The notes under the pieces: generated by a model | Databases searched by the model: none | The model's input: only the letters and a program-made list of their open reading frames with translations | Told to the model about the DNA's origin: nothing | Shown here: positions 1-64,000 of the stretch, one piece after another | Position numbering within the stretch: position 1 is the first letter of the stretch | Layout: each line of letters starts with the position of its first letter | Position numbers and translations under genes: made by a program | From: Shigella phage JK32 | DNA: 64,000 nucleotides | Strand: one strand, 5' to 3' | Sequence record: MK962753.1

Positions 1-162
1 CAGTTCTTCAATCATATCACGGTCGGGAATAATGTCAACCCCGACCTGCTTGAATACTGGTTTAAGTGTATACGGAATACCCAGATCATCCAGTAGCTTC
101 ATTGCACCAATACAACCATAACAATGATAAGCCTCTTTCGGTATACCGTATATCTCGATCAT
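1..162 (-). CDS. Glutaredoxin/thioredoxin-like protein (NrdC/NrdH family); N-terminal 54 codons only, remainder beyond window start
   Basis: Reverse translation MIEIYGIPKEAYHCYGCIGAMKLLDDLGIPYTLKPVF; CxxC (CYGC) motif; ATG at 160-162 overlaps stop of upstream ORF. Confidence 0.6.
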   Translation of the reverse strand, partial: MIEIYGIPKEAYHCYGCIGAMKLLDDLGIPYTLKPVFKQVGVDIIPDRDMIEEL

Positions 163-659
163 TTCTCAGCCTTTAATCTTTCTAGTTCTTCTTCCAGTTC
201 CTTGATCCGTTGGTCACGTTCAAAGTCACGCTGTAACTTAGTGGCGAATACTCGTTTAAACTGATTGTAATCATCGATTTTAAACACTTCTTCTTCGCCA
301 TAGCGACGTACAGAAACTTCGTAGTTGTTGAAGAATTGTTGCATCATTGCTTCGGATGACAGTTCTGCTGATACTACTTTAAAATATTGATCTTCTGTAG
401 GCGAAAACCAATTACAAGCATAAAGATAAACCTTTTCATTGTCTGGACACTGGTAAGCCTTACCATCGATTTCAATCACAGAAACATATTCAGGTATACT
501 AGATGAATCAATAGCTAAGACTTTAAACGCACGGTCCCCGATAAACTCGGAGATCACACGATTCGCATCACTGGTTGCAAATGCTTTACGCGCTTGTTCG
601 TTTTTCCACTTATAGGTCATACCAACAACAAACATATTACCAACCTCGCTCTTTACCAA
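159..659 (-). CDS. Hypothetical protein, member of GKTYxWK paralogue family with coiled-coil tail
   Basis: ORF track; motif MTYKWKNEQARKAF shared with neighbours; C-terminal ELEEELERLKAEK; start may be the internal ATG at 635. Confidence 0.6.
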   Translation of the reverse strand: MVKSEVGNMFVVGMTYKWKNEQARKAFATSDANRVISEFIGDRAFKVLAIDSSSIPEYVSVIEIDGKAYQCPDNEKVYLYACNWFSPTEDQYFKVVSAELSSEAMMQQFFNNYEVSVRRYGEEEVFKIDDYNQFKRVFATKLQRDFERDQRIKELEEELERLKAEK

Positions 660-1470
660 TCAAAAATTCAACTTCACGACGTTTAATGTCTTCTTGAAGG
701 TCTTTAATCTTCTGGCGATCTTGCATGATTTCATCCATCTTGTCAAGTGCCGCAATGAAATCATCGAAACGTTCAAAGGTTTTACCTTCATTTGCTTCGC
801 CAAATTTAACCATTGTCAGGCCGTAACGACTACTAAACAGACGTTTCAACTGTCCAACGACCTTAGAATCATCGTTCACCTTTTCTTCTGGTTCTTTCGC
901 TGTTTCAACTTCACGAAAATATTTTCGTTCAAGCCCAACAAACCACACAGCATCAACATCATCATCAACACCCGCCGAATGAGGATTAAATGTTCCACAA
1001 ACATTATCATTATTGACGTCGATCATAGTAACGAAACCAACAGAATCAACGGAAGATACCGTAAAAGTCTCATCTCCTATCCAATCAGCAATTTTACGGT
1101 TGATATTAGAACAGTGAGAAAACGTCACTTTTGCGTTTACATCCTTCCAAATATAAGTTTTACCAACTTCCCATTTAGGAGGAACTTCTTCAACTTCACG
1201 AAAGAATTTTATATCAAATGGACTAAACAAATATGTTGACGTCCAAATGTCTTTTCCTGTAGCCGTTTTCGCCGTATGATAAACACCGTCTAGCTCTATT
1301 GCATCAATCCAACCATTACCCTCGATCTCGATGATGGTAAATGGCTTGTCACCAATAGCTGCACTGATATCGCTGTTAAGTGGAGAAAGATCACCTGCTA
1401 CGTTAGTAATAAACTCAGTTTTAGCGTTTTCATCTTTCCAAGTGTAAGTTTTACCAATTTCCCATTTCAT
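637..1470 (-). CDS. Hypothetical protein, two tandem copies of the GKTYxWK domain
   Basis: MKWEIGKTYTWKD and PKWEVGKTYIWKD repeats within one ORF. Confidence 0.6.
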   Translation of the reverse strand: MKWEIGKTYTWKDENAKTEFITNVAGDLSPLNSDISAAIGDKPFTIIEIEGNGWIDAIELDGVYHTAKTATGKDIWTSTYLFSPFDIKFFREVEEVPPKWEVGKTYIWKDVNAKVTFSHCSNINRKIADWIGDETFTVSSVDSVGFVTMIDVNNDNVCGTFNPHSAGVDDDVDAVWFVGLERKYFREVETAKEPEEKVNDDSKVVGQLKRLFSSRYGLTMVKFGEANEGKTFERFDDFIAALDKMDEIMQDRQKIKDLQEDIKRREVEFLIGKERGW

Positions 1471-1482
1471 AATATATTCCCC

Positions 1483-1962
1483 TTAACCGATTTTATCAAG
1501 TTCGTTTAATGCTTTCTCTGCTTCCTGTATAGCTTGCACTCTTTCCGGCATTTTGTCAAGAAAATCTTTCAACTCTTCAAAACTGGAGATATGACGCAAG
1601 GCGTTAGCACCGATAGCCGCATGTGATTTGCATTCAAAGCGAATTTTATAATTATCCATCGCCAACTTGAGAAGGTCCATCAGTTTAGATTCTTCTGGAA
1701 TAATAATTTCTTCAAATCTGCTACGGTCATGATCCAGAAACCAACAAGATAGACCTACATCGGTTGAACTCATATAAGTTCCATCATGAAGATAAACAGA
1801 CCGCACGTATCCTTTTTTCGCATCAACCGACGCAACTTTAAACGGTAATCTCAGATATTTCAAATAATCAACATCATACCATTTAAAAAATTGGTTTGCA
1901 TCTTTTACATCTTTCCACGCATAGGTCTTACCAGCTTCCCATTTCATAATATCATCTCTCAT
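1483..1962 (-). CDS. Hypothetical protein, GKTYxWK paralogue family
   Basis: MKWEAGKTYAWKD N-terminus; alpha-helical C-terminal tail. Confidence 0.6.
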   Translation of the reverse strand: MRDDIMKWEAGKTYAWKDVKDANQFFKWYDVDYLKYLRLPFKVASVDAKKGYVRSVYLHDGTYMSSTDVGLSCWFLDHDRSRFEEIIIPEESKLMDLLKLAMDNYKIRFECKSHAAIGANALRHISSFEELKDFLDKMPERVQAIQEAEKALNELDKIG

Positions 1963-2506
1963 TTTTGATACGTGATTCTAATTGGATCATACGGTCGCGC
2001 GTTTGTTTGTATTCTCGGATAGCACCGATCCGGCTAGGCATACCATCCAGTACGCTCTTAATATCTTCTAGGGTAGTAATTTTGGCAATGCTATTATGTA
2101 ACCCCATCTTATCGATCAACTGAATGTCGTAGGCTTCCATAAGCAGACCCAGACGTTCTAATGTTAAATCCGGTTCTTGTTCTTTATCTTCTTCCTTTTC
2201 TTCCGGTTCTGGGATTTCTTTGTCAATAGTAGCTTCGGTAAAGAAACGACGCTCACCAGCCCAAAACCACACACCGGAAAAGCCAATAGGGGATTCTTTT
2301 AACGTCATAGAGTCGTAACCACTGCCGATAATAGTAATTTCTCTAACATCACCATCATCGTCAATGTCTTCTACCCTAAACGGGCGACCAGCCAACAAGT
2401 CCACAATACGTCTGTTAATAGACGACGAAAATTTAGTCAGTTCGGCTTTCGACGCTTCGCATTCAATCTTGTAAGTTTTACCAACTTCCCATTCCATAAT
2501 AATCAC
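1952..2506 (-). CDS. Hypothetical protein, GKTYxWK paralogue family
   Basis: MEWEVGKTYKIE N-terminus; acidic linker EPEEKEEDKEQEPD. Confidence 0.6.
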   Translation of the reverse strand: MIIMEWEVGKTYKIECEASKAELTKFSSSINRRIVDLLAGRPFRVEDIDDDGDVREITIIGSGYDSMTLKESPIGFSGVWFWAGERRFFTEATIDKEIPEPEEKEEDKEQEPDLTLERLGLLMEAYDIQLIDKMGLHNSIAKITTLEDIKSVLDGMPSRIGAIREYKQTRDRMIQLESRIKNER

Positions 2507-2507
2507 C

Positions 2508-3017
2508 TCAAATAATTTTCACTGGAATACTATTAACAATCTTGTATTGTACTTGATTGTCAGACCCCCGCCACGGCTTCTTCGTTGGCATATCTTTAAT
2601 ATAACGCCCATCGATGAACATGTCAACTGATTCTACAATTTTTCTTTGCTCATCATTCAATTGGTCAAGGGTATAACCGGACCATAGCCAAATATCTTTA
2701 TTTGGCATCCATGATTTTACCTCATCGATGATCCGCTGTACACCCTTTAAATTGCGTTTATACAGTGGATCACCACCTAAGAATGTTAGCCCCTGAATAA
2801 AATCAGGTCTAAGCAGATCCAGAATCAATCCCATTGTATCATCGGTGAATGGTTCCCCGTTCTTAGGATTGAGTAGGCTAGCATTAAAGCAACCATCACA
2901 TGCGTGTGAACATCCGGTAACGTAAAGGGAGACTCTCACTCCCTCACCGTTAACCATATCACAATCTTTAATATCGGCATAGCGTAGTTTGCCGTATGTA
3001 TCAGAACTCATATTCAA
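2508..3017 (-). CDS. nrdG: Anaerobic ribonucleotide reductase activating protein (radical SAM)
   Basis: CSHACDGC cluster (CxxxCxxC) near N-terminus; size 169 aa; downstream of nrdD on same strand. Confidence 0.9.
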   Translation of the reverse strand: MNMSSDTYGKLRYADIKDCDMVNGEGVRVSLYVTGCSHACDGCFNASLLNPKNGEPFTDDTMGLILDLLRPDFIQGLTFLGGDPLYKRNLKGVQRIIDEVKSWMPNKDIWLWSGYTLDQLNDEQRKIVESVDMFIDGRYIKDMPTKKPWRGSDNQVQYKIVNSIPVKII

Positions 3018-3153
3018 TTACCCCGAACTCGTTTACAATCTGCGCTTTATAGTAACCACCGCGAGATGCCAATAGATAAGCTGGGCTTAGGTATTCGTAT
3101 TCACGGATTTCTACTTGTGCGTTTTCAGTTTCCCAAATCAGTAAAGTCCACAT
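3001..3153 (-). CDS. Small hypothetical protein (about 50 aa)
   Basis: ATG immediately after conserved leader GGAGAATCAAA; track ORF 3001-3228 is probably over-extended. Confidence 0.4.
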   Translation of the reverse strand: MWTLLIWETENAQVEIREYEYLSPAYLLASRGGYYKAQIVNEFGVIEYEF

Positions 3154-3195
3154 ATTTGATTCTCCTGTAAAGTTGTATCTCGTCTTGATGAATAT

Positions 3196-3224
3196 AGTAT
3201 AGGGGATCTCGCGATCCCCGTCAA
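3196..3224 (-). promoter_or_regulatory. Sigma70-type early promoter (TTGACG-17-TATACT) with stem-loop in spacer
   Basis: Reverse strand reads TTGACG gggatcgcgagatcccc TATACT; followed by conserved leader and ATG at 3153. Confidence 0.55.
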
Positions 3225-3228
3225 GCAT

Positions 3229-3762
3229 TTATTTTAAATTTTTTCGAATGTATTCAGACCATTCTCTGCCAGTAAGTTCGGTCCCATTCTGGAAACTGAA
3301 ATATTCATACGGCATCGAGTCAAGATAAAACAGGATCATACATCGCGCCATATAATACCAATCACGATTAAAGTAAACTACGTTATCGCCAGTACCATCA
3401 ACCCCTTTATCATAACCATCGCGGGTACGGGCGACCCATTGAATAGTATCATTTTTCTCACGGATAGTAACAGGTTCCCAATATCCAGCACAGCCAGCAT
3501 GACCACACGAACAAGTAAGGAAATATTGACCTTTTGCTTTGTTGTCATCCCATTCACGATGAATTGGTTCGATTTCGTGAAACAGTGCCAAGCAATCATG
3601 ATTATGCAACACTGGCTTACCATCAATCAATGCATGGAATGTATGCAAACGACCAGTAGACAAATAGCTATCCTCACGCTCAACCAGTTCAATAGCAATC
3701 TTTTTAGCTCGTTCTTTGTGTCGTTGTGCTTTACGCTTACGGTTTAATGATTTCATACTCAC
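3229..3762 (-). CDS. Hypothetical Cys-rich protein between nrdD and nrdG
   Basis: ORF track; CSCGHAGCAGY cysteine cluster. Confidence 0.6.
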   Translation of the reverse strand: MSMKSLNRKRKAQRHKERAKKIAIELVEREDSYLSTGRLHTFHALIDGKPVLHNHDCLALFHEIEPIHREWDDNKAKGQYFLTCSCGHAGCAGYWEPVTIREKNDTIQWVARTRDGYDKGVDGTGDNVVYFNRDWYYMARCMILFYLDSMPYEYFSFQNGTELTGREWSEYIRKNLK

Positions 3763-3775
3763 CTCACAATTTCAA

Positions 3776-4309
3776 TTAGCAACGATACTGCACATTATCA
3801 AAATGAGAATGTACATTACCGATGGTATAGATCAAAAATCCCTCGTCCGGCGATTGCACCACAAATTGAGTAGGTCCAACTGCAACAACCTTAAACACAC
3901 GATCACTAACTTTGTGTTTAATCTCTGCGCCAACTTCCAAAGGAACAAATTTTACTGTGGAAAGTTCAATACCAAAACCATCATCATGCAAACGAATAGG
4001 TTTATTGTTATCGATCATTTTCACATATTCAAGATCATACAATTCGCGGGTGCTATCAGTGTAAACCAATACTGTATTGTTATGATAACGAATTACATAC
4101 ATGTTATGGTCATCATCAAGTACACATAAATTACGAATCGGTGTACCCTCTCCTTTTTTACTCCAACAGATATTAACCACATTACCTTGAATTGTGAATG
4201 GCTTAGACGTTCCGAAAGTCGCTAAAGTGCTTTCTCTCATCTGGACGGTTACGCGAGTCCCAATAGTCAGCGGCTTAAAATCATACCCATTAGTCAGTAC
4301 ACAAAACAT
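3776..4309 (-). CDS. Hypothetical protein
   Basis: ORF track 177 aa; preceded by own promoter. Confidence 0.6.
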   Translation of the reverse strand: MFCVLTNGYDFKPLTIGTRVTVQMRESTLATFGTSKPFTIQGNVVNICWSKKGEGTPIRNLCVLDDDHNMYVIRYHNNTVLVYTDSTRELYDLEYVKMIDNNKPIRLHDDGFGIELSTVKFVPLEVGAEIKHKVSDRVFKVVAVGPTQFVVQSPDEGFLIYTIGNVHSHFDNVQYRC

Positions 4310-4341
4310 AATGTTATCCTCTCTTTGTTTTCGATGTGAGC

Positions 4342-4369
4342 ATTATACATTAGCTAATCAGGTTGTCAA
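4342..4369 (-). promoter_or_regulatory. Sigma70-type early promoter (TTGACA-16-TATAAT)
   Basis: Reverse strand TTGACA acctgattagctaatg TATAAT upstream of ORF 3776-4309. Confidence 0.6.
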
Positions 4370-4371
4370 CA

Positions 4372-4407
4372 CCTAAAAACGAAAAAGCCGACCCTTTCGG
4401 ATCGGCT
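4372..4407 (-). terminator. Rho-independent terminator after nrdD
   Basis: Reverse strand stem agccgatccgaaagggtcggct followed by T-run. Confidence 0.6.
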
Positions 4408-4412
4408 AAAAA

Positions 4413-6275
4413 TTACATGTGCTTAACGCGGTTTACCATCTCAGAGTGTTTCCCGTGGTTAAATGGACGCAGATCAACAGACCCAAGATATCCACTAACG
4501 CGACGGATAACATTCATCTTTTCCAGATTGTCATTGCCGCAATCAGGACAAACAAAACCAAACTCGGTCGCTCTCATTTCCTTAGTAGATCCGCATACAT
4601 GACATACATCAGAAGGAGTATTAACACCGAAGTAGTGCAATTTATCCATTGCATAATCTACTACGGTTTCAAGCCCTTTCAGGTTGTTTTTCATGTCTGG
4701 GAACTCAACATAAGAGATCATACCACCGGACGCCAGCCAGTGATAATCTTTCTCAAAGTCGATTTTCTCAAACGGTGTGACTTTCCGGTCTACGTCAAGG
4801 TGGAATGAGTTGGTGTACCAGTCTTTATCGGTAGCACCCTTAACAATACCAAATTGCTCTCGGTCCAGTCGATTAAATCGATAGCAAAGGCTTTCGGCTG
4901 GCGTACCGTAAAGACTAAACCCAAGTCCGGTTTCGTCCTTCCATTTTTCAGTATAATGACGCAAGATCTTAAGAATATGTTTACCGTATCGCTGCGCTTC
5001 TTCCGAATCAAACGGATGAACACCAAACAGGACGCTCAATACTTCATGTAAACCAATATATCCAAGCGAGATACTAGCGCGACCATCTTTCAGCACTTCC
5101 AAAATTTCATCGTTTTGATGGATACGGAAAAATGCACCTTCTGTATACAGCACCGGAGCAACATTGGCTTTAGCCCCTTTTAAAGCGTCTACGCGACTCA
5201 TCAGCGCATCAAAGCAAATAGGCATACGATTAGCCAGCTCTTGTTCGAATAGCTCAATTCTGCGCATTACAGACGCTTTACCAGCACGACGCGCGGCAAT
5301 AAGAGCAATACGCGGAAGATTCAGAGTCACAACACCTAAGTTATTACGTCCGTCTAATACTTCTTCGCCTTTCTCATTATGCCACACACCCAGGAAGCTA
5401 CGACAACCCATCGGGCTAACCGGAACACTAGATCCAGTGATACTACGGTTATTCTTCGCAGAGATATAATCAGGGTAAAGACGCTTACTAGAACATTCCA
5501 ATGCAAGTTGCTTAATGTCGTAGTTCGGATCTTCCGGTTTAAGGTTTAATCCTTCTTCTAAGAACATCACCAGCTTAGGAAACACCGGAGTGATACCATC
5601 TTTACCTAAACCTTTAGTTCGAACGTTCAGGATCGCTTTCTGAATCAGTTTTTCTTCCCAGCTAGTACCCATACCAAAGGTTAAAGTCACAAAAGGCGTT
5701 TGACCATTGGTAGAGAACAAAGTGTTGATCTCATATTCCAACGCCTGATATCCGTCTAACGTTTCTTTTTCTGTCTTCTCTTGTGCATAGAGAGTATCAG
5801 CTTTGATTCCGTAGGTTTCGGCATCAGCAAGGTGTTTATGATATGTTTTCTCAACGTATGGCGCTAAAACCTGATCAATGTTTGCTATGGTAGTTCCGCC
5901 ATATTGATGACTTGCCACCTGTGCGATAATTTGAGCGGTTACAGCACATGCAACACCGATTGATTTCGGACTTTCGATTTGTGCACTACCCAATTTAAAA
6001 CCATTCTCTAACATGTCTTTGAGATTAACAAGACAGCAGTTAGTAAACGGCATAGCGGGTGCATAATCCATATCATGATAATGAATATCACCGTCTACAT
6101 GCGCTTTATAGATGTGCTCAGGTAACACGGTTTTAGCAATCTGTTTAGACACAGCGCCAGCAATCAGATCTCGACGTGTCGGGAATGTTCGCGCGTCTTT
6201 GTTCGCGTTCTCTTTGCTTACTTCGTTTTCTTTACCCGTTGCGATCTCTGTAATGTCTTTGATTAGTTTTTCCAT
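4413..6275 (-). CDS. nrdD: Anaerobic ribonucleoside-triphosphate reductase (glycyl radical enzyme), uninterrupted
   Basis: 620 aa; C-terminal Zn-ribbon CPDCG and glycyl radical motif RVSGYLG; close match to recalled T4 NrdD. Confidence 0.95.
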   Translation of the reverse strand: MEKLIKDITEIATGKENEVSKENANKDARTFPTRRDLIAGAVSKQIAKTVLPEHIYKAHVDGDIHYHDMDYAPAMPFTNCCLVNLKDMLENGFKLGSAQIESPKSIGVACAVTAQIIAQVASHQYGGTTIANIDQVLAPYVEKTYHKHLADAETYGIKADTLYAQEKTEKETLDGYQALEYEINTLFSTNGQTPFVTLTFGMGTSWEEKLIQKAILNVRTKGLGKDGITPVFPKLVMFLEEGLNLKPEDPNYDIKQLALECSSKRLYPDYISAKNNRSITGSSVPVSPMGCRSFLGVWHNEKGEEVLDGRNNLGVVTLNLPRIALIAARRAGKASVMRRIELFEQELANRMPICFDALMSRVDALKGAKANVAPVLYTEGAFFRIHQNDEILEVLKDGRASISLGYIGLHEVLSVLFGVHPFDSEEAQRYGKHILKILRHYTEKWKDETGLGFSLYGTPAESLCYRFNRLDREQFGIVKGATDKDWYTNSFHLDVDRKVTPFEKIDFEKDYHWLASGGMISYVEFPDMKNNLKGLETVVDYAMDKLHYFGVNTPSDVCHVCGSTKEMRATEFGFVCPDCGNDNLEKMNVIRRVSGYLGSVDLRPFNHGKHSEMVNRVKHM

Positions 6276-6287
6276 TGTATCACCTAT

Positions 6288-6310
6288 GAAAAAGCGGGAT
6301 TTCTCCCGCT
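6288..6310 (-). terminator. Rho-independent terminator
   Basis: Reverse strand agcgggagaaatcccgct followed by TTTTT. Confidence 0.5.
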
Positions 6311-6319
6311 CGTTGATAG

Positions 6320-6814
6320 TTATTTTACCAGTTCTGCTAATTCTTTTTCCGCCGCTTCCAGTTCAGCTTTCAGTTGTTTAATCTCTTGTCGCTTCTTATT
6401 AGCGGCTTCCTGCTTACTATTTCGGATAACCTGATCTAGATATGAATCCCACTCCTGAATATTTTTGATAATGTAACCGTCAACGTTCAGAACTTTAATA
6501 TTAAGAACTTCTTCCAGCTTACTTAAAGAACGTTGTGTTTCGGGGAAGAAATAGTCATATTCACCTCGGTCAAACCAGTAGCGTATGCCAGCTTTATCTA
6601 AACGACGATGCAATTCATCAAAATCTCTACCATCTTCGACGATGAGTTTGTCTACATCGCCATTACAGTTAACAGAGACTTTGAATCTAATATTATCAAC
6701 CCCACCAAAAACATCAATAAGGATAGTTCCTATCGTGTTATCCGCGCTTCCAGTATCCATAAAAGATTCTAGTTTTTCTTGATTAGTAACGTACCAAACA
6801 TCTTGTTTCCACAT
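6320..6814 (-). CDS. Hypothetical protein with coiled-coil tail, grouped with the GKTYxWK family by architecture
   Basis: ORF track; C-terminal KQLKAELEAAEKELAELVK. Confidence 0.55.
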   Translation of the reverse strand: MWKQDVWYVTNQEKLESFMDTGSADNTIGTILIDVFGGVDNIRFKVSVNCNGDVDKLIVEDGRDFDELHRRLDKAGIRYWFDRGEYDYFFPETQRSLSKLEEVLNIKVLNVDGYIIKNIQEWDSYLDQVIRNSKQEAANKKRQEIKQLKAELEAAEKELAELVK

Positions 6815-6844
6815 AATATAATCCTCTCGTTGTTAAGTGGGAGT

Positions 6845-6872
6845 ATTATAGCATACTCCCTTCGCATGTCAA
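6845..6872 (-). promoter_or_regulatory. Sigma70-type early promoter (TTGACA-16-TATAAT)
   Basis: Reverse strand TTGACA tgcgaagggagtatgc TATAAT; hairpin gggagta/tactccc overlaps -10. Confidence 0.6.
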
Positions 6873-8047
6873 GCACTAACTTTTTTCTTTACTGCTTTCA
6901 CCTTCTGGCGAATTGCTCGAATCTCTTCGATCTCTTTTTCAGTCTCTTTAACAATTTCTTTGCGATTCTGAATATCTGTATCGAGATTATCATCAAGTTT
7001 AGGCAGCATGTCAATCAAGAACTTTTTAAAGTCTTTCAGGTTTCTGATAACAGCACCTTCACCCATTACCGCCACCCCTACACCATCCGGCAGATCGCCA
7101 AACAGTTTAACCAGTTCAGACAGATGATCATGATCTTCTAGTGCTTCTTCCGGTTCAGATGGCAGTTCAACAAAGTTATAACGTTCATCATTGCTGATGA
7201 GGTGATACCAGCAAAGCCCGAATGATTTCGGTGTATATTCTACACCATCAATTTCAACCGAGTCAACACTTCCATAATCATCTACTTTAGTTACCTTAAA
7301 TCCTTGTCCCAGCTTTTGAACAATTTCAACAACATGACTTGATACAGTTTCAGCGGTAAACCAATATGGCAAATTATGCTGATTTGGCTTGTAGCGTTCA
7401 CCTACTTTAAATCTCTGACCAGCCGCTTGCATAGCATGAAATTGTTGTTTCGTGATTTCCGCGAAGTATTCAAATTCGCTACCATCAAACACACAAGCCC
7501 ATTGATCACAAAAACGATCTGCCTTGACGGTTTCACCTTTCGCGGTGATCATGGTAGCTGATCCGTGCAATTCTTCTTCAACTAAAAAGCCATATTCGAC
7601 AAAATCGACAAGTTTCATGGCTTCTTTGTGCTCTGGATCATGCTCTCCCCAGAATCGCTTAAATTCTTGCAAACCTTCCGGGGTAAACGAATAACATTTA
7701 CCTTTTTCAAAGTAAGTCGGCATTGCATCCTCTTTCTTGTTCATCGCTTCGTATGCCTCTTTTGAGATGCGTTTAAAGTATTTGCGCTCATTGTGCATAA
7801 TCATAGTAGACCAATAATAAACGATATCCTCAGCGGAATAAACTACATCTCCAGCTTCAATAGTAATAACATGACCGTGGTCATCTTTTTCTAATACTTT
7901 AAAGCCCTTTTCTACGATTTCAGCAACCCGAATATGACCACGGCGCGAAGCATCGGTCAGAATAATTGAATAGCGAGAAAAGTCTAGAAACTCATCTTTA
8001 CCGCCTTCACGGAATGCATAGTAATGACCTTCAAAGAATTTAGCCAT
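6869..8047 (-). CDS. Hypothetical protein with three tandem repeat domains and a coiled-coil tail
   Basis: Repeats FEGHYYAFREGG, FEKGKCYSFTPEG, FKVGERYKPNQ; KYFKRISKEAYEAM motif shared with 8103-8687. Confidence 0.6.
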   Translation of the reverse strand: MAKFFEGHYYAFREGGKDEFLDFSRYSIILTDASRRGHIRVAEIVEKGFKVLEKDDHGHVITIEAGDVVYSAEDIVYYWSTMIMHNERKYFKRISKEAYEAMNKKEDAMPTYFEKGKCYSFTPEGLQEFKRFWGEHDPEHKEAMKLVDFVEYGFLVEEELHGSATMITAKGETVKADRFCDQWACVFDGSEFEYFAEITKQQFHAMQAAGQRFKVGERYKPNQHNLPYWFTAETVSSHVVEIVQKLGQGFKVTKVDDYGSVDSVEIDGVEYTPKSFGLCWYHLISNDERYNFVELPSEPEEALEDHDHLSELVKLFGDLPDGVGVAVMGEGAVIRNLKDFKKFLIDMLPKLDDNLDTDIQNRKEIVKETEKEIEEIRAIRQKVKAVKKKVSA

Positions 8048-8077
8048 AATATAATCCTCTCGTTGTTAAGTGGGAGT

Positions 8078-8106
8078 ATCTTACTACTCCCGTTTCATCA
8101 TGTCAA
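8078..8106 (-). promoter_or_regulatory. Sigma70-type early promoter (TTGACA-17-TAAGAT)
   Basis: Reverse strand TTGACA tgatgaaacgggagtag TAAGAT; hairpin gggagta/tactccc. Confidence 0.5.
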
Positions 8107-8687
8107 GCGTTAAATGACTTTTGGATCTCTTTCAGTTCAGCTACTTTATCGGCGCTGAATTTAGCGTAGGTATCATGTCGAATAATTTCACTTTCAAGAA
8201 AGGTTTCCAGACGAGATCTATTTTCAATAAGGAACTCTTTCAGGTCTTCCGCGTTCTTGATAAAGATTTTATTGTCGGTAATGTCATCTTCAATCGCAAA
8301 GGAGATAGAGCGAACTTTACCAAACAAGTTAATCAGATCTTCCAGAGATTCTTCTTTCTTAACTGGTTTCATTTCTTCAAACTGCTTTTTAGTGATTCGT
8401 TTAAAGTATTTGCGCTCGCTTGCATCAATCATGATTGACGCGCCCTCATAATCATGAGTTTCTACCAAATACACTTTACCCATAACATTAACCGTCAGAA
8501 CTTTAAAGCCCTTGTGAAGCACACCATACAGGAACTTGTTATGTTGTGGATAGCGTTTAACAAATTCCTCTGCGGACTCAGCATTACGGAAAGTGTAATA
8601 ACGACCTCGTTCAAAAACAGCATCATTTGAAGACTTAGCCGGATACAATTTATACGTTTTCTGTACCATAATATAATCCTCTATCAT
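8103..8687 (-). CDS. Hypothetical protein, repeat family
   Basis: KYFKRITKKQFEEM motif; overlaps upstream ORF by 4 nt. Confidence 0.6.
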   Translation of the reverse strand: MIEDYIMVQKTYKLYPAKSSNDAVFERGRYYTFRNAESAEEFVKRYPQHNKFLYGVLHKGFKVLTVNVMGKVYLVETHDYEGASIMIDASERKYFKRITKKQFEEMKPVKKEESLEDLINLFGKVRSISFAIEDDITDNKIFIKNAEDLKEFLIENRSRLETFLESEIIRHDTYAKFSADKVAELKEIQKSFNA

Positions 8688-8956
8688 TTCACTAATTGAA
8701 CAGCACGAAACAGAATGCGGTCACACGGAAGCAGCATAAATTCCCAACGCGGTTCAAAGTCTTTAGCGGTATATGTTTTCCCATCAACCGAGATTTCACT
8801 TACATAACCAATAGGTGACACTTTAAGAACAGTAAATCCATTCTTGATGACTTCGTAGGTATCTTTCAATCCGTCGTAGTCATCCTCTAGGAAGTCTTTA
8901 CGTGCTTGCTCAGATTTAAAAACATAGGCCACACCGGATTTAAACATCTTACGCAT
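8684..8956 (-). CDS. Hypothetical protein, single repeat-domain member
   Basis: MRKMFKSGVAYVFKSEQARKDF resembles N-terminus of ORF 159-659; start placed after GGAGAATCAA leader. Confidence 0.55.
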   Translation of the reverse strand: MRKMFKSGVAYVFKSEQARKDFLEDDYDGLKDTYEVIKNGFTVLKVSPIGYVSEISVDGKTYTAKDFEPRWEFMLLPCDRILFRAVQLVK

Positions 8957-8987
8957 TGTTGATTCTCCTTCTTGATTAGATGGGAGT

Positions 8988-9016
8988 ATTTTATTACTCC
9001 CATTTCTTATTGTCAA
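8988..9016 (-). promoter_or_regulatory. Sigma70-type early promoter (TTGACA-17-TAAAAT)
   Basis: Reverse strand TTGACA ataagaaatgggagtaa TAAAAT. Confidence 0.5.
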
Positions 9017-9019
9017 CTA

Positions 9020-9493
9020 CTATCTTAATCTTTGTATAAATTGTTTCTTATACTTCTTCGTGATCTCTTCTCTTGTATCCGCGTCGCAGTAATCGAAACC
9101 TTCTGCGTCCATAATAGCAACCATCTCCGCGCGTGTCAAGCGTGAAAATCGTTTTACTTTATCAACAGCATATTGAGGATGTAAATGATTGTTGGTGTAG
9201 TCTCCTTTGATGTAATTAACATAGTTTGTAGCCCAAACAACGAAATCAGCACCTAAAGCACCAACACCAAACCGTTTAAAGTCTCCAGTCAACGATCCTT
9301 CTAGGCGGTTGCAACACGAATGAAGCAATCCCCTTACGCGGCCTTGCCCTTTCCCATCTAGATCGTGGTCGTGGTCAAGATGGTTTTTGCTCATATCCTC
9401 AAAAAGTGGCAATTGACAAAGGGGGCAATTGCCCCCCTGTTTTTCGAATAGTTCTTGTTTGTACTCTTTAGCACTCTTAGCAGTCAGTAACAT
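9020..9493 (-). CDS. 49: Recombination endonuclease VII (Holliday junction resolvase)
   Basis: MLLTAKSAKEYKQ...NHLDHDHDLDG...VRGLLHSCCN matches recalled T4 endo VII; start taken at MLLT after a GGAGGG Shine-Dalgarno. Confidence 0.85.
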   Translation of the reverse strand: MLLTAKSAKEYKQELFEKQGGNCPLCQLPLFEDMSKNHLDHDHDLDGKGQGRVRGLLHSCCNRLEGSLTGDFKRFGVGALGADFVVWATNYVNYIKGDYTNNHLHPQYAVDKVKRFSRLTRAEMVAIMDAEGFDYCDADTREEITKKYKKQFIQRLR

Positions 9494-9517
9494 AAATTCA
9501 CCCTCCAAAGAAGGTAT

Positions 9518-9799
9518 TTAACCATTAATCTTGTTTTTGACTACAAAGGATCGGAACTCATCAAAACCACCGATATAATCACCATTATAGAAAATCTGCG
9601 GCATGGTGGCAATAACTTCTACCCCTGCGCGATCCTGAATGTCGGCAATGATAGAATCAATCTTTACCGGACGACCGTTTTCGTCCACACCATCATTAAC
9701 CGGAATGTAGATGTAAGGGATCTTACGCGCTTCACAAAGGCGCTTTGCATTCTGGCAATACTTACAGTTGTAACCTTCAAAACCAAAAATTTCTACCAT
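9518..9799 (-). CDS. Glutaredoxin (NrdC/NrdH-like)
   Basis: MVEIFGFEGYNCKYCQNAKRL with CxxC; 93 aa; start after GAGGT Shine-Dalgarno. Confidence 0.75.
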   Translation of the reverse strand: MVEIFGFEGYNCKYCQNAKRLCEARKIPYIYIPVNDGVDENGRPVKIDSIIADIQDRAGVEVIATMPQIFYNGDYIGGFDEFRSFVVKNKING

Positions 9800-9807
9800 G
9801 TTATACC

Positions 9808-10620
9808 TCAATCTACGTTAGTTACATAAACTTCTTGTGTATCAGAAGACTTGCCACCTGAACGATCTAGACAATAGGTCTTATTCAACAGGACGCAGTT
9901 TAGATCATTCCGCTTGATAAAGTCAAGAAGATGATCATTTACCTTTCCCTTATGATGTGTGACATTACTGATACCAAACTGAAAACCACGCGCCATAATA
10001 GATTCTACCCACTGATAGAATTTAATCTCTTCCTCGTCACTCCAGAACTTATTATATTCCGCAGAAGTGATAAGGTACGGCGGGTCCAAATAAACGAAAT
10101 CACCTGGCAAGATCTCGATCTCGTCATATCGTCCAGAAGTAAAATTGATTCGACCGTCTTTGTTTTCATACTTAAAATTCAGGACACGCTCTACCGCGTT
10201 TTCGTTAAAAGTCCGGCGACCAAAATTAGCATTAAATTCACCCTTCCGGTTATGTCGGTTAATGTTGCTAAAACTGTGCTGAATCAGAACAAACAGAGAT
10301 AGCGGATCTGGATTCTCGTTATACTTCTTGCGGAATGCCATATAAGAATCTTTATCATCACGAGACAGACCATTCTCGGCAATAATACGCTTGATTGTCG
10401 AAACCGGATCAGGACACTCGTCAATCGCTTTGTAAGCGTCAATTAAGCGGTGATCATAGTCATTAGCCAGCACATCACCTTCAACATACAGAGACACGCT
10501 CAAACCGCCACAAAAGGCATCGACAAAGCGGTTATAGTGCTTAGGGAAATACTTACTGACACCAGGCAATAACTTTTCCTTATTGCCAGTATAGGGAATT
10601 AAACCTAATGCTTTCTTCAT
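9808..10620 (-). CDS. dam: DNA adenine methyltransferase
   Basis: YTGNK, FCGGLSVSL and DPPY motifs; collinear with recalled T4 Dam. Confidence 0.9.
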   Translation of the reverse strand: MKKALGLIPYTGNKEKLLPGVSKYFPKHYNRFVDAFCGGLSVSLYVEGDVLANDYDHRLIDAYKAIDECPDPVSTIKRIIAENGLSRDDKDSYMAFRKKYNENPDPLSLFVLIQHSFSNINRHNRKGEFNANFGRRTFNENAVERVLNFKYENKDGRINFTSGRYDEIEILPGDFVYLDPPYLITSAEYNKFWSDEEEIKFYQWVESIMARGFQFGISNVTHHKGKVNDHLLDFIKRNDLNCVLLNKTYCLDRSGGKSSDTQEVYVTNVD

Positions 10621-11051
10621 TATCCCTTCCTCAAATAAGTTCTTTCGGTTTCTACCAGTTCGAAAAATTCATCCCAATCACACGGAAAGTTGCAGTTTCC
10701 AAAATGGTCTTCGTTATAGAGTTCTTTACCGGATGGCAGCTTAATATCTGTTACAGTATACCAACCGCAACAATCGCAATCACCCTCAGCAACAGAAACC
10801 TTCGTAGGAATTTGCATCATTGCCAGATAGGTCGGTACGTCAGACTGTTCAAAGATCATGTAACCTTCATGGTCAAACGAGACAAAATTGTCATCACCCA
10901 AAAAAGGAATGTAATGGTCATAATCGGTTACAGGTTGACCGTGCAATTCCCACTCTACAATTTTAACATTACCGCTAAACTTGATACCCATAATTTCAAC
11001 AAGAAAATGAGTATCGTCAATGTAAATCTTACTAGGGGTTGGATAAACCAT
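10620..11051 (-). CDS. Hypothetical protein
   Basis: ORF track; Cys cluster CDCCGW and CNFPC. Confidence 0.5.
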   Translation of the reverse strand: MVYPTPSKIYIDDTHFLVEIMGIKFSGNVKIVEWELHGQPVTDYDHYIPFLGDDNFVSFDHEGYMIFEQSDVPTYLAMMQIPTKVSVAEGDCDCCGWYTVTDIKLPSGKELYNEDHFGNCNFPCDWDEFFELVETERTYLRKG

Positions 11052-11061
11052 TATATAATCC

Positions 11062-11358
11062 TCATATATCAGAGAATAGAATCTCTGTTAGCTTCACTGA
11101 CTGCTCTCTGAATGTTAGCGTATACTCGAAAGGAAAGTCAACACCTAATTTCAGAAGAGAATAGCCTACCGCCTCTTTATGCTTATCGGTTAGGGCAATC
11201 CTAACCAATTCCCGTTGAATCTCTTTAGGCGGTGAATGGATAGTAACACGGGTATCATGCAATGTCCAGTCACCATTTCGAATTAAGATTAACGGTTTAT
11301 CATCATTGAAGATCACCGACCCCTTTCCGGTCGGTGAGTGTTTTATACTAATCATCAA
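11062..11358 (-). CDS. Hypothetical protein
   Basis: ORF track, early-strand orientation. Confidence 0.45.
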   Translation of the reverse strand: MMISIKHSPTGKGSVIFNDDKPLILIRNGDWTLHDTRVTIHSPPKEIQRELVRIALTDKHKEAVGYSLLKLGVDFPFEYTLTFREQSVKLTEILFSDI

Positions 11359-11569
11359 ATTCTAAGAAATATTCTGGAACGATATACCCGTTAAAGTCAT
11401 TGCACTTATAAAAATGTGGTGCATTCAATGCTGGATGAGCGTTTGTAAACCGCACGTCAGCCAGAAACAGAACGTAATTAACAGGTCTGATACCGACAGA
11501 ATCAGGATCTAATCCCTTTTCTCTCAGTTCAGCCAGCGTTAAAACTCGTCCAGATCGTAACTTAGCCAT
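11348..11569 (-). CDS. Hypothetical protein
   Basis: ORF track, overlapping start/stop with neighbours. Confidence 0.45.
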   Translation of the reverse strand: MAKLRSGRVLTLAELREKGLDPDSVGIRPVNYVLFLADVRFTNAHPALNAPHFYKCNDFNGYIVPEYFLEFDD

Positions 11570-11855
11570 GATTTACCCCCAATTCATCAAGATTATGTCG
11601 CAGCATTTCAGAGTATTTTTCTACTTCCTTGATCTTAGTGTGGATCTCCACGATCTCATCTTCACTATCAGAAAGTTTAATGGCAATAGGGGTGCTGCTT
11701 TTACCCGCCTTGATCGCTTCTTTCAGTTCAACCAACATGTCCGCGTGTTTCAATAGTAATTCTTCACGTCGAACATAAGCGACGGTCAAAGCCTCATCAG
11801 CGATTTCTAAAGCATTTTCAGCGACACCAACAACCATTTTACGAGTAGACAGCAT
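11562..11855 (-). CDS. Hypothetical protein
   Basis: ORF track. Confidence 0.45.
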   Translation of the reverse strand: MLSTRKMVVGVAENALEIADEALTVAYVRREELLLKHADMLVELKEAIKAGKSSTPIAIKLSDSEDEIVEIHTKIKEVEKYSEMLRHNLDELGVNHG

Positions 11856-11869
11856 AAATTCACCTCACA

Positions 11870-12214
11870 TTATTTCACGTTAACGCCGTCATCAATCCAG
11901 CCGACGCTATTTGGTTTAACAGTTTTACCATAGGATGCATACTTAATCAAGCATGGTTTAACATCATTATCAAATCTTCCTAAACGTACTCCAAAATCAG
12001 GAATATCCATGTATGCGGCTTTATATCCCCATGTGCCATATTCAGAATCAATCTCAACCGGACGGCCTTTAAAAGCATACACTACACCGTGACGGTCAAC
12101 GATAACATAGCAATAGCCAGCCGGAAGATACACAGTTTCGCCGTAAACTTTAACTGGAGTAGCAGAAGAGATAAACATAATATAATCCTCACATCGTTCA
12201 TTTGATGCGGTCAT
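11870..12214 (-). CDS. Hypothetical protein
   Basis: ORF track; own promoter upstream. Confidence 0.5.
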   Translation of the reverse strand: MTASNERCEDYIMFISSATPVKVYGETVYLPAGYCYVIVDRHGVVYAFKGRPVEIDSEYGTWGYKAAYMDIPDFGVRLGRFDNDVKPCLIKYASYGKTVKPNSVGWIDDGVNVK

Positions 12215-12241
12215 TATATGATAACCGCATTTTCATGTCAA
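12213..12241 (-). promoter_or_regulatory. Sigma70-type early promoter (TTGACA-17-TATAAT)
   Basis: Reverse strand TTGACA tgaaaatgcggttatca TATAAT. Confidence 0.6.
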
Positions 12242-12247
12242 CAGTTT

Positions 12248-12622
12248 TTAAAAATCTTCTTCCGGTTTATATCGACCGTCATCGACTGGTTTTGGACTGA
12301 ATCCGGTATGTGTTCGCGGTTTAGCTTCCGGTTTGCCAGCAATCATCAAACCAAAACATTTCAATCCTTTATAGCACATAACAATATTAACCACTGTCCA
12401 CGTTATAGGCCATACGATTGCAGCAATACAAAATGCTCCTGTATCGACCTCTTTGGTGTCCTTGTCGAATCTGGCGTACAAGCAGAATACTAGATACGAG
12501 ATCATTGCACCCGTAGGCCAGATATAAAGCACATTAACAATATCTTGTGTTGTCACGTTATCCTCCTTACATGTCTTGCAGTGCATAAAAGCATTTTTCT
12601 TCGTAGTCATAGAAAATGTCAA
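12248..12622 (-). CDS. Hypothetical membrane protein; start uncertain (possibly GTG at 12556)
   Basis: Hydrophobic segments; track ORF overlaps upstream ORF by 56 nt. Confidence 0.4.
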   Translation of the reverse strand: MTFSMTTKKNAFMHCKTCKEDNVTTQDIVNVLYIWPTGAMISYLVFCLYARFDKDTKEVDTGAFCIAAIVWPITWTVVNIVMCYKGLKCFGLMIAGKPEAKPRTHTGFSPKPVDDGRYKPEEDF

Positions 12623-12845
12623 AGTATGCTTTTTCTACATACTCGCCATTGATCCAAGCGGCAGTAACAATCAGAGTGGTCCAGTTAGATCCGCTCTCAA
12701 CGGTAAAGGTTTTAATACCCAGCTTCGCTGCTAAGTCGAACGCAAACCGGACGCAACCACGGCAGGAAGTGATATTGGAAGTTTTGATTTTAAAGCCACC
12801 GCGAGTTTTAGAAATTTCTACTTTAGCGAAAGACAGGTTGCTCAT
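12567..12845 (-). CDS. Hypothetical protein
   Basis: ORF track; ATG directly after GGAGAATCAAA leader. Confidence 0.55.
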   Translation of the reverse strand: MSNLSFAKVEISKTRGGFKIKTSNITSCRGCVRFAFDLAAKLGIKTFTVESGSNWTTLIVTAAWINGEYVEKAYFDIFYDYEEKCFYALQDM

Positions 12846-12887
12846 TTTGATTCTCCTTAAGAAAGTGTGTTTCGTTTTGATGTGTGT

Positions 12888-12916
12888 AGTATAGGGGATC
12901 GGTGATCCCCTGTCAA
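12888..12916 (-). promoter_or_regulatory. Sigma70-type early promoter (TTGACA-17-TATACT) with hairpin in spacer
   Basis: Reverse strand TTGACA ggggatcaccgatcccc TATACT. Confidence 0.55.
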
Positions 12917-12925
12917 CAACTTTTT

Positions 12926-13255
12926 TTATGAGTTTAGTGAATTAACTACTACATCAAAATGATGTACAGAGTACACCTTATTAAACACATACTCATCGTG
13001 TTTAGGAATAGCCCCTAATCGCTCTATTTCGCTCGCTAACACGATAAACCGTTTATCCGGTGCATTTACCTTATATGCTTCAACAACGCACGGGAAACGC
13101 GTTTCAGAGAGTTCTGGATAGTTTTCTGAATCCATCAGGACAATGAATACCCTGTTACATTGATTGTAGAATCCTGTTTTTGATTTCATCAAGTTTTCTT
13201 CTCTGTACAATTCGTGCAATCTTCCTTTCATGATTTCGTTGGTTCTTGTCTTCAC
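12926..13255 (-). CDS. Hypothetical protein; start uncertain
   Basis: ORF track; overlaps 13155-13496 in another frame. Confidence 0.4.
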   Translation of the reverse strand: MKTRTNEIMKGRLHELYREENLMKSKTGFYNQCNRVFIVLMDSENYPELSETRFPCVVEAYKVNAPDKRFIVLASEIERLGAIPKHDEYVFNKVYSVHHFDVVVNSLNS

Positions 13256-13496
13256 AGTTTACCCACTCAACAAGATCTTTACCTAACTCGAAAGCCCATT
13301 CTCGGTCTTGCTTTACGTTTTGTAGGTATGGACTTTCTGACACTCTACGAAGTGATGTTGTCGTAACAAGAATGATCCCCGGAATGGTCGGATGTTCCTT
13401 TCCATATACAATAGGACGCGAGTCACTATCAATACCTTGTAAGAAGGTGTATCCTGAATCACTTAGAATCATATACTTTTTCATTTCACACATCAC
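13155..13496 (-). CDS. Hypothetical protein
   Basis: ORF track. Confidence 0.45.
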   Translation of the reverse strand: MMCEMKKYMILSDSGYTFLQGIDSDSRPIVYGKEHPTIPGIILVTTTSLRRVSESPYLQNVKQDREWAFELGKDLVEWVNCEDKNQRNHERKIARIVQRRKLDEIKNRILQSM

Positions 13497-13750
13497 AGTT
13501 TCCTCAACCAGTTATTAAAGCGAGCAAACCATGATGCTTTTCGTGCTTCTTTTACTTTATGTGCACGTAAACTACTGAAACACCATTCATAATCATCACT
13601 GAAACATGATTCAACAGGAACACCCGCATTTCGTAGTTCTCTGGTCTTTATCATGAATCCTTGACATAAGGGGCGACCTTCAACAATGATAGGAAGTTTA
13701 ACTTTTTCCATGAAAGTATACCCAGCACGGTCAATAATTTCAATTTTCAT
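13493..13750 (-). CDS. Hypothetical protein
   Basis: ORF track; 4-nt overlap coupling. Confidence 0.45.
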   Translation of the reverse strand: MKIEIIDRAGYTFMEKVKLPIIVEGRPLCQGFMIKTRELRNAGVPVESCFSDDYEWCFSSLRAHKVKEARKASWFARFNNWLRKL

Positions 13751-13995
13751 TTTACATTATCTCCATAGATCTTTCCATCAATATCAATTTCACCAGCGCG
13801 AACATCTAGGATAAGATGCGGTAGGTGTATGCAGTTTTCCCACCCTACGCGCTTCATTTCTGAAACAGTGACGTAAGCCCACCCGTTCGCTGTAATAAAG
13901 TCTACTTCAACCTTGAGAGGAAAGCAAGACTTTTCTATGTCTTCGAATCCGATAATGTGTTTTGTCGTTGAATATGGAATATATCCGATGATCAT
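13747..13995 (-). CDS. Hypothetical protein
   Basis: ORF track; 4-nt overlap coupling. Confidence 0.45.
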   Translation of the reverse strand: MIIGYIPYSTTKHIIGFEDIEKSCFPLKVEVDFITANGWAYVTVSEMKRVGWENCIHLPHLILDVRAGEIDIDGKIYGDNVK

Positions 13996-14453
13996 TTTGT
14001 GATCTCCTTATACTCAACACACCATAAGCGGGTAGCCCATGATAAACGCTCATAACGCTGGCAGAAATCGGACCATAGATATTGTGTACCGTCTTGCATG
14101 GTTGAAATATGCGTTTTCTCACCTACTTTCACGAAAGAAGTATTCGATTTTGTGATCTCGACCGGAGTATATCCGAAAGCTGGTTCCAAGTCAACATCTG
14201 AACTAAATGCTAATTTAACAGAATTTGTTTTTCTGACCGCTGTCCGGTTTCCTTCTGGGTATAGCACAGCAGGTTTAGCGCCTAAGCGGATAAACTCAGT
14301 GTTTTTAATGAACAGAATATCATGATAACCGTCATATTCCGACACTTCCATAGTAACAGGAAAATCGACATGTTCTAAACCTGGTAGATCTCGCATATCA
14401 TGAAATGTAGCCATCAACTTTTTCATCTTGTATTCCTCACTCTTCTGTTTCAT
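13992..14453 (-). CDS. Hypothetical protein
   Basis: ORF track 153 aa. Confidence 0.5.
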   Translation of the reverse strand: MKQKSEEYKMKKLMATFHDMRDLPGLEHVDFPVTMEVSEYDGYHDILFIKNTEFIRLGAKPAVLYPEGNRTAVRKTNSVKLAFSSDVDLEPAFGYTPVEITKSNTSFVKVGEKTHISTMQDGTQYLWSDFCQRYERLSWATRLWCVEYKEITK

Positions 14454-14673
14454 TTCTTTTATATGGTACTATAACAGGATTAATACAGCAAGCACCAATT
14501 ACGTTATGAGCACCACAATTTAAGCATTTATAATCATGGAACTTATTAAGGAATCGACCAAACTCATAACCGACTAGCGCCGCATGTACTTGAGTCTCGA
14601 TCTCATCCATATCAGCCAATGTTTTAACCTTCATAGTATAATCCTCAAACGGTAGTTTTGCGAAGATGGTCAT
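14437..14673 (-). CDS. Hypothetical Cys-rich protein
   Basis: CLNCGAHNVIGACC cluster. Confidence 0.45.
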   Translation of the reverse strand: MTIFAKLPFEDYTMKVKTLADMDEIETQVHAALVGYEFGRFLNKFHDYKCLNCGAHNVIGACCINPVIVPYKRNETEE

Positions 14674-14935
14674 TACATGCTTTTAATGCATCAGTCGCGG
14701 TGTCATAGCGAGTATTATCATAGCACCAGTAACCATCGGTCAACTGATAAATCAATCCATCCCTTTTAGCTTCGATGAAAGATAACTCTTTGAAAGTTTC
14801 TACTTTCTTTGCTGATACTCCACGGTCACGGCGCTTATAGAGTTTAGCTAAAATGCGTTCAGCTTGTTCCTCTTTATCACCAGACAGATCCCAAATAATG
14901 TTGCGGATATGTTTGATTAATTGTTCAGTGGTCAT
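14645..14935 (-). CDS. Hypothetical protein
   Basis: ORF track; ATG after conserved leader. Confidence 0.5.
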   Translation of the reverse strand: MTTEQLIKHIRNIIWDLSGDKEEQAERILAKLYKRRDRGVSAKKVETFKELSFIEAKRDGLIYQLTDGYWCYDNTRYDTATDALKACNDHLRKTTV

Positions 14936-14964
14936 CTTTGATTCTCCTTAGTTGGTATGTGTGC

Positions 14965-14992
14965 ATTATAGCACTATGATTTTCATTGTCAA
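14965..14992 (-). promoter_or_regulatory. Sigma70-type early promoter (TTGACA-16-TATAAT)
   Basis: Reverse strand TTGACA atgaaaatcatagtgc TATAAT. Confidence 0.6.
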
Positions 14993-15002
14993 CAACTAAA
15001 AA

Positions 15003-15030
15003 CAAAAAAGGCTACCCCGAAGGATAGCCC
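15003..15030 (-). terminator. Rho-independent terminator after Gly-rich gene
   Basis: Hairpin ggctaccccgaaggatagcc with flanking A/T runs. Confidence 0.55.
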
Positions 15031-15036
15031 ATAAAA

Positions 15037-15816
15037 TTACACGCGAGCACCGTAGATCGTGCCTACTTTATCCCAGCGAGGGGCATTGCCAGTAACAGCC
15101 TTACCAGCCGCTCCGCCATTATATTCCGACCCCTGTCCACGGATATTACATTTACCACCAGCACCACCAGCATCACCACCGTTACCGCCATTATATACAC
15201 CGTTGACAGACCCCTTACCTGGCGCGGAAATAGTACCAGCAGTAGCACCCCGTTCCATATTAGCAGACCCACCGGCAGCACCAAATGGACGACCGCCACC
15301 TCCACCAAAAGTCAATTTCATTTGTGAAAAAGGAGAATAATACCCGCCGCCACCGCCGCCACCACCGCCGCAAATAGCGCCGTTATTTGTGATGCGTAAG
15401 CGTGTGCCTATACCGTTGTTAATTGCATTACCACCAGCACCACCAGCGGAGTTATTGCCACCATTACCACCACGCCCCCAAACATGAACACCTGCGTTAA
15501 TGATCAATGTTACATATTCGTTTGTTAACGAGCTAGGGAAGTCAAGACAAGGAACGCCAGTAGATTGGGAAACAATATTACCTGTGATAGTAATTACTAC
15601 CGGAGTAGATCCTTGTGCTTTCATCCAGTTAATAAGAGTGTCTTTATTGTAAGAGTTACTAGCGCCAATGCTATAATGAATCTCTTTAGAGCGTCCGACC
15701 ATCGCCGACATATACGCCGGACGACCTAAGCGAACAGCTTGCATTGCGGCGCTCATCCACCGTTGACCAGTCTCGGACACAGCCGATGATCCGACCCAAC
15801 CTGCTTTAATTGCCAT
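15037..15816 (-). CDS. Glycine-rich protein with poly-Gly tract
   Basis: 259 aa; GGNGG and GGAGG repeats and a G9 run; N-terminal beta-rich domain. Confidence 0.6.
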   Translation of the reverse strand: MAIKAGWVGSSAVSETGQRWMSAAMQAVRLGRPAYMSAMVGRSKEIHYSIGASNSYNKDTLINWMKAQGSTPVVITITGNIVSQSTGVPCLDFPSSLTNEYVTLIINAGVHVWGRGGNGGNNSAGGAGGNAINNGIGTRLRITNNGAICGGGGGGGGGYYSPFSQMKLTFGGGGGRPFGAAGGSANMERGATAGTISAPGKGSVNGVYNGGNGGDAGGAGGKCNIRGQGSEYNGGAAGKAVTGNAPRWDKVGTIYGARV

Positions 15817-15870
15817 AAAGTTTCCTCACAAGAAAAGCCCCAATTAAGGGGCATTGATTAATAATATTAC

Positions 15871-16092
15871 TTAGATGACCTCTGCTTCACCATTCAGGAA
15901 GAAAGACCATGTTTTGTTAGGATAGCGAAGCGCCCATGATTCAGCAGTTTTAACACCAGCTTCGAACAATTGACGGCTGGTTACTTTAGCCATACCATCT
16001 TCGATGGCAACGTTTTCAATAATCATCGGGTACTTAGCGCCACGCATGAAACCGAAGCCAGCGGAAGATTTGATAATTTTAACAGTTGCCAT
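15871..16092 (-). CDS. Hypothetical protein
   Basis: ORF track 73 aa; ATG after conserved leader. Confidence 0.5.
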   Translation of the reverse strand: MATVKIIKSSAGFGFMRGAKYPMIIENVAIEDGMAKVTSRQLFEAGVKTAESWALRYPNKTWSFFLNGEAEVI

Positions 16093-16133
16093 TTTTGATT
16101 CTCCTAGAAAGTGTATCTCGTTTCGATGGGTGT

Positions 16134-16162
16134 ATTATGCAATAACACCGGATCGCTGTCAA
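16134..16162 (-). promoter_or_regulatory. Sigma70-type early promoter (TTGACA-17-CATAAT)
   Basis: Reverse strand TTGACA gcgatccggtgttattg CATAAT plus conserved leader. Confidence 0.6.
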
Positions 16163-16180
16163 CACTTTCTAAGAAAAATT

Positions 16181-16465
16181 TTAAATTAATCGAATATAGC
16201 CCAGAATTTCAGCACTTTTAGCCAGTCCTAAAACTTCCCATTCAATGTCGCCGTAGTCATAATTTGCAACCATCAACTGACCATTTTTCATGCAGCATTC
16301 ATGAGAGAAAATTTGCCCCGCATAAACTACGATCGTAATAAACTTTCCTGATTCTGGCGGTATGGAAGACAAAGCGACCATATGACCATTCAATTTAGTC
16401 ACCAGTGATGGAACAATAAAATTCGGGCTTACCTGAATGTCGTTAAATTCGTTTGTGTCTTTCAT
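16181..16465 (-). CDS. Hypothetical protein
   Basis: ORF track. Confidence 0.45.
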   Translation of the reverse strand: MKDTNEFNDIQVSPNFIVPSLVTKLNGHMVALSSIPPESGKFITIVVYAGQIFSHECCMKNGQLMVANYDYGDIEWEVLGLAKSAEILGYIRLI

Positions 16466-16812
16466 GCCAGACCTCGCAAAACACTAATAGCATAATCATG
16501 CTGGTTATTCATAATATCAATTGCATTGTGATAACGAGCTAAACCGTCAAGGATAAATTCTTGTTTATCCTGTTTTAGCTTAGTATCACGCGCAGCCATA
16601 AGAGCATCGAGAACAGGTCCAAAGTGATTATCTAATTCATCTTCGGTTGCAATGTTTCCTATTGCCTCGTCGATCCGTGATTCTAATGCTTGCTTTTCGT
16701 TGATCACTTGCTGGGTATATTCCAACACATCAAGAATATCGCGGGTAACGTCGCCATGATAAGGTATTCCCGCATGAAGATGATCAATTAATCGCTGAAT
16801 ATCAATGTTCAA
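16462..16812 (-). CDS. Hypothetical protein
   Basis: ORF track. Confidence 0.45.
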   Translation of the reverse strand: MNIDIQRLIDHLHAGIPYHGDVTRDILDVLEYTQQVINEKQALESRIDEAIGNIATEDELDNHFGPVLDALMAARDTKLKQDKQEFILDGLARYHNAIDIMNNQHDYAISVLRGLA

Positions 16813-17147
16813 TTGTAACCCTCCTCTGAAAGCACATCCCAGATCGTTGCATCAAGGTGCATTAAATTCCACATAATAGAGTCATAACTACCGAAGCCAG
16901 AAGTAAAAATTACATCACACTGGCGATAGGTCTTATGAAAATCGGTGGCTGTATCTGCATCAATAGGCATATCGTCACCGGAAAGCACCAGACATTTAAG
17001 AATCATAACTCTGTTAGCCGTTGGCGCTTGCTTAGTCTTTTCAGCATATTTTTCGATGATCCGTTTTGCCTTTTCTTCTTTGATACGTCCAGACCAAATC
17101 CGGTTTCGGTATTGATTCATAATAATTTCAATCACATCATTTTGCAT
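16809..17147 (-). CDS. Hypothetical protein
   Basis: ORF track. Confidence 0.45.
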   Translation of the reverse strand: MQNDVIEIIMNQYRNRIWSGRIKEEKAKRIIEKYAEKTKQAPTANRVMILKCLVLSGDDMPIDADTATDFHKTYRQCDVIFTSGFGSYDSIMWNLMHLDATIWDVLSEEGYN

Positions 17148-17346
17148 TCTTCACGGTCTCCATAATTGTTTTGTAAGCCAGTTTAAGATGATCACCGAAA
17201 AACTTTGCAGTGTTACCCTTCGGATCGCGGAGCATGGTTTCTACGATCTCATCGGCAGTAACAATTTCTCCTTTCTTTGCTGCATGTCCTACCATATACT
17301 TCAAAGTTTCTTCGGAAGCAAGTGCTGCGGCTACTGGATTAATCAT
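17137..17346 (-). CDS. Hypothetical protein
   Basis: ORF track; ATG after conserved leader. Confidence 0.5.
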   Translation of the reverse strand: MINPVAAALASEETLKYMVGHAAKKGEIVTADEIVETMLRDPKGNTAKFFGDHLKLAYKTIMETVKNAK

Positions 17347-17375
17347 TTTGATTCTCCTTTGTTGTCGATGTGTGC

Positions 17376-17404
17376 ATTATGCTATACCCTATTCCGGTTG
17401 TCAA
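17376..17404 (-). promoter_or_regulatory. Sigma70-type early promoter (TTGACA-17-CATAAT)
   Basis: Reverse strand TTGACA accggaatagggtatag CATAAT. Confidence 0.6.
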
Positions 17405-17416
17405 CACCTAAAAACG

Positions 17417-17444
17417 AAAAAAGCCACCCTTTCGGATGGCTTTT
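17417..17444 (-). terminator. Rho-independent terminator
   Basis: Hairpin agccaccctttcggatggct flanked by A/T runs. Confidence 0.55.
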
Positions 17445-17450
17445 GATTAA

Positions 17451-19589
17451 TTAAGGATTTCGGCCAGGGTAATGCTTAAATCGACCGTAACCAGTTTCAA
17501 TGCTCATATCTCGTTGACGCACAATCGCCCAATAACCGTTGCAGGAATCTTGAAGATATAGATCCTTACCTTTTAGGAACTCATTAAAAATAGTGATCTG
17601 CCAATCATAATAGACCGCATCAGCAAGACTACCCATCCAACCGTGCGGATCTTCCATCAGTTCGACAAGTTCATCAATTACCCAATATGGACAAGGGCTA
17701 AATTTACCCTTACTAAAATCGCTGAACATAGTAACGATCTTGACTTCCGGTCGAGGCTGATCGGGAATATCTGGACGTTTGTTAACTACGACTTGCACAT
17801 ATTTTGTGTAGCCTACAATTTCACCTTCATCTAAGTTAGTGTTATTGTTTTTGTCGGCAAATGCAACAAATTTGTAAACACCAGAATCGTTTAATGTTGC
17901 ATTAGCTTTACGATATACCGGAACACTGGAATCTGCAATAGGTAATTTAATACCACTTTTACTAAATTCATAGGTCGGCACATAGTTAGATGGCGGTTTA
18001 ATCATGGTTGCTTCCAGCACCAACGGATCACCCTCAGTAATTTGCACCGGATGCGGACCGTCAAATTCCATATTAGGAATTACTTCAACTTTATAGGTTG
18101 CACGTCCTGCAATATCATATCCGGTATGCGCACTATGAGGATCTCGGCTAGGGCTATCGCGATATTCATGAGACCAGATACCATTATGTTCTTTATCCGC
18201 CGCATCAGTAATCTTATATTCTTTCGTTTCAATCGGCAATTCTGTTACAAGAACATCGTTTTTCAAAATTGCTAACGAACGAGTTTGAGTCGGGTCATTA
18301 CTTGCTGGCGGTTCTGGATCAACAATTTTAATAACAATAGGTTCCCCAACCTCAATACCGCTATAATCATGCTCGACGTCATAGATATCTAACATACGGC
18401 GATCATAAAATAATGGGCGAGAAGTTGGAGTTCTCTGCGGATCATCATCACGCGCAGGAGCTACCAACAATTGCAGGGCTACACTATTATCATATTGCAA
18501 TTTCTCAAGACTAATACGGTCATAACCAGGATCACCATATTTCTTGCTTTGTAATTGCGTACCACCTAACATCCACGTAAAGTAGACATTATTTGTTAAT
18601 AAACCATAATGTCGGTTCCATGAATTATCAACAGGGGAAACTGGCATATCAATACTAACAGAAGACCCAGAAGGATAACGAAATTCAATAGCAGAAAAAT
18701 CTCGGCTAAAAAATTCGTTTTCCTTGACGTTAACGCGGAATCGATGGCGCTGACCATCCAGATACGATTCACTACTACCAGGACCATTTTCAACCTTATA
18801 GGAACGAATACAAGCGACATAATCACCTGCATCTGCTTCGGTAGCATGTTTCGTCACATATAAAGTTTTATTCTTTGATTCATAAACCAAAGTACCATCG
18901 CCACGTTCCAGACGATAACGAACTATGGTATGTTCAGCGTCATTTGGGGCATCGTCTTCTACAGTATAATAGGCAGGTGCATATTTTTGTACATTGAATA
19001 CAGCTAAATTTTCTCGAATTGTTGCTGTAAACGGATATACAAATTTAACATCACCTGTTTCGTCGCTTAATTCCATTCGATAAAGACCGGAAAATTCAGG
19101 CCATGCGAATTTTGCAATTTTAAATTCACGATGATCCAATCCCAAATCACCATCCACGGAATCAACTAGACCATTATTATAATACAAGTCAACAGAGATA
19201 TTAGCAGGAATATTACTACGAAAAACAATTTTCGCTTTAAGTTCATCACCAATATTAAATGATGTCGGAGGATATACATGTTCAACATATGGATTATCAA
19301 ATAACTTAAATGTAAAGTTTTCCGTGCCAATATCGATAGAATCACCACTAAATGATGTGTCGCCTAGCGCATAACCTCGAACGTTTACAGACCATCCGGT
19401 AACATCGTCTTCTTTAACGGAATCCAATGTAAATGTCGGAGAGGCACTTGTTGCTATAATCTGGTCATTTTTCTTCCAGACATAACCTTTTTTCGGTTTT
19501 GTTGAATCAGGGCTTTCATCAACAATACAGCAGCTAAAATCGTGCGGCATCCAAATCATATTATTGACCGTGGTGTTTACTACTGCCAT
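17451..19589 (-). CDS. Large multi-domain protein with Ig-like repeats and a distinct C-terminal domain
   Basis: 712 aa; Ig-like motifs DAGDYVACI and DSGVYKFVA; no recognisable catalytic motif. Confidence 0.65.
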   Translation of the reverse strand: MAVVNTTVNNMIWMPHDFSCCIVDESPDSTKPKKGYVWKKNDQIIATSASPTFTLDSVKEDDVTGWSVNVRGYALGDTSFSGDSIDIGTENFTFKLFDNPYVEHVYPPTSFNIGDELKAKIVFRSNIPANISVDLYYNNGLVDSVDGDLGLDHREFKIAKFAWPEFSGLYRMELSDETGDVKFVYPFTATIRENLAVFNVQKYAPAYYTVEDDAPNDAEHTIVRYRLERGDGTLVYESKNKTLYVTKHATEADAGDYVACIRSYKVENGPGSSESYLDGQRHRFRVNVKENEFFSRDFSAIEFRYPSGSSVSIDMPVSPVDNSWNRHYGLLTNNVYFTWMLGGTQLQSKKYGDPGYDRISLEKLQYDNSVALQLLVAPARDDDPQRTPTSRPLFYDRRMLDIYDVEHDYSGIEVGEPIVIKIVDPEPPASNDPTQTRSLAILKNDVLVTELPIETKEYKITDAADKEHNGIWSHEYRDSPSRDPHSAHTGYDIAGRATYKVEVIPNMEFDGPHPVQITEGDPLVLEATMIKPPSNYVPTYEFSKSGIKLPIADSSVPVYRKANATLNDSGVYKFVAFADKNNNTNLDEGEIVGYTKYVQVVVNKRPDIPDQPRPEVKIVTMFSDFSKGKFSPCPYWVIDELVELMEDPHGWMGSLADAVYYDWQITIFNEFLKGKDLYLQDSCNGYWAIVRQRDMSIETGYGRFKHYPGRNP

Positions 19590-19610
19590 GAATCCTCCTT
19601 ATAACTGAAA

Positions 19611-20057
19611 TTAAGCCAGTCGAGTGAGTTTATAAATGGTTTTAAAGCATAGAACTTTGATATCGTCTAAAACGCTCTGCAACGAGCTATCAACATCATT
19701 ATAAATCTCACTAGCCATTTGCGTTAACTCTTGCAAATAGGCAATTTCGCTAATCTCCTTGCGGACGACCAACGTTGGCTGATACCGACCAGTGATCCCA
19801 ATATTGGTTTCTGTGAAATTATCAACCAATTCTTGCATTTCAAGATAGAACTCTTCTAGAGCCTTATGTTTTGAATAAGACCCAGGTCCAGTTACCCCAA
19901 AATGCGCAGAATGCATATAAGTAACGCTCATTAGGCATTCACCAATAAAGCGGTCTACTTTATTAGCTTTTCCTTCCTCGGAAGTCTGCCTAAATTCACT
20001 GAATTTCATTATATCGATTCTCCATTTTATTAAGCACAATAAATTGATTTGCGGCAT
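19611..20057 (-). CDS. Hypothetical protein (rI.-1 position); start uncertain
   Basis: ORF track; internal MKFSEF possible true start. Confidence 0.45.
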   Translation of the reverse strand: MPQINLLCLIKWRIDIMKFSEFRQTSEEGKANKVDRFIGECLMSVTYMHSAHFGVTGPGSYSKHKALEEFYLEMQELVDNFTETNIGITGRYQPTLVVRKEISEIAYLQELTQMASEIYNDVDSSLQSVLDDIKVLCFKTIYKLTRLA

Positions 20058-20295
20058 ACTCTCCCATCATGAAACAATGTTTAGCATCCATACATTTACT
20101 ACGTGCGTATGTTTTCATTATGTGGTCATGAAATTTTTGACTTGTCTCCACCGATGGTTGTATTTTGTTTATATACACGATCATAGCACCGTCGAAGTAA
20201 TCAGTAAAGTCACCAACAGGACATTGATCGGCACTTACGCTACCAACTGCCATAACGCATATACCCGCAACGAGTGTTTTACGAATAAATGACAT
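19996..20295 (-). CDS. rI: Periplasmic lysis-inhibition regulator RI-like (antiholin)
   Basis: Signal peptide; similarity to recalled T4 RI; adjacent to tk as in T4. Confidence 0.6.
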   Translation of the reverse strand: MSFIRKTLVAGICVMAVGSVSADQCPVGDFTDYFDGAMIVYINKIQPSVETSQKFHDHIMKTYARSKCMDAKHCFMMGEYAANQFIVLNKMENRYNEIQ

Positions 20296-20356
20296 AAGTC
20301 ATTCCCCCAGATTAAAAATTTCAAGTATATTTATAATCTGGGGATATATTTACGCC

Positions 20357-20953
20357 TTAGTGGATAGATCCATCAATAAAATGTTTACGACAAACAGAAA
20401 CATATTTATCCTCTGCACCAACTTCTATTTGAGCACCATCGCGAATAACATTACCATCTTTATCTACGCGAAGGACCATAGTCGCTTTCTTGCCACAATG
20501 ACAAATACCCTTCATTTCGACCAGTTTATCAGCCAATGCCATTAATGCCGCAGATCCTTCAAATAGATTGCCCTGAAAGTCAGTGCGAAGGCCATAACAC
20601 AAAACAGGGATATTGGCATCATCAACCAGTGCACATAAGCCTAAAACATGTTCTTTAGTCATAAATTGGGCTTCATCTACAAATACAGCATCTGGACGCC
20701 AGCGATCCGGTCTACGCTTACCGAGTGATTCACGATAAACCAAGTCGAAAAGATCATCAGATTTAGTGAATGTGATCGCTGGAGCACTTAGACCAATTCG
20801 GGAAACAACTTCACTTTCTGAATCTCGATTATCAATCGCTGGTTTAAGAATTAATACTCGCATATCACGTTCGGTATAGTTATAAGCACTTTGTAATAAG
20901 GAAGTAGACTTACCAGCGTTCATAGATGCATAGTAGAAGTATAGTTGTGCCAT
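20357..20953 (-). CDS. tk: Thymidine kinase
   Basis: P-loop MNAGKS, VDEAQF, YGLRTDF, CHCGKKA zinc motif; collinear with recalled T4 Tk. Confidence 0.9.
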   Translation of the reverse strand: MAQLYFYYASMNAGKSTSLLQSAYNYTERDMRVLILKPAIDNRDSESEVVSRIGLSAPAITFTKSDDLFDLVYRESLGKRRPDRWRPDAVFVDEAQFMTKEHVLGLCALVDDANIPVLCYGLRTDFQGNLFEGSAALMALADKLVEMKGICHCGKKATMVLRVDKDGNVIRDGAQIEVGAEDKYVSVCRKHFIDGSIH

Positions 20954-21246
20954 TAATTAATCTCCAAAAATCCAGAAAGACCTAAACCAACATAAACCCA
21001 GATACAAAGGAAAAAGAAGCAAACACCCATAGCAAAGATAAATCCGCGTAGTGTCTTTGGATAACCTACCCAATATTCCCGACCATCTTCTAACCGGATC
21101 AGTCTATTGCCTTGAGAGTCCATATCAATTACAACATGTTTATTTCTGGATTGTAACAGATATTGCTTGACAATCTCAATACCCGCCATAATAACAATAA
21201 CGAAATTAAAAGTCCACATAACAAGGTTAATGATAGTCTCAAGCAT
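20953..21246 (-). CDS. Small membrane protein
   Basis: Two hydrophobic helices. Confidence 0.5.
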   Translation of the reverse strand: MLETIINLVMWTFNFVIVIMAGIEIVKQYLLQSRNKHVVIDMDSQGNRLIRLEDGREYWVGYPKTLRGFIFAMGVCFFFLCIWVYVGLGLSGFLEIN

Positions 21247-21481
21247 TTTCTATCACCTCCACCCAATCAGGCGTTTCCTGAAATACTCCTTCGCCTTCGT
21301 GGTGGATGCATCCTTTATTGCTACAATACATCCACCAATCCCACATTCCCCACGGTAAACGCTGCATATCGTCGTTACAGCAAGTGAAGACAATAGGCCA
21401 ACCACATCTACCACAACGGCAGTTTTCCTTCATGTGAGCGGTATTAGGCTTCTTCATAGATGACTCCAATATAATCGACAT
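21239..21481 (-). CDS. Cys-rich small protein
   Basis: CRCGRCGW and CCNDD cysteine clusters. Confidence 0.45.
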   Translation of the reverse strand: MSIILESSMKKPNTAHMKENCRCGRCGWPIVFTCCNDDMQRLPWGMWDWWMYCSNKGCIHHEGEGVFQETPDWVEVIENA

Positions 21482-21684
21482 TTACATTTAGGGCAATGCG
21501 GTTCTTTAATATAATACCCGTCTGTCTTTGGAACACTAACAGGAGCGGTTTTTATATTGTATTCAGTGAAACAGCGAAAACAAGTTACGTTTTCTACAGA
21601 CTGACGTTTCACCCAATCACCGGAATATAGATCATTTTTATTTGTCATATTCAACCACCACAATATTGATATCTGGAGTAGCAA
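21454..21684 (-). CDS. Zinc-ribbon small protein
   Basis: CFRC ... CPKCKC. Confidence 0.45.
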   Translation of the reverse strand: MLLQISILWWLNMTNKNDLYSGDWVKRQSVENVTCFRCFTEYNIKTAPVSVPKTDGYYIKEPHCPKCKCRLYWSHL

Positions 21685-22093
21685 TATTAATGATCTCTTC
21701 TACACATTCCCACTCAAGGCCACCGATACCGCAACCGATTTTAGGAATATAGAAAGGCTGTATAGCACCTTCAAAAACATCATTGATAGTCTCAAATCCT
21801 TTCAGGATAGCACCATATTCAGCATTTGGACCAGGCCGGAATTGGGTATAGAGATTCACCCCGCACCAGTTATAACCATTAACTTGATGCGTCCAGACAC
21901 TAAACCCACCCAGCTTTTCTACCTTACCGCGAGAAGTTTGCTTGTCAATTTCTAACGCTTGCGGGAACTCTTTCGCGATCTTTGCAGCAATACCAGCGCC
22001 CATAGTATGAAAACAATTACAACCATGAATTAAATGACCGTTTCCTTGTTTAAACAGGGCGATGAGATCGCCCTTTACAGTATCAATAATCAT
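21638..22093 (-). CDS. Macrodomain protein, TARG1/OARD1-like ADP-ribose hydrolase
   Basis: VKGDL...HGCNCFHTMGAGIA...PKIGCGIGGLEWE aligns with recalled OARD1 motifs. Confidence 0.7.
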   Translation of the reverse strand: MIIDTVKGDLIALFKQGNGHLIHGCNCFHTMGAGIAAKIAKEFPQALEIDKQTSRGKVEKLGGFSVWTHQVNGYNWCGVNLYTQFRPGPNAEYGAILKGFETINDVFEGAIQPFYIPKIGCGIGGLEWECVEEIINIATPDINIVVVEYDK

Positions 22094-22108
22094 AATATAA
22101 ACCTCTCA

Positions 22109-22468
22109 TTAGTCACGGGATGACAACCCAGCCATAAAACGGCTTAACAGTGTGTCGCGATAAGCAAAGCACAATTGCTTATCAGGGGCAGTATCACACA
22201 GGTTGCGTTTTGTTTTAGCAAAGCTGGCAATACTAAGATCCCATGCTCGATTTTTTCGTTTTTCGTCTCGACCTTGTTTGTATGCTTCGTCGAGTTCAAG
22301 TGCGATAAAATCGCTACACATGTTATCATTATCACAGAAGGTTTTAATGATCTTTTTGTTGATCTCAAATCCTTTGTATTCGAACTTTGGATAAGGGCGC
22401 TCATTACTAGCAAGCGCACCAGCCGAGAACATCATAGCAATCATAGCAATTATTGTCAACTTTTTCAT
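22109..22468 (-). CDS. Secreted/periplasmic hypothetical protein
   Basis: N-terminal signal peptide MKKLTIIAMIAMMFSAGALA; four Cys. Confidence 0.5.
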   Translation of the reverse strand: MKKLTIIAMIAMMFSAGALASNERPYPKFEYKGFEINKKIIKTFCDNDNMCSDFIALELDEAYKQGRDEKRKNRAWDLSIASFAKTKRNLCDTAPDKQLCFAYRDTLLSRFMAGLSSRD

Positions 22469-22475
22469 ATATTCC

Positions 22476-23066
22476 TCAATAGCGTTTAGTTTTAAGAATG
22501 CCTTTACTCTTTAGATGGTTAGCCTTTTTTAGTACGTCATCAGCATAACCCAATCCGGCTTTATAGTTCCATCCAGCATTGTAAGAAGCTAGCGCGAGTC
22601 GGATATTACCGTTTCGAACATCCAGCCAGTATGCTAACTCATCCATCGCGTAGAATGCAGAAACCTCGCGATTCATGATAAAGTTGATAGTCTGGCGATC
22701 ACTCATTTTAACACCGCGCTTTGCATTTTTCGCTTTCACCGTTTTAAGGTAATTTTGAAATAATCCATAAGCATGATGATTTTTCTTTGGTGCTAAGTTT
22801 GCACCCGCGCTTGATTCTTGCCATGCGATACCCGCCATGATGTGACCTAAACCCTTTCCGTTATAGCGAATATTCGGATGGTCATGTTTCAACTTACCGC
22901 TTTTCTCGAATTGTTCGCCGTATTGATAGGCGAAATGTAAATTATCTAGTTGGTGTGCTGTAAAGTTGTCTATCGGCGCTTTTTTGATCGGTGCGCTAGT
23001 CGATGCGTGTGTAGCACCAACGGCTAGTGACAGACTCAATACTATCGCTTTTAGAACTTTTAACAT
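22476..23066 (-). CDS. Secreted lytic transglycosylase (SLT domain)
   Basis: Signal peptide; SLT motifs AGIAWQESS, YGLFQ, SYNAGW. Confidence 0.75.
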   Translation of the reverse strand: MLKVLKAIVLSLSLAVGATHASTSAPIKKAPIDNFTAHQLDNLHFAYQYGEQFEKSGKLKHDHPNIRYNGKGLGHIMAGIAWQESSAGANLAPKKNHHAYGLFQNYLKTVKAKNAKRGVKMSDRQTINFIMNREVSAFYAMDELAYWLDVRNGNIRLALASYNAGWNYKAGLGYADDVLKKANHLKSKGILKTKRY

Positions 23067-23100
23067 TAATTTCTCCTGTTTGGTTTAACTTTCTGATTCC

Positions 23101-23129
23101 ATAATATAGCCCTATCACCAGAAAGTCAA
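23101..23129 (-). promoter_or_regulatory. Sigma70-type promoter (TTGACT-17-TATTAT)
   Basis: Reverse strand TTGACT ttctggtgatagggcta TATTAT upstream of SLT gene. Confidence 0.45.
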
Positions 23130-23151
23130 GCATTAATTTAACCAATTTCCA

Positions 23152-23574
23152 TTATTGGTCCACTTTCAAAACAACAGCCGACATTTTACCCGCCAGTCGT
23201 TTTGGATTCTCTATAATCATTCGACAGCATAGACCGTGATATGGCTTACCGTCTTCAATTAGGTCTACTGTCATCCCGATCCACATGTTACCGTCAGTAA
23301 TTTCTAATCGATTAGGTCGGTCTTCCATTTTCAGGAAGTCGAAGATCTCCGGCAAACGAGTCTCTACCTTATTGAATAGTTCCATTGTCTTATGTTCATC
23401 AATATGACGGTCGGTTAATCTGTCGATCATATGCGGACTAAAGCGAATGAAAATATACTCACCGTAACCATCATTCAAGCACTTTTCTTTGATCTGCGCA
23501 TTGGTTTTGCGCATTTCGGTTTCGAAGAATCTACGCAGCTTACTACGGCGAACGTGTACATTAATTGTTTCCAT
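23152..23574 (-). CDS. regB: RegB endoribonuclease
   Basis: METINVHVRRSKLRRFFETE...RLEITDGNMW...CRMIIENPKRLAGK collinear with recalled T4 RegB; track ORF over-extended to 23646. Confidence 0.8.
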   Translation of the reverse strand: METINVHVRRSKLRRFFETEMRKTNAQIKEKCLNDGYGEYIFIRFSPHMIDRLTDRHIDEHKTMELFNKVETRLPEIFDFLKMEDRPNRLEITDGNMWIGMTVDLIEDGKPYHGLCCRMIIENPKRLAGKMSAVVLKVDQ

Positions 23575-23575
23575 T

Positions 23576-23914
23576 TTATTCTCCTTTCTTAAACAAATTG
23601 CGAAGCCAGTATACAAACGGGATTTCTTTAAACTTGAACTTGTCAATAGTTAATTCTTTAGTAGCAAGATGAATACCATAAGCATCATGTGTCACGATAT
23701 GCCATTTTCTATAGTCCAAATGTGAACAACCGTCTGAATCTAGGTTAATAATAGTTTCTCGCTCACTAGGATTGTTTTTCCACAATTTTGTAATCGGATC
23801 ACACATAATTCGACCTAGCGTACCATGAATAATCTCACAACGGTAAAGTTTTCCGGCAGTGATATAGGCACACCCGTCATAGTCGGTATAAACAAACACT
23901 TCTTTAACACTCAT
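23576..23914 (-). CDS. Hypothetical protein, member of a tandem triplet paralogue family
   Basis: ITAGKLYRCE...DSDGCSHLDYRKWHIV pattern shared with next two ORFs. Confidence 0.5.
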   Translation of the reverse strand: MSVKEVFVYTDYDGCAYITAGKLYRCEIIHGTLGRIMCDPITKLWKNNPSERETIINLDSDGCSHLDYRKWHIVTHDAYGIHLATKELTIDKFKFKEIPFVYWLRNLFKKGE

Positions 23915-23946
23915 TTTTAATACTCCTTTGTTGTGTCGATGGGGGT

Positions 23947-23975
23947 ATATTACTACCCCCGATCATGGGTGTCAA
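23947..23975 (-). promoter_or_regulatory. Sigma70-type early promoter (TTGACA-17-TAATAT)
   Basis: Reverse strand TTGACA cccatgatcgggggtag TAATAT; hairpin gggggta/taccccc. Confidence 0.5.
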
Positions 23976-24236
23976 CTACTTTTTCAAGAATTTTTTAATT
24001 GCGTTCCAAAGACCTTTATTCTCAGGCTGTTTTGGTTCTTCGATCAGTGTCCACGGACGGTCGTCAAGATATGCACAGCTTTTCAGAGAAATAAAAAGTT
24101 TGTATCCTTTATCATCTTTGATGTAACCGTAGGTAGACATTCTTTCATCTGGCGTAAACTTATACAGTTTATTTGGGGTGATGTAAGATCTACTACTATA
24201 AGGTGTCATTACATATTTCATGGTACTAACTCCCAT
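23976..24236 (-). CDS. Hypothetical protein, triplet paralogue
   Basis: ITPNKLYKFTP...GYIKDDKGYKLFISL. Confidence 0.5.
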   Translation of the reverse strand: MGVSTMKYVMTPYSSRSYITPNKLYKFTPDERMSTYGYIKDDKGYKLFISLKSCAYLDDRPWTLIEEPKQPENKGLWNAIKKFLKK

Positions 24237-24412
24237 TTATCACCGCGAAGATGAGAACATCCACCATCAAGAAGGATCGTAATACGAAACCCCGCATCAT
24301 CTTCAATATACCCGATAGTCGGTGGATGTTCGTCGTCTCGTGCCGGGGTAAAATCATACATCTTACCAGGCGTAATATCTTGTCCTTTATTGCTATTGGT
24401 ATAAACTTGCAT
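24218..24412 (-). CDS. Hypothetical protein, triplet paralogue
   Basis: ITPGKMYDFTP...GYIEDDAGFRITILLDGGCSHL. Confidence 0.5.
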   Translation of the reverse strand: MQVYTNSNKGQDITPGKMYDFTPARDDEHPPTIGYIEDDAGFRITILLDGGCSHLRGDKWELVP

Positions 24413-24433
24413 TTTCTTAATCTCCTATATTAA

Positions 24434-25132
24434 CTAACCACGGGTATAGTGTTCCAGAACAACTGTCAGATGAATATATTCTAATAGATCTTTCCAAAAG
24501 TCAACATCTGGTTCTTCCGGCATACCGTTTTTCTTTGCCTCTTCACGCGCGAGTTTAACACGTTCGTAGAGATCTTTCAATTCTTCCCGCACATTATCAA
24601 ATGTTCTTTCTCCTAACTTACACGCTAAAATAGAAGAACGTCGCGCGAGCGGGAATTGTAGATCACCAGTTTGATAGATTTCAAGTAGCTGATAACCAAC
24701 ACGCAGAGCATGAGAAAGATCTTTCCAGTTACTGAAATATTTTTCAGATTTGACTACCTGCTTTTTGAGATAACCAGACAAACCCCACATACCAACATGA
24801 TAGAATTTATCGCGATGTGTTCGGATGTATTCCCATTCTCTGGAGGATTCAATCAACATGTTACTAGGCGCGTGCACCATATCAATAGCGCCGATATCAC
24901 CTTTACATGCCAGATTGATAAACCGTTTTAGACTGAACATATTAACATCAATATCGTCTTTGGTGTTCTTGATACCTTGACCGCTAGTGCTTTGGTCATA
25001 GTGTTCTTTCATCGATCCTAAGATAATTTCTTTCGCAGTCGGAACAAAGATACCACGATAATCTTTATCTGAATTTTCAGTATCAAGACCGTATAAGTGA
25101 GATCCGAAGACCATTTTAACCATTGTATGCAT
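24434..25132 (-). CDS. Predicted nucleotidyltransferase (Pol-beta superfamily)
   Basis: FGSHLYGLDTENSDKDYRGIF fits GS-x(9-13)-DxD signature. Confidence 0.6.
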   Translation of the reverse strand: MHTMVKMVFGSHLYGLDTENSDKDYRGIFVPTAKEIILGSMKEHYDQSTSGQGIKNTKDDIDVNMFSLKRFINLACKGDIGAIDMVHAPSNMLIESSREWEYIRTHRDKFYHVGMWGLSGYLKKQVVKSEKYFSNWKDLSHALRVGYQLLEIYQTGDLQFPLARRSSILACKLGERTFDNVREELKDLYERVKLAREEAKKNGMPEEPDVDFWKDLLEYIHLTVVLEHYTRG

Positions 25133-25150
25133 AATTAAACCCTCATGTTA

Positions 25151-25744
25151 TTAAACGTATTCAGCAACAACATTATGTTTAAAATTACCGCTCATTTTTG
25201 GATTTGGATTTTTCAATCGACTATGTATTAAATTTTTGTTGTATCCGGTTGCTTTAGACGCTTCGCCAATACTTTGATAAACAACACCATTAACACGAAT
25301 CGGACGAGACTTATTAAACAGTTTATTCAATCCGGCATCATATGCATGGTTTTGGTTTTCTTGTCTCGTTGCGATCTCAAGATTCCAAACACAATTACAA
25401 GATTTTACCCCACTTTTATGATTAATTTCAAGCCCTTCACAATCACCTATAAAGTGTTCAGCGACTAGTCTATGAATATAGCGATATTTCTTAGTTTCCC
25501 CGTCATGCAAGCATACATTATAATAACCATCACCAGCGCGTTTAGGTCGGAGTAGTTTACCTTTAACACGTTTTATAGTAGGGAACTCACCAAATTGATT
25601 TCGCTGGACAAACGAAATCTCGCGGTCTAATGAACGGATTCGACCATAGTTAGACACTTGATAAAAACTTTCATAGCCTTTAATTGGCTTCCATATCTCA
25701 GGGATTTCTACACCATCAATAACAACAAGTTTAAATTCTTCCAT
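25151..25744 (-). CDS. HNH homing endonuclease (NUMOD4 + HNH)
   Basis: YQVSNYGRIRS (NUMOD4-like); HRLVAEHF ... INHKSG ... NLEIATRQEN (HNH). Confidence 0.75.
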   Translation of the reverse strand: MEEFKLVVIDGVEIPEIWKPIKGYESFYQVSNYGRIRSLDREISFVQRNQFGEFPTIKRVKGKLLRPKRAGDGYYNVCLHDGETKKYRYIHRLVAEHFIGDCEGLEINHKSGVKSCNCVWNLEIATRQENQNHAYDAGLNKLFNKSRPIRVNGVVYQSIGEASKATGYNKNLIHSRLKNPNPKMSGNFKHNVVAEYV

Positions 25745-25756
25745 ATTTCACCTCAT

Positions 25757-25789
25757 AAAAAAATAAAGCCAACCCTTTCGGATTGGCTT
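25757..25789 (-). terminator. Rho-independent terminator after grcA-like gene
   Basis: Hairpin agccaaccctttcggattggct with flanking A/T runs. Confidence 0.55.
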
Positions 25790-25794
25790 GTCGA

Positions 25795-26208
25795 TTACAT
25801 AGATTCCGTAAAGGTACGGGTGATGATATCAAGTTGTTGTTCGCGTGTCAAGGCGTTGAATCGGGTAGCATAACCACTGATTCTAATAGTCAGTTGTGGG
25901 TATTTTTCAGGATTTTCTAACGCATCAAGAAGAGTTTCCCGACGCAGCACGTTCGCGTTGAGATGATGACCAGCGTTACTATTTACCCCGTTATCAATTG
26001 CTACAGGACGGAAGCTAGTTGTGTGTAGTGCCAGCGAATCGACGTCTTCTGCGGTGATCACATGGTCTTCTGCGAAAGTTTTACTAACAATTACTTTAGC
26101 GCCGATCAGTGCTTTCGGTTCGGATACCAGAATCATAGGCGCGAAATGTCCACCGATAATAGTACCTTTATGCTCACCTTTCATGATTTGAATTGCTTTA
26201 AATTCCAT
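25795..26208 (-). CDS. grcA: Autonomous glycyl radical cofactor (GrcA/YfiD-like)
   Basis: [56 protein letters not shown] is near-collinear with recalled E. coli GrcA C-terminus. Confidence 0.85.
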
Positions 26209-26343
26209 AATTCACCTCTTATAGATCAGGACGTTCGTCATTAACTTTTCCAACCAAAACCCCATAGAGTTTATCAGGTTGGACTTTACGATTCTTATTG
26301 ATTGTAGCACGGAATCGACGAGCTACGCTATCTTTATTTTTCA

Positions 26344-26835
26344 TTAGTTGATACCTAAGCCAATGAAAATAGGTTGGTCTTCTACATTACCCATTCCAAC
26401 ACTACGTCGATTTAACTCTAAAAACTGCAATACGCTGTCAGTAAATCCGCGCATGGTAGTATCTAGGATAAAGATTGTTTTGTCAAGCCGACGACCTCGC
26501 CATGTAATCGGATTCAGGAAAGTTCGGATCGACGTACAATCTACATTTGAAATATTGACATTTTCACCACGACCGCGATCTCGGATCGTTTTGACATGTT
26601 CCCGCGTTGTCGAAACGATAAAGACACTATAGCCTTTTCGCGTATAATGGTCATATAACTTGATTGTAGCGTCTGTATGCCCTGTTTGACGCCCTAAATT
26701 GATTGAGACGATGGAATCTAGGTCATCAGCAAAATTGCGTCGCTTACGGCGTTCTATGATGCCATCTACGGCAGAAACACATGCAGCATAAATCAAATCT
26801 TTACTTTCTAATTTTACATCAATATTCATTGTCAA
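26344..26835 (-). CDS. Hypothetical protein
   Basis: ORF track 163 aa; degenerate P-loop-like GRQTGHT. Confidence 0.5.
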   Translation of the reverse strand: MTMNIDVKLESKDLIYAACVSAVDGIIERRKRRNFADDLDSIVSINLGRQTGHTDATIKLYDHYTRKGYSVFIVSTTREHVKTIRDRGRGENVNISNVDCTSIRTFLNPITWRGRRLDKTIFILDTTMRGFTDSVLQFLELNRRSVGMGNVEDQPIFIGLGIN

Positions 26836-26891
26836 GTCTCCAGTGAACGGGGAGAGATCCTTAGATTGTCTCCCCGTTGATGGTTAATATT

Positions 26892-27467
26892 TTATTTTGG
26901 ATCTGGGAAATTCAATAGAGCATATTCTCCATAAAATTTCCTAGCTGCATTATCATAAGCGATTGCAGCTTCGATTTCTGTGTCATATTGTCCAAGAACA
27001 TGTCTTTGTAGGTTGACCATTATACTAGCTCTCCATTTCTTACGCAAATCCTTCCTGTTACACTTACTAACACCCTTATACACACTAGAAAACTTTTTAG
27101 ACTTCTTCTTTCTATTATGTTGATTTTGCGCGTCGGTTGCCTCCCTAAGATTTGGAGGATTGTTATTAGCAGGATTACCGTCAATATGATCAATTAATCT
27201 AACTTGCGTCCCATGTTCTAGAAACCAAACAACCCTATGCACGAATAGATGAACTCTAGGAAGACCGTCATCTCTACTATGCCAAAATCTAAGATGACCA
27301 TCTTTATTTGTTCTGACTTTAACTAAATCGCCGTGTTTATATCTACTCCCTAATGGTCGTCCTTTGATAGCTTTACTATCGACTCTATAATATAAGATAC
27401 CCTCTATATGAGCATATCTAAGTTTTATCTCGTTTTGTAGGGATTCATCCCAATATTTAAAGGTCAT
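26892..27467 (-). CDS. HNH homing endonuclease with AP2-type DNA-binding domain
   Basis: IDHIDGNPANNNPPNLREAT...NQHN (HNH); C-terminal YKGVS...WRASI...AAIAYDNAA (AP2-like). Confidence 0.75.
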   Translation of the reverse strand: MTFKYWDESLQNEIKLRYAHIEGILYYRVDSKAIKGRPLGSRYKHGDLVKVRTNKDGHLRFWHSRDDGLPRVHLFVHRVVWFLEHGTQVRLIDHIDGNPANNNPPNLREATDAQNQHNRKKKSKKFSSVYKGVSKCNRKDLRKKWRASIMVNLQRHVLGQYDTEIEAAIAYDNAARKFYGEYALLNFPDPK

Positions 27468-27481
27468 TTTATAATCCTCAC

Positions 27482-27510
27482 AAAGCCAGCGATTAAGCTG
27501 GCTTTATTTT
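27482..27510. terminator. Hairpin terminator-like element between HEG and endolysin
   Basis: aaagccagcgattaagctggcttt followed by ATTTT. Confidence 0.4.
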
Positions 27511-27512
27511 AG

Positions 27513-27902
27513 TTATACCGGGTCTGGATATACCTTTTTATCGAGTTCCATATGCGGTCCGTCTTTAAAAGTAACCCAATCAACACCGCAGATAACAGGA
27601 ACACCCAATTCTCGACCAGCTTGTTTAAATGCATCAGCGATCATGCGGTAATATTTCATGTTCCATGTATCCTTATCTTTAGGATACGCTACAACGTCAA
27701 CCGCGAAACCGTGAAGATGACGAGATTTCATAGTCTTAGATTTACCTTCCGCAACATATTTCTTTTGCGTTTCTAGACTACGCACACCTTCCGTAATACC
27801 AAAATCGACCGGAGTCAGTTCTAATGCACGATGAACGACTTTTACTAGGTCTGGATGTACACCAACAAGCCGATCTTTGCTTCTTTGAGATAATTTAAAC
27901 AT
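27513..27902 (-). CDS. Peptidoglycan peptidase (M15 family), probable endolysin
   Basis: Zn-binding pattern around SRHLHGFAVDV and GPHMEL; 129 aa; sits at the e-gene position. Confidence 0.7.
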   Translation of the reverse strand: MFKLSQRSKDRLVGVHPDLVKVVHRALELTPVDFGITEGVRSLETQKKYVAEGKSKTMKSRHLHGFAVDVVAYPKDKDTWNMKYYRMIADAFKQAGRELGVPVICGVDWVTFKDGPHMELDKKVYPDPV

Positions 27903-27930
27903 TATTCACCCCCTTTGTGAGTGATAATAT

Positions 27931-28122
27931 TTAGATTCCGGTGATCCTGCATAGAGTTCTTGTATTAGCACCAATCAGGATCGCATTAACGACAACCATT
28001 CCCCAATCAACCCACTGATTATTATAAATGCTAAACCCGTTTGCAAGACCAAATACAAGCATTCCGGTACACATACTCAGAGCAATAATCAACATCACGG
28101 TAAAACCAAATGCAAATCTCAT
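27931..28122 (-). CDS. Small membrane protein
   Basis: Two TM helices. Confidence 0.45.
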   Translation of the reverse strand: MRFAFGFTVMLIIALSMCTGMLVFGLANGFSIYNNQWVDWGMVVVNAILIGANTRTLCRITGI

Positions 28123-28123
28123 A

Positions 28124-28390
28124 TTATTTTCCTTTTCTCTGTTTACGTTTATAAAAGTAATACATTACCTCATCGCGTCCGGTGATCCAACATGCTAGGG
28201 CAGTAAACAGGTTTACAATTCCCAACACACCTACGGATGCGGCGCTGTCAACAGACATAGGAACAGTAAAGGCCATAGCTAACATAGCAACGCCACAAAT
28301 GACATTAAGCACCATTATAATAAGACCGAAGAAAACCATTGTCAATCCTCCCAAATAAGAAAACCAACAATCACGCCAGTGATAAGACAT
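28124..28390 (-). CDS. Small membrane protein
   Basis: Hydrophobic, basic C-terminus. Confidence 0.45.
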   Translation of the reverse strand: MSYHWRDCWFSYLGGLTMVFFGLIIMVLNVICGVAMLAMAFTVPMSVDSAASVGVLGIVNLFTALACWITGRDEVMYYFYKRKQRKGK

Positions 28391-28533
28391 GATGCACCAC
28401 TAATCAGACAACCCGCGCCAAGCGATTCCCACCAGATCAGGGAAGCGACAATAACACCGAATCCCCAGACTACCGCAATCACAACATAGGCAAAGATCGC
28501 CCAAAACATATATTTGTTCATAATAAACCCCAT
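28342..28533 (-). CDS. Small membrane protein
   Basis: Two TM helices. Confidence 0.4.
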   Translation of the reverse strand: MGFIMNKYMFWAIFAYVVIAVVWGFGVIVASLIWWESLGAGCLISGASCLITGVIVGFLIWED

Positions 28534-28706
28534 TCACCAAACAAATAAGAAAAAAGCCATATCAACAGAAACGAGGCAATTGATCCGGCAAGCAAAATGA
28601 TATTAGAGAATCCGCTGTTTATCCAGTCGATCAAACAGAATACACCAGTATAGAAGCATAATCCCATTACAAAGCATACTATAAGCAACCATAGATAAAA
28701 CGCCAT
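28518..28706 (-). CDS. Small membrane protein (5' end lies inside the duplicated segment)
   Basis: MAFYLWLLIVCFVMGLCFYTG...; start codon copy repeated at 28970-28972. Confidence 0.45.
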   Translation of the reverse strand: MAFYLWLLIVCFVMGLCFYTGVFCLIDWINSGFSNIILLAGSIASFLLIWLFSYLFGEWGLL

Positions 28707-29123
28707 AGAAAGCCCTCTAGTGAGCTAATTTAGTGCGGGTAGTACATTACCCTACCCGCATTGTTAATCATCGCAGAGCGTGTTCTAGAACGATTCCACA
28801 CCAACCGCTAACCACACCCAAACACACAGCAACAAGCAGATTCATTCGGTCTTTTGAGCAAAATGATATTAGAGAATCCGCTGTTTATCCAGTCGATCAA
28901 ACAGAATACACCAGTATAGAAGCATAATCCCATTACAAAGCATACTATAAGCAACCATAGATAAAACGCCATAGAAAGCCCTCTAGTGAGCTAATTTAGT
29001 GCGGGTAGTACATTACCCTACCCGCATTGTTAATCATCGCAGAGCGTGTTCTAGAACGATTCCACACCAACCGCTAACCACACCCAAACACACAGCAACA
29101 AGCAGATTCATTCGGTCTTTTGG
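28592..29123. repeat. Perfect tandem direct duplication, 2 x 266 bp
   Basis: 28592-28857 reads identically to 28858-29123 by eye; contains hairpin gcgggtag/ctacccgc. Confidence 0.85.
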
Positions 29124-29194
29124 AATCATCGCAAACAGAACAACACCCACACAGAAAGCCATCACCATTGAAGTTAACATTTGTTCAACCATTA

Positions 29195-29533
29195 TCACAC
29201 CTTTAAAGTCATAGACGCATAAACATTAATGCCAGGCCAGTTAGGATCGCAATTATACTCAACATCCCACAAATAAAGCGGTTTAGATGTATCAGCCAAG
29301 TTTTTAAAATCTTCTACCCACATTTCAATGCTATATGATGGATAAACTAGGCTGTCATATCCTCCGTAACGTTGGCCTACTGGTCGGTCAGTAAAAACTA
29401 CCTCAAGATCCGGTAATTCTTTTTCAAGGATAACCGCCAGCGCATAAATCAGACGGTCTTCCTTGTTACGCTGCCGAAGGACCGTTGTCAGTTGGTTTTT
29501 CTGGTTCACTAGCAAGCACCTCCACATTTTCAC
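29195..29533 (-). CDS. Hypothetical protein; start uncertain
   Basis: ORF track. Confidence 0.4.
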   Translation of the reverse strand: MKMWRCLLVNQKNQLTTVLRQRNKEDRLIYALAVILEKELPDLEVVFTDRPVGQRYGGYDSLVYPSYSIEMWVEDFKNLADTSKPLYLWDVEYNCDPNWPGINVYASMTLKV

Positions 29534-29786
29534 AGAATGAAATTTTCACAGACACAATTTTACCATAAGTGAAGAATGAATATACATTATCGAGATATTC
29601 AACGTCACCTACAATCACATCAAACTGCGGATCAGCAACCGCCGCAACATATTCTACCAGTTCATCAAGAGAATGCAACTTAATTTCATCAATTCGGCTG
29701 TATTTGGTTGCATCTTTAATTTTAAAACCACGTTCTTTCAGTTTGTCAATCAGAATTTCACGCGGAGTTTCAAACAGTTTGCTCAT
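29466..29786 (-). CDS. Hypothetical protein
   Basis: ORF track. Confidence 0.45.
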   Translation of the reverse strand: MSKLFETPREILIDKLKERGFKIKDATKYSRIDEIKLHSLDELVEYVAAVADPQFDVIVGDVEYLDNVYSFFTYGKIVSVKISFCENVEVLASEPEKPTDNGPSAA

Positions 29787-29807
29787 AATATAATCCTCAC
29801 ATTAAAT

Positions 29808-30008
29808 CTAAAATTTGTTAACGACGAATTGCATAATTAGACTAATCACAAACATTGCAAACCAAGTATAAATGCAACAGATAAAAGCTACATACAATTC
29901 AATCTGGTCAGAGAATACACCGGGTAAAAGCATTAGCAAAATAACAACAGTAAAGACGCTAGCGATACCCGCAACAAAACCAATATCATTTTTACTAATC
30001 GTCATCAA
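29808..30008 (-). CDS. Small membrane protein
   Basis: Hydrophobic helices. Confidence 0.45.
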   Translation of the reverse strand: MMTISKNDIGFVAGIASVFTVVILLMLLPGVFSDQIELYVAFICCIYTWFAMFVISLIMQFVVNKF

Positions 30009-30202
30009 GTCACCGTTTTGTAAAGAAACACAATAAAATCCAAGACAAGAAAGACAGTGTAAATGATCATCGTCAAGACAGTAAACACTGTCAGATTTTC
30101 ATCGTTAGTTAATTCATAGTCGCCCATCCATACAATAACAAGATATAGCATTGAAAGAATGGAAGCACCTACGAAGTTAAAAACATATTCTTGAGCGTCA
30201 TA

Positions 30203-30385
30203 TTAACAACCATCGCGGCTTAAGTCAACAGCAATTGCATACAGCATAATGAATATGCTAGCAGATCCGAGAATCAATGCACCCTCACATTTTGAAACTC
30301 GCTCATCAAAATGTAACATTATCCATCCGAGGATGTTAAAGGCGCAGACCGCGCCTATGTTCGCTAACCAATTAATCTTTTTCAT
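30203..30385 (-). CDS. Small membrane protein
   Basis: Hydrophobic helices. Confidence 0.4.
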   Translation of the reverse strand: MKKINWLANIGAVCAFNILGWIMLHFDERVSKCEGALILGSASIFIMLYAIAVDLSRDGC

Positions 30386-30393
30386 AATATACC

Positions 30394-30720
30394 TTAGAAA
30401 GAAACAGTTTTCAAGAAATCCAGATTTTTAGTACCGAAAACAGAAAAGTAGTGTTTTCCTTTTTCGGTTTTAGAGAAAGCGATTGTCTTCTCTACATGGT
30501 GACGGAAGCCAGACAGACGATCACCCAAGTCAAGGCGGCAAGCGTAAGTAGTGCCGTTTTCGAAAGTAACCTCGATTTGAGTTTTGTCATATTCGCTTTC
30601 ATAGGCTTTTGCTGCCGCGTCCTTTGCTTTACGCTCGAAGTCTTCGAAGTGGAATACTTCGTTTGCGTTAGCGAATACAGAAGATTCAGAGAAGATAACT
30701 TTAACAGATACTGGTTTCAT
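30394..30720 (-). CDS. Hypothetical protein
   Basis: ORF track; ATG after conserved leader. Confidence 0.55.
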   Translation of the reverse strand: MKPVSVKVIFSESSVFANANEVFHFEDFERKAKDAAAKAYESEYDKTQIEVTFENGTTYACRLDLGDRLSGFRHHVEKTIAFSKTEKGKHYFSVFGTKNLDFLKTVSF

Positions 30721-30762
30721 TTTGATACTCCTTAGTAGTTCGTGTTTCGTTTCGATGGGTGT

Positions 30763-30791
30763 ATTATGCTATACACCCTCTCGCGTGTCAA
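30763..30791 (-). promoter_or_regulatory. Sigma70-type early promoter (TTGACA-17-CATAAT)
   Basis: Reverse strand TTGACA cgcgagagggtgtatag CATAAT. Confidence 0.6.
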
Positions 30792-30799
30792 CAACTTTT

Positions 30800-30988
30800 T
30801 TAGTCTTTTTTCATAATTTCTAGAGCAGTTTCTACCGCACCTTTCCAACCTTCCCACATAATGGACATAGTAATGAAGTTAAAGCACCCGCAGAAATCAA
30901 CCTTTTTAGAGATAAACCATTCTACAAACGCTTCGCTCATACCATGCTCTTTAGCGGATTCGCGTAATTGTTCAATTTGGTCTTCCAT
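30800..30988 (-). CDS. Hypothetical protein
   Basis: ORF track. Confidence 0.45.
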   Translation of the reverse strand: MEDQIEQLRESAKEHGMSEAFVEWFISKKVDFCGCFNFITMSIMWEGWKGAVETALEIMKKD

Positions 30989-30997
30989 AGTATCACC

Positions 30998-31249
30998 TCA
31001 ACATTTAACGTTATTCAAACGATTTTGAAAGTACATATAGCAAGCATAATTTTGCTTTGGTTGTACCGTGTCAGATAGACACGCTTTTACAGCCTCGCGG
31101 TCCGATGGATCTACACCCTCAGCCTTAAGTAATGCTAAAATCTGGTTATAGCGTACTCTTAGTTGTACTAATGGTTTCTCTCCCATATTACACCCCTTAC
31201 AGTTGATCAGCGATGTATGCGGTGCAAGCGCGGAGTTTTGCCATAGCAC
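30998..31249 (-). CDS. Hypothetical protein
   Basis: ORF track. Confidence 0.4.
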   Translation of the reverse strand: MLWQNSALAPHTSLINCKGCNMGEKPLVQLRVRYNQILALLKAEGVDPSDREAVKACLSDTVQPKQNYACYMYFQNRLNNVKC

Positions 31250-31424
31250 CGCCTTTCATGTCACTAGCACCGACAATGTTCATGATCTCTAAGCGATCCG
31301 CTGGATTTAAGCGGGTAGCCCAGATCTGATTAGCCAGTTCCAGTTTACCCATTTGAGGTTCAATTTCTAACATTTCACGCTCAAAGTCGATGATTTCTTT
31401 TGCTGCTTCTTTAAAGTTGATCAT
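31197..31424 (-). CDS. Hypothetical protein
   Basis: ORF track; ATG after conserved leader. Confidence 0.5.
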   Translation of the reverse strand: MINFKEAAKEIIDFEREMLEIEPQMGKLELANQIWATRLNPADRLEIMNIVGASDMKGGAMAKLRACTAYIADQL

Positions 31425-31453
31425 TTTGATTCTCCCGTTTCGTTGATGGTTGT

Positions 31454-31482
31454 ATTGTAGGGGAGTTATACTCCCCTGTCAA
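31454..31482 (-). promoter_or_regulatory. Sigma70-type early promoter (TTGACA-17-TACAAT) with hairpin in spacer
   Basis: Reverse strand TTGACA ggggagtataactcccc TACAAT. Confidence 0.5.
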
Positions 31483-31491
31483 CACTTTTTA

Positions 31492-31677
31492 TCAGAAATA
31501 TGCGATATAGTTTGCCAGTCCTACAGAGTCATCATTCGGCATTGCTTTTACTGCTAGTTCAAACCCTGCTTCAACTTTCTGTTTAGCGGATTCTTCGTTA
31601 TAACCCCAGATTACCAGAATAGCTACTACGTTTTCTTTGCTTACTGCTTTCAGTGCTTTAGTGATGCGACGTGCCAT
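31492..31677 (-). CDS. Hypothetical protein
   Basis: ORF track; ATG after conserved leader. Confidence 0.5.
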   Translation of the reverse strand: MARRITKALKAVSKENVVAILVIWGYNEESAKQKVEAGFELAVKAMPNDDSVGLANYIAYF

Positions 31678-31723
31678 AATTTGATTCTCCTAGTTAGAAA
31701 GTGTGTTTCGTTTCGATGGGGGT

Positions 31724-31752
31724 ATTATGCTATAGGCGTGATCTGGTGTCAA
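31724..31752 (-). promoter_or_regulatory. Sigma70-type early promoter (TTGACA-17-CATAAT)
   Basis: Reverse strand TTGACA ccagatcacgcctatag CATAAT. Confidence 0.6.
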
Positions 31753-31780
31753 CAACTTTTTTAAAAAAATTTAGGCAATA

Positions 31781-31806
31781 AAAAAAGCCACTCCGAAGAG
31801 TGGCTT
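31781..31806 (-). terminator. Rho-independent terminator
   Basis: Hairpin agccactccgaagagtggct flanked by A7 and T-rich runs. Confidence 0.6.
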
Positions 31807-31954
31807 ATAGGGAAGGTAGCGAATCTTCCTTGTCTCCAACCTGCTAGCGGCCTAGCAAGTGAATGCTTTAGCGTACCGGGTCACCCCATACGCTGTAATA
31901 AATGCGGCTAGGTGACGTCCAAATCATTCTAACCGCGCTGTCTTTAGTTCACTA
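31807..31954 (-). ncRNA. Candidate structured non-coding RNA (about 150 nt, no ORF)
   Basis: Coding-free GC-richer island with nested inverted repeats (gtcacc...ggtgac; gctagcggcctagc), ending in a strong terminator. Confidence 0.25.
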
Positions 31955-32173
31955 TTATTTATATCGCTTTCTCTCGCGACGTTTTTGATCTTCTTCCTTG
32001 ATAGAGTCAAATGCATCAAAAAGACACATGAGACTGATAATGAACATAACCGTATTTTCTACGATATCCCACGTCTTCGCATCAGTACAGATCCCCCAAA
32101 CGGTAAGAAATGCAAATAGTGCAGAAGAGATCACAAGCATGATACTTGCTAAGATATAAAAAGTCATTTTCAT
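31955..32173 (-). CDS. Small membrane protein
   Basis: Hydrophobic helices. Confidence 0.45.
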   Translation of the reverse strand: MKMTFYILASIMLVISSALFAFLTVWGICTDAKTWDIVENTVMFIISLMCLFDAFDSIKEEDQKRRERKRYK

Positions 32174-32364
32174 GGTTTTACCTCAATTTTTCGATATTCA
32201 TCACACATCCACGCAGTAAGCAAGAATCCCAGCACATAAGCAACAAAATACGTTAATGCTTCTTCTGGTTTCGTGCTATGTATCATCAGTAAACCAGCGA
32301 GAAAGGTCTTAACAATTACATTTAAAATAATTAGCCACGCAAATAATTTCATCGTTTGCCCCAT
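32170..32364 (-). CDS. Small membrane protein
   Basis: Hydrophobic helices; 4-nt overlap coupling. Confidence 0.45.
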   Translation of the reverse strand: MGQTMKLFAWLIILNVIVKTFLAGLLMIHSTKPEEALTYFVAYVLGFLLTAWMCDEYRKIEVKP

Positions 32365-32588
32365 TTCGGTCGAGCCTTTTCAAACTTATACATTCCGTAA
32401 CAATCTCGAATCATCCACGTAACAAGAGCACCAGTCAACACAGACAATACACAGAAGAAGTAAAACGGTCCGGTTGCATTATCAACATGAGCAAGCCATG
32501 TAAAGAAAACACATGCAAGGAACGTGAAGAACATCATAAAGCACAAGAAAGCAAAATATTTTATACTACTCATAGCGCCACCATACAA
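32349..32588 (-). CDS. Small membrane protein
   Basis: Hydrophobic helices. Confidence 0.45.
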   Translation of the reverse strand: MYGGAMSSIKYFAFLCFMMFFTFLACVFFTWLAHVDNATGPFYFFCVLSVLTGALVTWMIRDCYGMYKFEKARPKWGKR

Positions 32589-32676
32589 CAGATCACAAGA
32601 AACCCCAACGCAATAAGAATTTCATCAAATTTAGTGAACTCCGGTCCACCTATCAACATCATTCGTTCCTGTTCAT

Positions 32677-32874
32677 TCATAGATCACAGAGCCATCTGAA
32701 AGCACCACATAAAGCGAGCAGAATACTAGGTATAAACGAGACTAAAACAAGACTACAAAAATCATCTAAGGTAACGCCGGAATAGCTACCTACTGTAACA
32801 ACACCGATTATCAGACACAGAAAGAAAACAAATGCAACCAGAAACAAAGTATTGCTAAACAGTTTAGTGATCAT
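32677..32874 (-). CDS. Small membrane protein (start refined to MITKLF)
   Basis: Track ORF 32677-32919 overlaps its neighbour; internal ATG at 32874 removes the overlap. Confidence 0.4.
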   Translation of the reverse strand: MITKLFSNTLFLVAFVFFLCLIIGVVTVGSYSGVTLDDFCSLVLVSFIPSILLALCGAFRWLCDL

Positions 32875-33067
32875 TAGACACCCCACGACGATCAATTTCA
32901 AAAACTTTTTTATCATCAACGAAGCATGTCACAACTGCCTCGTTGACTTCCGCAAATTGTTGTGTTACCCACTTAAGGTCAGAGCGAAACAATGTTCTAT
33001 TAATAACAAATGTTTTACCGCTCTTATCCTTACCCATAAATTTTGCTTTAACCATATCCAATTCCAT
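32864..33067 (-). CDS. Hypothetical protein
   Basis: ORF track. Confidence 0.45.
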   Translation of the reverse strand: MELDMVKAKFMGKDKSGKTFVINRTLFRSDLKWVTQQFAEVNEAVVTCFVDDKKVFEIDRRGVSNDH

Positions 33068-33068
33068 A

Positions 33069-33235
33069 TTATCACCTTATTTGCTAATCGCTAAACCCAA
33101 TCCGAAGAGAGCACCCGATGCTACAGTATACCCGAAAGTTTCAAAGGCAGTAAAGATATCTAAGCCGCCAGCTAACAGAGTTGCAGTAAACAGAGTACCA
33201 GCTACGAAAATAAAAGTTTTACCGATAAATTTCAT
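33069..33235 (-). CDS. Small membrane protein (about 52 aa), absent from ORF track
   Basis: ATG directly after GGAGAATCAAA leader; translation MKFIGKTFIFVAGTLFTATLLAGG. Confidence 0.35.
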
Positions 33236-33266
33236 TTTGATTCTCCTTTCGTTTGTTTGTGGGGGT

Positions 33267-33295
33267 ATCTTACTACCCCCGTTTCATGTTGTCAA
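33267..33295 (-). promoter_or_regulatory. Sigma70-type early promoter (TTGACA-17-TAAGAT)
   Basis: Reverse strand TTGACA acatgaaacgggggtag TAAGAT; hairpin gggggta/taccccc. Confidence 0.5.
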
Positions 33296-33301
33296 CTATT
33301 T

Positions 33302-33680
33302 TTAAGAATATTTTACTTCGTCTACAATGTCTTTCATGACATTGATTTCCATTCCGGTCAGAACACGTTGGAACATGTGCTGCACATACGCTTTCAGGTA
33401 TTCATTTGATGGCTTACTATCGAAAGTCTTTTTAGTGTAGTAGTCATCACCGAAAGCTACTGTAATTACATTTTCGTCGTCGTTCCAAGCGATATAAGCA
33501 AATTTGCCGTTATCCCAGAAGCGAGCACTAATTGCTACTTTTGTTGAATCGAATCCTACTTCGCTGTGAGATTCAAGAACTACTTGTGTGCCAGTTTCTT
33601 TATGAATGTAGTAGCGGGATACTAAGTCAAAGTTACGGGTGTAGTGACATTCGAATTTATCTTTAAACATCATCATTTTG
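33302..33680 (-). CDS. Hypothetical protein (start at MMMFKDKF after conserved leader)
   Basis: Track ORF 33302-33745 trimmed to ATG following GGAGAATCAAA. Confidence 0.5.
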
Positions 33681-33713
33681 ATTCTCCTAAGTGTGTTTCG
33701 TTTCGATATGTGC

Positions 33714-33742
33714 ATTATGCTATAGTCGTTTATGGTTGTCAA
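33714..33742 (-). promoter_or_regulatory. Sigma70-type early promoter (TTGACA-17-CATAAT)
   Basis: Reverse strand TTGACA accataaacgactatag CATAAT. Confidence 0.6.
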
Positions 33743-33753
33743 CACCTAAAAAC

Positions 33754-33780
33754 AAAAAAACCCCGAAAAATTTTCGGGGT
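33754..33780 (-). terminator. Rho-independent terminator after 57B
   Basis: Reverse strand hairpin ccccgaaaatttttcgggg followed by T7. Confidence 0.65.
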
Positions 33781-33786
33781 ATAAAA

Positions 33787-34257
33787 TTACAGTTTGGTCG
33801 TCCACTCCAGGTCTAGATCTTCGACATACTCATGAGATCGGACAATCTCTAAATCGAACTCTAGGTCAGTGCCAAATTTACGCGCACCAACATCATAAGA
33901 AAGCGTGATATGCGGTACATATTCAGGATAATCCCACGTCGCACCTAAAGCAGTTCCGATATCGTGTCTGAATTGCATGTAGTCGCTTTCAAATGCCAGC
34001 ACAAGCGCATTAGTACCGGATTGAGTTTCAAACACTTTCAGATGGCATAGAGAGCCTAAAAACTTTTCACCCTCTTCTGGGATAAACGGAACATAGACAC
34101 GAGAATATAAGATAGTGCTATGCAGTTTATCACGAGGAACGGCATTAGGCAGATCGTAGAACTCCTGCAATTTTTCAATGCGGTCTAGTGTATCCTCAGT
34201 GAATTTAACAGCCGCATATGTACCTTTAACGGATTCTCGAAACGGGGTCATAATCAA
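33787..34257 (-). CDS. 57B: 2H-phosphoesterase-like protein at the gene 57B position (Acb1-like anti-CBASS candidate)
   Basis: Two H-x-T/S-x motifs (LHSTIL, PHITLSY); position immediately before 57A-1-3-2-4 as in T4. Confidence 0.6.
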   Translation of the reverse strand: MIMTPFRESVKGTYAAVKFTEDTLDRIEKLQEFYDLPNAVPRDKLHSTILYSRVYVPFIPEEGEKFLGSLCHLKVFETQSGTNALVLAFESDYMQFRHDIGTALGATWDYPEYVPHITLSYDVGARKFGTDLEFDLEIVRSHEYVEDLDLEWTTKL

Positions 34258-34520
34258 GCCTCCGTGATCAGTTCTACTTCCTCTTTATCGTCTTCCACTG
34301 CTTCGTCTTTAGGGAGAAGTGCTTTTACTTCTTCGACAATAGCATCAAGGGAAACAGTGCCGTTTTCGTCTGGCTGAATACCCAGAATGCGTACCAGTTC
34401 CATCAATACACGCTCACGATCTTTCAGTTGGCCTTCTAAGAATGCGGCCTTTTCTTGAGTGTCAAACAGACGTACTTTCAGGACATTAATCATTTGTTCA
34501 TGCTGATTGGACATATTCAC
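34254..34520 (-). CDS. 57A: Tail fibre assembly chaperone gp57A
   Basis: 88 aa acidic coiled-coil protein; position before gene 1. Confidence 0.65.
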   Translation of the reverse strand: MNMSNQHEQMINVLKVRLFDTQEKAAFLEGQLKDRERVLMELVRILGIQPDENGTVSLDAIVEEVKALLPKDEAVEDDKEEVELITEA

Positions 34521-34546
34521 ATCTCCTACTTGTTGATAACTTTTTA

Positions 34547-35203
34547 TTAAATGTTCGCGAGAATCGCGCTTTCAAATTCTTCTAATGTACCATTATTTAT
34601 GATAATGGTTTCACCGTCAATAGGCAAAATTCCTTTTTCGGTGGAGTGAGTCGATACAATACCAGTATCACGCTGAATATGCAACACCTTAGCACCCATA
34701 GCACGCACGAGAGCAATTTCAATAGGCTGACGCACATCAACCACTACAAAATAACCTTCTTCATTTTTGCGCTTCATAAACTCATTCACGAAGAGATTAC
34801 ACCAATAAAGCGGATTGATCAAGTTAACCATTATATCAGTACCGAGAGTGGTTAACATGAGACGAATAGACCAGACGTTATTATGTTTTTCGCCGATCTC
34901 ATTAACAACCTTGTAAATCTCAGCCAGACGATCACAAGTAAAGGAACTACCGCCATACTTCGAATCTAGCATAAGCAGACACTGAATAAACCACTTATGC
35001 GCGGTATAGGTATCAATACCTAGATCGGCTTCTCTGTCACGCCCTAACCCGTCAAAGTCAAGATAAGTCAGACCTAAGTCTGGTTGACATTCGCACAATA
35101 TTTCTTTGATCGGTGCTGCCAGTTGATAACTATGTCCATCAATGATTAACGCGGCAGTGTCTTTTCCTACTCGCTTTTTACCACAAAGTGCAATCAATTT
35201 CAT
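34547..35203 (-). CDS. 1: Deoxynucleoside monophosphate kinase
   Basis: P-loop CGKKRVGKDT; collinear with recalled T4 gp1; synteny. Confidence 0.85.
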   Translation of the reverse strand: MKLIALCGKKRVGKDTAALIIDGHSYQLAAPIKEILCECQPDLGLTYLDFDGLGRDREADLGIDTYTAHKWFIQCLLMLDSKYGGSSFTCDRLAEIYKVVNEIGEKHNNVWSIRLMLTTLGTDIMVNLINPLYWCNLFVNEFMKRKNEEGYFVVVDVRQPIEIALVRAMGAKVLHIQRDTGIVSTHSTEKGILPIDGETIIINNGTLEEFESAILANI

Positions 35204-35218
35204 TATATAAGCCTCTTA

Positions 35219-35809
35219 TTACTTTCTAAAAGCAGGGTGCATAGCTTTAATACCTTCCACTCGCTGACGATCCGCCGCCTGAATTGCAGGGCGAGGAACG
35301 ATCAGTTGACCATCACGTTCAATGCTCATTGTTTTAAATGGAAGAATTGCAGTACATACCAGAGATTCATGCATATCATCGGTGTATGTTAACTCAAGTT
35401 CCCCCAATTGTGAACACCAACAACCATAAAAGTTAAAGGTGCATACAATATTGCGGCGTTCATTGTCCATCATGTGAACTTGAACGGCTTCCGGCATTGA
35501 ATCCTTCCACGCAGTGGAGTTACCGTTATTGTAGTCTACTATAGAAAGCATCCATGTGTAAAGGTTTAGATAGCTTTCCAAATGCTCATCAACGATAAAC
35601 CGGACTACCAACGGGTCAAACTCTACATGACTAGACGGATAATCAGCAACCGCCAAACCATATTGACCAGCAACTTGCTTAGTCGGTGGAATGGTTATAG
35701 CCGGAAGTGTAACACCTTGACAGTTTAAAGTAAAGCCTTTTGTTAGTTGACCATCTGGAATGGCAATCTGCCAGTTGCTAGGGTTAGCATAGTTAAAGAG
35801 ATTAGACAT
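35219..35809 (-). CDS. 3: Tail completion / sheath stabiliser protein gp3 (by synteny)
   Basis: Located between gene 1 and gene 2 as in T4; 196 aa. Confidence 0.65.
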   Translation of the reverse strand: MSNLFNYANPSNWQIAIPDGQLTKGFTLNCQGVTLPAITIPPTKQVAGQYGLAVADYPSSHVEFDPLVVRFIVDEHLESYLNLYTWMLSIVDYNNGNSTAWKDSMPEAVQVHMMDNERRNIVCTFNFYGCWCSQLGELELTYTDDMHESLVCTAILPFKTMSIERDGQLIVPRPAIQAADRQRVEGIKAMHPAFRK

Positions 35810-35999
35810 TACTGATTCCTCAAATGAAAATATTTATTAACAATTGTCGCTTTGCGACGTGCCGGAGGCACTGACTACTTTTTAACCGAAACAAATTTTT
35901 TATTATTCTAAAGATCTTTCTTCGTTTTGGTTATGTTTTAACCAATAACTATATTTTTATACAGTAATAAATAAAACGGGTACTATACGAGGACTTCTT

Positions 36000-36254
36000 A
36001 TGACAGAAGACATTTTGTTAAAACTCTATGATCGTTTGGATAACGAATTAGCAACATTGCGGGGTGAAGTTCTCTATTTGTCTAAATGCAATACAGATCT
36101 GCTTAAGCAGATTGCAGAAAGGGATGATCAAATAAAATCCCTTTCTGGTGCATTACGTGATCGCGACAAGGCATTAGAGATTTTACAGCGTGTTACCAAT
36201 AAGGAAGAATTAAAAGACTTCTTACATGGTTATGCTCATGCTATCGATCTATAA
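36000..36254 (+). CDS. Hypothetical coiled-coil protein inserted between genes 3 and 2
   Basis: ATG preceded by GAGGA; 84 aa alpha-helical; opposite strand to neighbours. Confidence 0.45.
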   Translation: MTEDILLKLYDRLDNELATLRGEVLYLSKCNTDLLKQIAERDDQIKSLSGALRDRDKALEILQRVTNKEELKDFLHGYAHAIDL

Positions 36255-36255
36255 T

Positions 36256-36283
36256 AAAAAAGCCCGTCATTGACGGGCTTAAT
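36256..36283. terminator. Bidirectional hairpin terminator between convergent genes
   Basis: aaaaaagcccgtcattgacgggctt. Confidence 0.55.
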
Positions 36284-36293
36284 TGTATGTAGT

Positions 36294-37121
36294 TTAAAAC
36301 AGTTTCCAGACTTTTCGAGCGTCGTATTTCTTGCCTTTTGACATAAACTGATAAACGGGCATCATTATGATATTGTGCCAGTCCTTCGGGGCGATCTCGA
36401 TCATCTTGGTTTGGATGTGTCCTGGTAAGTATGCTTTAATCATGTGGTCGCTTCCACGCATACCTTTTACATCGCTCCATTTGATTTTTAAGCGCGTTTT
36501 ATTGCTTAGGGTAGGTGTAGTAGCATATTGCTTTAAAAGTGCCTCTAAGAACTGTTGACGAGCTTTAGGTGGGGCATAGTGCAAGTTCAAGCCTAGCATA
36601 ATCGTATTACCCGCTTTACTCTTCCCTTCCCCTAGACAGATAATCAAAGGAAATCGATCGTAGAAAGGCAAAGAATCCTTATATTTTGGGTCATATGCAT
36701 AGGTATAGATCCGACCTACTTGTGGTTTTACTACCTGATGGCCTTTTACTCCCGCCTTAATAGTCTTCATAAACCATTCTTGCGATTTCTCTTTAGGCCG
36801 ACTCACTTTAGCCGTTTTGGTAAGAGACGCACGAAAATCATTAATAAGCATCATTGCTCGTTGTTGCTTGTTTAATCCTTTTGGGCTTTTACCCTTTAAC
36901 CGTGCAATCTCAATTGCTTGTTTAATCTCTCCTGAATAACGAGACATACTCTTAGTGAATGTTGTATAGGGTATTCCTTTTTCTTGAGCAAAGGCTTTAG
37001 CTGTCATGCCTTTGGCTTTTGCTTTAGAGAACTCTACGCCCAGATCAATCCACTGTTTAGCCTTTCTTTGTTGTGGCGTTTGCTTAACGTCTTCTTCTGT
37101 GATTATTTCAAATACGCTCAT
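36294..37121 (-). CDS. 2: DNA end protector protein gp2
   Basis: 275 aa vs T4 gp2 274 aa; synteny. Confidence 0.8.
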   Translation of the reverse strand: MSVFEIITEEDVKQTPQQRKAKQWIDLGVEFSKAKAKGMTAKAFAQEKGIPYTTFTKSMSRYSGEIKQAIEIARLKGKSPKGLNKQQRAMMLINDFRASLTKTAKVSRPKEKSQEWFMKTIKAGVKGHQVVKPQVGRIYTYAYDPKYKDSLPFYDRFPLIICLGEGKSKAGNTIMLGLNLHYAPPKARQQFLEALLKQYATTPTLSNKTRLKIKWSDVKGMRGSDHMIKAYLPGHIQTKMIEIAPKDWHNIIMMPVYQFMSKGKKYDARKVWKLF

Positions 37122-37132
37122 AATATTATCCT

Positions 37133-37609
37133 CTATTTGTTAAGCCCTTTAAAACCGAATACTTTCTTTAATGCATGTTCGGTTATGATCTTAAACTCCA
37201 TGTTATGCTTTTGGCATAAATCAACCGCAGCTTTCCATTTTTCTGTGTTCACTGTGTAGGTGTAACACTCTTGCATATATCTTTGCTTAGTCTTAGTGGT
37301 TATTCTTTTTGGCTTTTGTGGTGGTATTGTCTCTTTTGCTGGTTTTACTTCCCATAAAAACTCTTTGCCATCTACAAACTTCACCCAAAAATCCATATGA
37401 TATTTTCTGGATCGTTTATCTGCGCTAGACCAGTAAGGTATAATCACACATTCAGAGTTCCATTTAGCCACGCTAGGACTACGATCCAAAAATTTCATTA
37501 TGTGCAACTCCCAGCTTGACCGATACGTGATCTTGTGCAAGTTATTCCCTTTGTACTTCTCAGGATTTTCCGGCTTATACTTGCCCTTGTAAGTGTTAGA
37601 TCCTCCCAT
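37133..37609 (-). CDS. 4: Head completion protein gp4 (nuclease-like fold)
   Basis: YKGKYKPENPEKYKGN...RSSWEL...MDFWVKF...EVKP pattern as in recalled T4 gp4; synteny. Confidence 0.8.
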   Translation of the reverse strand: MGGSNTYKGKYKPENPEKYKGNNLHKITYRSSWELHIMKFLDRSPSVAKWNSECVIIPYWSSADKRSRKYHMDFWVKFVDGKEFLWEVKPAKETIPPQKPKRITTKTKQRYMQECYTYTVNTEKWKAAVDLCQKHNMEFKIITEHALKKVFGFKGLNK

Positions 37610-37624
37610 TTTAGCACCCTTTAT

Positions 37625-37632
37625 TATAAATA
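37625..37632 (+). promoter_or_regulatory. T4-type late promoter TATAAATA upstream of gene 53
   Basis: Exact TATAAATA 33 nt before ATG of gene 53. Confidence 0.6.
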
Positions 37633-37664
37633 CATAATACTATTTATCAATTGAGGGTGCTAAA

Positions 37665-38219
37665 ATGCTCTTTTCTTTCTTCCCTGCCATTGAATACAAC
37701 GGCAAGATGATTACTGACATTGTGCGCAATTACCGCGCATATTTCAATGCAATAATTTCTGATTATAACATACAAACATATTACATTCAAGGTAGTCCAC
37801 GACCGGAACAAGTTGCATATGAAGTATACGGAAACCAACAACTTTACTGGATCTTGCTGATGCTTAATGACGTATACGATCCGTTCCATGACTGGATCAC
37901 CGATCAAGAGACAGCATATGAATCAGCCGAACAACGATATGCAAATGTAGGAGGAAATCAAGTATTATACCACGTTGATATTGACGGAAACAAGTATTGG
38001 AATCTTACCGAATATCCGAAAGGATCAAGCAATTGGTATGATAAAGGGGATATTCATCACCGTTATTTGCAGTTTCAGGGTGCATTATCGGCAGTAGACA
38101 CACTGGAAGATGCGATCCTCCGTAATGAGGAACGACGCAAGATCAAGATCATAGATCCTACACAAATTAAACAATTTATTAACGCATTCATTCGAGAAAT
38201 GGAAAAGGCTGATGTGTAA
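37665..38219 (+). CDS. 53: Baseplate wedge protein gp53
   Basis: MLFSFFPAIEY...YYIQGSPRPEQ...QLYWILLMLNDVYDP collinear with recalled T4 gp53. Confidence 0.9.
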   Translation: MLFSFFPAIEYNGKMITDIVRNYRAYFNAIISDYNIQTYYIQGSPRPEQVAYEVYGNQQLYWILLMLNDVYDPFHDWITDQETAYESAEQRYANVGGNQVLYHVDIDGNKYWNLTEYPKGSSNWYDKGDIHHRYLQFQGALSAVDTLEDAILRNEERRKIKIIDPTQIKQFINAFIREMEKADV

Positions 38220-38230
38220 GGTGATTAATT

Positions 38231-40030
38231 ATGCTAATGTTTAATAACTCCGTTAAATGGTTTACCGGAATTGTAGAAAACAGGGAAGACCCATTAATGC
38301 TGGGGCGCGTTCAGGTTAGGATTCATGGTATACATCCTTCGCTATCCGCACATGGTGACATTCAAGGTCTTCCAACCGAAGATCTATTATGGATCACGCC
38401 AGTACAAGATATTACAAGCGCGGCGATCTCCGGTATAGGTCAAAGCCCTACTGGTATTGTTGAAGGTTCAATGGTATTTGGTTTGGCTTTAGATGAACGT
38501 TATTTAAACTGCGTTATTCTGGGTACTATTGCCGGACAATATACAGAGAAACCACTCACTACAGAGGGTTTTTGCGACCCTTCTGGTGCATATCCTCGTT
38601 ATATTGGTAATGATGTTAATATTCTTGCTCGTGGCGGTATTAACCCAGAAACCGGACAAACAACAAAACCTGATAGTGTCTATATTCGAGATGAAAACAC
38701 TGGAGTTGCAGTAAATCCAGACGACGAGCCATTAGACCAAATTCCGGTTGATGATAATCCTGATTTTACAATAGAAAAAATGCTGCGGGGCGATGAGGGA
38801 TATCGCGAGAAATGGTATCTTGATTCAGAAGGATATCCGACAATAGGCATCGGGCATTTGATCATTTATAAGAAAACCAGTGATCTTGGTATTATCAATA
38901 ATGAACTTTCTAAGCTGGTAGGGCGTGAAGTTACAAACGGAAGACTTACCGCCGAAGAAGTTAGTAAAGTATTTGCCGACGATATAGAAAAGACTCGTCG
39001 TGATATGCGCAAACATCCACGAATTGCACCTGTCTATAATAAATGTAATGCCTCACGTCGTATGGCATTAGAAAATATGGCGTTTCAAATGGGTGTTGGT
39101 GGATTGGGTAAATTTAAGAATAGTCTTGCTGCGATGTTAGCGGAAGAATGGAAACAAGCCTATGATGGATTACGTCAATCGGTATGGGCTAACCAAACTC
39201 CAGGACGCTCCAGTCGTGTTTCTAAAATTATTTTAACTGGTAACTTAGAATCATATGGCGTAATTGCTCCAAAGAAAGAGGAATCAATTTCGGATGATCC
39301 GCGAGCACGTTTAAGAAATGCCCGTATTGCTGCCTATAAGACGCAGAGAGCAGAAGAAGACCCAGAAGCACCGTTTACCCCACAAGACACACGAATCATG
39401 TTTAAAGAGCCTAAGAGTTCGTATTCTGCGAGGTATCCTTATAACCATGTGTACGAGTCAGAGAGCGGTCATATTATCGAGATTGATGATACTCCTTCTC
39501 ATGAGCGATATCATCGTAAACATCCTTCTGGTACATTTGAAGAAACCAGACCGGACGGAACGAGGGTAGAAAAGATTGAAGGCGATGATTATCTGATCGT
39601 TAAACAAGGCCGGAAAGTAAACGTTAAAGGCAATCTGCAAGTTGTTGTTGAAGGTGACGCGCAAGTTTATTATATGGGTAATGTGATGCAAACCGTTGAT
39701 GGTAACGTCACTGAATTTATTCGTGGCAATGTTAATCAGACCGTTGAAGGTACTGCTAACATGCATGTTGTCGGTGATGTTATCGCACAGCTTGACGCTA
39801 ATTTGACGGCTAATGTCAAAGGTAATGCTGAATTAATGATCGAGGGTAACACTACAGAGACAATTAAAGGTAACTATGATTTAACCGTTGAGGGTAATTT
39901 TAATATGACCGTCAATGGCACTAAATCAGATCAGGTTAATGGTGACTGGTCCCGTAATTGTGGTGCAAGCGTTAAAGATATTGCATCTGGTACAGTTAAA
40001 ATTGATGGTAGCCGTATTGATCTTGGGTGA
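38231..40030 (+). CDS. 5: Baseplate hub and tail lysozyme gp5
   Basis: OB-fold N-terminus, lysozyme core DEGYREKWYLDSEGYPTIGIGH, C-terminal VxGxxxx beta-helix repeats. Confidence 0.9.
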   Translation: MLMFNNSVKWFTGIVENREDPLMLGRVQVRIHGIHPSLSAHGDIQGLPTEDLLWITPVQDITSAAISGIGQSPTGIVEGSMVFGLALDERYLNCVILGTIAGQYTEKPLTTEGFCDPSGAYPRYIGNDVNILARGGINPETGQTTKPDSVYIRDENTGVAVNPDDEPLDQIPVDDNPDFTIEKMLRGDEGYREKWYLDSEGYPTIGIGHLIIYKKTSDLGIINNELSKLVGREVTNGRLTAEEVSKVFADDIEKTRRDMRKHPRIAPVYNKCNASRRMALENMAFQMGVGGLGKFKNSLAAMLAEEWKQAYDGLRQSVWANQTPGRSSRVSKIILTGNLESYGVIAPKKEESISDDPRARLRNARIAAYKTQRAEEDPEAPFTPQDTRIMFKEPKSSYSARYPYNHVYESESGHIIEIDDTPSHERYHRKHPSGTFEETRPDGTRVEKIEGDDYLIVKQGRKVNVKGNLQVVVEGDAQVYYMGNVMQTVDGNVTEFIRGNVNQTVEGTANMHVVGDVIAQLDANLTANVKGNAELMIEGNTTETIKGNYDLTVEGNFNMTVNGTKSDQVNGDWSRNCGASVKDIASGTVKIDGSRIDLG

Positions 40031-40038
40031 GGTAACTA

Positions 40039-40605
40039 ATGGTTGAAATTCTTCCGATGAGTTCAAAATTGGAGGATATCAGCGAGCGAGAAATCTTTGA
40101 GGTGGTGTTCTCTTATAAAGCAACGCCACCGGATGCAAATACCACATACACGATTAAAGAGTTTAAGATCAGCGAGTATCGCCCTAATAAGGGCGTTACC
40201 GTTGAAGAAACTAAAATATCTGGTGAGTATCTGGATAGTTTTTCGCTTGGCGCGGATTCTCTTAAATATATAACGAAAGATCGAATTAAAAAATCTGCCG
40301 GAAGTTTTGATGATTTACCAGATCCAACTACCGCAGATCTATATTATTTTAACGCTCCTACACGTCTACAGGAGGTTTATACTTATAAAGTAACCCTAAC
40401 CTATATCCAATCTGTTTCAGAGTCTTCTGGTGGTTCCGGTGAAGGAAATAGTGGTGGTTCCAATAGCCGAGAGGGTGCTGGTGAAACTAATCCGCCTCCG
40501 GTAGTAACCGAGCACACAATAGAGAAAGTTTATACTCAAACCGTTTTTGGAAATTGGGACGTGTGGGCGCAGCAACTAAGAGATTATGTACATAGGGGTG
40601 TTTAA
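40039..40605 (+). CDS. 5.1: Baseplate-associated protein gp5.1 (by position)
   Basis: Position between 5 and 5.4; 188 aa. Confidence 0.6.
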
Positions 40606-40898
40606 TGGCTGGATTATCCTACGATAAAGCTAAAACTACAGGGCACGGAAACTACCAACCTACGGTAATTAATGCAACTCAATCTAAGGTATTTGTTGAG
40701 GGTATCCCTGTATTAGTCGAAGGAGACCCAATTACACCACACACAAAAACAACAAAGCCTTATGATACACACGGGGGAACTACGGTCGCCAGTACCCCGA
40801 AAGTATTTGTTACCGGAAAGAAAGCAATTCAAATGGCAGATCGTATTAGCTGTGGCGATACCGTCGCTATGGCATCACCGAAGGTATTCATAAAATGA
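40605..40898 (+). CDS. 5.4: PAAR-repeat spike tip protein gp5.4
   Basis: 97 aa; Pro/Thr/Gly-rich beta pattern; same size and position as T4 gp5.4. Confidence 0.75.
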
Positions 40899-42799
40899 CA
40901 AAGCAAAAGATTACACAAATTCCTGATATTTTTAATGCTGCTACATTCGATGAAATTAAAAGCGCATTAACAGACTGGATGAGAAACCAGGAAGAATTTA
41001 AAGATTTTGATTTTAATGGTGCTGGTATTAACGTATTGATGGACTTGCTCGCATATAATACCCTTTATATTCAGCAATTTGCCAACGCCGCGCTATATGA
41101 ATCTTTTATCAGAACGGCAATTAAGCGTAGTTCAGTTGTTCAAGCCGCGCAAGATTTAGGATATTTGCCAGCAAGTAAAACTAGTGCATCAACTACAATT
41201 ATGTTGCACGTATCACATCCGCGAAATCCGGCAAGTATTCGAATCCCACGAGGAACTAAATTTATTGCAAGTGTGGATCGTCAGACTTCTTACCCATTTG
41301 TTACTACAGAAGACGTTGTGAGCGTTTTAGGTTCAAATGGTTTATATACGCCTATGTTAAAAGTTGCACAAGGTCGTATTGTTAGAACAGAAATGTTATT
41401 TGATCCGAAGAAACAAATTCTGATCCGTGATCCTGATATTGACCGCGCTCAGGTTAAATTGTGGGTGGATGGTGCTGAATGGAAAGACTGGACGCGAGAA
41501 AGTATTGTTAATGCAACTGGCGCTAGTAATATTTTCTATATGCGTGAAACCGTAGACGGTCATACAGAAATCTTCTTTGGTGAAGGTGAATCAACTTTAT
41601 CTGCTGCTGGCGGTGCACTGGAAGCAAATTATATTGGTGGACTTAAGCCGTCAACTGGTGCTAATATCGTTATCGAATATATTAGCACTAAAGGCGCGGA
41701 AGCTAACGGATCTGTCAATTTCACATACGCGGATACCCTTGCATCTATCTCTATTGTTAAAATTATTGAGAATCCGACAAATGACCGTGATTATGTAGGT
41801 GCTGATGGTGGCGGTGATCCTGAATCAATCGAACGTATTCGTGAACTTGCTCCGGTAATGCGTGAATCTCAGCGTCGTTGTGTAACTGCTTCCGACTATG
41901 AGGCTTTTGTTTCCAGCCGATTTGGTAGTATTGTTCAGGCGGTACAATGTTTCACCGATCGAGAAAAACCAGGTTATGCTTTTGTTGCTGTTAAGCCTAA
42001 ATCTGGCTTGCGCTTGACAACTGTTCAAAAAGAAGATATGCGGGATTATCTGGCAAAATATAATCTTGCTCCTATCACGCCGAGCATCATTGACCCTAAC
42101 TATCTGTATATTAAACAGAATATTAAAGTTTCCTATTCAATCAATGACTTGTCAGAATCAGAGCAGTGGTTGCGCGGTGCGGTTATTGATCAGATTGATG
42201 CATATTATACCGACGAAGTGGAAATTTTTAACCAGACCTTTAGTAAGTCTAAAATGCTTGCGCGTATTGACAAAGCTGATGTATCTGTGATAGGTTCTAG
42301 TGCAGAAATCGAGATGGTTCGAGAGATCGACAACTTCTATAAAGCACCGATGGCGGGAATCAAGTTTTTAAACCAGTATAAGAGCGGAATCAAGTCTAGT
42401 TCATTCAACTTCGAAAAGGACGACAAGCAATATCCGATCCATTATGTAAGTACAGAAATGAACAAAGAATCCGGTTTAGCTAAATTGCTGGTTGGACCTT
42501 TCCCCGTTGGTTCTACAATCGCTTTACCGCATTATTCCGGCACTGATTTTGATAAAGAGGTTATCGACGGTGCGGACCTATACTTTGAGGTTGGAGAGGT
42601 TCAGCATTATGAAGACCTTATTTCATGGGATCTGGGTAAACTGAATATCAATAGCGATCGCTTTACTGGTTCATATATTGAGTTGACAGCTAAACCGATT
42701 GCTGATAACATCTTTACTAAAGACGGTTCTTTGATCGTGTTTGAAAACGATCTCCGTCCTCAGTACACAACTATTAGTCTGGAGGCAATTGCTCAATGA
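40895..42799 (+). CDS. 6: Baseplate wedge protein gp6
   Basis: Collinear with recalled T4 gp6 ([28 protein letters not shown]). Confidence 0.9.
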
Positions 42800-45700
42800 T
42801 TAAAGCGCCTAGTGTAACTAGCTTGACAATAGAAAAATTGTCTGCTAATCAGGCGTATATCACATGGGATGACGTAGGCGAAAACTTCTTTTATTTTGTG
42901 GAGTTAGCCGAAACCAGGACACGAGACGGGGAGATCATCCCCGTCGATGAGTTAAGCTGGGTAAACCTGGGATATACTGCCGATCAAAACTGGTTTGAGG
43001 ACAAAAACCTTTTTCCAGAATATTATTACAAGTTTCGTGTAGCAGTAGCCGCAGAAGGATTTGAACAAAGTAAATGGATTGAAACAGAAGAGTTTCAGAC
43101 ATTTAAAACAAACGCATATAATTTTTCTATGATGCGAGAGTTCAACCTTGCAAACGAGTTTATAAAGGAAAAATTTACATACGATAATAGAGAGTATGTA
43201 AAGTTTAATACCGACCTGATTCAAGCATCATTGATGAAGGAAGATTTTGTCTTTAGTCCTGAATATGCAAACATGACAAATATCTCAAACTACATTGTAG
43301 TTGATGAGAACTTTCATGAAATACAGGACCACATAGAAAAAGTCTGTACGGACATAAACCGCACAATGTTAGCGGAAATGAACGGTGTTTTGTACCTTTT
43401 CGAACGGTTCCAGCCGATCGTGAAAGTGTCAAATGATAAAGGTCAATCATGGAAAGCATACAAGGCTTTTAATGATCGTGTAGGCAATCCGGTTTCCCGT
43501 ACATGCGTTTATCAGTCTAAAACCACTACTTACGTTTTAGGATATGACCGAATCTTTTACGGACGACAAGCGAGCGATACTCGATGGAGCGCGGACGATG
43601 TTCGATTTAGTGATGATACGATCACTTTTGCAAAGGTCGGTGACGAAAACGATTTAGGCTTTGACGTTGAGGTCTTTGGTGTATTTTCCAGATTAACAGG
43701 TGATACCACAAAATACGCCGAAGCTATGGCGTGTAGTGATGACTATTTGTGGGTTGGTGCTAAAGATGTTATTCGCCGGATTCGTCTTAAGAATACTCCT
43801 GTTGATACCGTACAGGGTTCGCCTACGTTTGGAGAAAAAATATTCGATCCTGATGTTATCCGAGTAACAGGAAATGATAAAGCTGTCATTCAGAAAATGG
43901 ATGTGATCGACGGTAAATTGCTTGTATTTGTTACGGGTGAAGTTAAACAGCGTTATCAAGATCCAACTAAACCAGAAAACGTTGTTCCGTCAGATGATGC
44001 GGGTGTATACTTAATAGGGAGTGATGGTCTGTCTTTTCAGAGAGTATTTGGCAACACTCCGCAGGAAAGGGAATATATTCAGCATGGGTTCAGTAATATG
44101 TCAACCAATGGTGATGAGGTGTTCATAAGCCATTATAATCATCACTTCGAAAGCATTTTACCTGATCCAGAAACTGCCGAGAAATATGAATTGGGCGAAG
44201 CTGTAAAATATTCTCAGGAGCCAACTTATCTAACTGATAAGAAAATACATCAAACTACTTTCAGAGCAAGTTATGATGATTTGCGTATTTGGGAGTTAGG
44301 ACCGCAAGCGTATTATAACGAGGCTGATTATACATGGATGCGTCGAAACGGTGTCCGTGTGTGGATCACAAATGATAATCGCCCGTTGGTTGTTTATCCA
44401 GAGGTTATCTATACTCAAGAAGTTGATACGTCTGGCATTCTTGACCAAAATAGGGTCAACCGAGAAGTTTATGATAAAGGGACCGTGACCTGTTATCTTA
44501 ACAATGTTAAATTTGAAGGATTCAAACAATATGCATCCGGTGTAATGTTCCATAAAAACACGGGAGAGATCATAGGATTCTATCAATTTAATTATCGTGT
44601 TCGTGATCAGGTTGGTGTATATTGGAAACCTACAAATGTAGCATTTGTTGCCGAATTGCAAAATCAGGTTCGAGAGGTTCCCTGGGTTCCGGTTCACTAC
44701 GATCGAGAGCAAGATCCAGATTTGCGACCTTTACTGAATAAGATGACACCGGATAGCTTTTTACTTGAGAACGAAAATTTCAGAAAATTCTCTGAATATT
44801 ATCTGCAATTCTTAAGTGATGGTTCAGGAACATATTATAATAAACTAAAAAATCTGATTAAAAACAAATATCCACGCGAGCAAGATGCATATGAGTATCT
44901 TTGGTCAGAGATGAACAAACGAAACATCTATGCAGATAAAAACAAGCGAGATGCGGTAGTAAGATTCTTTGAATCCCGCAAATCAGATTTTTATTCCACT
45001 AAGGGCGTGGAGGCTTCTTATAAGTTCTTGTTTAAGTTACTTTATAATGAAGATGTGGAAATTGAGGTTGAATCACAAGCCGGACTAGAGTATGATATTG
45101 TTGTTAGTTCAACGAACATTGACGAGGATATCGTAGGTCGCACGATTTATACTCCAACCGGACGGGCTAACGTGACGTATCTTGAAAGGGAATATGAAGG
45201 TGGTCGCCTACGCTGGCGAGTAACCATTCATAACCTGATCGGGCGGTTCGAAGAAGGTCAAGTGATCAAATCAGAGAAAACAGCGTTTGAAGGGATGATC
45301 CTTGTTGGTGTACGTGGTAAAGAGTTGTTGAGTAGTTCAATCGACTATATCAACCGCTCACGAAGCCAATACACCATGAAGATTAAAAGTGCATTGCCAG
45401 TTTCGCGCTATGCAAATGATGTAATGCGATTTGTTCATCCTGTCGGCTTTGGGTTTATCGGTGTTACCCTGCTTACGATGTTCATTAACAGCGGGTTAAG
45501 CATGAAACACACAGAGACGATAATTCAATCTCTGAAAAATTATAAGTTTGACAGCGGATTGCCTAGCGTGTATCCTGATCGGGTGGCAGACCTTGACGTT
45601 GACGGAAACATTAAGAAAGACCCGCTTACCGGAAAAGCATTATATTTGACTTCACCTTTAATTGGTGATGAATTTCCGGTTCCTCCTGAATATGATCAGG

Positions 45701-45882
45701 AGAACAGCGAATTGTTCCACGGACTTAAAGCAAGCGAACGAAGATTTGCAATGAGTCCACTGTTTGACCAGTCGGCGGTAACATTCTCTATGTTCCGTGA
45801 ACTTGTAGATAAACGGTTGAAGGATAATATAGGGAATCCACGCGATCCGAAGAATCCTACACAGAGGAAAATTAATGGCTAA
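42796..45882 (+). CDS. 7: Baseplate wedge protein gp7
   Basis: 1028 aa vs T4 gp7 1032 aa; synteny. Confidence 0.85.
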   Translation: MIKAPSVTSLTIEKLSANQAYITWDDVGENFFYFVELAETRTRDGEIIPVDELSWVNLGYTADQNWFEDKNLFPEYYYKFRVAVAAEGFEQSKWIETEEFQTFKTNAYNFSMMREFNLANEFIKEKFTYDNREYVKFNTDLIQASLMKEDFVFSPEYANMTNISNYIVVDENFHEIQDHIEKVCTDINRTMLAEMNGVLYLFERFQPIVKVSNDKGQSWKAYKAFNDRVGNPVSRTCVYQSKTTTYVLGYDRIFYGRQASDTRWSADDVRFSDDTITFAKVGDENDLGFDVEVFGVFSRLTGDTTKYAEAMACSDDYLWVGAKDVIRRIRLKNTPVDTVQGSPTFGEKIFDPDVIRVTGNDKAVIQKMDVIDGKLLVFVTGEVKQRYQDPTKPENVVPSDDAGVYLIGSDGLSFQRVFGNTPQEREYIQHGFSNMSTNGDEVFISHYNHHFESILPDPETAEKYELGEAVKYSQEPTYLTDKKIHQTTFRASYDDLRIWELGPQAYYNEADYTWMRRNGVRVWITNDNRPLVVYPEVIYTQEVDTSGILDQNRVNREVYDKGTVTCYLNNVKFEGFKQYASGVMFHKNTGEIIGFYQFNYRVRDQVGVYWKPTNVAFVAELQNQVREVPWVPVHYDREQDPDLRPLLNKMTPDSFLLENENFRKFSEYYLQFLSDGSGTYYNKLKNLIKNKYPREQDAYEYLWSEMNKRNIYADKNKRDAVVRFFESRKSDFYSTKGVEASYKFLFKLLYNEDVEIEVESQAGLEYDIVVSSTNIDEDIVGRTIYTPTGRANVTYLEREYEGGRLRWRVTIHNLIGRFEEGQVIKSEKTAFEGMILVGVRGKELLSSSIDYINRSRSQYTMKIKSALPVSRYANDVMRFVHPVGFGFIGVTLLTMFINSGLSMKHTETIIQSLKNYKFDSGLPSVYPDRVADLDVDGNIKKDPLTGKALYLTSPLIGDEFPVPPEYDQENSELFHGLKASERRFAMSPLFDQSAVTFSMFRELVDKRLKDNIGNPRDPKNPTQRKING

Positions 45883-46870
45883 TGAAAATAGTGTGATCTA
45901 TCGCTCAATCATTACTAGTAAATTCAGAACGGAAAAACTTCTGAATTTCTATAATTCTGTAGGCGATGGGGCAAATCAAATTACAATTTATGGAACGTTT
46001 GGACGTTCGGAGCCGTGGTCAGAAAACGAAAAAGAGGTGGGCTTTGCCCCACCTTATCCGACCGATTCAACGGCTGGCGTTGTTGATATGTGGACCCATA
46101 TGATGGGGGCGGTTAAGATTAATAAATCACTTCTTGATGCGGTTATCCCCCGTAAAGATTGGGGTGATACCGGACAGGATAACCCGCGCACATTCTTTAT
46201 CAATGACATTGTTGTTGTAAACTCAGCACCATATAACAGAACTGATGTTGGTAGTGGTTGGATGGTGTATCGAGTGACAGATGTTCCCGATCGCGGTTAT
46301 TGTTCTATTTCAAGCATTGACGCTAAAGTAGAGTGTTTGAAATTGGGTGGAAAATGGACACCTACGCATGAATCAATCGCGCCACCAGTAGGGAAAGGCG
46401 ATTCTATTGATATGGGTGACGGATATCGTTGGGAATATTTGTACACAATTCCGCCTGATGCGGCGATCAACCGTTGCACCAACGAGCATATTGTTGTGCC
46501 GTTCCCTGATGAACTGCGACAAGATCCGGCGCGTTGGGGCTATGACAATGTGATCACCTGGTATAATGACTATAATCTGCTTTATCGGCTGAAAGTAGTA
46601 ACTTTGCGTTTTCAGGCTTATATGGATTCCGCACAATTCCCAACGTCAGCGTTAGTGGGTAATACTGGCTTCCGTCAGTTAAGCATTATCCTTAACCCAT
46701 TGGAAAAGAAAGCACGCCCTAGCGATCCAGACGTTAAAGCGGTTAAAGATAAGTACCGTCCGCAAGACTTAGAGCCGCACTCAGGCGAAATGATCTACAT
46801 GGAAAACCGACAACCTATCGTTCGGTCATTAGATCAAACAGAACTTGTTTCTGTATTGTTTGAGTTCTAA
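45875..46870 (+). CDS. 8: Baseplate wedge protein gp8
   Basis: 331 aa vs T4 gp8 334 aa; synteny. Confidence 0.85.
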   Translation: MANENSVIYRSIITSKFRTEKLLNFYNSVGDGANQITIYGTFGRSEPWSENEKEVGFAPPYPTDSTAGVVDMWTHMMGAVKINKSLLDAVIPRKDWGDTGQDNPRTFFINDIVVVNSAPYNRTDVGSGWMVYRVTDVPDRGYCSISSIDAKVECLKLGGKWTPTHESIAPPVGKGDSIDMGDGYRWEYLYTIPPDAAINRCTNEHIVVPFPDELRQDPARWGYDNVITWYNDYNLLYRLKVVTLRFQAYMDSAQFPTSALVGNTGFRQLSIILNPLEKKARPSDPDVKAVKDKYRPQDLEPHSGEMIYMENRQPIVRSLDQTELVSVLFEF

Positions 46871-46882
46871 GTGTATGATTTA

Positions 46883-46910
46883 AAAGCCAATTCGAGAGAG
46901 TTGGCTTTTT
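46883..46910 (+). terminator. Rho-independent terminator after gene 8
   Basis: Hairpin gccaattcgagagagttggc followed by TTTTT. Confidence 0.65.
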
Positions 46911-46922
46911 CTATTTTGGGTG

Positions 46923-46950
46923 TTGACAATCTCATTTGGTAAGGTATAAT
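46923..46950 (+). promoter_or_regulatory. Consensus sigma70 promoter (TTGACA-16-TATAAT) inside the late baseplate cluster
   Basis: gTTGACAatctcatttggtaaggTATAATa, 30 nt upstream of ORF 46980. Confidence 0.65.
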
Positions 46951-46979
46951 ACACACATCTAAACAACGGAGGATAAATT

Positions 46980-47237
46980 ATGGCACGTCGTAAATTTACA
47001 GATAATTGTGAAGCAATTCAGGTATCCCCTTGCGGCTGGGATGTTATCGCAAACGGTGAGAAGATCGGGGAACTCATCGATCATACTCATTCATCACTAG
47101 CCGATTACACCGATGAACTATGGGAGGGTATTAATTGCGCTAACGTAACTAAACGATTCAAGACTATTGATGAGGCTATACATTTTGTGTATAATCCAAC
47201 TTTCGGTATGTGGAGTGATAGAAAATGGCACGCGTAA
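46980..47237 (+). CDS. Hypothetical protein, first gene of inserted module
   Basis: GGAGG Shine-Dalgarno; MARRK start; 85 aa. Confidence 0.55.
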   Translation: MARRKFTDNCEAIQVSPCGWDVIANGEKIGELIDHTHSSLADYTDELWEGINCANVTKRFKTIDEAIHFVYNPTFGMWSDRKWHA

Positions 47238-47557
47238 ATATTAAACTGCATTACACAATGAATAAAGCTAAGTTTCCAATGCAAAAGCATTACTATGGTC
47301 TACGTGCACAAGATCCTAAACTCTATGGTACTCATTGGTTTTGTAAACATGATAACCAATGGCACACATACGAAGAAATGCACGAGATGATGAAACAGGG
47401 TATTGAATTTAGTTATTCTAATTATGACCATCGTATAACTTGCATTCGAAAATTGAAGCGATGGATTCGTAAGAATCCGCAATTTAAAAACTTTGTGTTC
47501 TTTATGTCTCATGTTTATTTGGGTCATAGCGTTACCGTAACAGCAAAGGTTAAATAA
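47225..47557 (+). CDS. Hypothetical protein, second gene of inserted module
   Basis: MARVN start; overlaps upstream ORF by 13 nt. Confidence 0.55.
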   Translation: MARVNIKLHYTMNKAKFPMQKHYYGLRAQDPKLYGTHWFCKHDNQWHTYEEMHEMMKQGIEFSYSNYDHRITCIRKLKRWIRKNPQFKNFVFFMSHVYLGHSVTVTAKVK

Positions 47558-48396
47558 TGGCACGACTTTCCAAACAAGAACAAAAATTACACGACCGGGC
47601 AATGGAGCTAATCAATTCAGATCGTCCATTGACATATGAAGAAAAAGATTTTTGCTATAATAACTATCAGGGAGATGGTCTAGGTGGTTCTGGTGCATTC
47701 TTTACCCCAGAAGGGCTTGCATGGGATTTTACCATTGATGCACATTGTACCGGAAAAGTATTAGACCTGTGTGCTGGGATCGGTCGTTTATCTTTCTGTA
47801 TGTTGCATCGTTGTAAGCCAGAAAAGATCGTATGTGTCGAACTCAATCCAGAATTTGCGCGGATCGGTAAACGACTATTGCCGGAAGCAGAATGGATCAC
47901 CAGCGATGTATTCGAATTTGAATCAAACGAAAAATTTGATGTTGTAATTAGCAATCCACCTTTCGGGAAAATCAATACTACCGACACAAAGGATGTATTT
48001 GAGTACACTGGCGGCGAATTTGAATTTAAGGTTATGACATTAGGCCAGAAGTTTGCCGATGTTGGTTATTTTATTGTTCCTTCCGGTTCCGCTGGTTTTT
48101 CCTATTCCGGTAGACCTTATTATGACGGGACCATGAAGTCTAATAAATATCTAAAATGGAGCAAACAAACTGGTTTGGTGACTTATGCCGGATGTGGGAT
48201 CGATACATCAATCTATCGCGATGAATGGCATAGTACCAACGTTTTAACAGAAGTGGTTGAGGTTCGGTATTACGAGAAAGAAGCCGTAGAATCTCCTAAA
48301 TCGCGTCCTAACGAACAAATAGAAGAAAGTAAGGAGATTACCTTACCAAAACAGGAAAGCGAGTCTGGGACGCTCTCAGATTTGTTTGACATTTAA
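47557..48396 (+). CDS. SAM-dependent methyltransferase (N6-adenine DNA MTase-like, NPPF)
   Basis: Motif I VLDLCAGIGRLS and motif IV VISNPPFGK; TAATG stop/start coupling; Ser/Glu-rich tail. Confidence 0.65.
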   Translation: MARLSKQEQKLHDRAMELINSDRPLTYEEKDFCYNNYQGDGLGGSGAFFTPEGLAWDFTIDAHCTGKVLDLCAGIGRLSFCMLHRCKPEKIVCVELNPEFARIGKRLLPEAEWITSDVFEFESNEKFDVVISNPPFGKINTTDTKDVFEYTGGEFEFKVMTLGQKFADVGYFIVPSGSAGFSYSGRPYYDGTMKSNKYLKWSKQTGLVTYAGCGIDTSIYRDEWHSTNVLTEVVEVRYYEKEAVESPKSRPNEQIEESKEITLPKQESESGTLSDLFDI

Positions 48397-48400
48397 TTAT

Positions 48401-48426
48401 AAGCCGTCCTTGTGGGCGGCTTTTTT
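48401..48426 (+). terminator. Rho-independent terminator after methyltransferase module
   Basis: Hairpin agccgtccttgtgggcggct followed by T6. Confidence 0.6.
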
Positions 48427-48436
48427 GTATGTATTT

Positions 48437-48444
48437 TATAAATA
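48437..48444 (+). promoter_or_regulatory. T4-type late promoter TATAAATA upstream of gene 9
   Basis: Exact TATAAATA 28 nt before ATG of gene 9. Confidence 0.6.
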
Positions 48445-48471
48445 ATACATCATAACATGAGGAATTAAACA

Positions 48472-49326
48472 ATGGCACAAGTTCCAAAGAAAAGAATAGA
48501 CACGGGTACTGTCGGCAATCCATCGACTGGCGATATCTTATATGATGGCGGTAATAAAATTAACGATAACTTTGATTCAATATATGACGCATTTGCTGAT
48601 CAGCGGTTTAAAGACGTAGACCACGGTGTAGGAAGAATGGTTATTCATGCAACCGGATACTATCAGAAGCATCCACGTCAAAGCTACGCTGGTTCCGCTG
48701 TTGAGATTGGGAGTCTACACGATATCGATACAACTCAAGGCGCACTTATTGCTATTCTACCTAAAGCAAAGGTTGGCGAGGGTGTTGTATTCATAAATAG
48801 TAACGGTAGCCTTTCAACGACGACACCGCTCAATATTCGAACTCAAGCAGGTGATTCTATTAGCGGGTATTCCGGTGATGCTACAATAACACAACCATTT
48901 TCAAAAGTCACTGTTTGGTGTACTGCCGTTGAAGGTAGTCGCGTAACATGGCGATTGGGTATCGAAAGTATGTTTACCGATACAACAACGCCATTAGATA
49001 AAACAGTTAACGTAACTGGAGTAGCAACAAACGTTGCTATTGCCGCAAAAACAGAATACGTTTCCATCAAATTATTAACTACCGCTAGCAATACATCCGG
49101 TTCAAAAATGCGTTCAAGTGAAACGCTACTGATGATTGATTCTAAAGCCGGAAAAGTTTATGCGACGGAATATGCAGTTTTGCAGAAGACAGAAGATGAA
49201 CTATACACGGTTCGTTATTTCATCGGTTCCGGCGATAAAGTATATGCAGAGTATAAGGCTACTGGCGAAAATATTCGTTTGGCAGTTAAAGCCGTAGACA
49301 CTATTAAAATCGGGGTTGCTACATGA
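48472..49326 (+). CDS. 9: Baseplate wedge / long-tail-fibre socket protein gp9
   Basis: 284 aa vs T4 gp9 288 aa; synteny. Confidence 0.8.
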   Translation: MAQVPKKRIDTGTVGNPSTGDILYDGGNKINDNFDSIYDAFADQRFKDVDHGVGRMVIHATGYYQKHPRQSYAGSAVEIGSLHDIDTTQGALIAILPKAKVGEGVVFINSNGSLSTTTPLNIRTQAGDSISGYSGDATITQPFSKVTVWCTAVEGSRVTWRLGIESMFTDTTTPLDKTVNVTGVATNVAIAAKTEYVSIKLLTTASNTSGSKMRSSETLLMIDSKAGKVYATEYAVLQKTEDELYTVRYFIGSGDKVYAEYKATGENIRLAVKAVDTIKIGVAT

Positions 49327-51125
49327 AACAATTAATTAATATCGGTAACGTTGTTGATGACGGTACAGGTGATTATCTAAGAAAAGGTGGTCAAAAGATT
49401 AATGACAACTTTTCTGAACTTTACACTAAGCTGGGGGATGGTGATATCCCTCATGCATCCGGCGCGTGGAAAACTCACACACAACCAGTATTAAAACCAA
49501 ATTTTGGTGATGCATGGGCGATTAATACAACGAACAACGCTGTTTCTGTTGAATTGCCTAAAGGAAGCGCGAGTGATTACAATAAAACAATTAAACTTCG
49601 TGATGTTTGGCGCTCATGGGCTGCACATAACGTAACATTGAAGCCAGCACAAGGTGATACCATTAAGGGATCTCCAATCGACCGTGAGTTGTATAAAGAT
49701 TTCATGGATGTTGAATTGGTTTATTGTGCGCCTGGACGTTGGGAATATGTCGAAAATAAACGAGTAGATACTATCACCACTTCCGATTTAAGCACAGTCG
49801 CTAAGGAAGTTTATATTGCAACCGAAGGACAAACAGACTTCCCCAATGTGTTTGGTTCCAATACTTACAATATTCGAAATGTTGAAGTGTATTATCGCGG
49901 TAACTTGCTTTATTATGGCAAGGATTTAACCGATGATTCTAACTATGGTTCAATCGGTGAAAACGGTGATATTGTTCCGCTGGACGGTAAAAGCATTAAA
50001 TTACGCTTCCCTTGTTCGGCTGGTGATACCATTCAAATCATCACTTATATGGACGGTATCGCATCCTTCCGGTCAAGCTATATTACTCATACAATCCGCG
50101 TTTATGAAACAGGAATGACCACTTTGGAATCCATCCCCGGTGAAGTTTGGGTTGGTGAACTAGCTAATAAGAAAGAATTTACTAATGCTGAATTAGGCGT
50201 AAGTAAGCGAGATCTTATTAATCCAAATTCATTTGAATTGCTGATCAACGGCACACAAATGATTAAAGCGGGTGATGCGGATTTACCTTCCTTTATTTGT
50301 GAAGGTGCTGACGGCGAAACAGAAGAAACTTGTGTACTTGCTGGCGGTCAATGGGTGGAATCTGGGGAAGATTATTCATTGATGTTCGACGAAAACAGCG
50401 TGGTGACTGGTATTAAATTATCTAAAGCACTAGATAACCGAGATACTATCACAATTCGCTGGTTTAATAATGATATCGGAACATTAATGGAATGGGACGG
50501 TGTAGGCGGTATTAAAGAAAAAGCAGATAAAATCTATCTTAATAACGAAGATGAAGTTACTCTGACAAATCGAATTGAATATACCGATTTCCAGAATCCA
50601 AGCCAAGCGACTAAACGCCCAATGGAAGATTATACAGGTCGTGTGATGGATATCTATTCCATATTCGATATTTTCTATCCTATAGGCACAATTTATGAAA
50701 ATGCGCATAACCCAGCTAACCCAGCGACCTATATGGGAGTTGGTACATGGGTACGTTATGCAGAAAAAGAATTTTTAGTTGGTTGGTCTTCTGACGCAAG
50801 CGATCAAAACTTCGCACTAAACAACAACGATCTTGATACACATGGTCAACCTACACACACCGCAGGTGGTAACGGTGGTGATGTTGCATACCAGATCAAG
50901 AAAAATATGATTCCTGAATTACAGAGCGACGATCGAGTTCTTGTAAAAGATGATAACGGAAATATTATTATTGGTGGTTGTCAGGTAGACCCTGATGCAG
51001 TAGGTCCAGCGTTTACCAAATATCGCGAAGATAATGTTAAAGTTAATCAGGGAAATACCGATCCATCAATGATTGGTATTCTTCCTCCATACAGAACTGT
51101 CTATCGTTGGCTAAGGGTAGGTTAA
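49323..51125 (+). CDS. 10: Baseplate wedge protein gp10
   Basis: 600 aa vs T4 gp10 602 aa; synteny. Confidence 0.85.
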   Translation: MKQLINIGNVVDDGTGDYLRKGGQKINDNFSELYTKLGDGDIPHASGAWKTHTQPVLKPNFGDAWAINTTNNAVSVELPKGSASDYNKTIKLRDVWRSWAAHNVTLKPAQGDTIKGSPIDRELYKDFMDVELVYCAPGRWEYVENKRVDTITTSDLSTVAKEVYIATEGQTDFPNVFGSNTYNIRNVEVYYRGNLLYYGKDLTDDSNYGSIGENGDIVPLDGKSIKLRFPCSAGDTIQIITYMDGIASFRSSYITHTIRVYETGMTTLESIPGEVWVGELANKKEFTNAELGVSKRDLINPNSFELLINGTQMIKAGDADLPSFICEGADGETEETCVLAGGQWVESGEDYSLMFDENSVVTGIKLSKALDNRDTITIRWFNNDIGTLMEWDGVGGIKEKADKIYLNNEDEVTLTNRIEYTDFQNPSQATKRPMEDYTGRVMDIYSIFDIFYPIGTIYENAHNPANPATYMGVGTWVRYAEKEFLVGWSSDASDQNFALNNNDLDTHGQPTHTAGGNGGDVAYQIKKNMIPELQSDDRVLVKDDNGNIIIGGCQVDPDAVGPAFTKYREDNVKVNQGNTDPSMIGILPPYRTVYRWLRVG

Positions 51126-51126
51126 T

Positions 51127-51771
51127 ATGATTTCGAAAACACGTTCAAAAGCTAGTGTATTTTCCAGCGATGCGGCGTTTATTTCATACGATCCAGGATC
51201 GAAAGATCCTGTTATCGGTGGTTCTCGTCCTATTGGTGGTGTTAATGTCGATCAATCAAGAAAAGGTTCCTATGTAAACAACGTTCAATCTGCAATTGAT
51301 GACCTTTATTCATTGTCAATGATCCGAATTGGTGACGTTTTAGTAACAACAAATTCAACTGCACCACAATCGGCAGGGCAAATTGAAACATTAACATTTG
51401 CAGGAAGTGTTAATAATCAACATAACCCAGAAGCAAAGAAAGTATTAATTGATGTTTTGGGTTATCCATTTATTGTTGATGTTGGGTCTTCCGGCGTTTC
51501 TTTATGTGAGAAAGTAACGGAAAAATTTACCGAACTAATGAATAAAAACATTATGTTCAAAGAAGTAAAAAGAAAAGGAAGTAGCAACGATCAATTAGAA
51601 ATTCATTATATCGATTCTCTTGAACATCCACCAACCGATATTAACAAGTACGGAATTACAATCACAGGAAATGTTGATTCCCCTGCTCGTGTTGGTTATG
51701 GTTCATGGTCTCGCATGGGTACAGAAGAGAAATTTGGAACTACCCTATATTATTTCAAACGTATTGCATAA
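51127..51771 (+). CDS. 11: Baseplate wedge protein gp11
   Basis: 214 aa vs T4 gp11 219 aa; synteny. Confidence 0.8.
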   Translation: MISKTRSKASVFSSDAAFISYDPGSKDPVIGGSRPIGGVNVDQSRKGSYVNNVQSAIDDLYSLSMIRIGDVLVTTNSTAPQSAGQIETLTFAGSVNNQHNPEAKKVLIDVLGYPFIVDVGSSGVSLCEKVTEKFTELMNKNIMFKEVKRKGSSNDQLEIHYIDSLEHPPTDINKYGITITGNVDSPARVGYGSWSRMGTEEKFGTTLYYFKRIA

Positions 51772-51782
51772 GGTGATGTATA

Positions 51783-53183
51783 ATGGCAAACAATACTATT
51801 AACCATGTAAAAGACGATGCTCAATACGTCAAGTTTAACCCTGTAAATGATTGGCCTCAAAGCATTACCAACGTACAAGCGGCTTTAGCCGCTATTAACG
51901 GCTTTGCCGTAAATGGATTACCGGACGCTACGGAAGATACAGCCGGGATCGCTGCAATCGCAACTCAGGAAGAAGTAAACGACGGTACAGTAGACAATAA
52001 GATCGTGACTCCAAAAACACTGGCGGTTAAAAAGTCACGTCCAGATGCCACAAAAGAAGTAAAGGGTATCACCCGATTTGCCACGATGGAAGAATCGCTG
52101 CAAGAGAGCAACGAGAACATGGCAATTGGTCCAGACACACTAAACCATTACTTCACCACTAAAAAGGCGTCAGAGAGCGTTCAGGGGACTATTAAGATAT
52201 GTTCTCTTGAGGCAGCAAAGATTGGCAGTGATGACACAATGGCAGTAACACCGAAAAAGATGCACACTGCCATTGCACAGATTGTACCCGGATTAATTCC
52301 AGATCAAAACACAGCAACCGAAAGCGCACAGGGTTTAGTTCAGTTAGCAACCAATGCGCAAGTTTTACAAGGCCAGATTCGAGAAGGTTTTGCAATTAGC
52401 CCTTATGCATTTGCAAATGCTCGCGCCAATGAGAATCAGGCGGGTACTGTTAAGATCGCCAGCCAGTCACAGATGAATGCTGGTTCAGATGATACTGTAG
52501 TTGTTTCTGCTAAGAAGTTTGCAAGCACTAAGGCAACAACGTCTCAATACGGTATTGTTAAACTACGAGACACCGTAGGAAGTGAGGCTAACGCTGCACT
52601 ATCAGCAAATGCTAAGGTTCTTCCTAGCACTGGCGGTACGGTAAGCGGAAACGTCTATAAAGGTTCTAACTCAGACGGCAACCAGTTTGTTACTAAAAAT
52701 GAATTAGCGAGTCACGCAATGCCAATTGGTGGTATTATCCTTTCTGGATTCAATGCTGATCGCGGTGACTTTCTGATCTGTAATGGTCGTTCACTGAATA
52801 AAAATCAATATCCGCAATTATTTTCTGCGATTGGTTATACCTTTGGTGGTTCAGGTAACAATTTTAACCTTCCTGATATGCGCGGTTTAGTTGCTCGTGG
52901 TTGCGATCATGGAAGAAACTTTGATCCATGCCGTCGATTTGGTTCTTATCAAGAAGACGCAATGCAGAGAATTACTGGTAAATTCCCTGTAGCTGACCGC
53001 TGGCGCGGTTGGTATGGTGGCGCATTTACTGCACAGCGCGGTCAATGGAGCACGAACTATAAAAACGGTGGGGGTGATGATTGGGGTTCTACTGTTAACT
53101 TTGACTCAGGAAGATCCGTAAGAACGGCTAACGAGACTCGCGTCAAGAGTCTGGCATTAAACTACATCATAAGGGTGCGCTAA
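51783..53183 (+). CDS. 12: Short tail fibre protein gp12
   Basis: Repetitive fibre region then C-terminal collar/receptor-binding domain; synteny. Confidence 0.8.
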   Translation: MANNTINHVKDDAQYVKFNPVNDWPQSITNVQAALAAINGFAVNGLPDATEDTAGIAAIATQEEVNDGTVDNKIVTPKTLAVKKSRPDATKEVKGITRFATMEESLQESNENMAIGPDTLNHYFTTKKASESVQGTIKICSLEAAKIGSDDTMAVTPKKMHTAIAQIVPGLIPDQNTATESAQGLVQLATNAQVLQGQIREGFAISPYAFANARANENQAGTVKIASQSQMNAGSDDTVVVSAKKFASTKATTSQYGIVKLRDTVGSEANAALSANAKVLPSTGGTVSGNVYKGSNSDGNQFVTKNELASHAMPIGGIILSGFNADRGDFLICNGRSLNKNQYPQLFSAIGYTFGGSGNNFNLPDMRGLVARGCDHGRNFDPCRRFGSYQEDAMQRITGKFPVADRWRGWYGGAFTAQRGQWSTNYKNGGGDDWGSTVNFDSGRSVRTANETRVKSLALNYIIRVR

Positions 53184-54952
53184 TGATTGAACAATTAAAC
53201 ATTCGTAACATTCCTAACGTTGATGGTGTACCGGGCGAAGGCCAACACTCAATCATGTGGATGAAAAATGGTGAATGTTTAAGCGCAGCAACTACCCAGA
53301 CTGGTCATGACGGTACGCTTAACCGCGTACCTTATGCTATTCAGGAAAACGTTGTTCGCTTAGACGAAAACGCTAAAACAACTAAGACAAAAATTAATGA
53401 GATCGTAACTGCCGTTAATGACATTAAAACGACTTTAGGTGCAATCGGTGACGGTAGCGTTATTGATATTGTAAACCAAACAATCGAACATGTCAATGCA
53501 GTCGAGGAAAACTTAGGAGAAACCGCAAGAACTCTCCAGACTGCCGTAACTGGTCTGGAAGGTGTTCAAATCAAGATCGGTGTTCGTCCAGCAGCAGATC
53601 CGAGCACACGAACGATCTATGATGATATTTCCTTCATTAAACAGGAGATGGGTGCATATCCGGGATTTAACATCAACGGACAGCCGGAAGCAGATAACTC
53701 CGGTTCTGGTATGAAATATCGTTTAATGCAGAATACAGCAGCATTAAACAACCACGGTCAACGAATCTCCCAATTAGAAAGCGATTGGCAAGATTCTGAT
53801 GTGGGCGATCTGACCGAGAAGGTAAACAAATTTCGTAGCGAACTAGGCGACACTTCCCTAGCCACACAGGATAATGTTTATCTTCGCTTGCGTACCAATA
53901 CCCGCAATATTGCTAACTTATCAAATGAAGTCTTAGAAGTCAAGAAAGCAATTTTATTCGATGCGGTTCCTGATATCGGGACGAAAGTAACAAACCTTAC
54001 TGCAAACTTTGACCGTTTAGACAGTGAAGTCAACGGCGTAGATTCTGGTATTCGTCCGCGACTGACGGCAATCGAAAATAAAATTGGCAATCCTCAAGCC
54101 GCAGGAAGTCTTGATTATCGTTTAACTAATCAGGAACGAGAATTTAATGACCTGAAAGTTACAGTTGGTGTTAGTGGCGCAGATGGCCTACGCGGTGAAG
54201 TTGCACGGTTGACTAACCAGATCGGGACCGACGTTGATCGTCATACTATCGCCGGACGAATCAAGATTATCGAAAACACACAAGGCCGTTTAGAAGCAAG
54301 TGTCCAGGACATTGAGCAAATGGTAGGCAATGCGCAATCCGGTATTGTCGCTGGTGTGATGAAACTGTCAACTGATATGTATGGTGATCCACAAGGCGCT
54401 GATCAGTTTACTCAAGATGGTATTGTGAAAACTGTCAAGGCGATCCAAAAATCTGATGCTGGTAAAGTCTCCGATGTTCCTGATGATGGGTATCATTATC
54501 TGCGTAAACACGGTGAATGGGTACAAGTGGCATATGCGGCGGGGGCATTCAAAAACACTACCGATATTACACTAGAACTTGATGCACAAGACACATACAA
54601 GGGTATTCCTTTGACGGACATGACCGCAGAAGTTCCGGTACGTCAGATGGTTAAAAGCGATTCGCTGGTTACTGTACAGGATAAAGGTTTATTCCGTTGT
54701 GTATTCCGCACATCGATTCACGCACAGCATAATGCTACCTTCGTGGTCGGTATTTTCAAAAACGGGCAAATTGTGCACGAGGTAAGAAATGGTCATTATG
54801 GAACTGATGAATTAATTAGCTATTCTACCAGTGCTTTCCTAAATATTGAAAAGGGCGACCGGATCGATATTCGTATTAAGGGTGTATCCGAAGAAGCATT
54901 AGCGCAACCGCTACAAATTAAAGAGTTCCTCTTTGGAATTTCTCCGGTATAA
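53183..54952 (+). CDS. wac: Fibritin (whiskers) with extra C-terminal domain
   Basis: Long coiled-coil; foldon-like GYHYLRKHGEWVQV followed by about 130 extra residues. Confidence 0.8.
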   Translation: MIEQLNIRNIPNVDGVPGEGQHSIMWMKNGECLSAATTQTGHDGTLNRVPYAIQENVVRLDENAKTTKTKINEIVTAVNDIKTTLGAIGDGSVIDIVNQTIEHVNAVEENLGETARTLQTAVTGLEGVQIKIGVRPAADPSTRTIYDDISFIKQEMGAYPGFNINGQPEADNSGSGMKYRLMQNTAALNNHGQRISQLESDWQDSDVGDLTEKVNKFRSELGDTSLATQDNVYLRLRTNTRNIANLSNEVLEVKKAILFDAVPDIGTKVTNLTANFDRLDSEVNGVDSGIRPRLTAIENKIGNPQAAGSLDYRLTNQEREFNDLKVTVGVSGADGLRGEVARLTNQIGTDVDRHTIAGRIKIIENTQGRLEASVQDIEQMVGNAQSGIVAGVMKLSTDMYGDPQGADQFTQDGIVKTVKAIQKSDAGKVSDVPDDGYHYLRKHGEWVQVAYAAGAFKNTTDITLELDAQDTYKGIPLTDMTAEVPVRQMVKSDSLVTVQDKGLFRCVFRTSIHAQHNATFVVGIFKNGQIVHEVRNGHYGTDELISYSTSAFLNIEKGDRIDIRIKGVSEEALAQPLQIKEFLFGISPV

Positions 54953-54958
54953 GAAATT

Positions 54959-54980
54959 AAAGGGGCGTTAAGCCCCTTTT
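54959..54980 (+). terminator. Rho-independent terminator after wac
   Basis: Hairpin aggggcgttaagcccct followed by TTTT. Confidence 0.65.
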
Positions 54981-54998
54981 CCGTTTATAGGTGATATT

Positions 54999-55931
54999 AT
55001 GTCAGGATATGTAACCAATAACCCAAGAGAATTAAAAGACGCTATTCTGCGTCGTTTAGGCGCACCAGTAATTAACGTAGAAGTCACAGAAGACCAGATT
55101 TACGATTGTATTCAGAGAGCACTAGAACTCTATGGGGAATATCATTTCGATGGTGTGAATAAAGGATATAAAGTATTTCGTGTTAGTGCAGAGCAAGCGC
55201 AACACGGGGTATTTGATTTAAGCGACTCTGGGGTATTCGCAGTAACTAAAATTATTCGAACAAACGTAGGTAGCGCGGCTACGATGGATGGTACTGCCGT
55301 TTATCCGTGGTTTACTGACTTTCTGTTGGGTTTAGCGGGTGTAAATGGCGGTTTAGGATCTGGCTGTAGTAAATTTTATGGTCCAAATGCAATGGGCGGT
55401 GATCTGGGATATTTCGAACAGCTTATGAGCTATCGCGCAACTATGCAAAACATGCTTAATCCTCTTCCCGATTACTGGTATAACAGCGCAAACGGACAAC
55501 TTAAGATCACTGGTAATTTTCGAGAAGGTGATCTCATTGTAGTTGAATTGTATGTTAAAAGCTATGTAGACGTTCCTGATATGATAGGAGCGGTCGCTGG
55601 CTATGCTCATGCTGGAGGATGCTCTACCGCTGGCGGAATTAGTGCTGTTTATGATAACCCAACCGCAGGATTGAGCGGGATTTCGGCAGGAATGGGACCA
55701 ATTAGAGAAAACAAACAGGGTGCATATAATAACCGTTGGGTGAAAGATATGGCTACCGCCTTCACTAAGGAGGTTTGGGGGTCAATCATGGCTAAACATC
55801 AAGGTCTGCAATTACCCGGCGGTGTCACTGTTGATGGTATACGAATCATTGAAGAAGCACGCGCCGACATTGAGAAATTGCGACAAGAATTAGAATTATT
55901 AGATCCTCCGTTCGGCATCCTCATGATTTGA
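54999..55931 (+). CDS. 13: Neck protein gp13
   Basis: 310 aa vs T4 gp13 309 aa; synteny. Confidence 0.85.
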
Positions 55932-55967
55932 TTTATTGGGGGAGTATTCCCCCATTTGGAGTAACAT

Positions 55968-56708
55968 ATGTTTAACAACACTCTTTTTGCTCGCCTTGAA
56001 TCGCAAAAGGATTATGAGAATACACGACAAACAGAGATTCTTAATCCTTATGTGAACTTTCACAAATATACAAATACTCAGACGTTAGCCGACGTTATGG
56101 TCGCCGAAGCTATTCAGATGCGAGGTGTAGAATTATATTACATCCCTCGTGAATTTGTCAAACCAGATATGATATTTGGCGAGGATGTTCAAAGCAAATT
56201 TACTAAAGCATGGAAATTTGCGGCTTATATTAACTCATTTGATGGGTATGAAGGAGCGGGTAACTTCTTCTCTAGTTTCGGTTATCAAGCCAATGATGAA
56301 CTAACTTTTACGGTTAACCCCAACCTATTCAAGCATCAAGTAGATGATCAAGAGCCAAAATCAGGTGACTTGATTTATATTCCAATGAGTAATGATCTCT
56401 TTGAAATCAATTACGTCGAGCCATATCAGCCGTTTTTTCAGGCTGGCAAAAATGCCATGCGTAAAATTATTGCAGAGAAATTCGTGTATAGCGGTGAGGA
56501 ATTGCGACCAGAATTACAACGCAATGAGGGAATTAATGTTGATGAGTTTGCGGATCTGGATCTTGCACCGATCACTAATCTGGATGGGTTAACGGATATC
56601 AACTTAGATCAGTACAAAGAAGATAAGCAATTCAGAAGCGAAGGACAAGATTTTATTGACCCATTTGATCCTATTAATGGCAAGGGTTCACCTTTCGCCG
56701 ATTTTTGA
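55968..56708 (+). CDS. 14: Neck protein gp14
   Basis: 246 aa; synteny. Confidence 0.8.
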
Positions 56709-57568
56709 TAAATACTCATAAACAAGGGGGTCAAATGTTCGGTTGGCACTATAATTCGTCAATTAGACGGTATATTGTATTGCTGGGTAATTTATTCTCC
56801 GGCGTACAAATTAAAAGGGTGCGCAGTGACGGTGAGCGTTTTATTAAAGTTCCTATCACCTACGCAAAGAAAGAAAAATTCATGATGAGTCTGGACAAAT
56901 ATAACAATATCTCAAGTGAGGAAGACGTAGCAAAGGTAGAAACTATTTTACCTCGTATGTGTCTTTCTTTGATTGATATGACATACGCCCAGAACTTTAA
57001 AACCAATATTGCAAATAAGACAGTACCAAAATATACAGCGGATGGAATCAGGAGCGTAACACAATATAATCCTGTACCATATAAGTTTACTTTCGAGTTG
57101 GGGATTTATACGCGTAACGAAGATGATATGTTTCAGATAATTGAACAGATTCTTCCTTACTTCCAGCCTCATTTTAACTGTAAGATTAAAGAACTACACG
57201 GTAATGATGTATGGATTGATCGAGATATTCAGGTCACAATTAGTTCTATTACTCCAGATGAACAGGTAGGCGAAGATAAGTTTTCTCGTCGTCGTCTTGA
57301 GTGGACCATTATGTTTGAGTTCATCGGGTTTATCTATCCTCCAGCTACCGACGTTAAGGGGGAAATCAGAACGATTTATCTTGATTTTCATGCTAATTCT
57401 CGTGAATTAAATCCTAGCGGTAATTTTGAATCTGTGGATCACGAGGTCGTTAAACGTGATGTTGAGCAAGAAGATTGGGACGGAACTATCAAAGAATCAT
57501 ATTCTAGTGATATTCCAATACCAGTTGCACCAACTCCACCGGGTCCACGTATTGTAAGAGAATTTTAA
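56705..57568 (+). CDS. 15: Tail sheath stabiliser / tail terminator gp15
   Basis: 287 aa; synteny. Confidence 0.8.
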
Positions 57569-57581
57569 GAGGTAAATTATT

Positions 57582-61190
<3,609 letters not shown>

Positions 61191-61221
61191 CGATAATGCA
61201 TAAAAAGATGAGGAAATTCTA

Positions 61222-63219
61222 ATGACTCTATTATCACCGGGTTTCGAAACGAAAGAAACTACTCTCTCCACTACCATTGTGCAATCTGCGACTGGTCGCG
61301 CGGCACTGGTGGGTAAATTCCAATGGGGTCCAGCTTTCCAGATTGTTCAAGTAACTAATGAAGTTGAATTAGTTAATAAATTTGGTCAGCCGGATAATAA
61401 CACCGCAGACTATTTCATGAGCGGGGCTAACTTCCTCCAGTATGGCAATGATCTGCGTGTTGTTCGTGTATTGAATACAGAAAAAGCGAAAAACTCCACC
61501 ACTCTCGCGGGTAACGTTGCATTTGAAATTACCAACGAAGGTTCCAACTATAAAGTTGGTGACGTAATTAAAGTAAAATATAAAAACTCAGAAATTGAAA
61601 CAGGCGGTAAAGTTACTAAAGTAAGCACCGAAGGTAAAGTTAAGGGAATCTTTATTCCGACTGGTAAGCTGATCGCACACGCTAAAGCTGTTGGTACTTA
61701 CCCAGAAGTAAACGGATATACCGTAGAAATCACTTCCGGTACGGGTAACTCTTCGGCATCTATTACTATTTCCAGCATTGTGACAGATTCCGGCTTGCTG
61801 TTAACCGACCTAGAAACTTCTCGCTCTAATATCACTAATCAGACTTTCTTGACCAAGCTGAAAAAATATGATATGCCAGCGGTGAGCGCAATCTATGCAG
61901 GTGAGATCGGAAACTCTCTGGAAGTTGAAATCCTTTCCCGTAGTGCATTTACTGGAACTGCTCCGAATCTGACCATGTATCCTTACGGTGGCGAACGTAC
62001 CGCTGCACGCAATCTGGTGGCATACGGTCCGCAGAATGATAACCAGTACGCATTTATTGTACGTCGTGATGGCGTTATGGTAGAATCCTTTGTACTATCC
62101 ACCGTAAAAGGTGATAAGGATGTTTACGGCAATTCCATTTATATGGATGATTTCTTTGCTCGTGGCGCAAGTCAGTACATCTACGCAACCGCTCAAGGCT
62201 GGGTGGATGGGTTTAGTGGCATCATCTCTCTTGCGGGTGGTCTGTCTGCTAATGAAGCATCCACCAACGACCATCAAAATGACCCGTTTATCGGTGCGAT
62301 GATGCAAGGTTGGGATTTGTTCGCTGAACGTGAAACTATCCACGTAAACCTGCTTATTGCGGGTGCTTGCGCTGGTGAAGGTGATAACTTCTCTACCGTA
62401 CAGAAATATGCTGTTTCCATCGGTGATGAGCGTCAGGATTGCTTAGTGATGGTTTCTCCGCCACGTAGCACCGTTGTTAATATTCCGGTCACTACCGCAA
62501 TTGATAACCTGATCCACTGGCGCGAAGGTAGCAACAACTACTCAGACAACAACATGAACATTAATACCACTTACGCGGTTATTGATGGTAACTACAAATA
62601 TCAGTATGACAAATATAACGATGTAAACCGTTGGGTTCCGTTGGCTGCTGATATTGCTGGCTTGTGTGCTCGTACTGATGCTGTATCCCAGCCGTGGATG
62701 AGTCCGGCAGGTTATAACCGTGGTCAGATCATGAACGTGGTTAAACTGGCAATTGAGCCTCGCAAGGCGCACCGTGACCGTCTGTATCAGGCCGCAATTA
62801 ACCCGGTAATCGGTGCTGGTGGTGAAGGTTTTATCCTGATGGGTGATAAAACCGCTACGACTGTTCCTAGCCCGTTTGACCGAATTAACGTTCGTCGTCT
62901 GTTTAACATGCTGAAAAAGAATATCGGTGATTCAAGCAAATACAAACTGTTTGAAAACAATGATAACTTTACTCGCGCTTCCTTCCGTATGGAGGTTTCG
63001 CAATATCTCAGCACGATTCGCTCTCTGGGTGGCATTTATGACTTCCGAGTACAATGCGACACCACAAATAACACGCCAGATGTAATTGATCGTAACGAAT
63101 TTGTTGCTAGCATGTTCATCAAACCAGCAAAATCGATCAACTATATCATGCTCAATTTCACTGCTGTTGCAACTGGTGCTGATTTTGACGAAATTATCGG
63201 TCCGGCTAACCAGGCATAA
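61222..63219 (+). CDS. 18: Tail sheath protein gp18
   Basis: 665 aa vs T4 gp18 659 aa; synteny. Confidence 0.9.
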   Translation: MTLLSPGFETKETTLSTTIVQSATGRAALVGKFQWGPAFQIVQVTNEVELVNKFGQPDNNTADYFMSGANFLQYGNDLRVVRVLNTEKAKNSTTLAGNVAFEITNEGSNYKVGDVIKVKYKNSEIETGGKVTKVSTEGKVKGIFIPTGKLIAHAKAVGTYPEVNGYTVEITSGTGNSSASITISSIVTDSGLLLTDLETSRSNITNQTFLTKLKKYDMPAVSAIYAGEIGNSLEVEILSRSAFTGTAPNLTMYPYGGERTAARNLVAYGPQNDNQYAFIVRRDGVMVESFVLSTVKGDKDVYGNSIYMDDFFARGASQYIYATAQGWVDGFSGIISLAGGLSANEASTNDHQNDPFIGAMMQGWDLFAERETIHVNLLIAGACAGEGDNFSTVQKYAVSIGDERQDCLVMVSPPRSTVVNIPVTTAIDNLIHWREGSNNYSDNNMNINTTYAVIDGNYKYQYDKYNDVNRWVPLAADIAGLCARTDAVSQPWMSPAGYNRGQIMNVVKLAIEPRKAHRDRLYQAAINPVIGAGGEGFILMGDKTATTVPSPFDRINVRRLFNMLKKNIGDSSKYKLFENNDNFTRASFRMEVSQYLSTIRSLGGIYDFRVQCDTTNNTPDVIDRNEFVASMFIKPAKSINYIMLNFTAVATGADFDEIIGPANQA

Positions 63220-63252
63220 TCAGTAAATTAGCATAGATTAAAAGTTAAATCA

Positions 63253-63273
63253 AGCGGGGAGAAGTTCCCCGCT
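63253..63273 (+). promoter_or_regulatory. Intercistronic RNA hairpin between genes 18 and 19
   Basis: agcggggagaagttccccgct, no T-run; same stem as the hairpin after gene 19. Confidence 0.4.
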
Positions 63274-63292
63274 CTATTAAGGAATATCAATT

Positions 63293-63787
63293 ATGGCACT
63301 CGATTTGAATGATATTACACGCGGTTTCGAGTCTGGCGATTTTGCTCGTCCTAACCTGTTTGAAGTTGAGATCCCATATCTGGGGCAAAACTTTAAGCTG
63401 ATGTGTAAGGCTGCTACTGTCCCGGCTGCTACCGTAGAAAAAATCGCTGTAGGTTATCAAAACCGTAAAATTAACATCGCTGGCGACCGTGTATACGACG
63501 ACTGGACCATCACTGTATTCAACGATGACGCACACAAGATCCGTGATGCTATCGTTGCATGGAGCGATCAGACACATGGCACTGGTTCGGCGATCACGGG
63601 TGCAACTCCGGCACAATATAAGAAACAAGCTATTGTTCGTCAACTTAACCGTAACACCGAAGCATCAAGCGAAAAAACATTGTACGGTATTTTCCCGCTT
63701 AATGTCGGTGAAGTTACTCTCGATTGGGATCAAAACAACGAAGTTGAAACCTTCGAGGTTACTTTCGCTATCGATTGGGTAGAATAA
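63293..63787 (+). CDS. 19: Tail tube protein gp19
   Basis: 164 aa vs T4 gp19 163 aa; synteny. Confidence 0.9.
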   Translation: MALDLNDITRGFESGDFARPNLFEVEIPYLGQNFKLMCKAATVPAATVEKIAVGYQNRKINIAGDRVYDDWTITVFNDDAHKIRDAIVAWSDQTHGTGSAITGATPAQYKKQAIVRQLNRNTEASSEKTLYGIFPLNVGEVTLDWDQNNEVETFEVTFAIDWVE

Positions 63788-63797
63788 ATATATTATC

Positions 63798-63818
63798 ACG
63801 CGGGGATTATTCCCCGCT
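63798..63818 (+). promoter_or_regulatory. Intercistronic RNA hairpin between genes 19 and 20
   Basis: cgcggggattattccccgc; same gcgggga/tccccgc stem as 63253-63273. Confidence 0.4.
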
Positions 63819-63843
63819 TAATATCTCCCAATCGAGGTGAATA

Positions 63844-64000
63844 ATGTTTAATAGATTAAAGATGCTTGCGCGTTGGGCGGATTTCGACAACGACAAATAC
63901 GAAGAACAAATTAAAGCAAAAGCGGAATCTATCGCTGCACCAAATAACAGTGATGGTGCTACGGAAGTAGAAATAAACGATAATACCCCCGCTAGTGCAT
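63844..64000 (+). CDS. 20: Portal vertex protein gp20, N-terminal part (continues beyond window)
   Basis: MFNRLKMLARWADFDNDKYEEQ resembles recalled T4 gp20 N-terminus; synteny. Confidence 0.75.
   Translation, partial: MFNRLKMLARWADFDNDKYEEQIKAKAESIAAPNNSDGATEVEINDNTPASA

Follow-up and report, generated by a model that had tools for sequence, protein, structure and literature searches.

A perfect 266-bp tandem repeat in a Krischvirus genome record, probably a finishing artefact rather than a gene duplication

Short segments of the RB49-like phages are known to be shuffled within a hyperplastic early region of small ORFs. In RB49 and phi1, PeSL-mediated modular shuffling takes place by homology exchange between promoter-plus-stem-loop cassettes that flank ORFs, and it is accompanied by mini-circles (Arbiol et al. 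2010, PMC2839356). The junctions formed in this way join short segments head to tail and include dimers. Direct repeats of a similar length class to the one described here are found in phages of the T7/SP6 type, where the two copies are terminal, and a 266-bp terminal repeat has been reported for an SP6-like coliphage (PMC6563267). Short-range rearrangements of a few hundred base pairs also arise by microhomology-mediated deletion or duplication (replication slippage), and perfect direct repeats of arbitrary length remain in genome records whose overlapping ends have not been trimmed. Here we compare a perfect internal repeat in one phage record with each of these systems.

The DNA that we analyzed, referred to below as the window, is a stretch of 64,000 nucleotides from the record of Shigella phage JK32 (MK962753.1). 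Megablast placed it in the genus Krischvirus, the RB49-like T4-type coliphages, and the best match at the locus was vB_EcoM_G5211 (98.1%). Its strand and gene order are those of records that follow the RB49 convention, with window position 1 corresponding to RB49 position 30139. Two repeat finders and a direct string comparison identified a perfect two-copy tandem repeat with a period of 266, in which all 266 of 266 bases are identical between copies (TRF score, 1064). The initial annotation had reported two identical tandem copies of this length, and that much stands, but its coordinates (28592-28857 and 28858-29123) were shifted by +1, such that the last bases of the two intervals differ (A at 28857, G at 29123). 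The repeat is arranged as follows.

28591 to 28856, copy 1 of the 266-bp unit, the downstream copy on the minus strand: promoter-less gene A 3' fragment, hairpin, and intact gene B start.
28857 to 29122, copy 2 of the 266-bp unit, the upstream copy on the minus strand: intact gene A 3' part, hairpin, and start of chimeric ORF B'.
28856 to 28857, novel junction (plus strand, ...tcttttg / agcaaaatg...): blunt; microhomology with either parental flank, 0 bp.

The repeated tract is exactly 532 bp long (2 x 266) and is bounded by mismatches at both flanks, 28590 (A) against 28856 (G) and 28857 (A) against 29123 (G). Since the match is exactly as long as the period and both flanking bases are mismatched, no microhomology can be assigned to the junction. 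In register, the 80-nt neighborhoods of the two ancestral breakpoints are identical at 26 of 80 positions, which is close to random, and the best local alignment of the breakpoint flanks is gapped, out of register, and marginal (score of 12; the 95th percentile for random pairs is 11). The unit is the sole long exact repeat within the 64-kb window, and a perfect match of 266 nt cannot be due to chance. A search of all 64 kb found no adapters, poly-G, or N residues, and the large ORFs of the window are intact.

The genes of the locus lie on the minus strand, in a run of small hydrophobic ORFs upstream of the M15 endolysin gene (27513-27902), and all of these small ORFs match Krischvirus-specific PHROGs of unknown function. 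In single-copy relatives, the minus-strand order is a 52-aa gene (gene A), a 62-nt spacer with a hairpin, and a 62-aa gene (gene B). With the duplication, the order is intact gene A (29192-29034), hairpin, chimeric ORF B' (28972-28808), a start-less gene A 3' fragment, hairpin, and intact gene B (28706-28518).

29034 to 29192, minus strand, gene A, intact: 52 aa with two hydrophobic segments; PHROG 16035 (unknown function).
28518 to 28706, minus strand, gene B, intact: 62 aa with two hydrophobic segments; PHROG 19354 (unknown function).
28808 to 28972, minus strand, chimeric ORF B': 54 aa, consisting of gene B residues 1-39 and then 15 out-of-frame gene A residues KRPNESACCCVFGCG.
28768 to 28856, minus strand, duplicated gene A 3' fragment (codons 24-52), in copy 1.
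28734 to 28760, minus strand, intergenic hairpin copy 1, GCGGGTAG...CTACCCGC: 9-bp stem in the fold and 9-nt loop.
29000 to 29026, minus strand, intergenic hairpin copy 2, located by repeat search.

The 266-bp unit spans gene A codon 24 to gene B codon 39, with the right breakpoint (29122/29123) inside the former codon and the left breakpoint (28590/28591) inside the latter. The contents that the initial annotation had attributed to the unit were all recovered on this strand: the 3' end of the upstream small membrane ORF (codons 24-52 of gene A), the hairpin (present in both copies), and the ATG and first 38 codons of the membrane ORF at 28518-28706 (gene B), to which 2 nt can be added. The claim that the second copy creates a chimeric, frame-shifted ORF was likewise correct and refers to B'. 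This ORF lacks the second hydrophobic segment and shares its ribosome-binding region with gene B. The gene A 3' fragment in copy 1 lacks both a start codon and a ribosome-binding site of its own, apart from an internal Met28 (25-aa ORF, 28768-28845). The gene A protein is identical in JSE, G5211, phiS, and seven metagenomic contigs. Exact-protein look-ups found no identical protein on record for the window's gene B allele and no gene on record in public assemblies for the exact B' product. The promoter-like matches within the 266-bp unit are only weak, and neither a promoter gain nor a functional ORF resulting from the duplication is evident.

The locus is an allelic mosaic, in that the window carries nearly the KFS-EC allele in gene B (28620-28740) and exactly the allele of G5211, JSE, and ELT4 in gene A (28740-29190). 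We considered whether the breakpoints coincide with the point at which the nearest relative switches and rejected this, as the allele switch lies at the intergenic hairpin, at ~28740. The 61-nt segment around the hairpin has an RNA minimum free energy (MFE) of -16.9 kcal/mol; no U-run follows the hairpin, and it was not called as an intrinsic terminator. Its loop (28742-28750) occurs in both orientations among relatives, reading TACATTACC in the window and roughly the reverse complement in ELT4 and contig L012, a distribution that suggests flip-flop of the loop by exchange between the stem arms.

The window shares with the RB49/phi1 system its phage group, its hyperplastic early region, and a head-to-tail junction of a short segment, but it differs in that the breakpoints are intragenic and without homology, and in that no sigma-70 promoter adjoins the hairpin, which sits mid-unit. 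We therefore rejected a PeSL-mediated origin: the breakpoints fall in gene A codon 24 and gene B codon 39, no promoter match of at least 10/12 was found at either, and the breakpoints have no mutual homology. Elsewhere in the window, the motif GGTTGTCAACACCTAAAAAC(GAAAAA) occurs three times (4361-4386, 17396-17415, and 33734-33753), reading on the minus strand as an AT-rich tract followed by TTGACA, and it probably represents the conserved early-promoter portion of RB49/phi1 PeSL cassettes.

Single-copy versions of the locus, which the initial annotation had proposed as a check, are present in nearly every related isolate. The locus is covered by every one of the 58 Krischvirus records in the phage collection, 57 of which are exactly 266 bp shorter there, corresponding to a single copy; the 58th (vB_EcoM_Skers) differs by adapter junk and not by the window's duplication. 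Another 17 public contigs (Logan, ENA, JGI, and metagenome) are single-copy or carry deletions, so that the 266-bp duplication is absent from all 58 phage records and all 17 contigs. The exact junction pattern had 0 matches in IMG/VR. An invariant 30-mer from the hairpin matched only ECD7 in IMG/VR, one single-copy contig in metagenomes, and nothing in GTDB genomes, and neither complete E. coli genomes nor PLSDB plasmids gave a megablast match.

Some of these relatives carry natural rearrangements at the same locus. Phage ELT4 and two metagenomic contigs (L012 and L016) have a 146-bp deletion that removes gene B (window equivalent, 28562-28707) between 6-bp TATGGC direct repeats. In another contig (L017), gene B and the next two small ORFs are lost in a deletion of ~570 bp between 9-bp GGTAATGTA direct repeats, one of which is the hairpin loop. 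Both deletions are classical microhomology junctions. They serve as a local control and provide real examples, at this very locus, of short-range rearrangements on the scale of a few hundred base pairs, as is the window's repeat, and they differ from it in having short direct repeats at their junctions where the window has none. Slippage or microhomology-mediated recombination would be recognized by a short direct repeat of at least 2 bp at the ancestral breakpoints and a tract longer than twice the period; we found no such repeat and a tract of exactly 2 x 266. Because 0 bp are shared at the window junction, compared with 6 bp and 9 bp in the natural rearrangements, slippage and microhomology-mediated recombination are disfavored as the source of the window repeat. 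The initial annotation had offered replication slippage or recombination, or else an assembly artefact; the slippage half of this proposal has lost ground, and the artefact half is favored by the absence of the repeat in relatives, by terminal overlaps in sister records, and by an assembly scar in Skers.

We checked the ends of five Krischvirus records with nonconventional starts and found that two of them keep perfect terminal overlaps; FL38, UPWr_E1, and FL04 have no terminal overlap.

KFS-EC (MH560358.1), positions 1 to 821 identical to 163895 to 164715: perfect terminal overlap of 821 bp.
vB_EcoM_011D4 (MT478991.1), first 115 nt identical to the last 115 nt: perfect terminal overlap of 115 bp.

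In KFS-EC the overlap inflates the genome length and duplicates two annotated CDSs, and in 011D4 it inflates the length. Rotating either record would yield an internal, perfect, homology-free tandem repeat that is present in one record only. The likeness to the window extends to a perfect direct repeat of arbitrary length, homology-free ends, confinement to a single record, and a T4-type genome without fixed ends. The difference is one of position, since the copies in KFS-EC and 011D4 lie at the record ends, whereas those of the window are adjacent, internal, and at least 28 kb from either window end, and for this reason we infer an additional step of rotation or concatenation for the window's own record.

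We conclude that the 266-bp tandem repeat is probably not a biological duplication of genes but a finishing artefact, namely, an unmerged overlap between contig ends. T4-type genomes are circularly permuted. From such a genome an assembler would return a linear contig with overlapping ends, or several contigs with overlapping ends. If a 266-bp overlap were left unmerged, and the sequence were subsequently opened and rejoined so as to match the gene order of RB49, or the contigs were concatenated, the same 266 bases would appear twice, head to tail, at an internal position. The true genome would then resemble that of every relative in having one copy of the unit between its left and right flanks (L-U-R), and it would contain no 54-aa chimeric ORF. 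The RB49-convention strand and order of the window fit a post-assembly rearrangement of this kind, and arranging assemblies of T4-like phages, including Krischvirus isolates, after a published relative is a stated practice (PMC6563267). The repeat has the features expected of an artefact: all bases are identical between the copies, the junction is arbitrary and without shared sequence, and independently assembled close relatives lack the duplication. We also counted for the artefact the fact that the natural rearrangements at the locus are repeat-flanked deletions, unlike the blunt repeat of the window. No selective rationale for the duplication is visible, given that genes A and B are intact, that the extra ORF is without a second hydrophobic segment, and that promoter-like matches are weak.

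Some observations count against an artefact. The overlaps left by common de Bruijn assemblers correspond to k values of 55, 77, 99, 115, and 127, and 266 bp is not a typical k-mer overlap, so that an artefact would call for an overlap-layout assembler, long reads, or a manual join. In addition, the window is otherwise clean, both in its freedom from adapter, poly-G, and N sequence and in its intact large genes.

An artefact of a related kind is present at the same locus in vB_EcoM_Skers (MW748999.1, ~147526-147789), where a 263-bp insert interrupts the gene A homologue. The insert contains exact matches of 22 nt to the Illumina TruSeq universal adapter and of 19 nt to the adapter reverse complement, as well as poly-G, together with re-duplicated phage segments of 118 nt and 48 nt; it is a proven assembly scar. 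A 35-aa CDS (SKERS_245) has been annotated on it. The Skers junctions fall at window equivalents ~29085, 29116/29117, 29121/29122, and 29230, of which 29121/29122 is 1 bp from the window's right breakpoint and another is within 6 bp of it. The scar and the window repeat thus affect the same gene (A) at nearly the same breakpoint, and both re-duplicate neighboring phage sequence, but the scar contains Illumina adapter and poly-G, whereas the window repeat consists of phage sequence only. If an artefact in this 3-kb locus is taken as given, we estimate the chance of a 1-bp match between Skers and the window at 0.01-0.03, and coincidence is therefore unlikely. Similarity between the breakpoint and the Illumina adapter was considered as the cause and rejected, as it amounts by eye to a CTCTTT-like run of 5 to 6 nt, which is too weak.

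Two other accounts of the repeat have to be weighed against an unmerged overlap. The duplication could be genuine and very recent, produced by illegitimate joining during replication or recombination (e.g., end joining or topoisomerase-mediated exchange) or through the return of an excised circle to the genome, and we regard this as unlikely. A plaque bottleneck would fix such an event. The gains would be another hairpin and the 54-aa chimeric membrane ORF, and with genes A and B both unharmed and all genes thus preserved, the change would be nearly neutral. The sequence as given is consistent with it, as the repeat is free of adapters and Ns and the hyperplastic early region around the locus, which has many small ORFs, demonstrably undergoes frequent indels. 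T4-type phages are subject to tandem duplication, and such an event is compatible with a blunt junction. RB49-type phages, moreover, are reported to excise small segments and re-join them as mini-circles and dimers (PMC2839356). The details of the junction argue the other way: microhomology is zero where both natural rearrangements at the locus use repeats of 6 to 9 bp, and both breakpoints are inside coding sequences and not in promoter/stem-loop cassettes. None of the relatives or contigs (0/58 and 0/17) has the duplication, and homologous recombination between the copies should remove it quickly. In T4 genetics, spontaneous duplications are rare in stocks, and a perfect 266-bp repeat would segregate at a rate of about a percent per cycle. 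Finishing errors, by comparison, are demonstrably frequent in Krischvirus records, and the prior for a genuine duplication is lower than the finishing-artefact rate observed in the genus. On these grounds, namely that duplications are rare and quickly lost in T4 stocks and that finishing errors are frequent in the genus, we judged an artefact likelier than a genuine duplication.

The breakpoints could also represent real DNA ends, left by a preferred packaging cut, a nick site, or a 266-bp direct terminal repeat joined upon circularization or rotation, which strikes us as very improbable. In its specific form, this account would make 29122/29123 in gene A a preferred physical DNA end in Krischvirus virions (a pac-like cut or a site-specific nick), with the repeat as its footprint through misassembly or as a terminal repeat; to this form, too, we give hardly any credence. 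Its appeal is that a hot spot of DNA ends would explain why other Krischvirus assemblies break at the locus, through over-represented fragment ends that disrupt the assembly graph, and why adapter is fused 1 to 6 bp from 29122/29123 in Skers, which is an indirect hint. Three independent assemblies have contig-end features within ~350 bp, namely, the window (28857 and 29122, in coordinates of copy 2), the Skers junctions, of which one is 1 bp from the window's right breakpoint, and the start of the KFS-EC record (window equivalent, 29179). The record boundaries of other relatives scatter widely, however, and another pair falls within ~200 bp by chance, which makes the KFS-EC coincidence weak. 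None of the metagenomic contigs ends at either breakpoint, the nearest end being 29 nt away, and the fragment that follows the Skers adapter extends to the right of the site, a poor fit to a right-hand terminus. T4-type phages package by headful without fixed ends. The large terminase of the window is itself of the T4 type (Terminase_6N/6C) and gives no indication of fixed-end packaging; T4-type phages are treated as headful and without fixed ends in PMC6563267, and we found no published terminus or packaging analysis for Krischvirus. Whereas the copies of T7/SP6-type short direct terminal repeats are terminal, those of the window are adjacent. The 266-bp terminal repeat of the SP6-like coliphage was rejected as a match and is coincidental, as it belongs to an unrelated podovirus with another packaging system.

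Several other features of the window were recorded. Its large terminase gene is split (58076-61187, plus strand) into two parts.

58076 to 59827, plus strand, terminase part 1: Terminase_6N profile positions 5-106, followed by a TnsA/endonuclease-I-like domain.
59808 to 61187, plus strand, terminase part 2: Terminase_6N resumes at position 107, and the part carries Terminase_6C.

Of the 58 Krischvirus records, five (G2494, kaaroe, SAP, TB34, and phiS) contain the splitting sequence of ~1.29 kb, which is absent from the rest of those listed; it resembles a mobile element of the intron or intein type that carries a homing endonuclease. Just downstream of the endolysin gene lies a gene for an HNH_3 + AP2 homing endonuclease (26892-27467, minus strand). 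This gene is found in a subset of relatives only (e.g., G5211, JSE, and phiS), and others have an unrelated ORF of 161 to 163 aa beside the endolysin gene. A 35-nt exact direct repeat, CATAATATAATCCTCTCGTTGTTAAGTGGGAGTAT (6812-6846 and 8045-8079), brackets a 392-aa minus-strand ORF (6869-8047) that has no Pfam match. On the minus strand this repeat comprises a ribosome-binding site and ATG, meaning that two adjacent genes share identical translation-initiation regions. The tail sheath/tube region (61000-64000) has ~90% identity to the closest Krischvirus records, compared with 95 to 98% in the early region, and the phage may be a fairly divergent member of Krischvirus in its structural module.

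As an artefact, the repeat would matter little in practice: the record would be 266 bp too long, and a spurious 54-aa ORF could spread into protein databases. It would also add to the evidence that finishing errors are frequent in Krischvirus, the few records checked having yielded two terminal overlaps and one adapter scar. A real duplication would capture, at a very early stage, the origin of a chimeric small membrane ORF in the hyperplastic early regions of T4-type phages, although it would not be new in kind. Only a preferred DNA end would, if true, change our picture of the biology of these phages, because sequence-specific ends would be unexpected in a T4-type phage that packages by headful.

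Follow-up and report, generated by a model that had tools for sequence, protein, structure and literature searches.

A Krischvirus gene at the T4 57B position very probably encodes the anti-CBASS protein Acb1

Organization of the gene 57B locus

We use the term window for the whole 64,000-nucleotide stretch of DNA that was analysed. On its minus strand, at 33787..34251, lies the coding sequence of gene 57B, here called acb1, which on the basis of its open reading frame and of homology comprises 154 codons and a TAA stop (33789-33787). The original prediction had delimited a minus-strand reading frame at 33787..34257; such a frame exists, and mechanical translation from the TTG at 34257, which as read directly from the sequence shares bases with the TGA that ends the upstream gene 57A, gives 156 aa. 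The stop end of that frame stands, but the start is likely to be the ATG at 34251, two codons further in; since this ATG is the start annotated in both Escherichia phage JSE and vB_EcoM_G2494, the product most likely has 154 aa. A Shine–Dalgarno sequence, GGAGG, can be read at 34259..34263 (minus strand), 7 nt upstream of the ATG. Because it falls inside the 3′ end of 57A, whose TGA stop occupies 34256-34254, translation of acb1 is probably coupled to that of 57A.

Immediately upstream is 57A itself, the tail-fibre chaperone gene (34254..34520, minus strand; phrog_1002, E=3.3e-26, with a Pfam GP57 match of 26.7 bits, just below the cut-off), preceded by gene 1, which encodes a dNMP kinase (34547..35203, minus strand; Pfam PF21448, E=9.6e-68), and gene 3, for the tail tube terminator or sheath stabiliser (35219..35809, minus strand; assigned through phrog_45, Pfam PF06841 and the JSE annotation). 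The order 3-1-57A-57B is that of T4, and the earlier placement of the reading frame at the 57B position was therefore correct. The same synteny is found in T4, JSE, Mokit, AsFcp_4, K571, 05F and MP1; beyond T4 and JSE, it thus extends to five further genera of the Straboviridae, represented by Hadassahvirus, Angelvirus, Slopekvirus and Gualtarvirus phages as well as a Vibrio T4-like phage.

An intrinsic terminator-like hairpin, ACCCCGAAAATTTTTCGGGGT followed by TTTTTTT, occupies 33750..33780 on the minus strand, beginning 7 nt past the acb1 stop with a G+C-rich stem at 33780-33760; a terminator is annotated at the same place in vB_EcoM_G2494. Directly after it stands a strong sigma-70-like promoter (33742-33714, minus strand; 11/12 matches), and this succession of terminator and promoter implies that acb1 closes the 3-1-57A-57B transcription unit. 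Within 33000-37000 on the coding strand, neither an exact T4-type late promoter (TATAAATA) nor an exact MotA middle promoter was found upstream of 57B, 57A, 1 or 3.

Downstream of acb1 follow a 125-aa ORF, a 52-aa ORF and then dmd. The 125-aa ORF (33302-33679, minus strand), for which the promoter at 33742-33714 serves as its own, sits where T4 has ipI; it matches phrog_15253 (E=1.9e-87) and gives a weak, sub-threshold Pfam match to T4 Gp30.7. Some 0.7 kb downstream of acb1 comes dmd (32864-33067, minus strand; PF17587, E=7.6e-16), whose product in T4 is the antitoxin that counters the RnlA and LsoA toxins, so that two counter-defence genes stand close together. Five head-to-tail small ORFs of 36-80 aa span 31955-32919 on the minus strand; their products, annotated in JSE as hypothetical proteins, are very hydrophobic, have no Pfam match and may be small membrane proteins.

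At the other end of the neighbourhood, gene 2 (DNA end protector; 36294-37121, minus strand) is full length, with a product of 275 aa that is 55% identical to T4 gp2. This product is only 84% identical to JSE gp2, as against roughly 98-100% for the neighbouring genes. In the JSE region used for the comparison (JSE locus 6285-8230), an extra 1143-nt 'endonuclease' CDS that is absent from the window lies beside gene 2, and the annotation makes JSE gp2 shorter by 27 aa; from these sequence differences, the region seems to hold a homing-endonuclease presence/absence polymorphism whose flanks have diverged. Between gene 2 and a convergent 84-aa ORF (36000-36254, plus strand), a perfect 9-bp G+C-rich hairpin, AAGCCCGTCA-T-TGACGGGCTT, occupies 36260-36280. 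Since a T run follows it on the minus strand only, the hairpin is likely the terminator of gene 2, and it possibly serves both genes.

Phage relatives and sequence constraint

In nucleotide sequence, the 3 kb around acb1 share 98.5% identity with Escherichia phage JSE. This region is matched at 95-99% by 58 phage records, including RB49 and records classified as Krischvirus; a 24-kb query returns the same group of phages at about 96%. Judged by this similarity, the window is DNA of a Krischvirus, that is, of an RB49/JSE-type T4-like coliphage. At the protein level, the product of acb1 is 100% identical to JSE gp57B (YP_002922201.1) and 153/154 (99.4%) identical to the vB_EcoM_G2494 protein QBO63089.1, and a protein at least 99% identical to it is encoded in 55 phage records. 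The nucleotide differences from JSE and G2494 fall mostly in synonymous codons (9 nt, as against 1 nt in a non-synonymous codon), a pattern that indicates purifying selection and would mark acb1 as a functional coding gene.

Family identity of the encoded protein

The product of acb1 contains exactly two H-x-[ST] motifs, KLHSTIL (H44-S-T46) and VPHITLS (H114-I-T116). Their core codons, H44-S45-T46 and H114-I115-T116, lie on the minus strand at 34114..34122 and 33904..33912; the first aligns with H44/T46 of both T4 and Erwinia phage FBB1 Acb1, and the second with T4 H113/T115. The original prediction had pointed to these motifs (as LHSTIL and PHITLSY) and to a spacing typical of 2H phosphoesterases, and both observations hold, the distance from H44 to H114 being 70 residues versus 69 in T4 Acb1 (H44/H113). 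The window has 109 stop-to-stop segments that reach 100 aa or more, and just 1 of them, the acb1 ORF, contains an H-x-[ST] pair spaced 55-90 aa apart. In shuffles of the protein the loose motif pair appears in 3.9%, and a strict [LIVMFP]HxT[LIVMF] pair in 0.03%; as a sequence signal taken alone, the motif pair would carry modest weight.

The protein matches the Pfam family PF23474, "Anti-CBASS protein Acb1" (E=1.5e-51; 174.4 bits versus a gathering score of 27), and in this match protein residues 9-152 cover profile positions 1-143 of 144. Among all PDB chains, the sole significant match is to the FBB1 Acb1 structures 7T26 and 7T27 (7T26, E=1.8e-43, residues 10-153), at about 54% identity over 142 aligned residues. 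BLASTP aligns the protein along its entire length with T4 gp57B (NP_049750.1), which is Acb1, at 47% identity (E=3e-47). No NCBIfam model matches the protein.

To compare individual residues, we rely on the structural and biochemical description of T4 Acb1 (Hobbs et al., Nature 2022, PMC9117128). In that protein, the catalytic HxT/HxT tetrad consists of H44, T46, H113 and T115; Y12, W74, F107 and W147 stack on the bases of the ligand, E141 contacts adenine N6, and residues 145-152 form a C-terminal lid (PMC9117128). In our alignment, H44, T46, H114 and T116 of the window protein share columns with the T4 tetrad and with the corresponding residues of the FBB1 crystal structure, while Y12, F74, Y108, W150 and E144 occupy the columns of T4 Y12, W74, F107, W147 and E141, and the lid segment aligns with the Acb1 lid. 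Every catalytic or ligand-contact residue named by Hobbs et al. is thus either kept or conservatively replaced. Across nine homologues, Y12, H44, T46, H114, T116 and E144 are invariant down to 26% identity; this alignment took in T4, FBB1, Acinetobacter phage Mokit, Morganella phage MP1, Aeromonas phage AsFcp_4, Vibrio phage K571, Klebsiella phage 05F and a domain of Pseudomonas phage psageK9.

Taken together, these matches make it very probable that the ORF encodes Acb1, as the orthologue in Krischvirus of T4 gene 57B. The Acb1-like reading of the original prediction is borne out: the catalytic histidines, whose alignment with T4 Acb1 had been proposed as a check, do align, PF23474 is matched at 174 bits against a cut-off of 27, and Acb1 is the only significant match in the PDB. 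Its wording, "2H-phosphoesterase-like", was too weak for what is very probably a full-length Acb1 orthologue. A single-sequence AlphaFold2 model of the protein was of low confidence (mean pLDDT 37.5, pTM 0.36) and was set aside; from the roughly 54% identity to the crystal structure 7T26_A, the protein very likely folds as a compact 2H phosphoesterase that has a C-terminal lid.

Predicted activity and its published basis

In the bacterial CBASS defence, cyclic nucleotides serve as the alarm, and Acb1 is a previously described phage enzyme that degrades them. Acb1 proteins from T4, FBB1 and nine further homologues cleave 3'3'-cGAMP, cUA, cAAA and cAAG, 3' of adenosine and independently of metal (PMC9117128). 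All nine of the additional homologues cloned by Hobbs et al. cleaved both 3'3'-cGAMP and cAAA, and experiments identified the T4 orthologue as what degrades cGAMP in infected cells (PMC9117128). Deletion of acb1 from T4 causes a plating defect of more than 300-fold on CBASS-carrying hosts and carries no cost where CBASS is absent (PMC9117128). The 57 phages of the lysate screen in that study included vB_EcoM-G2494, listed as RB49-like (PMC9117128).

From close homology to these assayed enzymes, we infer the enzyme activity, the substrate range and the in vivo effect of the window protein. It would be a small metal-independent 2H phosphoesterase in which Y12, F74, Y108 and W150 stack on the bases of the ligand, E144 reads adenine N6, and the C-terminal lid closes over the bound molecule. 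The H44/T46/H114/T116 tetrad would then cut the 3'-5' bond 3' of adenosine via a 2',3'-cyclic phosphate intermediate, leaving a linear product that should no longer activate CBASS effectors. With the signal linearised and the effectors not activated, the infected cell would be spared suicide and the phage could complete its cycle.

Substrate range and alternative readings

The substrate range of Krischvirus Acb1 might differ from that of T4, for example through improved cleavage of 3'2'-cGAMP or of signals on which T4 Acb1 performs poorly, by way of F74, Y108 and an insertion ahead of the lid (E131-F132), and Acb1 might perhaps be the only anti-CBASS factor of the phage; we regard this proposal as unlikely, although the two inserted residues could shift specificity. 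The suggestion of a sole factor comes from a tblastn search with T4 Acb2 (vs.4), which detected no homologue in the 64-kb window (best E=0.23), a part of the genome that covers the region syntenic to T4 rI-tk-vs-57B. Krischvirus may be without this sponge, or its sponge may be too divergent for tblastn; Acb2 being short and divergent and the window being part of the genome, the null result is weak evidence.

A stronger departure would be an Acb1-fold enzyme whose main target is another signal, either the cyclic tri-adenylate of type III CRISPR/CARF systems or a different adenosine-containing messenger, with preference shifted by the lid-proximal insertion. Acb1 recognises its ligands largely without regard to which bases they carry, and its substrates include cAAA (PMC9117128), which together with the insertion at residues 131-132 makes such a shift conceivable. 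However, all residues that contact 3'3'-cGAMP are kept, and the closest structural relative, FBB1 Acb1, was crystallised with precisely that ligand. We consider this reading very improbable, and it would in any case extend the role of Acb1 and offer no alternative to it.

The label 'RNA ligase', which RefSeq gives to gene 57B of both JSE and T4 and which is also the name of phrog_755, would suggest instead a generic LigT-type 2'-5' RNA ligase or 2',3'-cyclic phosphodiesterase active at RNA termini, such as those handled in tRNA repair. The 2H fold is indeed common to both families, and the protein gives weak Pfam matches to PF13563 2_5_RNA_ligase2 (E=0.0011) and PF02834 LigT_PEase (E=0.057); these nevertheless fall below the curated cut-offs (19.4 versus 27 bits and 14.1 versus 23.3 bits, respectively), as against the 174 bits of the Acb1 profile. 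The residues specific to the ligand, among them the Glu that contacts adenine N6 and the aromatics that stack on the bases, are kept, and the T4 orthologue is a proven cGAMP degrader that is dispensable without CBASS (PMC9117128). We accordingly hold a LigT-type function to be extremely improbable and reject the 'RNA ligase' identity, the label reflecting only the common 2H superfamily.

That acb1 is an inactive remnant, or encodes a structural or virion protein merely keeping the 57B position, is next to inconceivable in view of its intact frame with ribosome-binding site and terminator, its invariant catalytic tetrad, the purifying selection seen against close relatives, and the 55 records in which the protein recurs almost unchanged.

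Significance for annotation

The Acb1 family has already been published, together with its mechanism, structure and genomic position, and the window gene is an ordinary copy that adds nothing new on mechanism. RefSeq already contains the identical protein, JSE gp57B, misleadingly named "RNA ligase", and current Pfam names Acb1 directly. We found no paper that names Acb1 in connection with Krischvirus or RB49, so that the only gain, a small one, is a corrected annotation for this group of phages, in which the common labels 'RNA ligase' and 'hypothetical protein' for gene 57B are out of date. Awareness that RB49/JSE-type coliphages carry an Acb1 counter-defence helps in predicting the range of CBASS-positive E. 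coli hosts open to them, for instance in the selection of therapeutic phages.

Comparison with known systems

T4 Acb1 (gp57B) occupies the same 3-1-57A-57B position, has 152 aa where the window protein has 154, and is 47% identical to it from end to end. The two proteins agree in the HxT/HxT tetrad, in Y12, in the Glu that contacts adenine and in the Trp of the lid. Two stacking positions differ while remaining aromatic (T4 W74 is F74 in the window protein, and T4 F107 is Y108), and relative to T4 the window protein has an additional residue following position 80. It is set apart from T4 and FBB1 alike by the two-residue insertion E131-F132, which falls in the stretch preceding the C-terminal lid. 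The downstream neighbour differs as well: where T4 has ipI, the window has the terminator, the promoter, the 125-aa and 52-aa ORFs, and dmd.

FBB1 Acb1 (7T26, apo; 7T27, with 3'3'-cGAMP) is the closest solved structure; F74, Y108 and all catalytic residues are common to it and the window protein, although FBB1 infects another host genus, Erwinia. The gp57B proteins of the Krischvirus phages JSE and G2494, encoded at the same locus, show essentially no difference from the window protein, and in databases they appear as 'RNA ligase', 'gp57B conserved hypothetical protein' or 'hypothetical protein', not as Acb1.

Two of the homologues have architectures that are unusual for Acb1. In psageK9, the Acb1-like domain (2372-2851), with the full HxT/HxT tetrad, forms the C-terminal part of a 600-aa protein whose gene directly follows the terminase gene; the Slopekvirus homologue, from Klebsiella phage 05F (2459-3079), carries a C-terminal extension of about 55 aa.

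With the LigT and 2'-5' RNA ligase 2H phosphoesterases (PF13563, PF02834), finally, the window protein has in common the two H-x-T/S motifs on a 2H fold. Unlike those enzymes, Acb1 has a ligand pocket of its own and a C-terminal lid, and its substrates are cyclic oligonucleotides (PMC9117128).

Follow-up and report, generated by a model that had tools for sequence, protein, structure and literature searches.

Analysis of a 64,000-nucleotide stretch of a Krischvirus (RB49/Phi1-like) genome, Shigella phage JK32 (MK962753.1; the whole stretch is referred to as the window), revealed that a 279-aa methyltransferase encoded between the baseplate genes 8 and 9 ends in a tail near-identical to that of the Krischvirus DNA polymerase, gp43. 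The clamp-type tail is what is new here; the annotation of the cassette that carries the gene is older. The likeness to gp43 suggests that the methyltransferase acts on phage DNA during copying. The explanation proposed is an early-expressed DNA adenine methyltransferase that would be tethered to the gp45 sliding clamp and would mark replicating phage DNA; both the clamp binding and the target are predicted, and the proposal is given an even chance of being correct.

Architecture and conservation of the gene 8/9 locus

The upstream late-gene flank was gene 8 (baseplate wedge; 45875..46870, + strand), a 331-aa ORF collinear with the annotated gene 8 of Phi1. It was followed, as the original prediction had it, by an intrinsic-terminator-like hairpin at 46882..46909 (+ strand), with a 12-bp stem, a T-rich tail and a folding energy of -15.6 kcal/mol (z = -6.1 against shuffles). 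The hairpin lay 13 nt upstream of the -35 box of a sigma70 (early) promoter at 46923..46950 (+ strand); the textbook TTGACA-16-TATAAT claimed for this site matched the consensus at 12/12 positions, and exact TTGACA-N15-18-TATAAT sites numbered 6 in the window, where shuffles gave an expectation of 0.16. A GGAGG was present 8 nt ahead of the ATG of ORF1. The three overlapping ORFs that had been described, each beginning MAR..., were recovered as ORF1 (85 aa, MARRK...; 46980..47237), ORF2 (110 aa, MARVN...; 47225..47557) and the methyltransferase (279 aa, MARLS...; 47557..48396), all on the + strand, with overlaps of 13 nt between ORF1 and ORF2 and 1 nt (TAATG) between ORF2 and the methyltransferase. 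A second sigma70-like site inside ORF1 (47167-47195, 10/12 matches) was taken as chance because promoter-like sites were fewer there than in shuffles.

The cassette was closed by another intrinsic-terminator-like hairpin at 48401..48422 (+ strand; 9-bp stem with 6 G-C pairs, then TTTTTTG; -15.9 kcal/mol, z = -4.6 against shuffles). The expected T4-type late promoter, TATAAATA, followed at 48437..48444 (+ strand), about 28 nt upstream of the ATG of gene 9. The octamer was found 5 times in the window against 6.5 expected and is not enriched, so its function is argued by position only. Gene 9 (baseplate wedge/tail-fibre connector; 48472..49326, + strand) formed the downstream late-gene flank as a 284-aa ORF and is gene 9 in the Phi1 annotation. 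In T4, a 63-bp gap without any gene separates genes 8 and 9, in agreement with the original prediction.

The cassette was present at the same site in all 58 Krischvirus records, with 57 of the 58 covering at least 80% of the stretch, and is fixed in the RB49-like lineage, being neither recent nor sporadic. It had been annotated earlier as ORF140-143 in RB49 and as ORF140/142/143 in Phi1, and a paper of 2006 already lists methyltransferase domain matches for RB49ORF143w (PMC1524935). In the PeSL (promoter-early stem-loop) cassettes of RB49 and Phi1, an ORFan is preceded by a consensus sigma70 promoter that directly adjoins a stem-loop terminator (Arbiol et al. 2010, PMC2839356). The locus had both parts: an intergenic consensus -35/-10 promoter ahead of an ORFan that has a Shine-Dalgarno sequence, and a stable stem-loop of the "upstream of -35" subclass adjoining that promoter, with predicted activity. 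According to the PeSL paper, promoter and terminator activity was shown for 193/192, 206/205 and 211/210, a small number of PeSLs are situated within the virion module beside genes of unknown function, and the stem-loops of these halt early transcription entering late genes; the gene 8/9 site is not mentioned in the text consulted (PMC2839356). Genus-wide occurrence, the RB49 and Phi1 annotations and the match to the PeSL element show that the cassette is not a new insertion; as first described it was already known, and its architecture is accounted for by the PeSL model. It differs from PeSLs in being fixed in the genus rather than variable, with variation confined to the small ORFs behind the promoter.

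The morons of lambdoid phages are autonomous promoter-gene-terminator units within a differently timed operon. The cassette had been called moron-like, and the comparison held for its own promoter and terminators; it failed for sporadic insertion, since the cassette is carried by 58/58 Krischvirus records and the methyltransferase by every member of the genus. The cassette also differs from morons in being co-oriented with the neighbouring genes.

Four more distant metagenomic relatives (L017-L020) showed how much of the arrangement is kept. In L017 and L020, whose gene 8 homologues have a recorded Phage-Gp8 Pfam match, the methyltransferase was 63-64% identical and the frame was the same: hairpin, TTGACA-16/17 promoter, methyltransferase, hairpin and TATAAATA. 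The promoter read TTGACA-16-TATAAT in L017 and TTGACA-17-GATACT in L020. The hairpin after gene 8 kept its position with a different sequence, the closing hairpin had an equivalent and the octamer stood in the same place in both. Retention of this frame at such a level of methyltransferase identity suggests that a separate expression schedule has been under selection. This is in line with the predicted difference in timing between the cassette and its late surroundings, for which the sigma70-type promoter of its own and the bounding terminators also speak. Late-only expression of a cassette shared at the same site by many related phages had been named as evidence against the original prediction; the sharing of the site was found, but the conserved early promoter speaks against late-only expression.

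In the proposed mechanism, the PeSL-type unit (terminator hairpin and host sigma70 promoter) would insulate the cassette from the late transcription of gene 8, the promoter would launch an early transcript of the cassette, and the second terminator together with the late promoter would bring back the late expression of gene 9. The methyltransferase would thereby be produced ahead of replication or at its onset.

The two small upstream reading frames

ORF1 (phrog_16603) and ORF2 (phrog_12630) were both narrow ORFans and variable cargo. Homologues of ORF1 were confined to Krischvirus and a few Vequintavirus records and formed a single cluster in a 5.8-billion-protein database, while those of ORF2 were confined to Krischvirus and Vequintavirus, with 4 representatives among 1.84 billion proteins. 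Neither ORF had a match in Pfam, NCBIfam, PADLOC or PDB sequence searches. For ORF2, AF2 yielded a poor model (pLDDT 64), with no Foldseek match at E <= 0.001.

A true three-component system, with ORF1 and/or ORF2 as specificity, regulatory or anti-defence partners, would be in keeping with the overlap of the three ORFs under one common promoter and one terminator, with the lack of a target-recognition domain in the methyltransferase and with retention of the whole stretch in all 58 Krischvirus records. The comparison with relatives makes such a system very unlikely. ORF1 was not present in L017-L020: the methyltransferase stood alone, with no upstream ORF, in L017-L019, and L020 had an unrelated 154-aa ORF instead of ORF1 and ORF2. 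Conversely, Vequintavirus FV3 carried ORF1 and ORF2 as a pair with no methyltransferase. The ORF1 of the RB49 record was frameshifted by an 11-bp deletion, and ORF2 occurred as two alleles in the genus (100% and approximately 72% identical) next to a methyltransferase that stays at approximately 97%. In RB43/KP15-like phages, the methyltransferase homologues lay behind unrelated upstream ORFs; the small ORFs that precede the KP15 methyltransferase gene, considered as candidate homologues of ORF1 and ORF2, had no homology to them and belonged to different PHROGs. Judged from these genomes, the three cassette genes do not form a functional unit, and the "three-gene module" was not upheld in that sense. 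ORF1 and ORF2 would rather be unrelated small early genes that share the transcript by chance.

Family and probable substrate of the methyltransferase

The conserved payload (phrog_3820) was a class I SAM-dependent amino-methyltransferase. The motif X-like GAFFTP (aa 46-51; 47692..47709, + strand) was invariant in 27 aligned homologues, as was the LCAGIG core of the SAM-binding motif I, VLDLCAGIGRLS (aa 68-79; 47758..47793, + strand). In the catalytic motif IV, NPPFGK (aa 133-138; 47953..47970, + strand), the N, first P, F and G were invariant and the second P was kept in at least 90% of sequences. Both VLDLCAGIGRLS and NPPFGK had been reported for the 279-aa ORF from the outset. The class I Rossmann fold, the motif order X, I, IV and the (D/N)PP(Y/F) signature constitute the gamma arrangement, and the enzyme has an N6-adenine methyltransferase fold, which alone does not tell a DNA from an RNA substrate.

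In profile searches, both Pfam MTS (the best Pfam match) and Eco57I exceeded their gathering scores. The best profile among the libraries searched was the MADS DNA methyltransferase mad2 (58.7 bits), with models of type II DNA methyltransferases next, a comparison that is biased because the PADLOC library contains only DNA methyltransferases. The alignments to DNA methyltransferase models began at the GAFFTP motif (aa 44-46). The approximately 240 ordered residues correspond to the size of a catalytic domain; with M.TaqI, 178/382 residues were aligned, from a full chain of 421. No target-recognition domain or specificity subunit was found in or beside the enzyme, and no partner gene is conserved across lineages. 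The enzyme differs in this from the gamma-type N6-adenine DNA methyltransferases (M.TaqI, type I HsdM, the Eco57I family and MADS mad2), and the absence of a separate target-recognition domain is unusual for a sequence-specific DNA methyltransferase.

An RNA methyltransferase, either METTL5/Erm/KsgA-like (m6A) or RsmC-like (m2G), could act on host rRNA or tRNA early in infection and retune translation. PH1948 and RsmC were the best PDB sequence matches, MTS is the top Pfam match, the RB49 record mentions a resemblance to an rRNA guanine-N2 methyltransferase and a homologue is called "Predicted RNA methylase" in one JGI record. The curated models argue otherwise, with 29.2 bits for the RsmC model NF007023 against a cut-off of 295 and 16 for TrmN against 350, and the DNA methyltransferase profiles scored higher, with motif X covered. 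The similarity to METTL5/PH1948 was marginal (E = 3.8e-4 over 75 residues), a TRMT112-like partner was not found, and METTL5 is without the N-terminal helical extension, the clamp-type tail and the replication-gene context of the cassette methyltransferase. The genomic surroundings of homologues also favoured DNA. In KP15 and Lw1, the homologue lay between the helicase gene 41 and the primase gene 61, and in Dickeya phage JA33 it was fused to a PF01555 DNA-methylase domain and had a neighbouring gene whose annotation reads putative DNA adenine methylase. A polymerase-type clamp tail is, moreover, of no obvious use to an RNA enzyme, and an RNA substrate is considered distinctly improbable.

A protein substrate has an even smaller chance of being the right one. 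A PrmC/HemK-like N5-glutamine methyltransferase would modify release factors or a ribosomal protein; PrmC was the top NCBIfam match (E = 1.7e-9) with the L3 glutamine methyltransferase among the next, the label "release factor glutamine methyltransferase" appeared in 4 of the records listed, and the (N/D)PP(Y/F) motif is common to that family. The match to TIGR03534 reached 37.5 bits against a cut-off of 199.1 and covered aa 64-137 only, that to TIGR00536 reached 16.4 against 115.5, and the N-terminal GAFFTP and the genomic context indicate nucleic acid. The PrmC and RsmC labels thus both fail the curated NCBIfam cut-offs. A DNA-modifying, anti-restriction role is most likely on this evidence, and the payload is read as a gamma-type N6-adenine methyltransferase with DNA as its most probable substrate.

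Such an enzyme would supplement Dam in a lineage reported with unmodified cytosine. A Dam encoded elsewhere had been noted, and was located in the window at 9808-10620 (minus strand), with 97.8% identity to the dam gene annotated in Phi1. The T4 and Krischvirus Dam proteins are likewise phage-encoded adenine methyltransferases with no restriction partner and a presumed anti-restriction role, but they belong to another family; Dam (MethyltransfD12) was absent from the 14 Pfam matches of the cassette methyltransferase. A scan of C-terminal tails in Phi1 flagged no clamp-type C-terminus on Dam. HPLC-MS of the DNA of Krischvirus TB34 from the Durham Collection gave no detectable modification (PMC13390438), a result that is uninformative for this enzyme because adenine methylation is not discussed there. 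Methylome or transcript data on the cassette methyltransferase gene were not found in the literature search. Bacterial homologues were also considered as members of restriction-modification pairs, and the Citrobacter locus showed no sign of a restriction partner: the homologue lay at an island edge beside bssR, and its divergent neighbour (242 aa) had hydrophobic N-terminal stretches and no nuclease signature.

The C-terminal tail and its likeness to clamp-binding motifs

Residues 245-279 were predicted to be mostly disordered. They comprise a fast-evolving linker (aa 245-269; 48289..48363, + strand; pLDDT mostly below 50) and the terminal SGTLSDLFDI (aa 270-279; 48364..48393, + strand), the proposed gp45 sliding-clamp-binding motif. 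The tails compared were ...SGTLSDLFDI* for the methyltransferase, ...ASLTDLFDI* for Phi1 gp43 and ...PSLDQFYEIEN* for gp55. Among 1263 Phi1 ORFs, only gp43 and the methyltransferase had a DLFDI C-terminus. The gp43 tail was identical in 56/58 Krischvirus records and aligned with the tail of T4 gp43, EKASLDFLFG, which is known to bind the clamp (PMC6212786, PMC2988020). The hydrophobic-acidic C-termini of T4 gp43, gp33 and gp55 are interchangeable clamp-binding motifs on variable linkers, and the clamp motif of T4 DNA ligase is LDFLF (PMC2988020, PMC6212786). For the T4 ligase loop, the Kd is about 11 uM. The methyltransferase resembles these gp45 clients in its extreme C-terminal hydrophobic-acidic motif, near-identical to the cognate gp43 tail, and in the flexible linker of variable sequence that, in the predicted model, joins the motif to the body. 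The tail was also considered as a recent DNA copy of the 3' end of gene 43, which was ruled out because 3 of the shared residues are encoded by different codons in the two genes and nucleotide identity is confined to the last 12 nt.

The disordered linker and ...TLSDLFDI, as a mimic of the polymerase tail, would dock the methyltransferase on gp45 and so concentrate it on newly replicated phage DNA. Enrichment there would bring prompt adenine methylation and would blunt restriction-type defences of the host. Instead of gp45, the tail could bind the beta clamp of the host or some different partner.

An ordinary untethered orphan DNA adenine methyltransferase, giving T4/T1 Dam-like protection with a tail that has a non-clamp role or none, is served equally well by the enzyme-class and DNA-context evidence. 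Tail-less homologues are common in bacteria, where the proteins end at the core, and the homologues of Aeromonas phage 65 and Sinorhizobium phage phiM7 are also without a tail, which shows that the enzyme does not need one. In RB43/KP15-like phages, the methyltransferase tails differ from the phages' own gp43 tails or resemble them loosely at best. Against this stand the last five residues, which are those of gp43 and end no other ORF of the genome, and the pattern of divergence from a 68%-identical homologue (P0002), in which identity was 74% in the core, 24% in the linker (aa 241-269) and 90% in the tail beyond it. A linker with a terminal motif is also the architecture described for gp55 and gp33 (PMC2988020). 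An untethered enzyme is therefore regarded as unlikely, and docking on gp45 is retained as the preferred reading.

Homologues in other enterobacterial T4-like phages carried a proline/acidic linker and a terminal ...(D/N)LFTF(T/R)IE, and the gp43 tails in those phages were ...SLNDLFGDW and ...SLNTLFGDDW. It is tentatively proposed, at somewhat less than even confidence, that Krischvirus and related enterobacterial T4-like phages couple adenine methylation to replication through a polymerase-type tail that rides the gp45 clamps on nascent DNA.

The gp45 ligands treated in PMC2988020 and PMC6212786 are gp43, gp33, gp55, the clamp loader and DNA ligase, with no DNA methyltransferase among them. 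DNMT1 is a DNA methyltransferase with a clamp-binding peptide, and its methylation follows the replication fork (PMC9690074). The parallel is a functional analogy only, as DNMT1 has a PIP box, maintains cytosine-C5 methylation and shares no homology with the phage enzyme. No clamp-bound DNA methyltransferase, viral or bacterial, was found in the literature searched. If the cassette methyltransferase docks on gp45, methylation would be aimed at freshly replicated DNA, which would explain fast protection of each new genome copy in phages reported with unmodified cytosine. The clamp "tool-belt" would then gain a DNA-modifying enzyme and gp45 a new class of client, the first viral or bacterial counterpart of DNMT1-PCNA. 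The target of the enzyme, once known, would help in predicting the success of therapeutic Krischvirus, Slopekvirus and Karamvirus phages against restriction-type host defences.

The methyltransferase family has escaped attention. For the Klebsiella phages KP15 and KP27, a study on DNA modification reported Dam and Dcm as the only methyltransferases (PMC5219037), and the PrmC name is used for the cassette methyltransferase in many GenBank records. The KP15 record annotates the homologue of the cassette enzyme as a DNA methyltransferase.

Cassette anatomy, regulatory signals and distribution

Analysis of the region between baseplate gene 8 (45875-46870, plus strand) and gene 9 (start 48472) agreed with the original prediction in every anatomical detail. 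Gene 8 was followed on its 3' side by a hairpin with a 12-bp stem and a T-rich tail (46882-46909; folding -15.6 kcal/mol, z = -6.1 against shuffles) and by a perfect-consensus sigma70 promoter, TTGACA-16-TATAAT (46923-46950). Three ORFs with MAR starts came next: ORF1 (85 aa, 46980-47237), ORF2 (110 aa, 47225-47557) and a methyltransferase (279 aa, 47557-48396), with overlaps of 13 nt (ORF1/ORF2) and 1 nt (ORF2/methyltransferase). A second hairpin, G+C-rich and with a T-run (48401-48422; -15.9 kcal/mol, z = -4.6), and the late promoter octamer TATAAATA (48437-48444) preceded gene 9. As had been stated, T4 had no gene between genes 8 and 9; the gap there was 63 bp.

Exact TTGACA-N15-18-TATAAT sites occurred 6 times in the window against 0.16 expected, so the cassette promoter exceeds chance. 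The TATAAATA octamer was not enriched in the window (5 observed, 6.5 expected), and it is therefore only its position, 5' of gene 9, that argues for its function. The other five exact sigma70 sites (4342-4369, 6845-6872, 12213-12241, 14965-14992 and 56132-56161) were all on the minus strand, the last within the late gene 13/14 region.

Matches to the stretch 46700-48600, with 92-97% identity, were found in 58 phage records. The 40 of these that were listed were all RB49-like phages (Phi1, JSE, RB49 and relatives), and gene 8, three ORFs and gene 9 were present under every annotated match. The cassette genes were already annotated as Phi1 ORF140/142/143 and RB49 ORF140w-143w, and a publication of 2006 (PMC1524935) listed RB49ORF143w as matching "Methyltransferase small domain". 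The hairpin and consensus promoter matched the "PeSL" (promoter-early stem-loop) element of Arbiol et al. 2010, which is reported at about 50 copies per genome, with promoter and terminator activity demonstrated for several copies; according to the same paper, a few PeSLs within the virion module adjoin genes of unknown function, and their stem-loops bar early transcription from late genes (PMC2839356). Given the 58 records, the earlier annotation and the PeSL match, both the cassette and the logic of its regulation were known before. The cassette is fixed across the genus and is not a recent insertion, nor the moron-like one that had been proposed.

The window differed from Phi1 at other loci. 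It lacked segC, a homing-endonuclease gene located in Phi1 near the gene 13/14 region. The large terminase gene 17 (58076-61187) was interrupted by an insert at about 58841-60126, and about 1.3 kb of this region had no counterpart in Phi1 gene 17 (607 aa). One ORF (58076-59827, 583 aa) contained the first half of Terminase_6N and then a TnsA-like/endonuclease-I-like nuclease domain (aa 485-574), while the next (59808-61187, 459 aa) contained the second half of Terminase_6N and Terminase_6C; possible readings of the insert are an intron, an intein and a homing-endonuclease insertion. In the metagenomic relative L017, the terminase was called as 834 aa. A 712-aa ORF (17451-19589, minus strand), with no Pfam or PADLOC match, lay within a segment of about 1.9 kb unmatched in Phi1.

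Gene content of the cassette in related phages

In four metagenomic relatives (L017-L020), the methyltransferase was just 63-64% identical to that of the window, yet its position and regulatory frame were the same. All four had a hairpin between gene 8 and the promoter and, after the methyltransferase, a second hairpin, TATAAATA and gene 9. In L017, L018 and L019 the methyltransferase was the only ORF behind the promoter (TTGACA-16-TATAAT), and in L020 a 154-aa ORF, unrelated to ORF1 and ORF2, came between the promoter (TTGACA-17-GATACT) and the methyltransferase. The small ORFs upstream of the homologues in KP15 and Lw1 were also unrelated to ORF1 and ORF2. Vequintavirus FV3 contained ORF1 and ORF2 adjacent to each other, many rV5-like phages had ORF2 without ORF1, and no Vequintavirus was found among the methyltransferase homologues in the matches listed.

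In the RB49 record, ORF1 was split by an 11-bp deletion/frameshift into two small annotated ORFs, ORF140w/141w (L022, the RB49 locus, 438-684, equivalent to window 46980-47237); either the gene is dispensable in the type phage or the split is a sequencing error. ORF2 occurred in Krischvirus as two alleles of about 72% identity, one 98-100% and the other about 71-76% identical to that of the window, and the methyltransferase beside both stayed about 97% identical. Nucleotide identity to RB49 was 60-66% over 47256-47436 in ORF2 and 90-100% in the flanks, a dimorphism that looks like localized allelic replacement within a conserved cassette.

Taken together, the differing upstream ORFs of the relatives, the FV3 pair, the RB49 split and the ORF2 alleles indicate, at the level of sequence comparison, that the methyltransferase is the conserved payload and ORF1 and ORF2 exchangeable cargo behind the promoter, which fits the PeSL shuffling model. 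A true three-component system of ORF1, ORF2 and methyltransferase is contradicted by these comparative data and very unlikely. Of the original interpretation, the autonomous early regulation and the likely DNA-modification role were retained, while the inserted moron and the three-gene module were abandoned. The ORF1 and ORF2 families were extremely narrow in homologue searches, and domain and structure searches produced no match; the predicted ORF2 structure was a poor model, and its fold search gave no match.

Enzyme class and substrate of the methyltransferase

The methyltransferase matched MTS, Methyltransf_25 and Eco57I above the Pfam cut-offs, and its family, PHROG 3820, carries the label "DNA methyltransferase". 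The top profile match in any library was the MADS DNA methyltransferase mad2 (58.7 bits, aa 44-139), in a comparison biased by a profile library containing DNA enzymes only; type II DNA methyltransferase models ranked after it, and all of these alignments began at the invariant GAFFTP motif. RsmC identity was rejected (29 bits, cut-off 295), as was PrmC identity, the label in several GenBank records (37.5 bits, cut-off 199); with a score so far below the cut-off, a PrmC-like protein methyltransferase is extremely unlikely.

The AF2 model was good over residues 1-244 (pLDDT 84). In the fold comparison, rRNA enzymes were slightly ahead in score, whereas lmo1582 and HsdM aligned over 207-215 residues against 172 for the rRNA enzymes; what the modelled fold therefore settles is the chemistry (adenine N6, NPPF motif), not the polymer acted on. 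No target-recognition domain was found in the methyltransferase. In KP15 and Lw1 the homologue was flanked by helicase gene 41 and primase gene 61, and in Dickeya phage JA33 (gene 234, L012 2501-3670) it was fused to a C-terminal PF01555 (N6_N4 DNA methylase) domain and followed by a gene whose annotation reads putative DNA adenine methylase. This genomic context favours DNA, which is probably the substrate. An rRNA or tRNA methyltransferase is supported by the top fold matches but unlikely: its scores missed the family cut-offs, one homologue is fused to a DNA methylase, others lie amid replication genes, and the tail is of the clamp type. The catalytic motif expected in the JA33 PF01555 domain appears degenerate (DLIVFSTVN).

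Krischvirus contained at least three methyltransferase genes: Dam, noted originally as encoded elsewhere and located in the window at 9808-10620 (minus strand), the gene 8/9 enzyme, and ORF189 (Phi1, L008 35298-36014, beyond the window), whose sequence includes FPPC, a motif typical of cytosine-C5 methyltransferases. Tail-less homologues, 53% identical, were widespread in Enterobacterales, one identical protein being recorded on 887 contigs. On Citrobacter freundii chromosomes (L013-L016, 8001-8717) the gene lay at the border of an island made up of small unknown genes with HNH and IS elements, adjoining bssR/yliI, and no recognizable restriction partner was found. A DNA-modification study of Klebsiella phages KP15 and KP27 reported no methyltransferases beyond Dam and Dcm (PMC5219037); contrary to it, the KP15 record annotates the homologue KP15_25 (L003 4001-4777) as a DNA methyltransferase. 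A homologue of this type may bear on the so far unexplained resistance of KP27 to restriction.

C-terminal tail and predicted clamp docking

From residue 245 on, the methyltransferase was mostly disordered in the AF2 model. Its end (...ESGTLSDLFDI) resembled that of the Phi1 DNA polymerase gp43 (...KVASLTDLFDI), and the late sigma factor gp55 ended ...PSLDQFYEIEN. Among 1263 ORFs of the whole Phi1 genome (stop-to-stop, at least 45 codons), only gp43 and the methyltransferase had a DLFDI C-terminus. Of 58 Krischvirus records, 56 shared the same last 49 residues of gp43. Three synonymous codon positions differed between the Krischvirus gp43 and methyltransferase tails, which rules out a recent DNA copy of the gp43 end. 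Against P0002, a 68%-identical homologue, identity was 74% in the core, 24% in the linker and 90% in the last ten residues. Remoter homologues at the gene 8/9 site ended ...GSLSMFDI and ...TLDFVDFSEI. Homologues in Slopekvirus, Pseudotevenvirus and one Karamvirus-like phage had a Pro/Glu-rich linker and then ...(D/N)LFTF(T/R)IE, the gp43 of these phages ending ...SLNDLFGDW and ...SLNTLFGDDW. Bacterial homologues (about 238 aa) and that of Aeromonas phage 65 consisted of the core only.

In T4, the clamp-binding C-termini of gp43, gp33 and gp55 are swappable and attached via variable flexible linkers, and ligase contacts the gp45 sliding clamp via an LDFLF loop (PMC2988020, PMC6212786). Judged by its residues, the methyltransferase tail has every feature of a gp45 client, and binding to gp45 is the somewhat favoured reading; an orphan DNA methyltransferase that is not tethered, its tail serving another role, is a lesser, rather improbable one. 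No phage or bacterial clamp-bound methyltransferase was found in the literature searched, the sole example of a clamp-bound methyltransferase there being the eukaryotic DNMT1-PCNA. The clamp-type tail on a putative orphan phage DNA methyltransferase is the new part of the finding.

Because the promoter is consensus and PeSL activity has been published, host RNA polymerase with sigma70 would use the PeSL promoter in the early phase of infection, and the transcript would stop at the second hairpin; the first hairpin would halt late transcripts of gene 8, and transcription of gene 9 would begin anew at a late promoter of its own. The methyltransferase would build up before replication, dock through its tail onto gp45 clamps on replicating DNA and methylate adenines of new phage DNA, adding to the protection by Dam against restriction-type defences. 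Canonical cytosines have been reported in RB49-type phages and TB34 (PMC13390438). We give this full chain, from early expression to anti-restriction, roughly even chances. A loose clamp-motif scan also caught Phi1 ORF185 (L008, record 115914-116126, minus strand); this short hypothetical protein ends ...YTLEQLLDGAL and may be a further gp45-binding candidate or a chance match.

Follow-up and report, generated by a model that had tools for sequence, protein, structure and literature searches.

The fibritin of Shigella phage JK32 is predicted to end in a compact globular head of the C1q/TNF/BclA type, which follows a retained foldon of the kind found in phage T4. The protein is encoded in a window of 64,000 nucleotides from sequence record MK962753.1, where an earlier note had drawn attention to the end of the wac gene. 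The C-terminal extension as such, its clade specificity, the need for it in folding and the idea that it could act as an adhesin are all already in the literature, and the protein itself has been deposited. What we present correctly reads the structure of a protein variant that had been described before, and we add to it an explicit assignment of the fold, the demonstration of a retained foldon upstream of the head, and a picture of the recombination that has shaped the gene.

The wac gene, coding for the fibritin of the neck whiskers (collar fibres), is located at 53183..54952 on the + strand. This open reading frame comprises 589 codons and a stop codon, in agreement with the protein length given in the earlier note. 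It is flanked by gene 12, for the short tail fibre, and gene 13, for a neck protein, as in annotated orthologous loci, and the gene order around it is T4-like (genes 10, 11, 12, wac, 13, 14 and 15). The product has 100% identity to the database entry "fibritin neck whiskers protein [Shigella phage JK32]". It matched PHROG 1056 'fibritin neck whisker' with an E-value of 1e-177 over aa 1-582, and as this 582-position profile spans all these residues, the family model already takes in the C-terminal extension. JK32 is an RB49-like Krischvirus, and its closest annotated relatives belong to this genus as well (RB49, JSE, phi1, ECD7 and others), with 75-78% nucleotide identity over wac and about 92% over the 7.4 kb surrounding it. 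Fibritins have been classed by the type of their C-terminal part, the RB49 type included (Letarov and Krisch 2013). In this classification the JK32 fibritin is, by its sequence, of the RB49 type, and its C-terminal domain is homologous to that of RB49 gpwac. On the opposite strand of 54487-54952, no open reading frame of 60 aa or longer was found. Seven nucleotides past the wac stop codon, a terminator scan and direct reading revealed a GC-rich hairpin (AAAGGGGC-GTTAA-GCCCCTTT) at 54959..54979 on the + strand. The same site is annotated as a terminator in phage G2248, and the hairpin could possibly be a terminator or an RNA-stabilising element ahead of gene 13.

Most of the protein could be aligned with T4 fibritin. 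A phmmer search against the PDB placed aa 7-428 on T4 residues 6-433 with an E-value of 7e-52. The N-terminal neck-attachment domain (aa 1-50; 53183..53332, + strand) was defined by alignment to the T4 fibritin structures 1ox3 and 2ibl, with which aa 7-84 align at an E-value of about 1e-15. It is followed by the segmented coiled-coil shaft (aa 51-426; 53333..54460, + strand), which was assigned by the T4 homology over aa 7-428 and not by a separate heptad analysis. Within the shaft, the equivalent of the T4 whisker helix alpha11 was mapped through the T4 fibritin alignment to aa 356-381 (54248..54325, + strand).

The shaft leads into the foldon (aa 427-449, with the beta-hairpin at aa 438-449; 54461..54529, + strand), on which Pfam, the T4 alignment and an AlphaFold2 (AF2) model agree. 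The Pfam family Fibritin_C (PF07921) covers aa 368-451 with 90.1 bits against a cut-off of 21 and an E-value of 1.1e-25, and the match spans profile positions 2-92 of 93. In an ungapped alignment of residues 427-449 with the T4 foldon, 11 of 23 positions agree, the shared residues including R, K, G, E, W and V, and phmmer placed aa 418-449 on residues 451-480 of the 487 residues of T4 fibritin. The hairpin strands of the AF2 model, at model residues 19-23 and 26-30, correspond to aa 438-442 and 445-449, and 11 of the 12 hairpin positions are invariant among 16 Krischvirus alleles. These alignments identify a true foldon kept upstream of the head, beyond chance resemblance. The segment GYHYLRKHGEWVQV (aa 436-449, nt 54488-54529), which the earlier note had described as foldon-like, is accordingly a genuine foldon on the strength of the Fibritin_C match (E=1.1e-25) and the 11/23 identity with T4. 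The accompanying statement that T4 fibritin ends at the foldon is also accurate, as the 487-aa protein stops a few residues past the hairpin. The position given for the feature, 54487-54952, was correct apart from its start, which falls 1 base ahead of the first codon of GYHYLRKHGEWVQV.

Beyond GYHYLRKHGEWVQV the JK32 protein continues for 140 residues (aa 450-589); the extra stretch had thus been rightly recognised, with its size put somewhat too low at about 130 residues. A linker of 3 residues (aa 450-452) separates the foldon from the folded head, which comprises the 137 residues aa 453-589 (54539..54949, + strand). The structure of aa 420-589 was predicted as a monomer with AF2, using an alignment of 14 sequences with homologues down to 16-26% identity. 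The model had a pLDDT of 90.3 and a pTM of 0.83 and contained 12 strands of at least 3 residues, two of them in the foldon hairpin and ten in the head, in addition to short bridges and one short helix. The predicted head has the ten-strand jelly-roll beta-sandwich of the C1q/TNF superfamily. Foldseek searches against the PDB returned C1q/TNF-type families together with the receptor-binding protein (RBP) of lactococcal phage 1358 and the phi812 spike knob, and by structure comparison the fold is also that of the Photorhabdus TNF-like lectin, the tail fibres of the cyanophages A-1(L) and A4, PRD1 P5 and TM4 gp23. In BFVD, 516 viral proteins with the fold of the head were found at E-values of at most 0.001; among the best-ranked matches listed, most come from phages and are uncharacterised, and those that carry a name include tail-fibre, C1q-domain and collagen-repeat proteins. 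The earlier reading of a beta-rich, C1q/TNF-like jelly roll was borne out by the pLDDT of 90.3, the ten head strands and the Foldseek matches, and the prediction for the C-terminal region showed neither disorder nor a plain extension of the coiled coil.

The sequence searches gave fainter signals for the same families. In Pfam, the JK32 fibritin matched BclA_C with an E-value of 0.011 and 16 bits and C1q with an E-value of 0.037 and 14.7 bits, below the gathering scores of 38 and 23.7 bits, respectively. Within the head family, 9 of 13 members matched BclA_C (best E=2.7e-07) and 7 of 13 matched C1q, all below the Pfam cut-offs. The C1q signature (PROSITE-style) was absent from the JK32 fibritin, and a sequence search of the PDB with the head alone found nothing. 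A PDB profile search gave collagen X NC1 at an E-value of 0.33, which is a hint only, and NCBIfam gave one sub-threshold match, GXX_rpt_CTERM. The "Pizza" designer propellers returned by the PDB profile search were rejected as an artefact, as they resulted from summed weak repeat matches, each stretch of which had an E-value above 70.

To follow the conservation of the protein, 16 Krischvirus wac genes were compared, all of them 1770 nt long and free of indels. The omega values, calculated as pairwise Nei-Gojobori averages with recombination ignored, were 0.20 in the head, 0.14 in the shaft, 0.08 in the foldon and 0.09 in the N-terminal domain; gp13 had a value of 0.045. The N-terminal domain, with 78% invariant sites, is among the two most conserved parts of the protein, and dN peaked at aa 401-440, a stretch that straddles the boundary between the shaft and the N-terminal arm of the foldon. 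In the head, 64% of the sites are invariant and no site has more than four residue types; neither hypervariable loops nor diversifying selection, as in gp37 and gp38, were found among the 16 alleles. When conservation was assigned to strands by the order of the secondary-structure elements, strands F (12/12) and H (11/12) were invariant across the alleles, and modest variation was seen in the A-A' region and in strands A', D and E. Between deeply diverged head families only fold-typical turn residues (G502, D559 and N527) are invariant and no apex residues are conserved; as the invariant residues are confined to turns, what is conserved appears to be a scaffold rather than a ligand site. The head is under purifying selection without the signature of an arms race. 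The same data bear on the possibility that the extra stretch is read-through, a sequencing error, disorder or more coiled coil, the chance of which is practically nil: 16 of the 16 genes compared code for 589 aa and stop at the same position, 57 phage records each cover the full head, and selection on the segment is purifying at the codon level. This selection together with the AF2 fold rules out a disordered tail or an artefactual open reading frame.

A JK32-type head was found in exactly 57 of 50,697 phage records, all of them Krischvirus-like and always at the end of wac, with 79-89% identity. The identity to RB49 was 80.7% over 140 aa (tblastn). A word-index homologue search with the head alone produced 2 fragments only, and scans of IMG/VR produced 4 loci. 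A profile search of 1.84 billion representative proteins extended this set to more proteins of fibritin length (569-598 aa) with a C-terminal head, which carry foldon-like motifs such as DGAYLRKRGEWFKK; it also returned one head-bearing protein of 413 aa that begins inside the shaft, and many small BclA_C-type proteins. A diverged head of this kind, P0021, matched fibritins in 167 records of T4-like phages of Klebsiella, Raoultella and Serratia. These further fibritins and the P0021 matches indicate that "foldon plus C1q-like head" is a common fibritin design.

Windowed identity marks the JK32 wac gene as a recombination cassette. Compared with the ECD7-like L002, JK32 is 98-99% identical over 50183-53173, across genes 10-12. 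It is lower, at 69-77%, in the windows of 300 nt from 53174 onward, the first of which begins at the junction of gene 12 and wac, and it recovers to 94-98% from about 54783, inside the head, with 90-97% in gene 13. The tract in which a divergent wac allele lies in an ECD7-like backbone was accordingly placed at 53183..54780 (+ strand). The wac classes (RB49, JSE, JK32 and one metagenomic allele) differ from each other by 21-29% of their nucleotides; members of one class share at least 91%, and mostly 96-100%, and the adjoining gene 13 is 88-100% identical. JK32 wac is a distinct allele class, the shaft of which has about 71-76% nucleotide identity to the RB49 and JSE classes. The wac genes of ECD7 and JEP8 combine a shaft of the RB49 class with the 3' half of a JSE-class head, so recombination must have taken place within the head-coding region as well. 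In its deep, recombining alleles wac resembles genes 10-12, unlike genes 13-15.

We consider it probable that the foldon and the head together form a trimeric C-terminal knob for folding and registration, the exposed surface of which may bind another partner. Heads of the C1q/TNF type are obligate trimers that have their N and C termini at the base. Since this fold is found only as a trimer with both termini at the base, the whisker would end in a knob formed by the head directly on top of the trimeric foldon. We infer the trimer and its knob geometry in JK32 from two features: the head is fused to a foldon and coiled coil that are trimeric, and strands F and H of its inner sheet are invariant. 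Each whisker would thus run from the neck anchor through the segmented trimeric coiled coil to the T4-like foldon and, three residues further, to the 137-residue jelly-roll head. The foldon and the head would act as a C-terminal nucleus that joins the three chains and sets their register, and the coiled coil would then zip toward the N terminus. The heads on the trimeric stalks of BclA and C1q are thought likewise to nucleate folding.

The RB49 fibritin needs the sequences of its expanded C-terminal domain, the foldon-like motif alone being insufficient, and the small foldon by itself trimerises only the T4 and JS98 fibritins; folding and trimerisation are the sole function that has been shown experimentally for the RB49 C-terminal domain (Letarov and Krisch 2013). 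The original study (Letarov et al. 2005, PMC545706), in the form in which it was restated in 2013, described the expanded C-terminal domain of the RB49-type fibritin as needed for folding and trimerisation, and this requirement, known for the RB49 orthologue through a secondary statement, is here carried over to the JK32 allele. The folding and registration role is further supported by the distribution of conservation in the head, where the invariant strands F and H belong to the inner, trimer-forming sheet and variation is seen on the outer strands and loops, and by the alpha11-like helix and the full-length gp35 homologue that are kept in RB49-like phages. As in T4, this helix and the kneecap gp35 would probably still serve to dock the long tail fibres, and the outer surface of the head would be left free for another partner, either a part of the virion or a host or environmental glycan. 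That the head does nothing but fold is opposed by the fact that most solved phage fibre tips of its fold are receptor binders, and by the pattern of deep, recombining wac alleles, which is typical of surface-interaction genes. Moreover, T4 manages with 27 residues, and a head of 137 residues exceeds what trimerisation needs, which suggests an additional function. Neither an adhesin role nor a fibre-docking role would exclude the folding role.

One candidate partner is a region of the long tail fibre close to the knee that is specific to the clade, such as the extension of 275 residues at the C terminus of the RB49-type gp36, although we think it unlikely that the head binds there. By such docking the head would keep the fibres retracted and aid their attachment in assembly, which has been suggested for the C terminus of T4 fibritin, a role that we likewise regard as doubtful in JK32. 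RB49 gp36 has 496 aa versus 221 aa in T4, with homology confined to the first ~170 aa. The extension occurs in 59 records, compared with 57 for the head, all of them Krischvirus except for two extra ones. Both genetic and morphological data have been described as evidence that fibritin meets the fibre knee with its C-terminal part (Letarov and Krisch 2013), which fits this reading, as does purifying selection without hypervariability, which would be expected with a conserved viral partner. However, the co-occurrence of head and gp36 extension at the level of the clade is confounded by shared ancestry, and a cross-tabulation within the genus showed the alleles to be uncoupled. In eight ECD7-type records a head 81-82% identical to that of RB49, its 3' half being of the JSE class, goes with a gp36 extension that matches RB49 at 97-100%, and in kvi, SSG23 and SFHK24 an RB49-type head (95.6-98.5%) is accompanied by a gp36 extension of only 91-93.5%. 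Tight co-adaptation of the head and gp36 was therefore dropped. [quoted passage not shown] Both elements are kept in RB49-like phages, with full-length homology of RB49 gp35 to its T4 counterpart, and docking of the T4 type could therefore persist with the head lying distal to it. By analogy with T4, we infer that the alpha11-like helix would dock to the kneecap in JK32. Searches of the PDB with RB49 gp35 and gp36 gave no sequence match.

As the fibre contact of T4 lies on alpha11 and not at the C-terminal tip, the tip would be free, and the head could alternatively face the host as the auxiliary adhesin suggested in the earlier note. The six whisker tips might then carry C1q-like lectin heads that bind reversibly to a glycan of the host surface or the environment, which we hold to be a minority possibility, and in this way they might raise the chance that the long tail fibres encounter their receptor, or sense the environment, which is no more than tentative. 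The fold of the head is that of several receptor-binding tips (A-1(L), A4, PRD1 P5, the 1358 RBP with its GlcNAc crystal structure, and TM4 gp23) and of the Photorhabdus TNF-like lectin, and tail-fibre proteins are among the named members of the 516 BFVD proteins that share it. Other fibritin types have Ig-like domains at the tip, such as P0022, which matches Ig-domain families (PF13895, PF13927) plus Fibritin_C, and an accessory-adhesin role has been proposed for variant fibritin tips (RB43 Ig-like, Aeh1) (Letarov and Krisch 2013). The deep allele classes and the recombination of wac, shared with the neighbouring genes 10-12, are also in keeping with an adhesin. On the other hand, the head has no hypervariable loops, at most four residue types per site, 64% invariant sites and an omega of 0.20, and its apex residues are unconserved between diverged head families. 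Host-range differences of RB49-like phages have been attributed to gp38, to which host range maps, and spontaneous RB49 host-range mutants differ from their parent in gp38 only (Efimov et al.). It is improbable, in our estimate, that the head is a working C1q-like lectin, so that the virion would have six flexible fibres (~50 nm if T4-like), each with a trimeric glycan-binding knob. Such knobs would reversibly tether the virion to, or sense, O-antigen, capsule or mucus glycans. If true, they would be a third set of Krischvirus adhesins besides the long and short tail fibres, and the deep wac alleles and the recombination at the level of the head would reflect selection by host surfaces. A lectin head would also bear on the prediction of host range and on the engineering of therapeutic Krischvirus.

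Among fibres that fold from a minimal C-terminal foldon, T4 fibritin is the textbook case, and protein engineers make wide use of its foldon. The JK32 protein shares with T4 fibritin (1aa0, 1rfo, 2bsg) a homologous N-terminal domain and coiled coil (E=7e-52) and the foldon hairpin. T4 fibritin, of 487 aa, ends near this hairpin, whereas JK32 adds 140 residues as a separate domain, and RB49-type fibritins thus represent a natural "foldon plus head" design. RB49 gpwac (AAP04366.2) is like the JK32 protein in its length of 589 aa, in its position between genes 12 and 13 and in its architecture, and the heads are 80.7% identical. The literature searched treats the C-terminal domain of RB49 as having no relation to T4 Wac and gives it no fold, whereas here it is read as a foldon followed by a C1q/TNF fold; no paper was found there that ties fibritin to this fold. 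The C1q/TNF/BclA assignment gives the 20-year-old "alien domain of unknown origin" a fold and hence makes concrete experiments possible.

Known C1q/TNF heads (the BclA C-terminal domain, ExsFA/BxpB, gC1q, collagen X NC1, the cerebellins and the TNF ligands) have 8-19% identity to the JK32 head. The stalk in JK32 is an alpha-helical coiled coil with a foldon rather than a collagen triple helix. Among phages, PRD1 P5, the CBD of the A-1(L) short tail fibre, A4, the 1358 RBP, TM4 gp23 and the phi812 knob are located on tails or capsid vertices. For several TNF-like phage fibre tips receptor binding has been demonstrated, whereas the JK32 head is placed on a neck whisker and is known here by its fold. 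The RB43-type fibritin also bears an adhesion-type module at its tip, but the module has an Ig-like fold and belongs to a different phage clade.

The fibritin gene wac of JK32 is a swapped cassette, as judged from its identity to the ECD7-like contig L002. While genes 10-12 of the two are 98-99% identical, the identity drops to 69-77%, the first 300-nt interval with the lower values being the one that starts at the gene 12/wac junction. Identity of 94-98% is regained at approximately position 54783, within the part of wac coding for the C1q/TNF/BclA-like head. By this measure the recombination tract covers positions 53183-54780 of the window, with flanks at 50183-53173 and 54783-55900. A different pattern was seen with L003, to which JK32 is 62-81% identical in genes 10-12 but 97-99% identical in genes 13-15. 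The 5' recombination boundary lies at the same place as a one-base overlap between the stop codon of gene 12 and the start codon of wac (positions 53181-53185), with gene 12 ending and wac starting at position 53183. This overlap suggests that the two genes are translationally coupled.

Nucleotides 1279-1767 of wac of the ECD7-type loci (ECD7 and JEP8; L002 and L008) were compared with those of RB49 (L013) and JSE (L010). The shaft of the ECD7-type fibritin is of the RB49 class (99-100%), while the head in its 3' half matches the JSE class at 98-100%, versus approximately 80% for the RB49 class. The ECD7-type fibritins, present in eight records, are chimeras, and as such they qualify the published view that the C terminus of fibritin is no longer mobile.

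The non-synonymous divergence of wac peaks at positions 54383-54502 (amino acids 401-440; dN 0.216, omega 0.24), a stretch outside the head that comprises the final shaft segment and reaches into the foldon's N-terminal arm. Among Straboviridae, k-mers predictive of LPS-core sugar specificity are located in gp12 and also in the adjoining fibritin gene (preprint 10.64898/2026.04.02.716166). The fibritin signal could reflect either linkage to the gp12 alleles or a real contribution of fibritin.

Downstream of wac, a GC-rich hairpin with a perfect 8-bp stem (AAAGGGGC GTTAA GCCCCTTT) is located at 54959-54979, 7 nt 3' of the wac stop codon and within the 46-nt gap between wac and gene 13. A terminator is annotated at the matching position in phage G2248. 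The gap between genes 13 and 14 (positions ~55930-55970) was compared with loci L002, L006, L011, and L016, and it is a variable insertion site. It is short in the window and in L003; L002 has approximately 600 bases more, G5211 carries an annotated homing endonuclease there, and KFS-EC and Brandy carry different ORFs.

In some Klebsiella T4-like phages, a foldon-plus-head-like fold seems to occur in a stand-alone small protein or in an ORF annotated as a chaperone. The 159-aa protein of Klebsiella phage KPV15 (BFVD A0A1J0MHA5) appears to have such a fold, with a TM of 0.72-0.76 and 26% identity, and the tblastn hits H119-H121 bear on the same group. The precomputed Pfam family PF28231.1 is assigned to some, not all, of the fibritins (proteins P0003 and P0010-P0012).

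An extension is also present in gp36, found only in Krischvirus and two further records. The RB49-type gp36, in which the motifs GDTMTG and NKPxxAD are repeated internally, is 496 aa long (RB49 gene 36, L017 30157-31647), as compared with 221 aa in T4.
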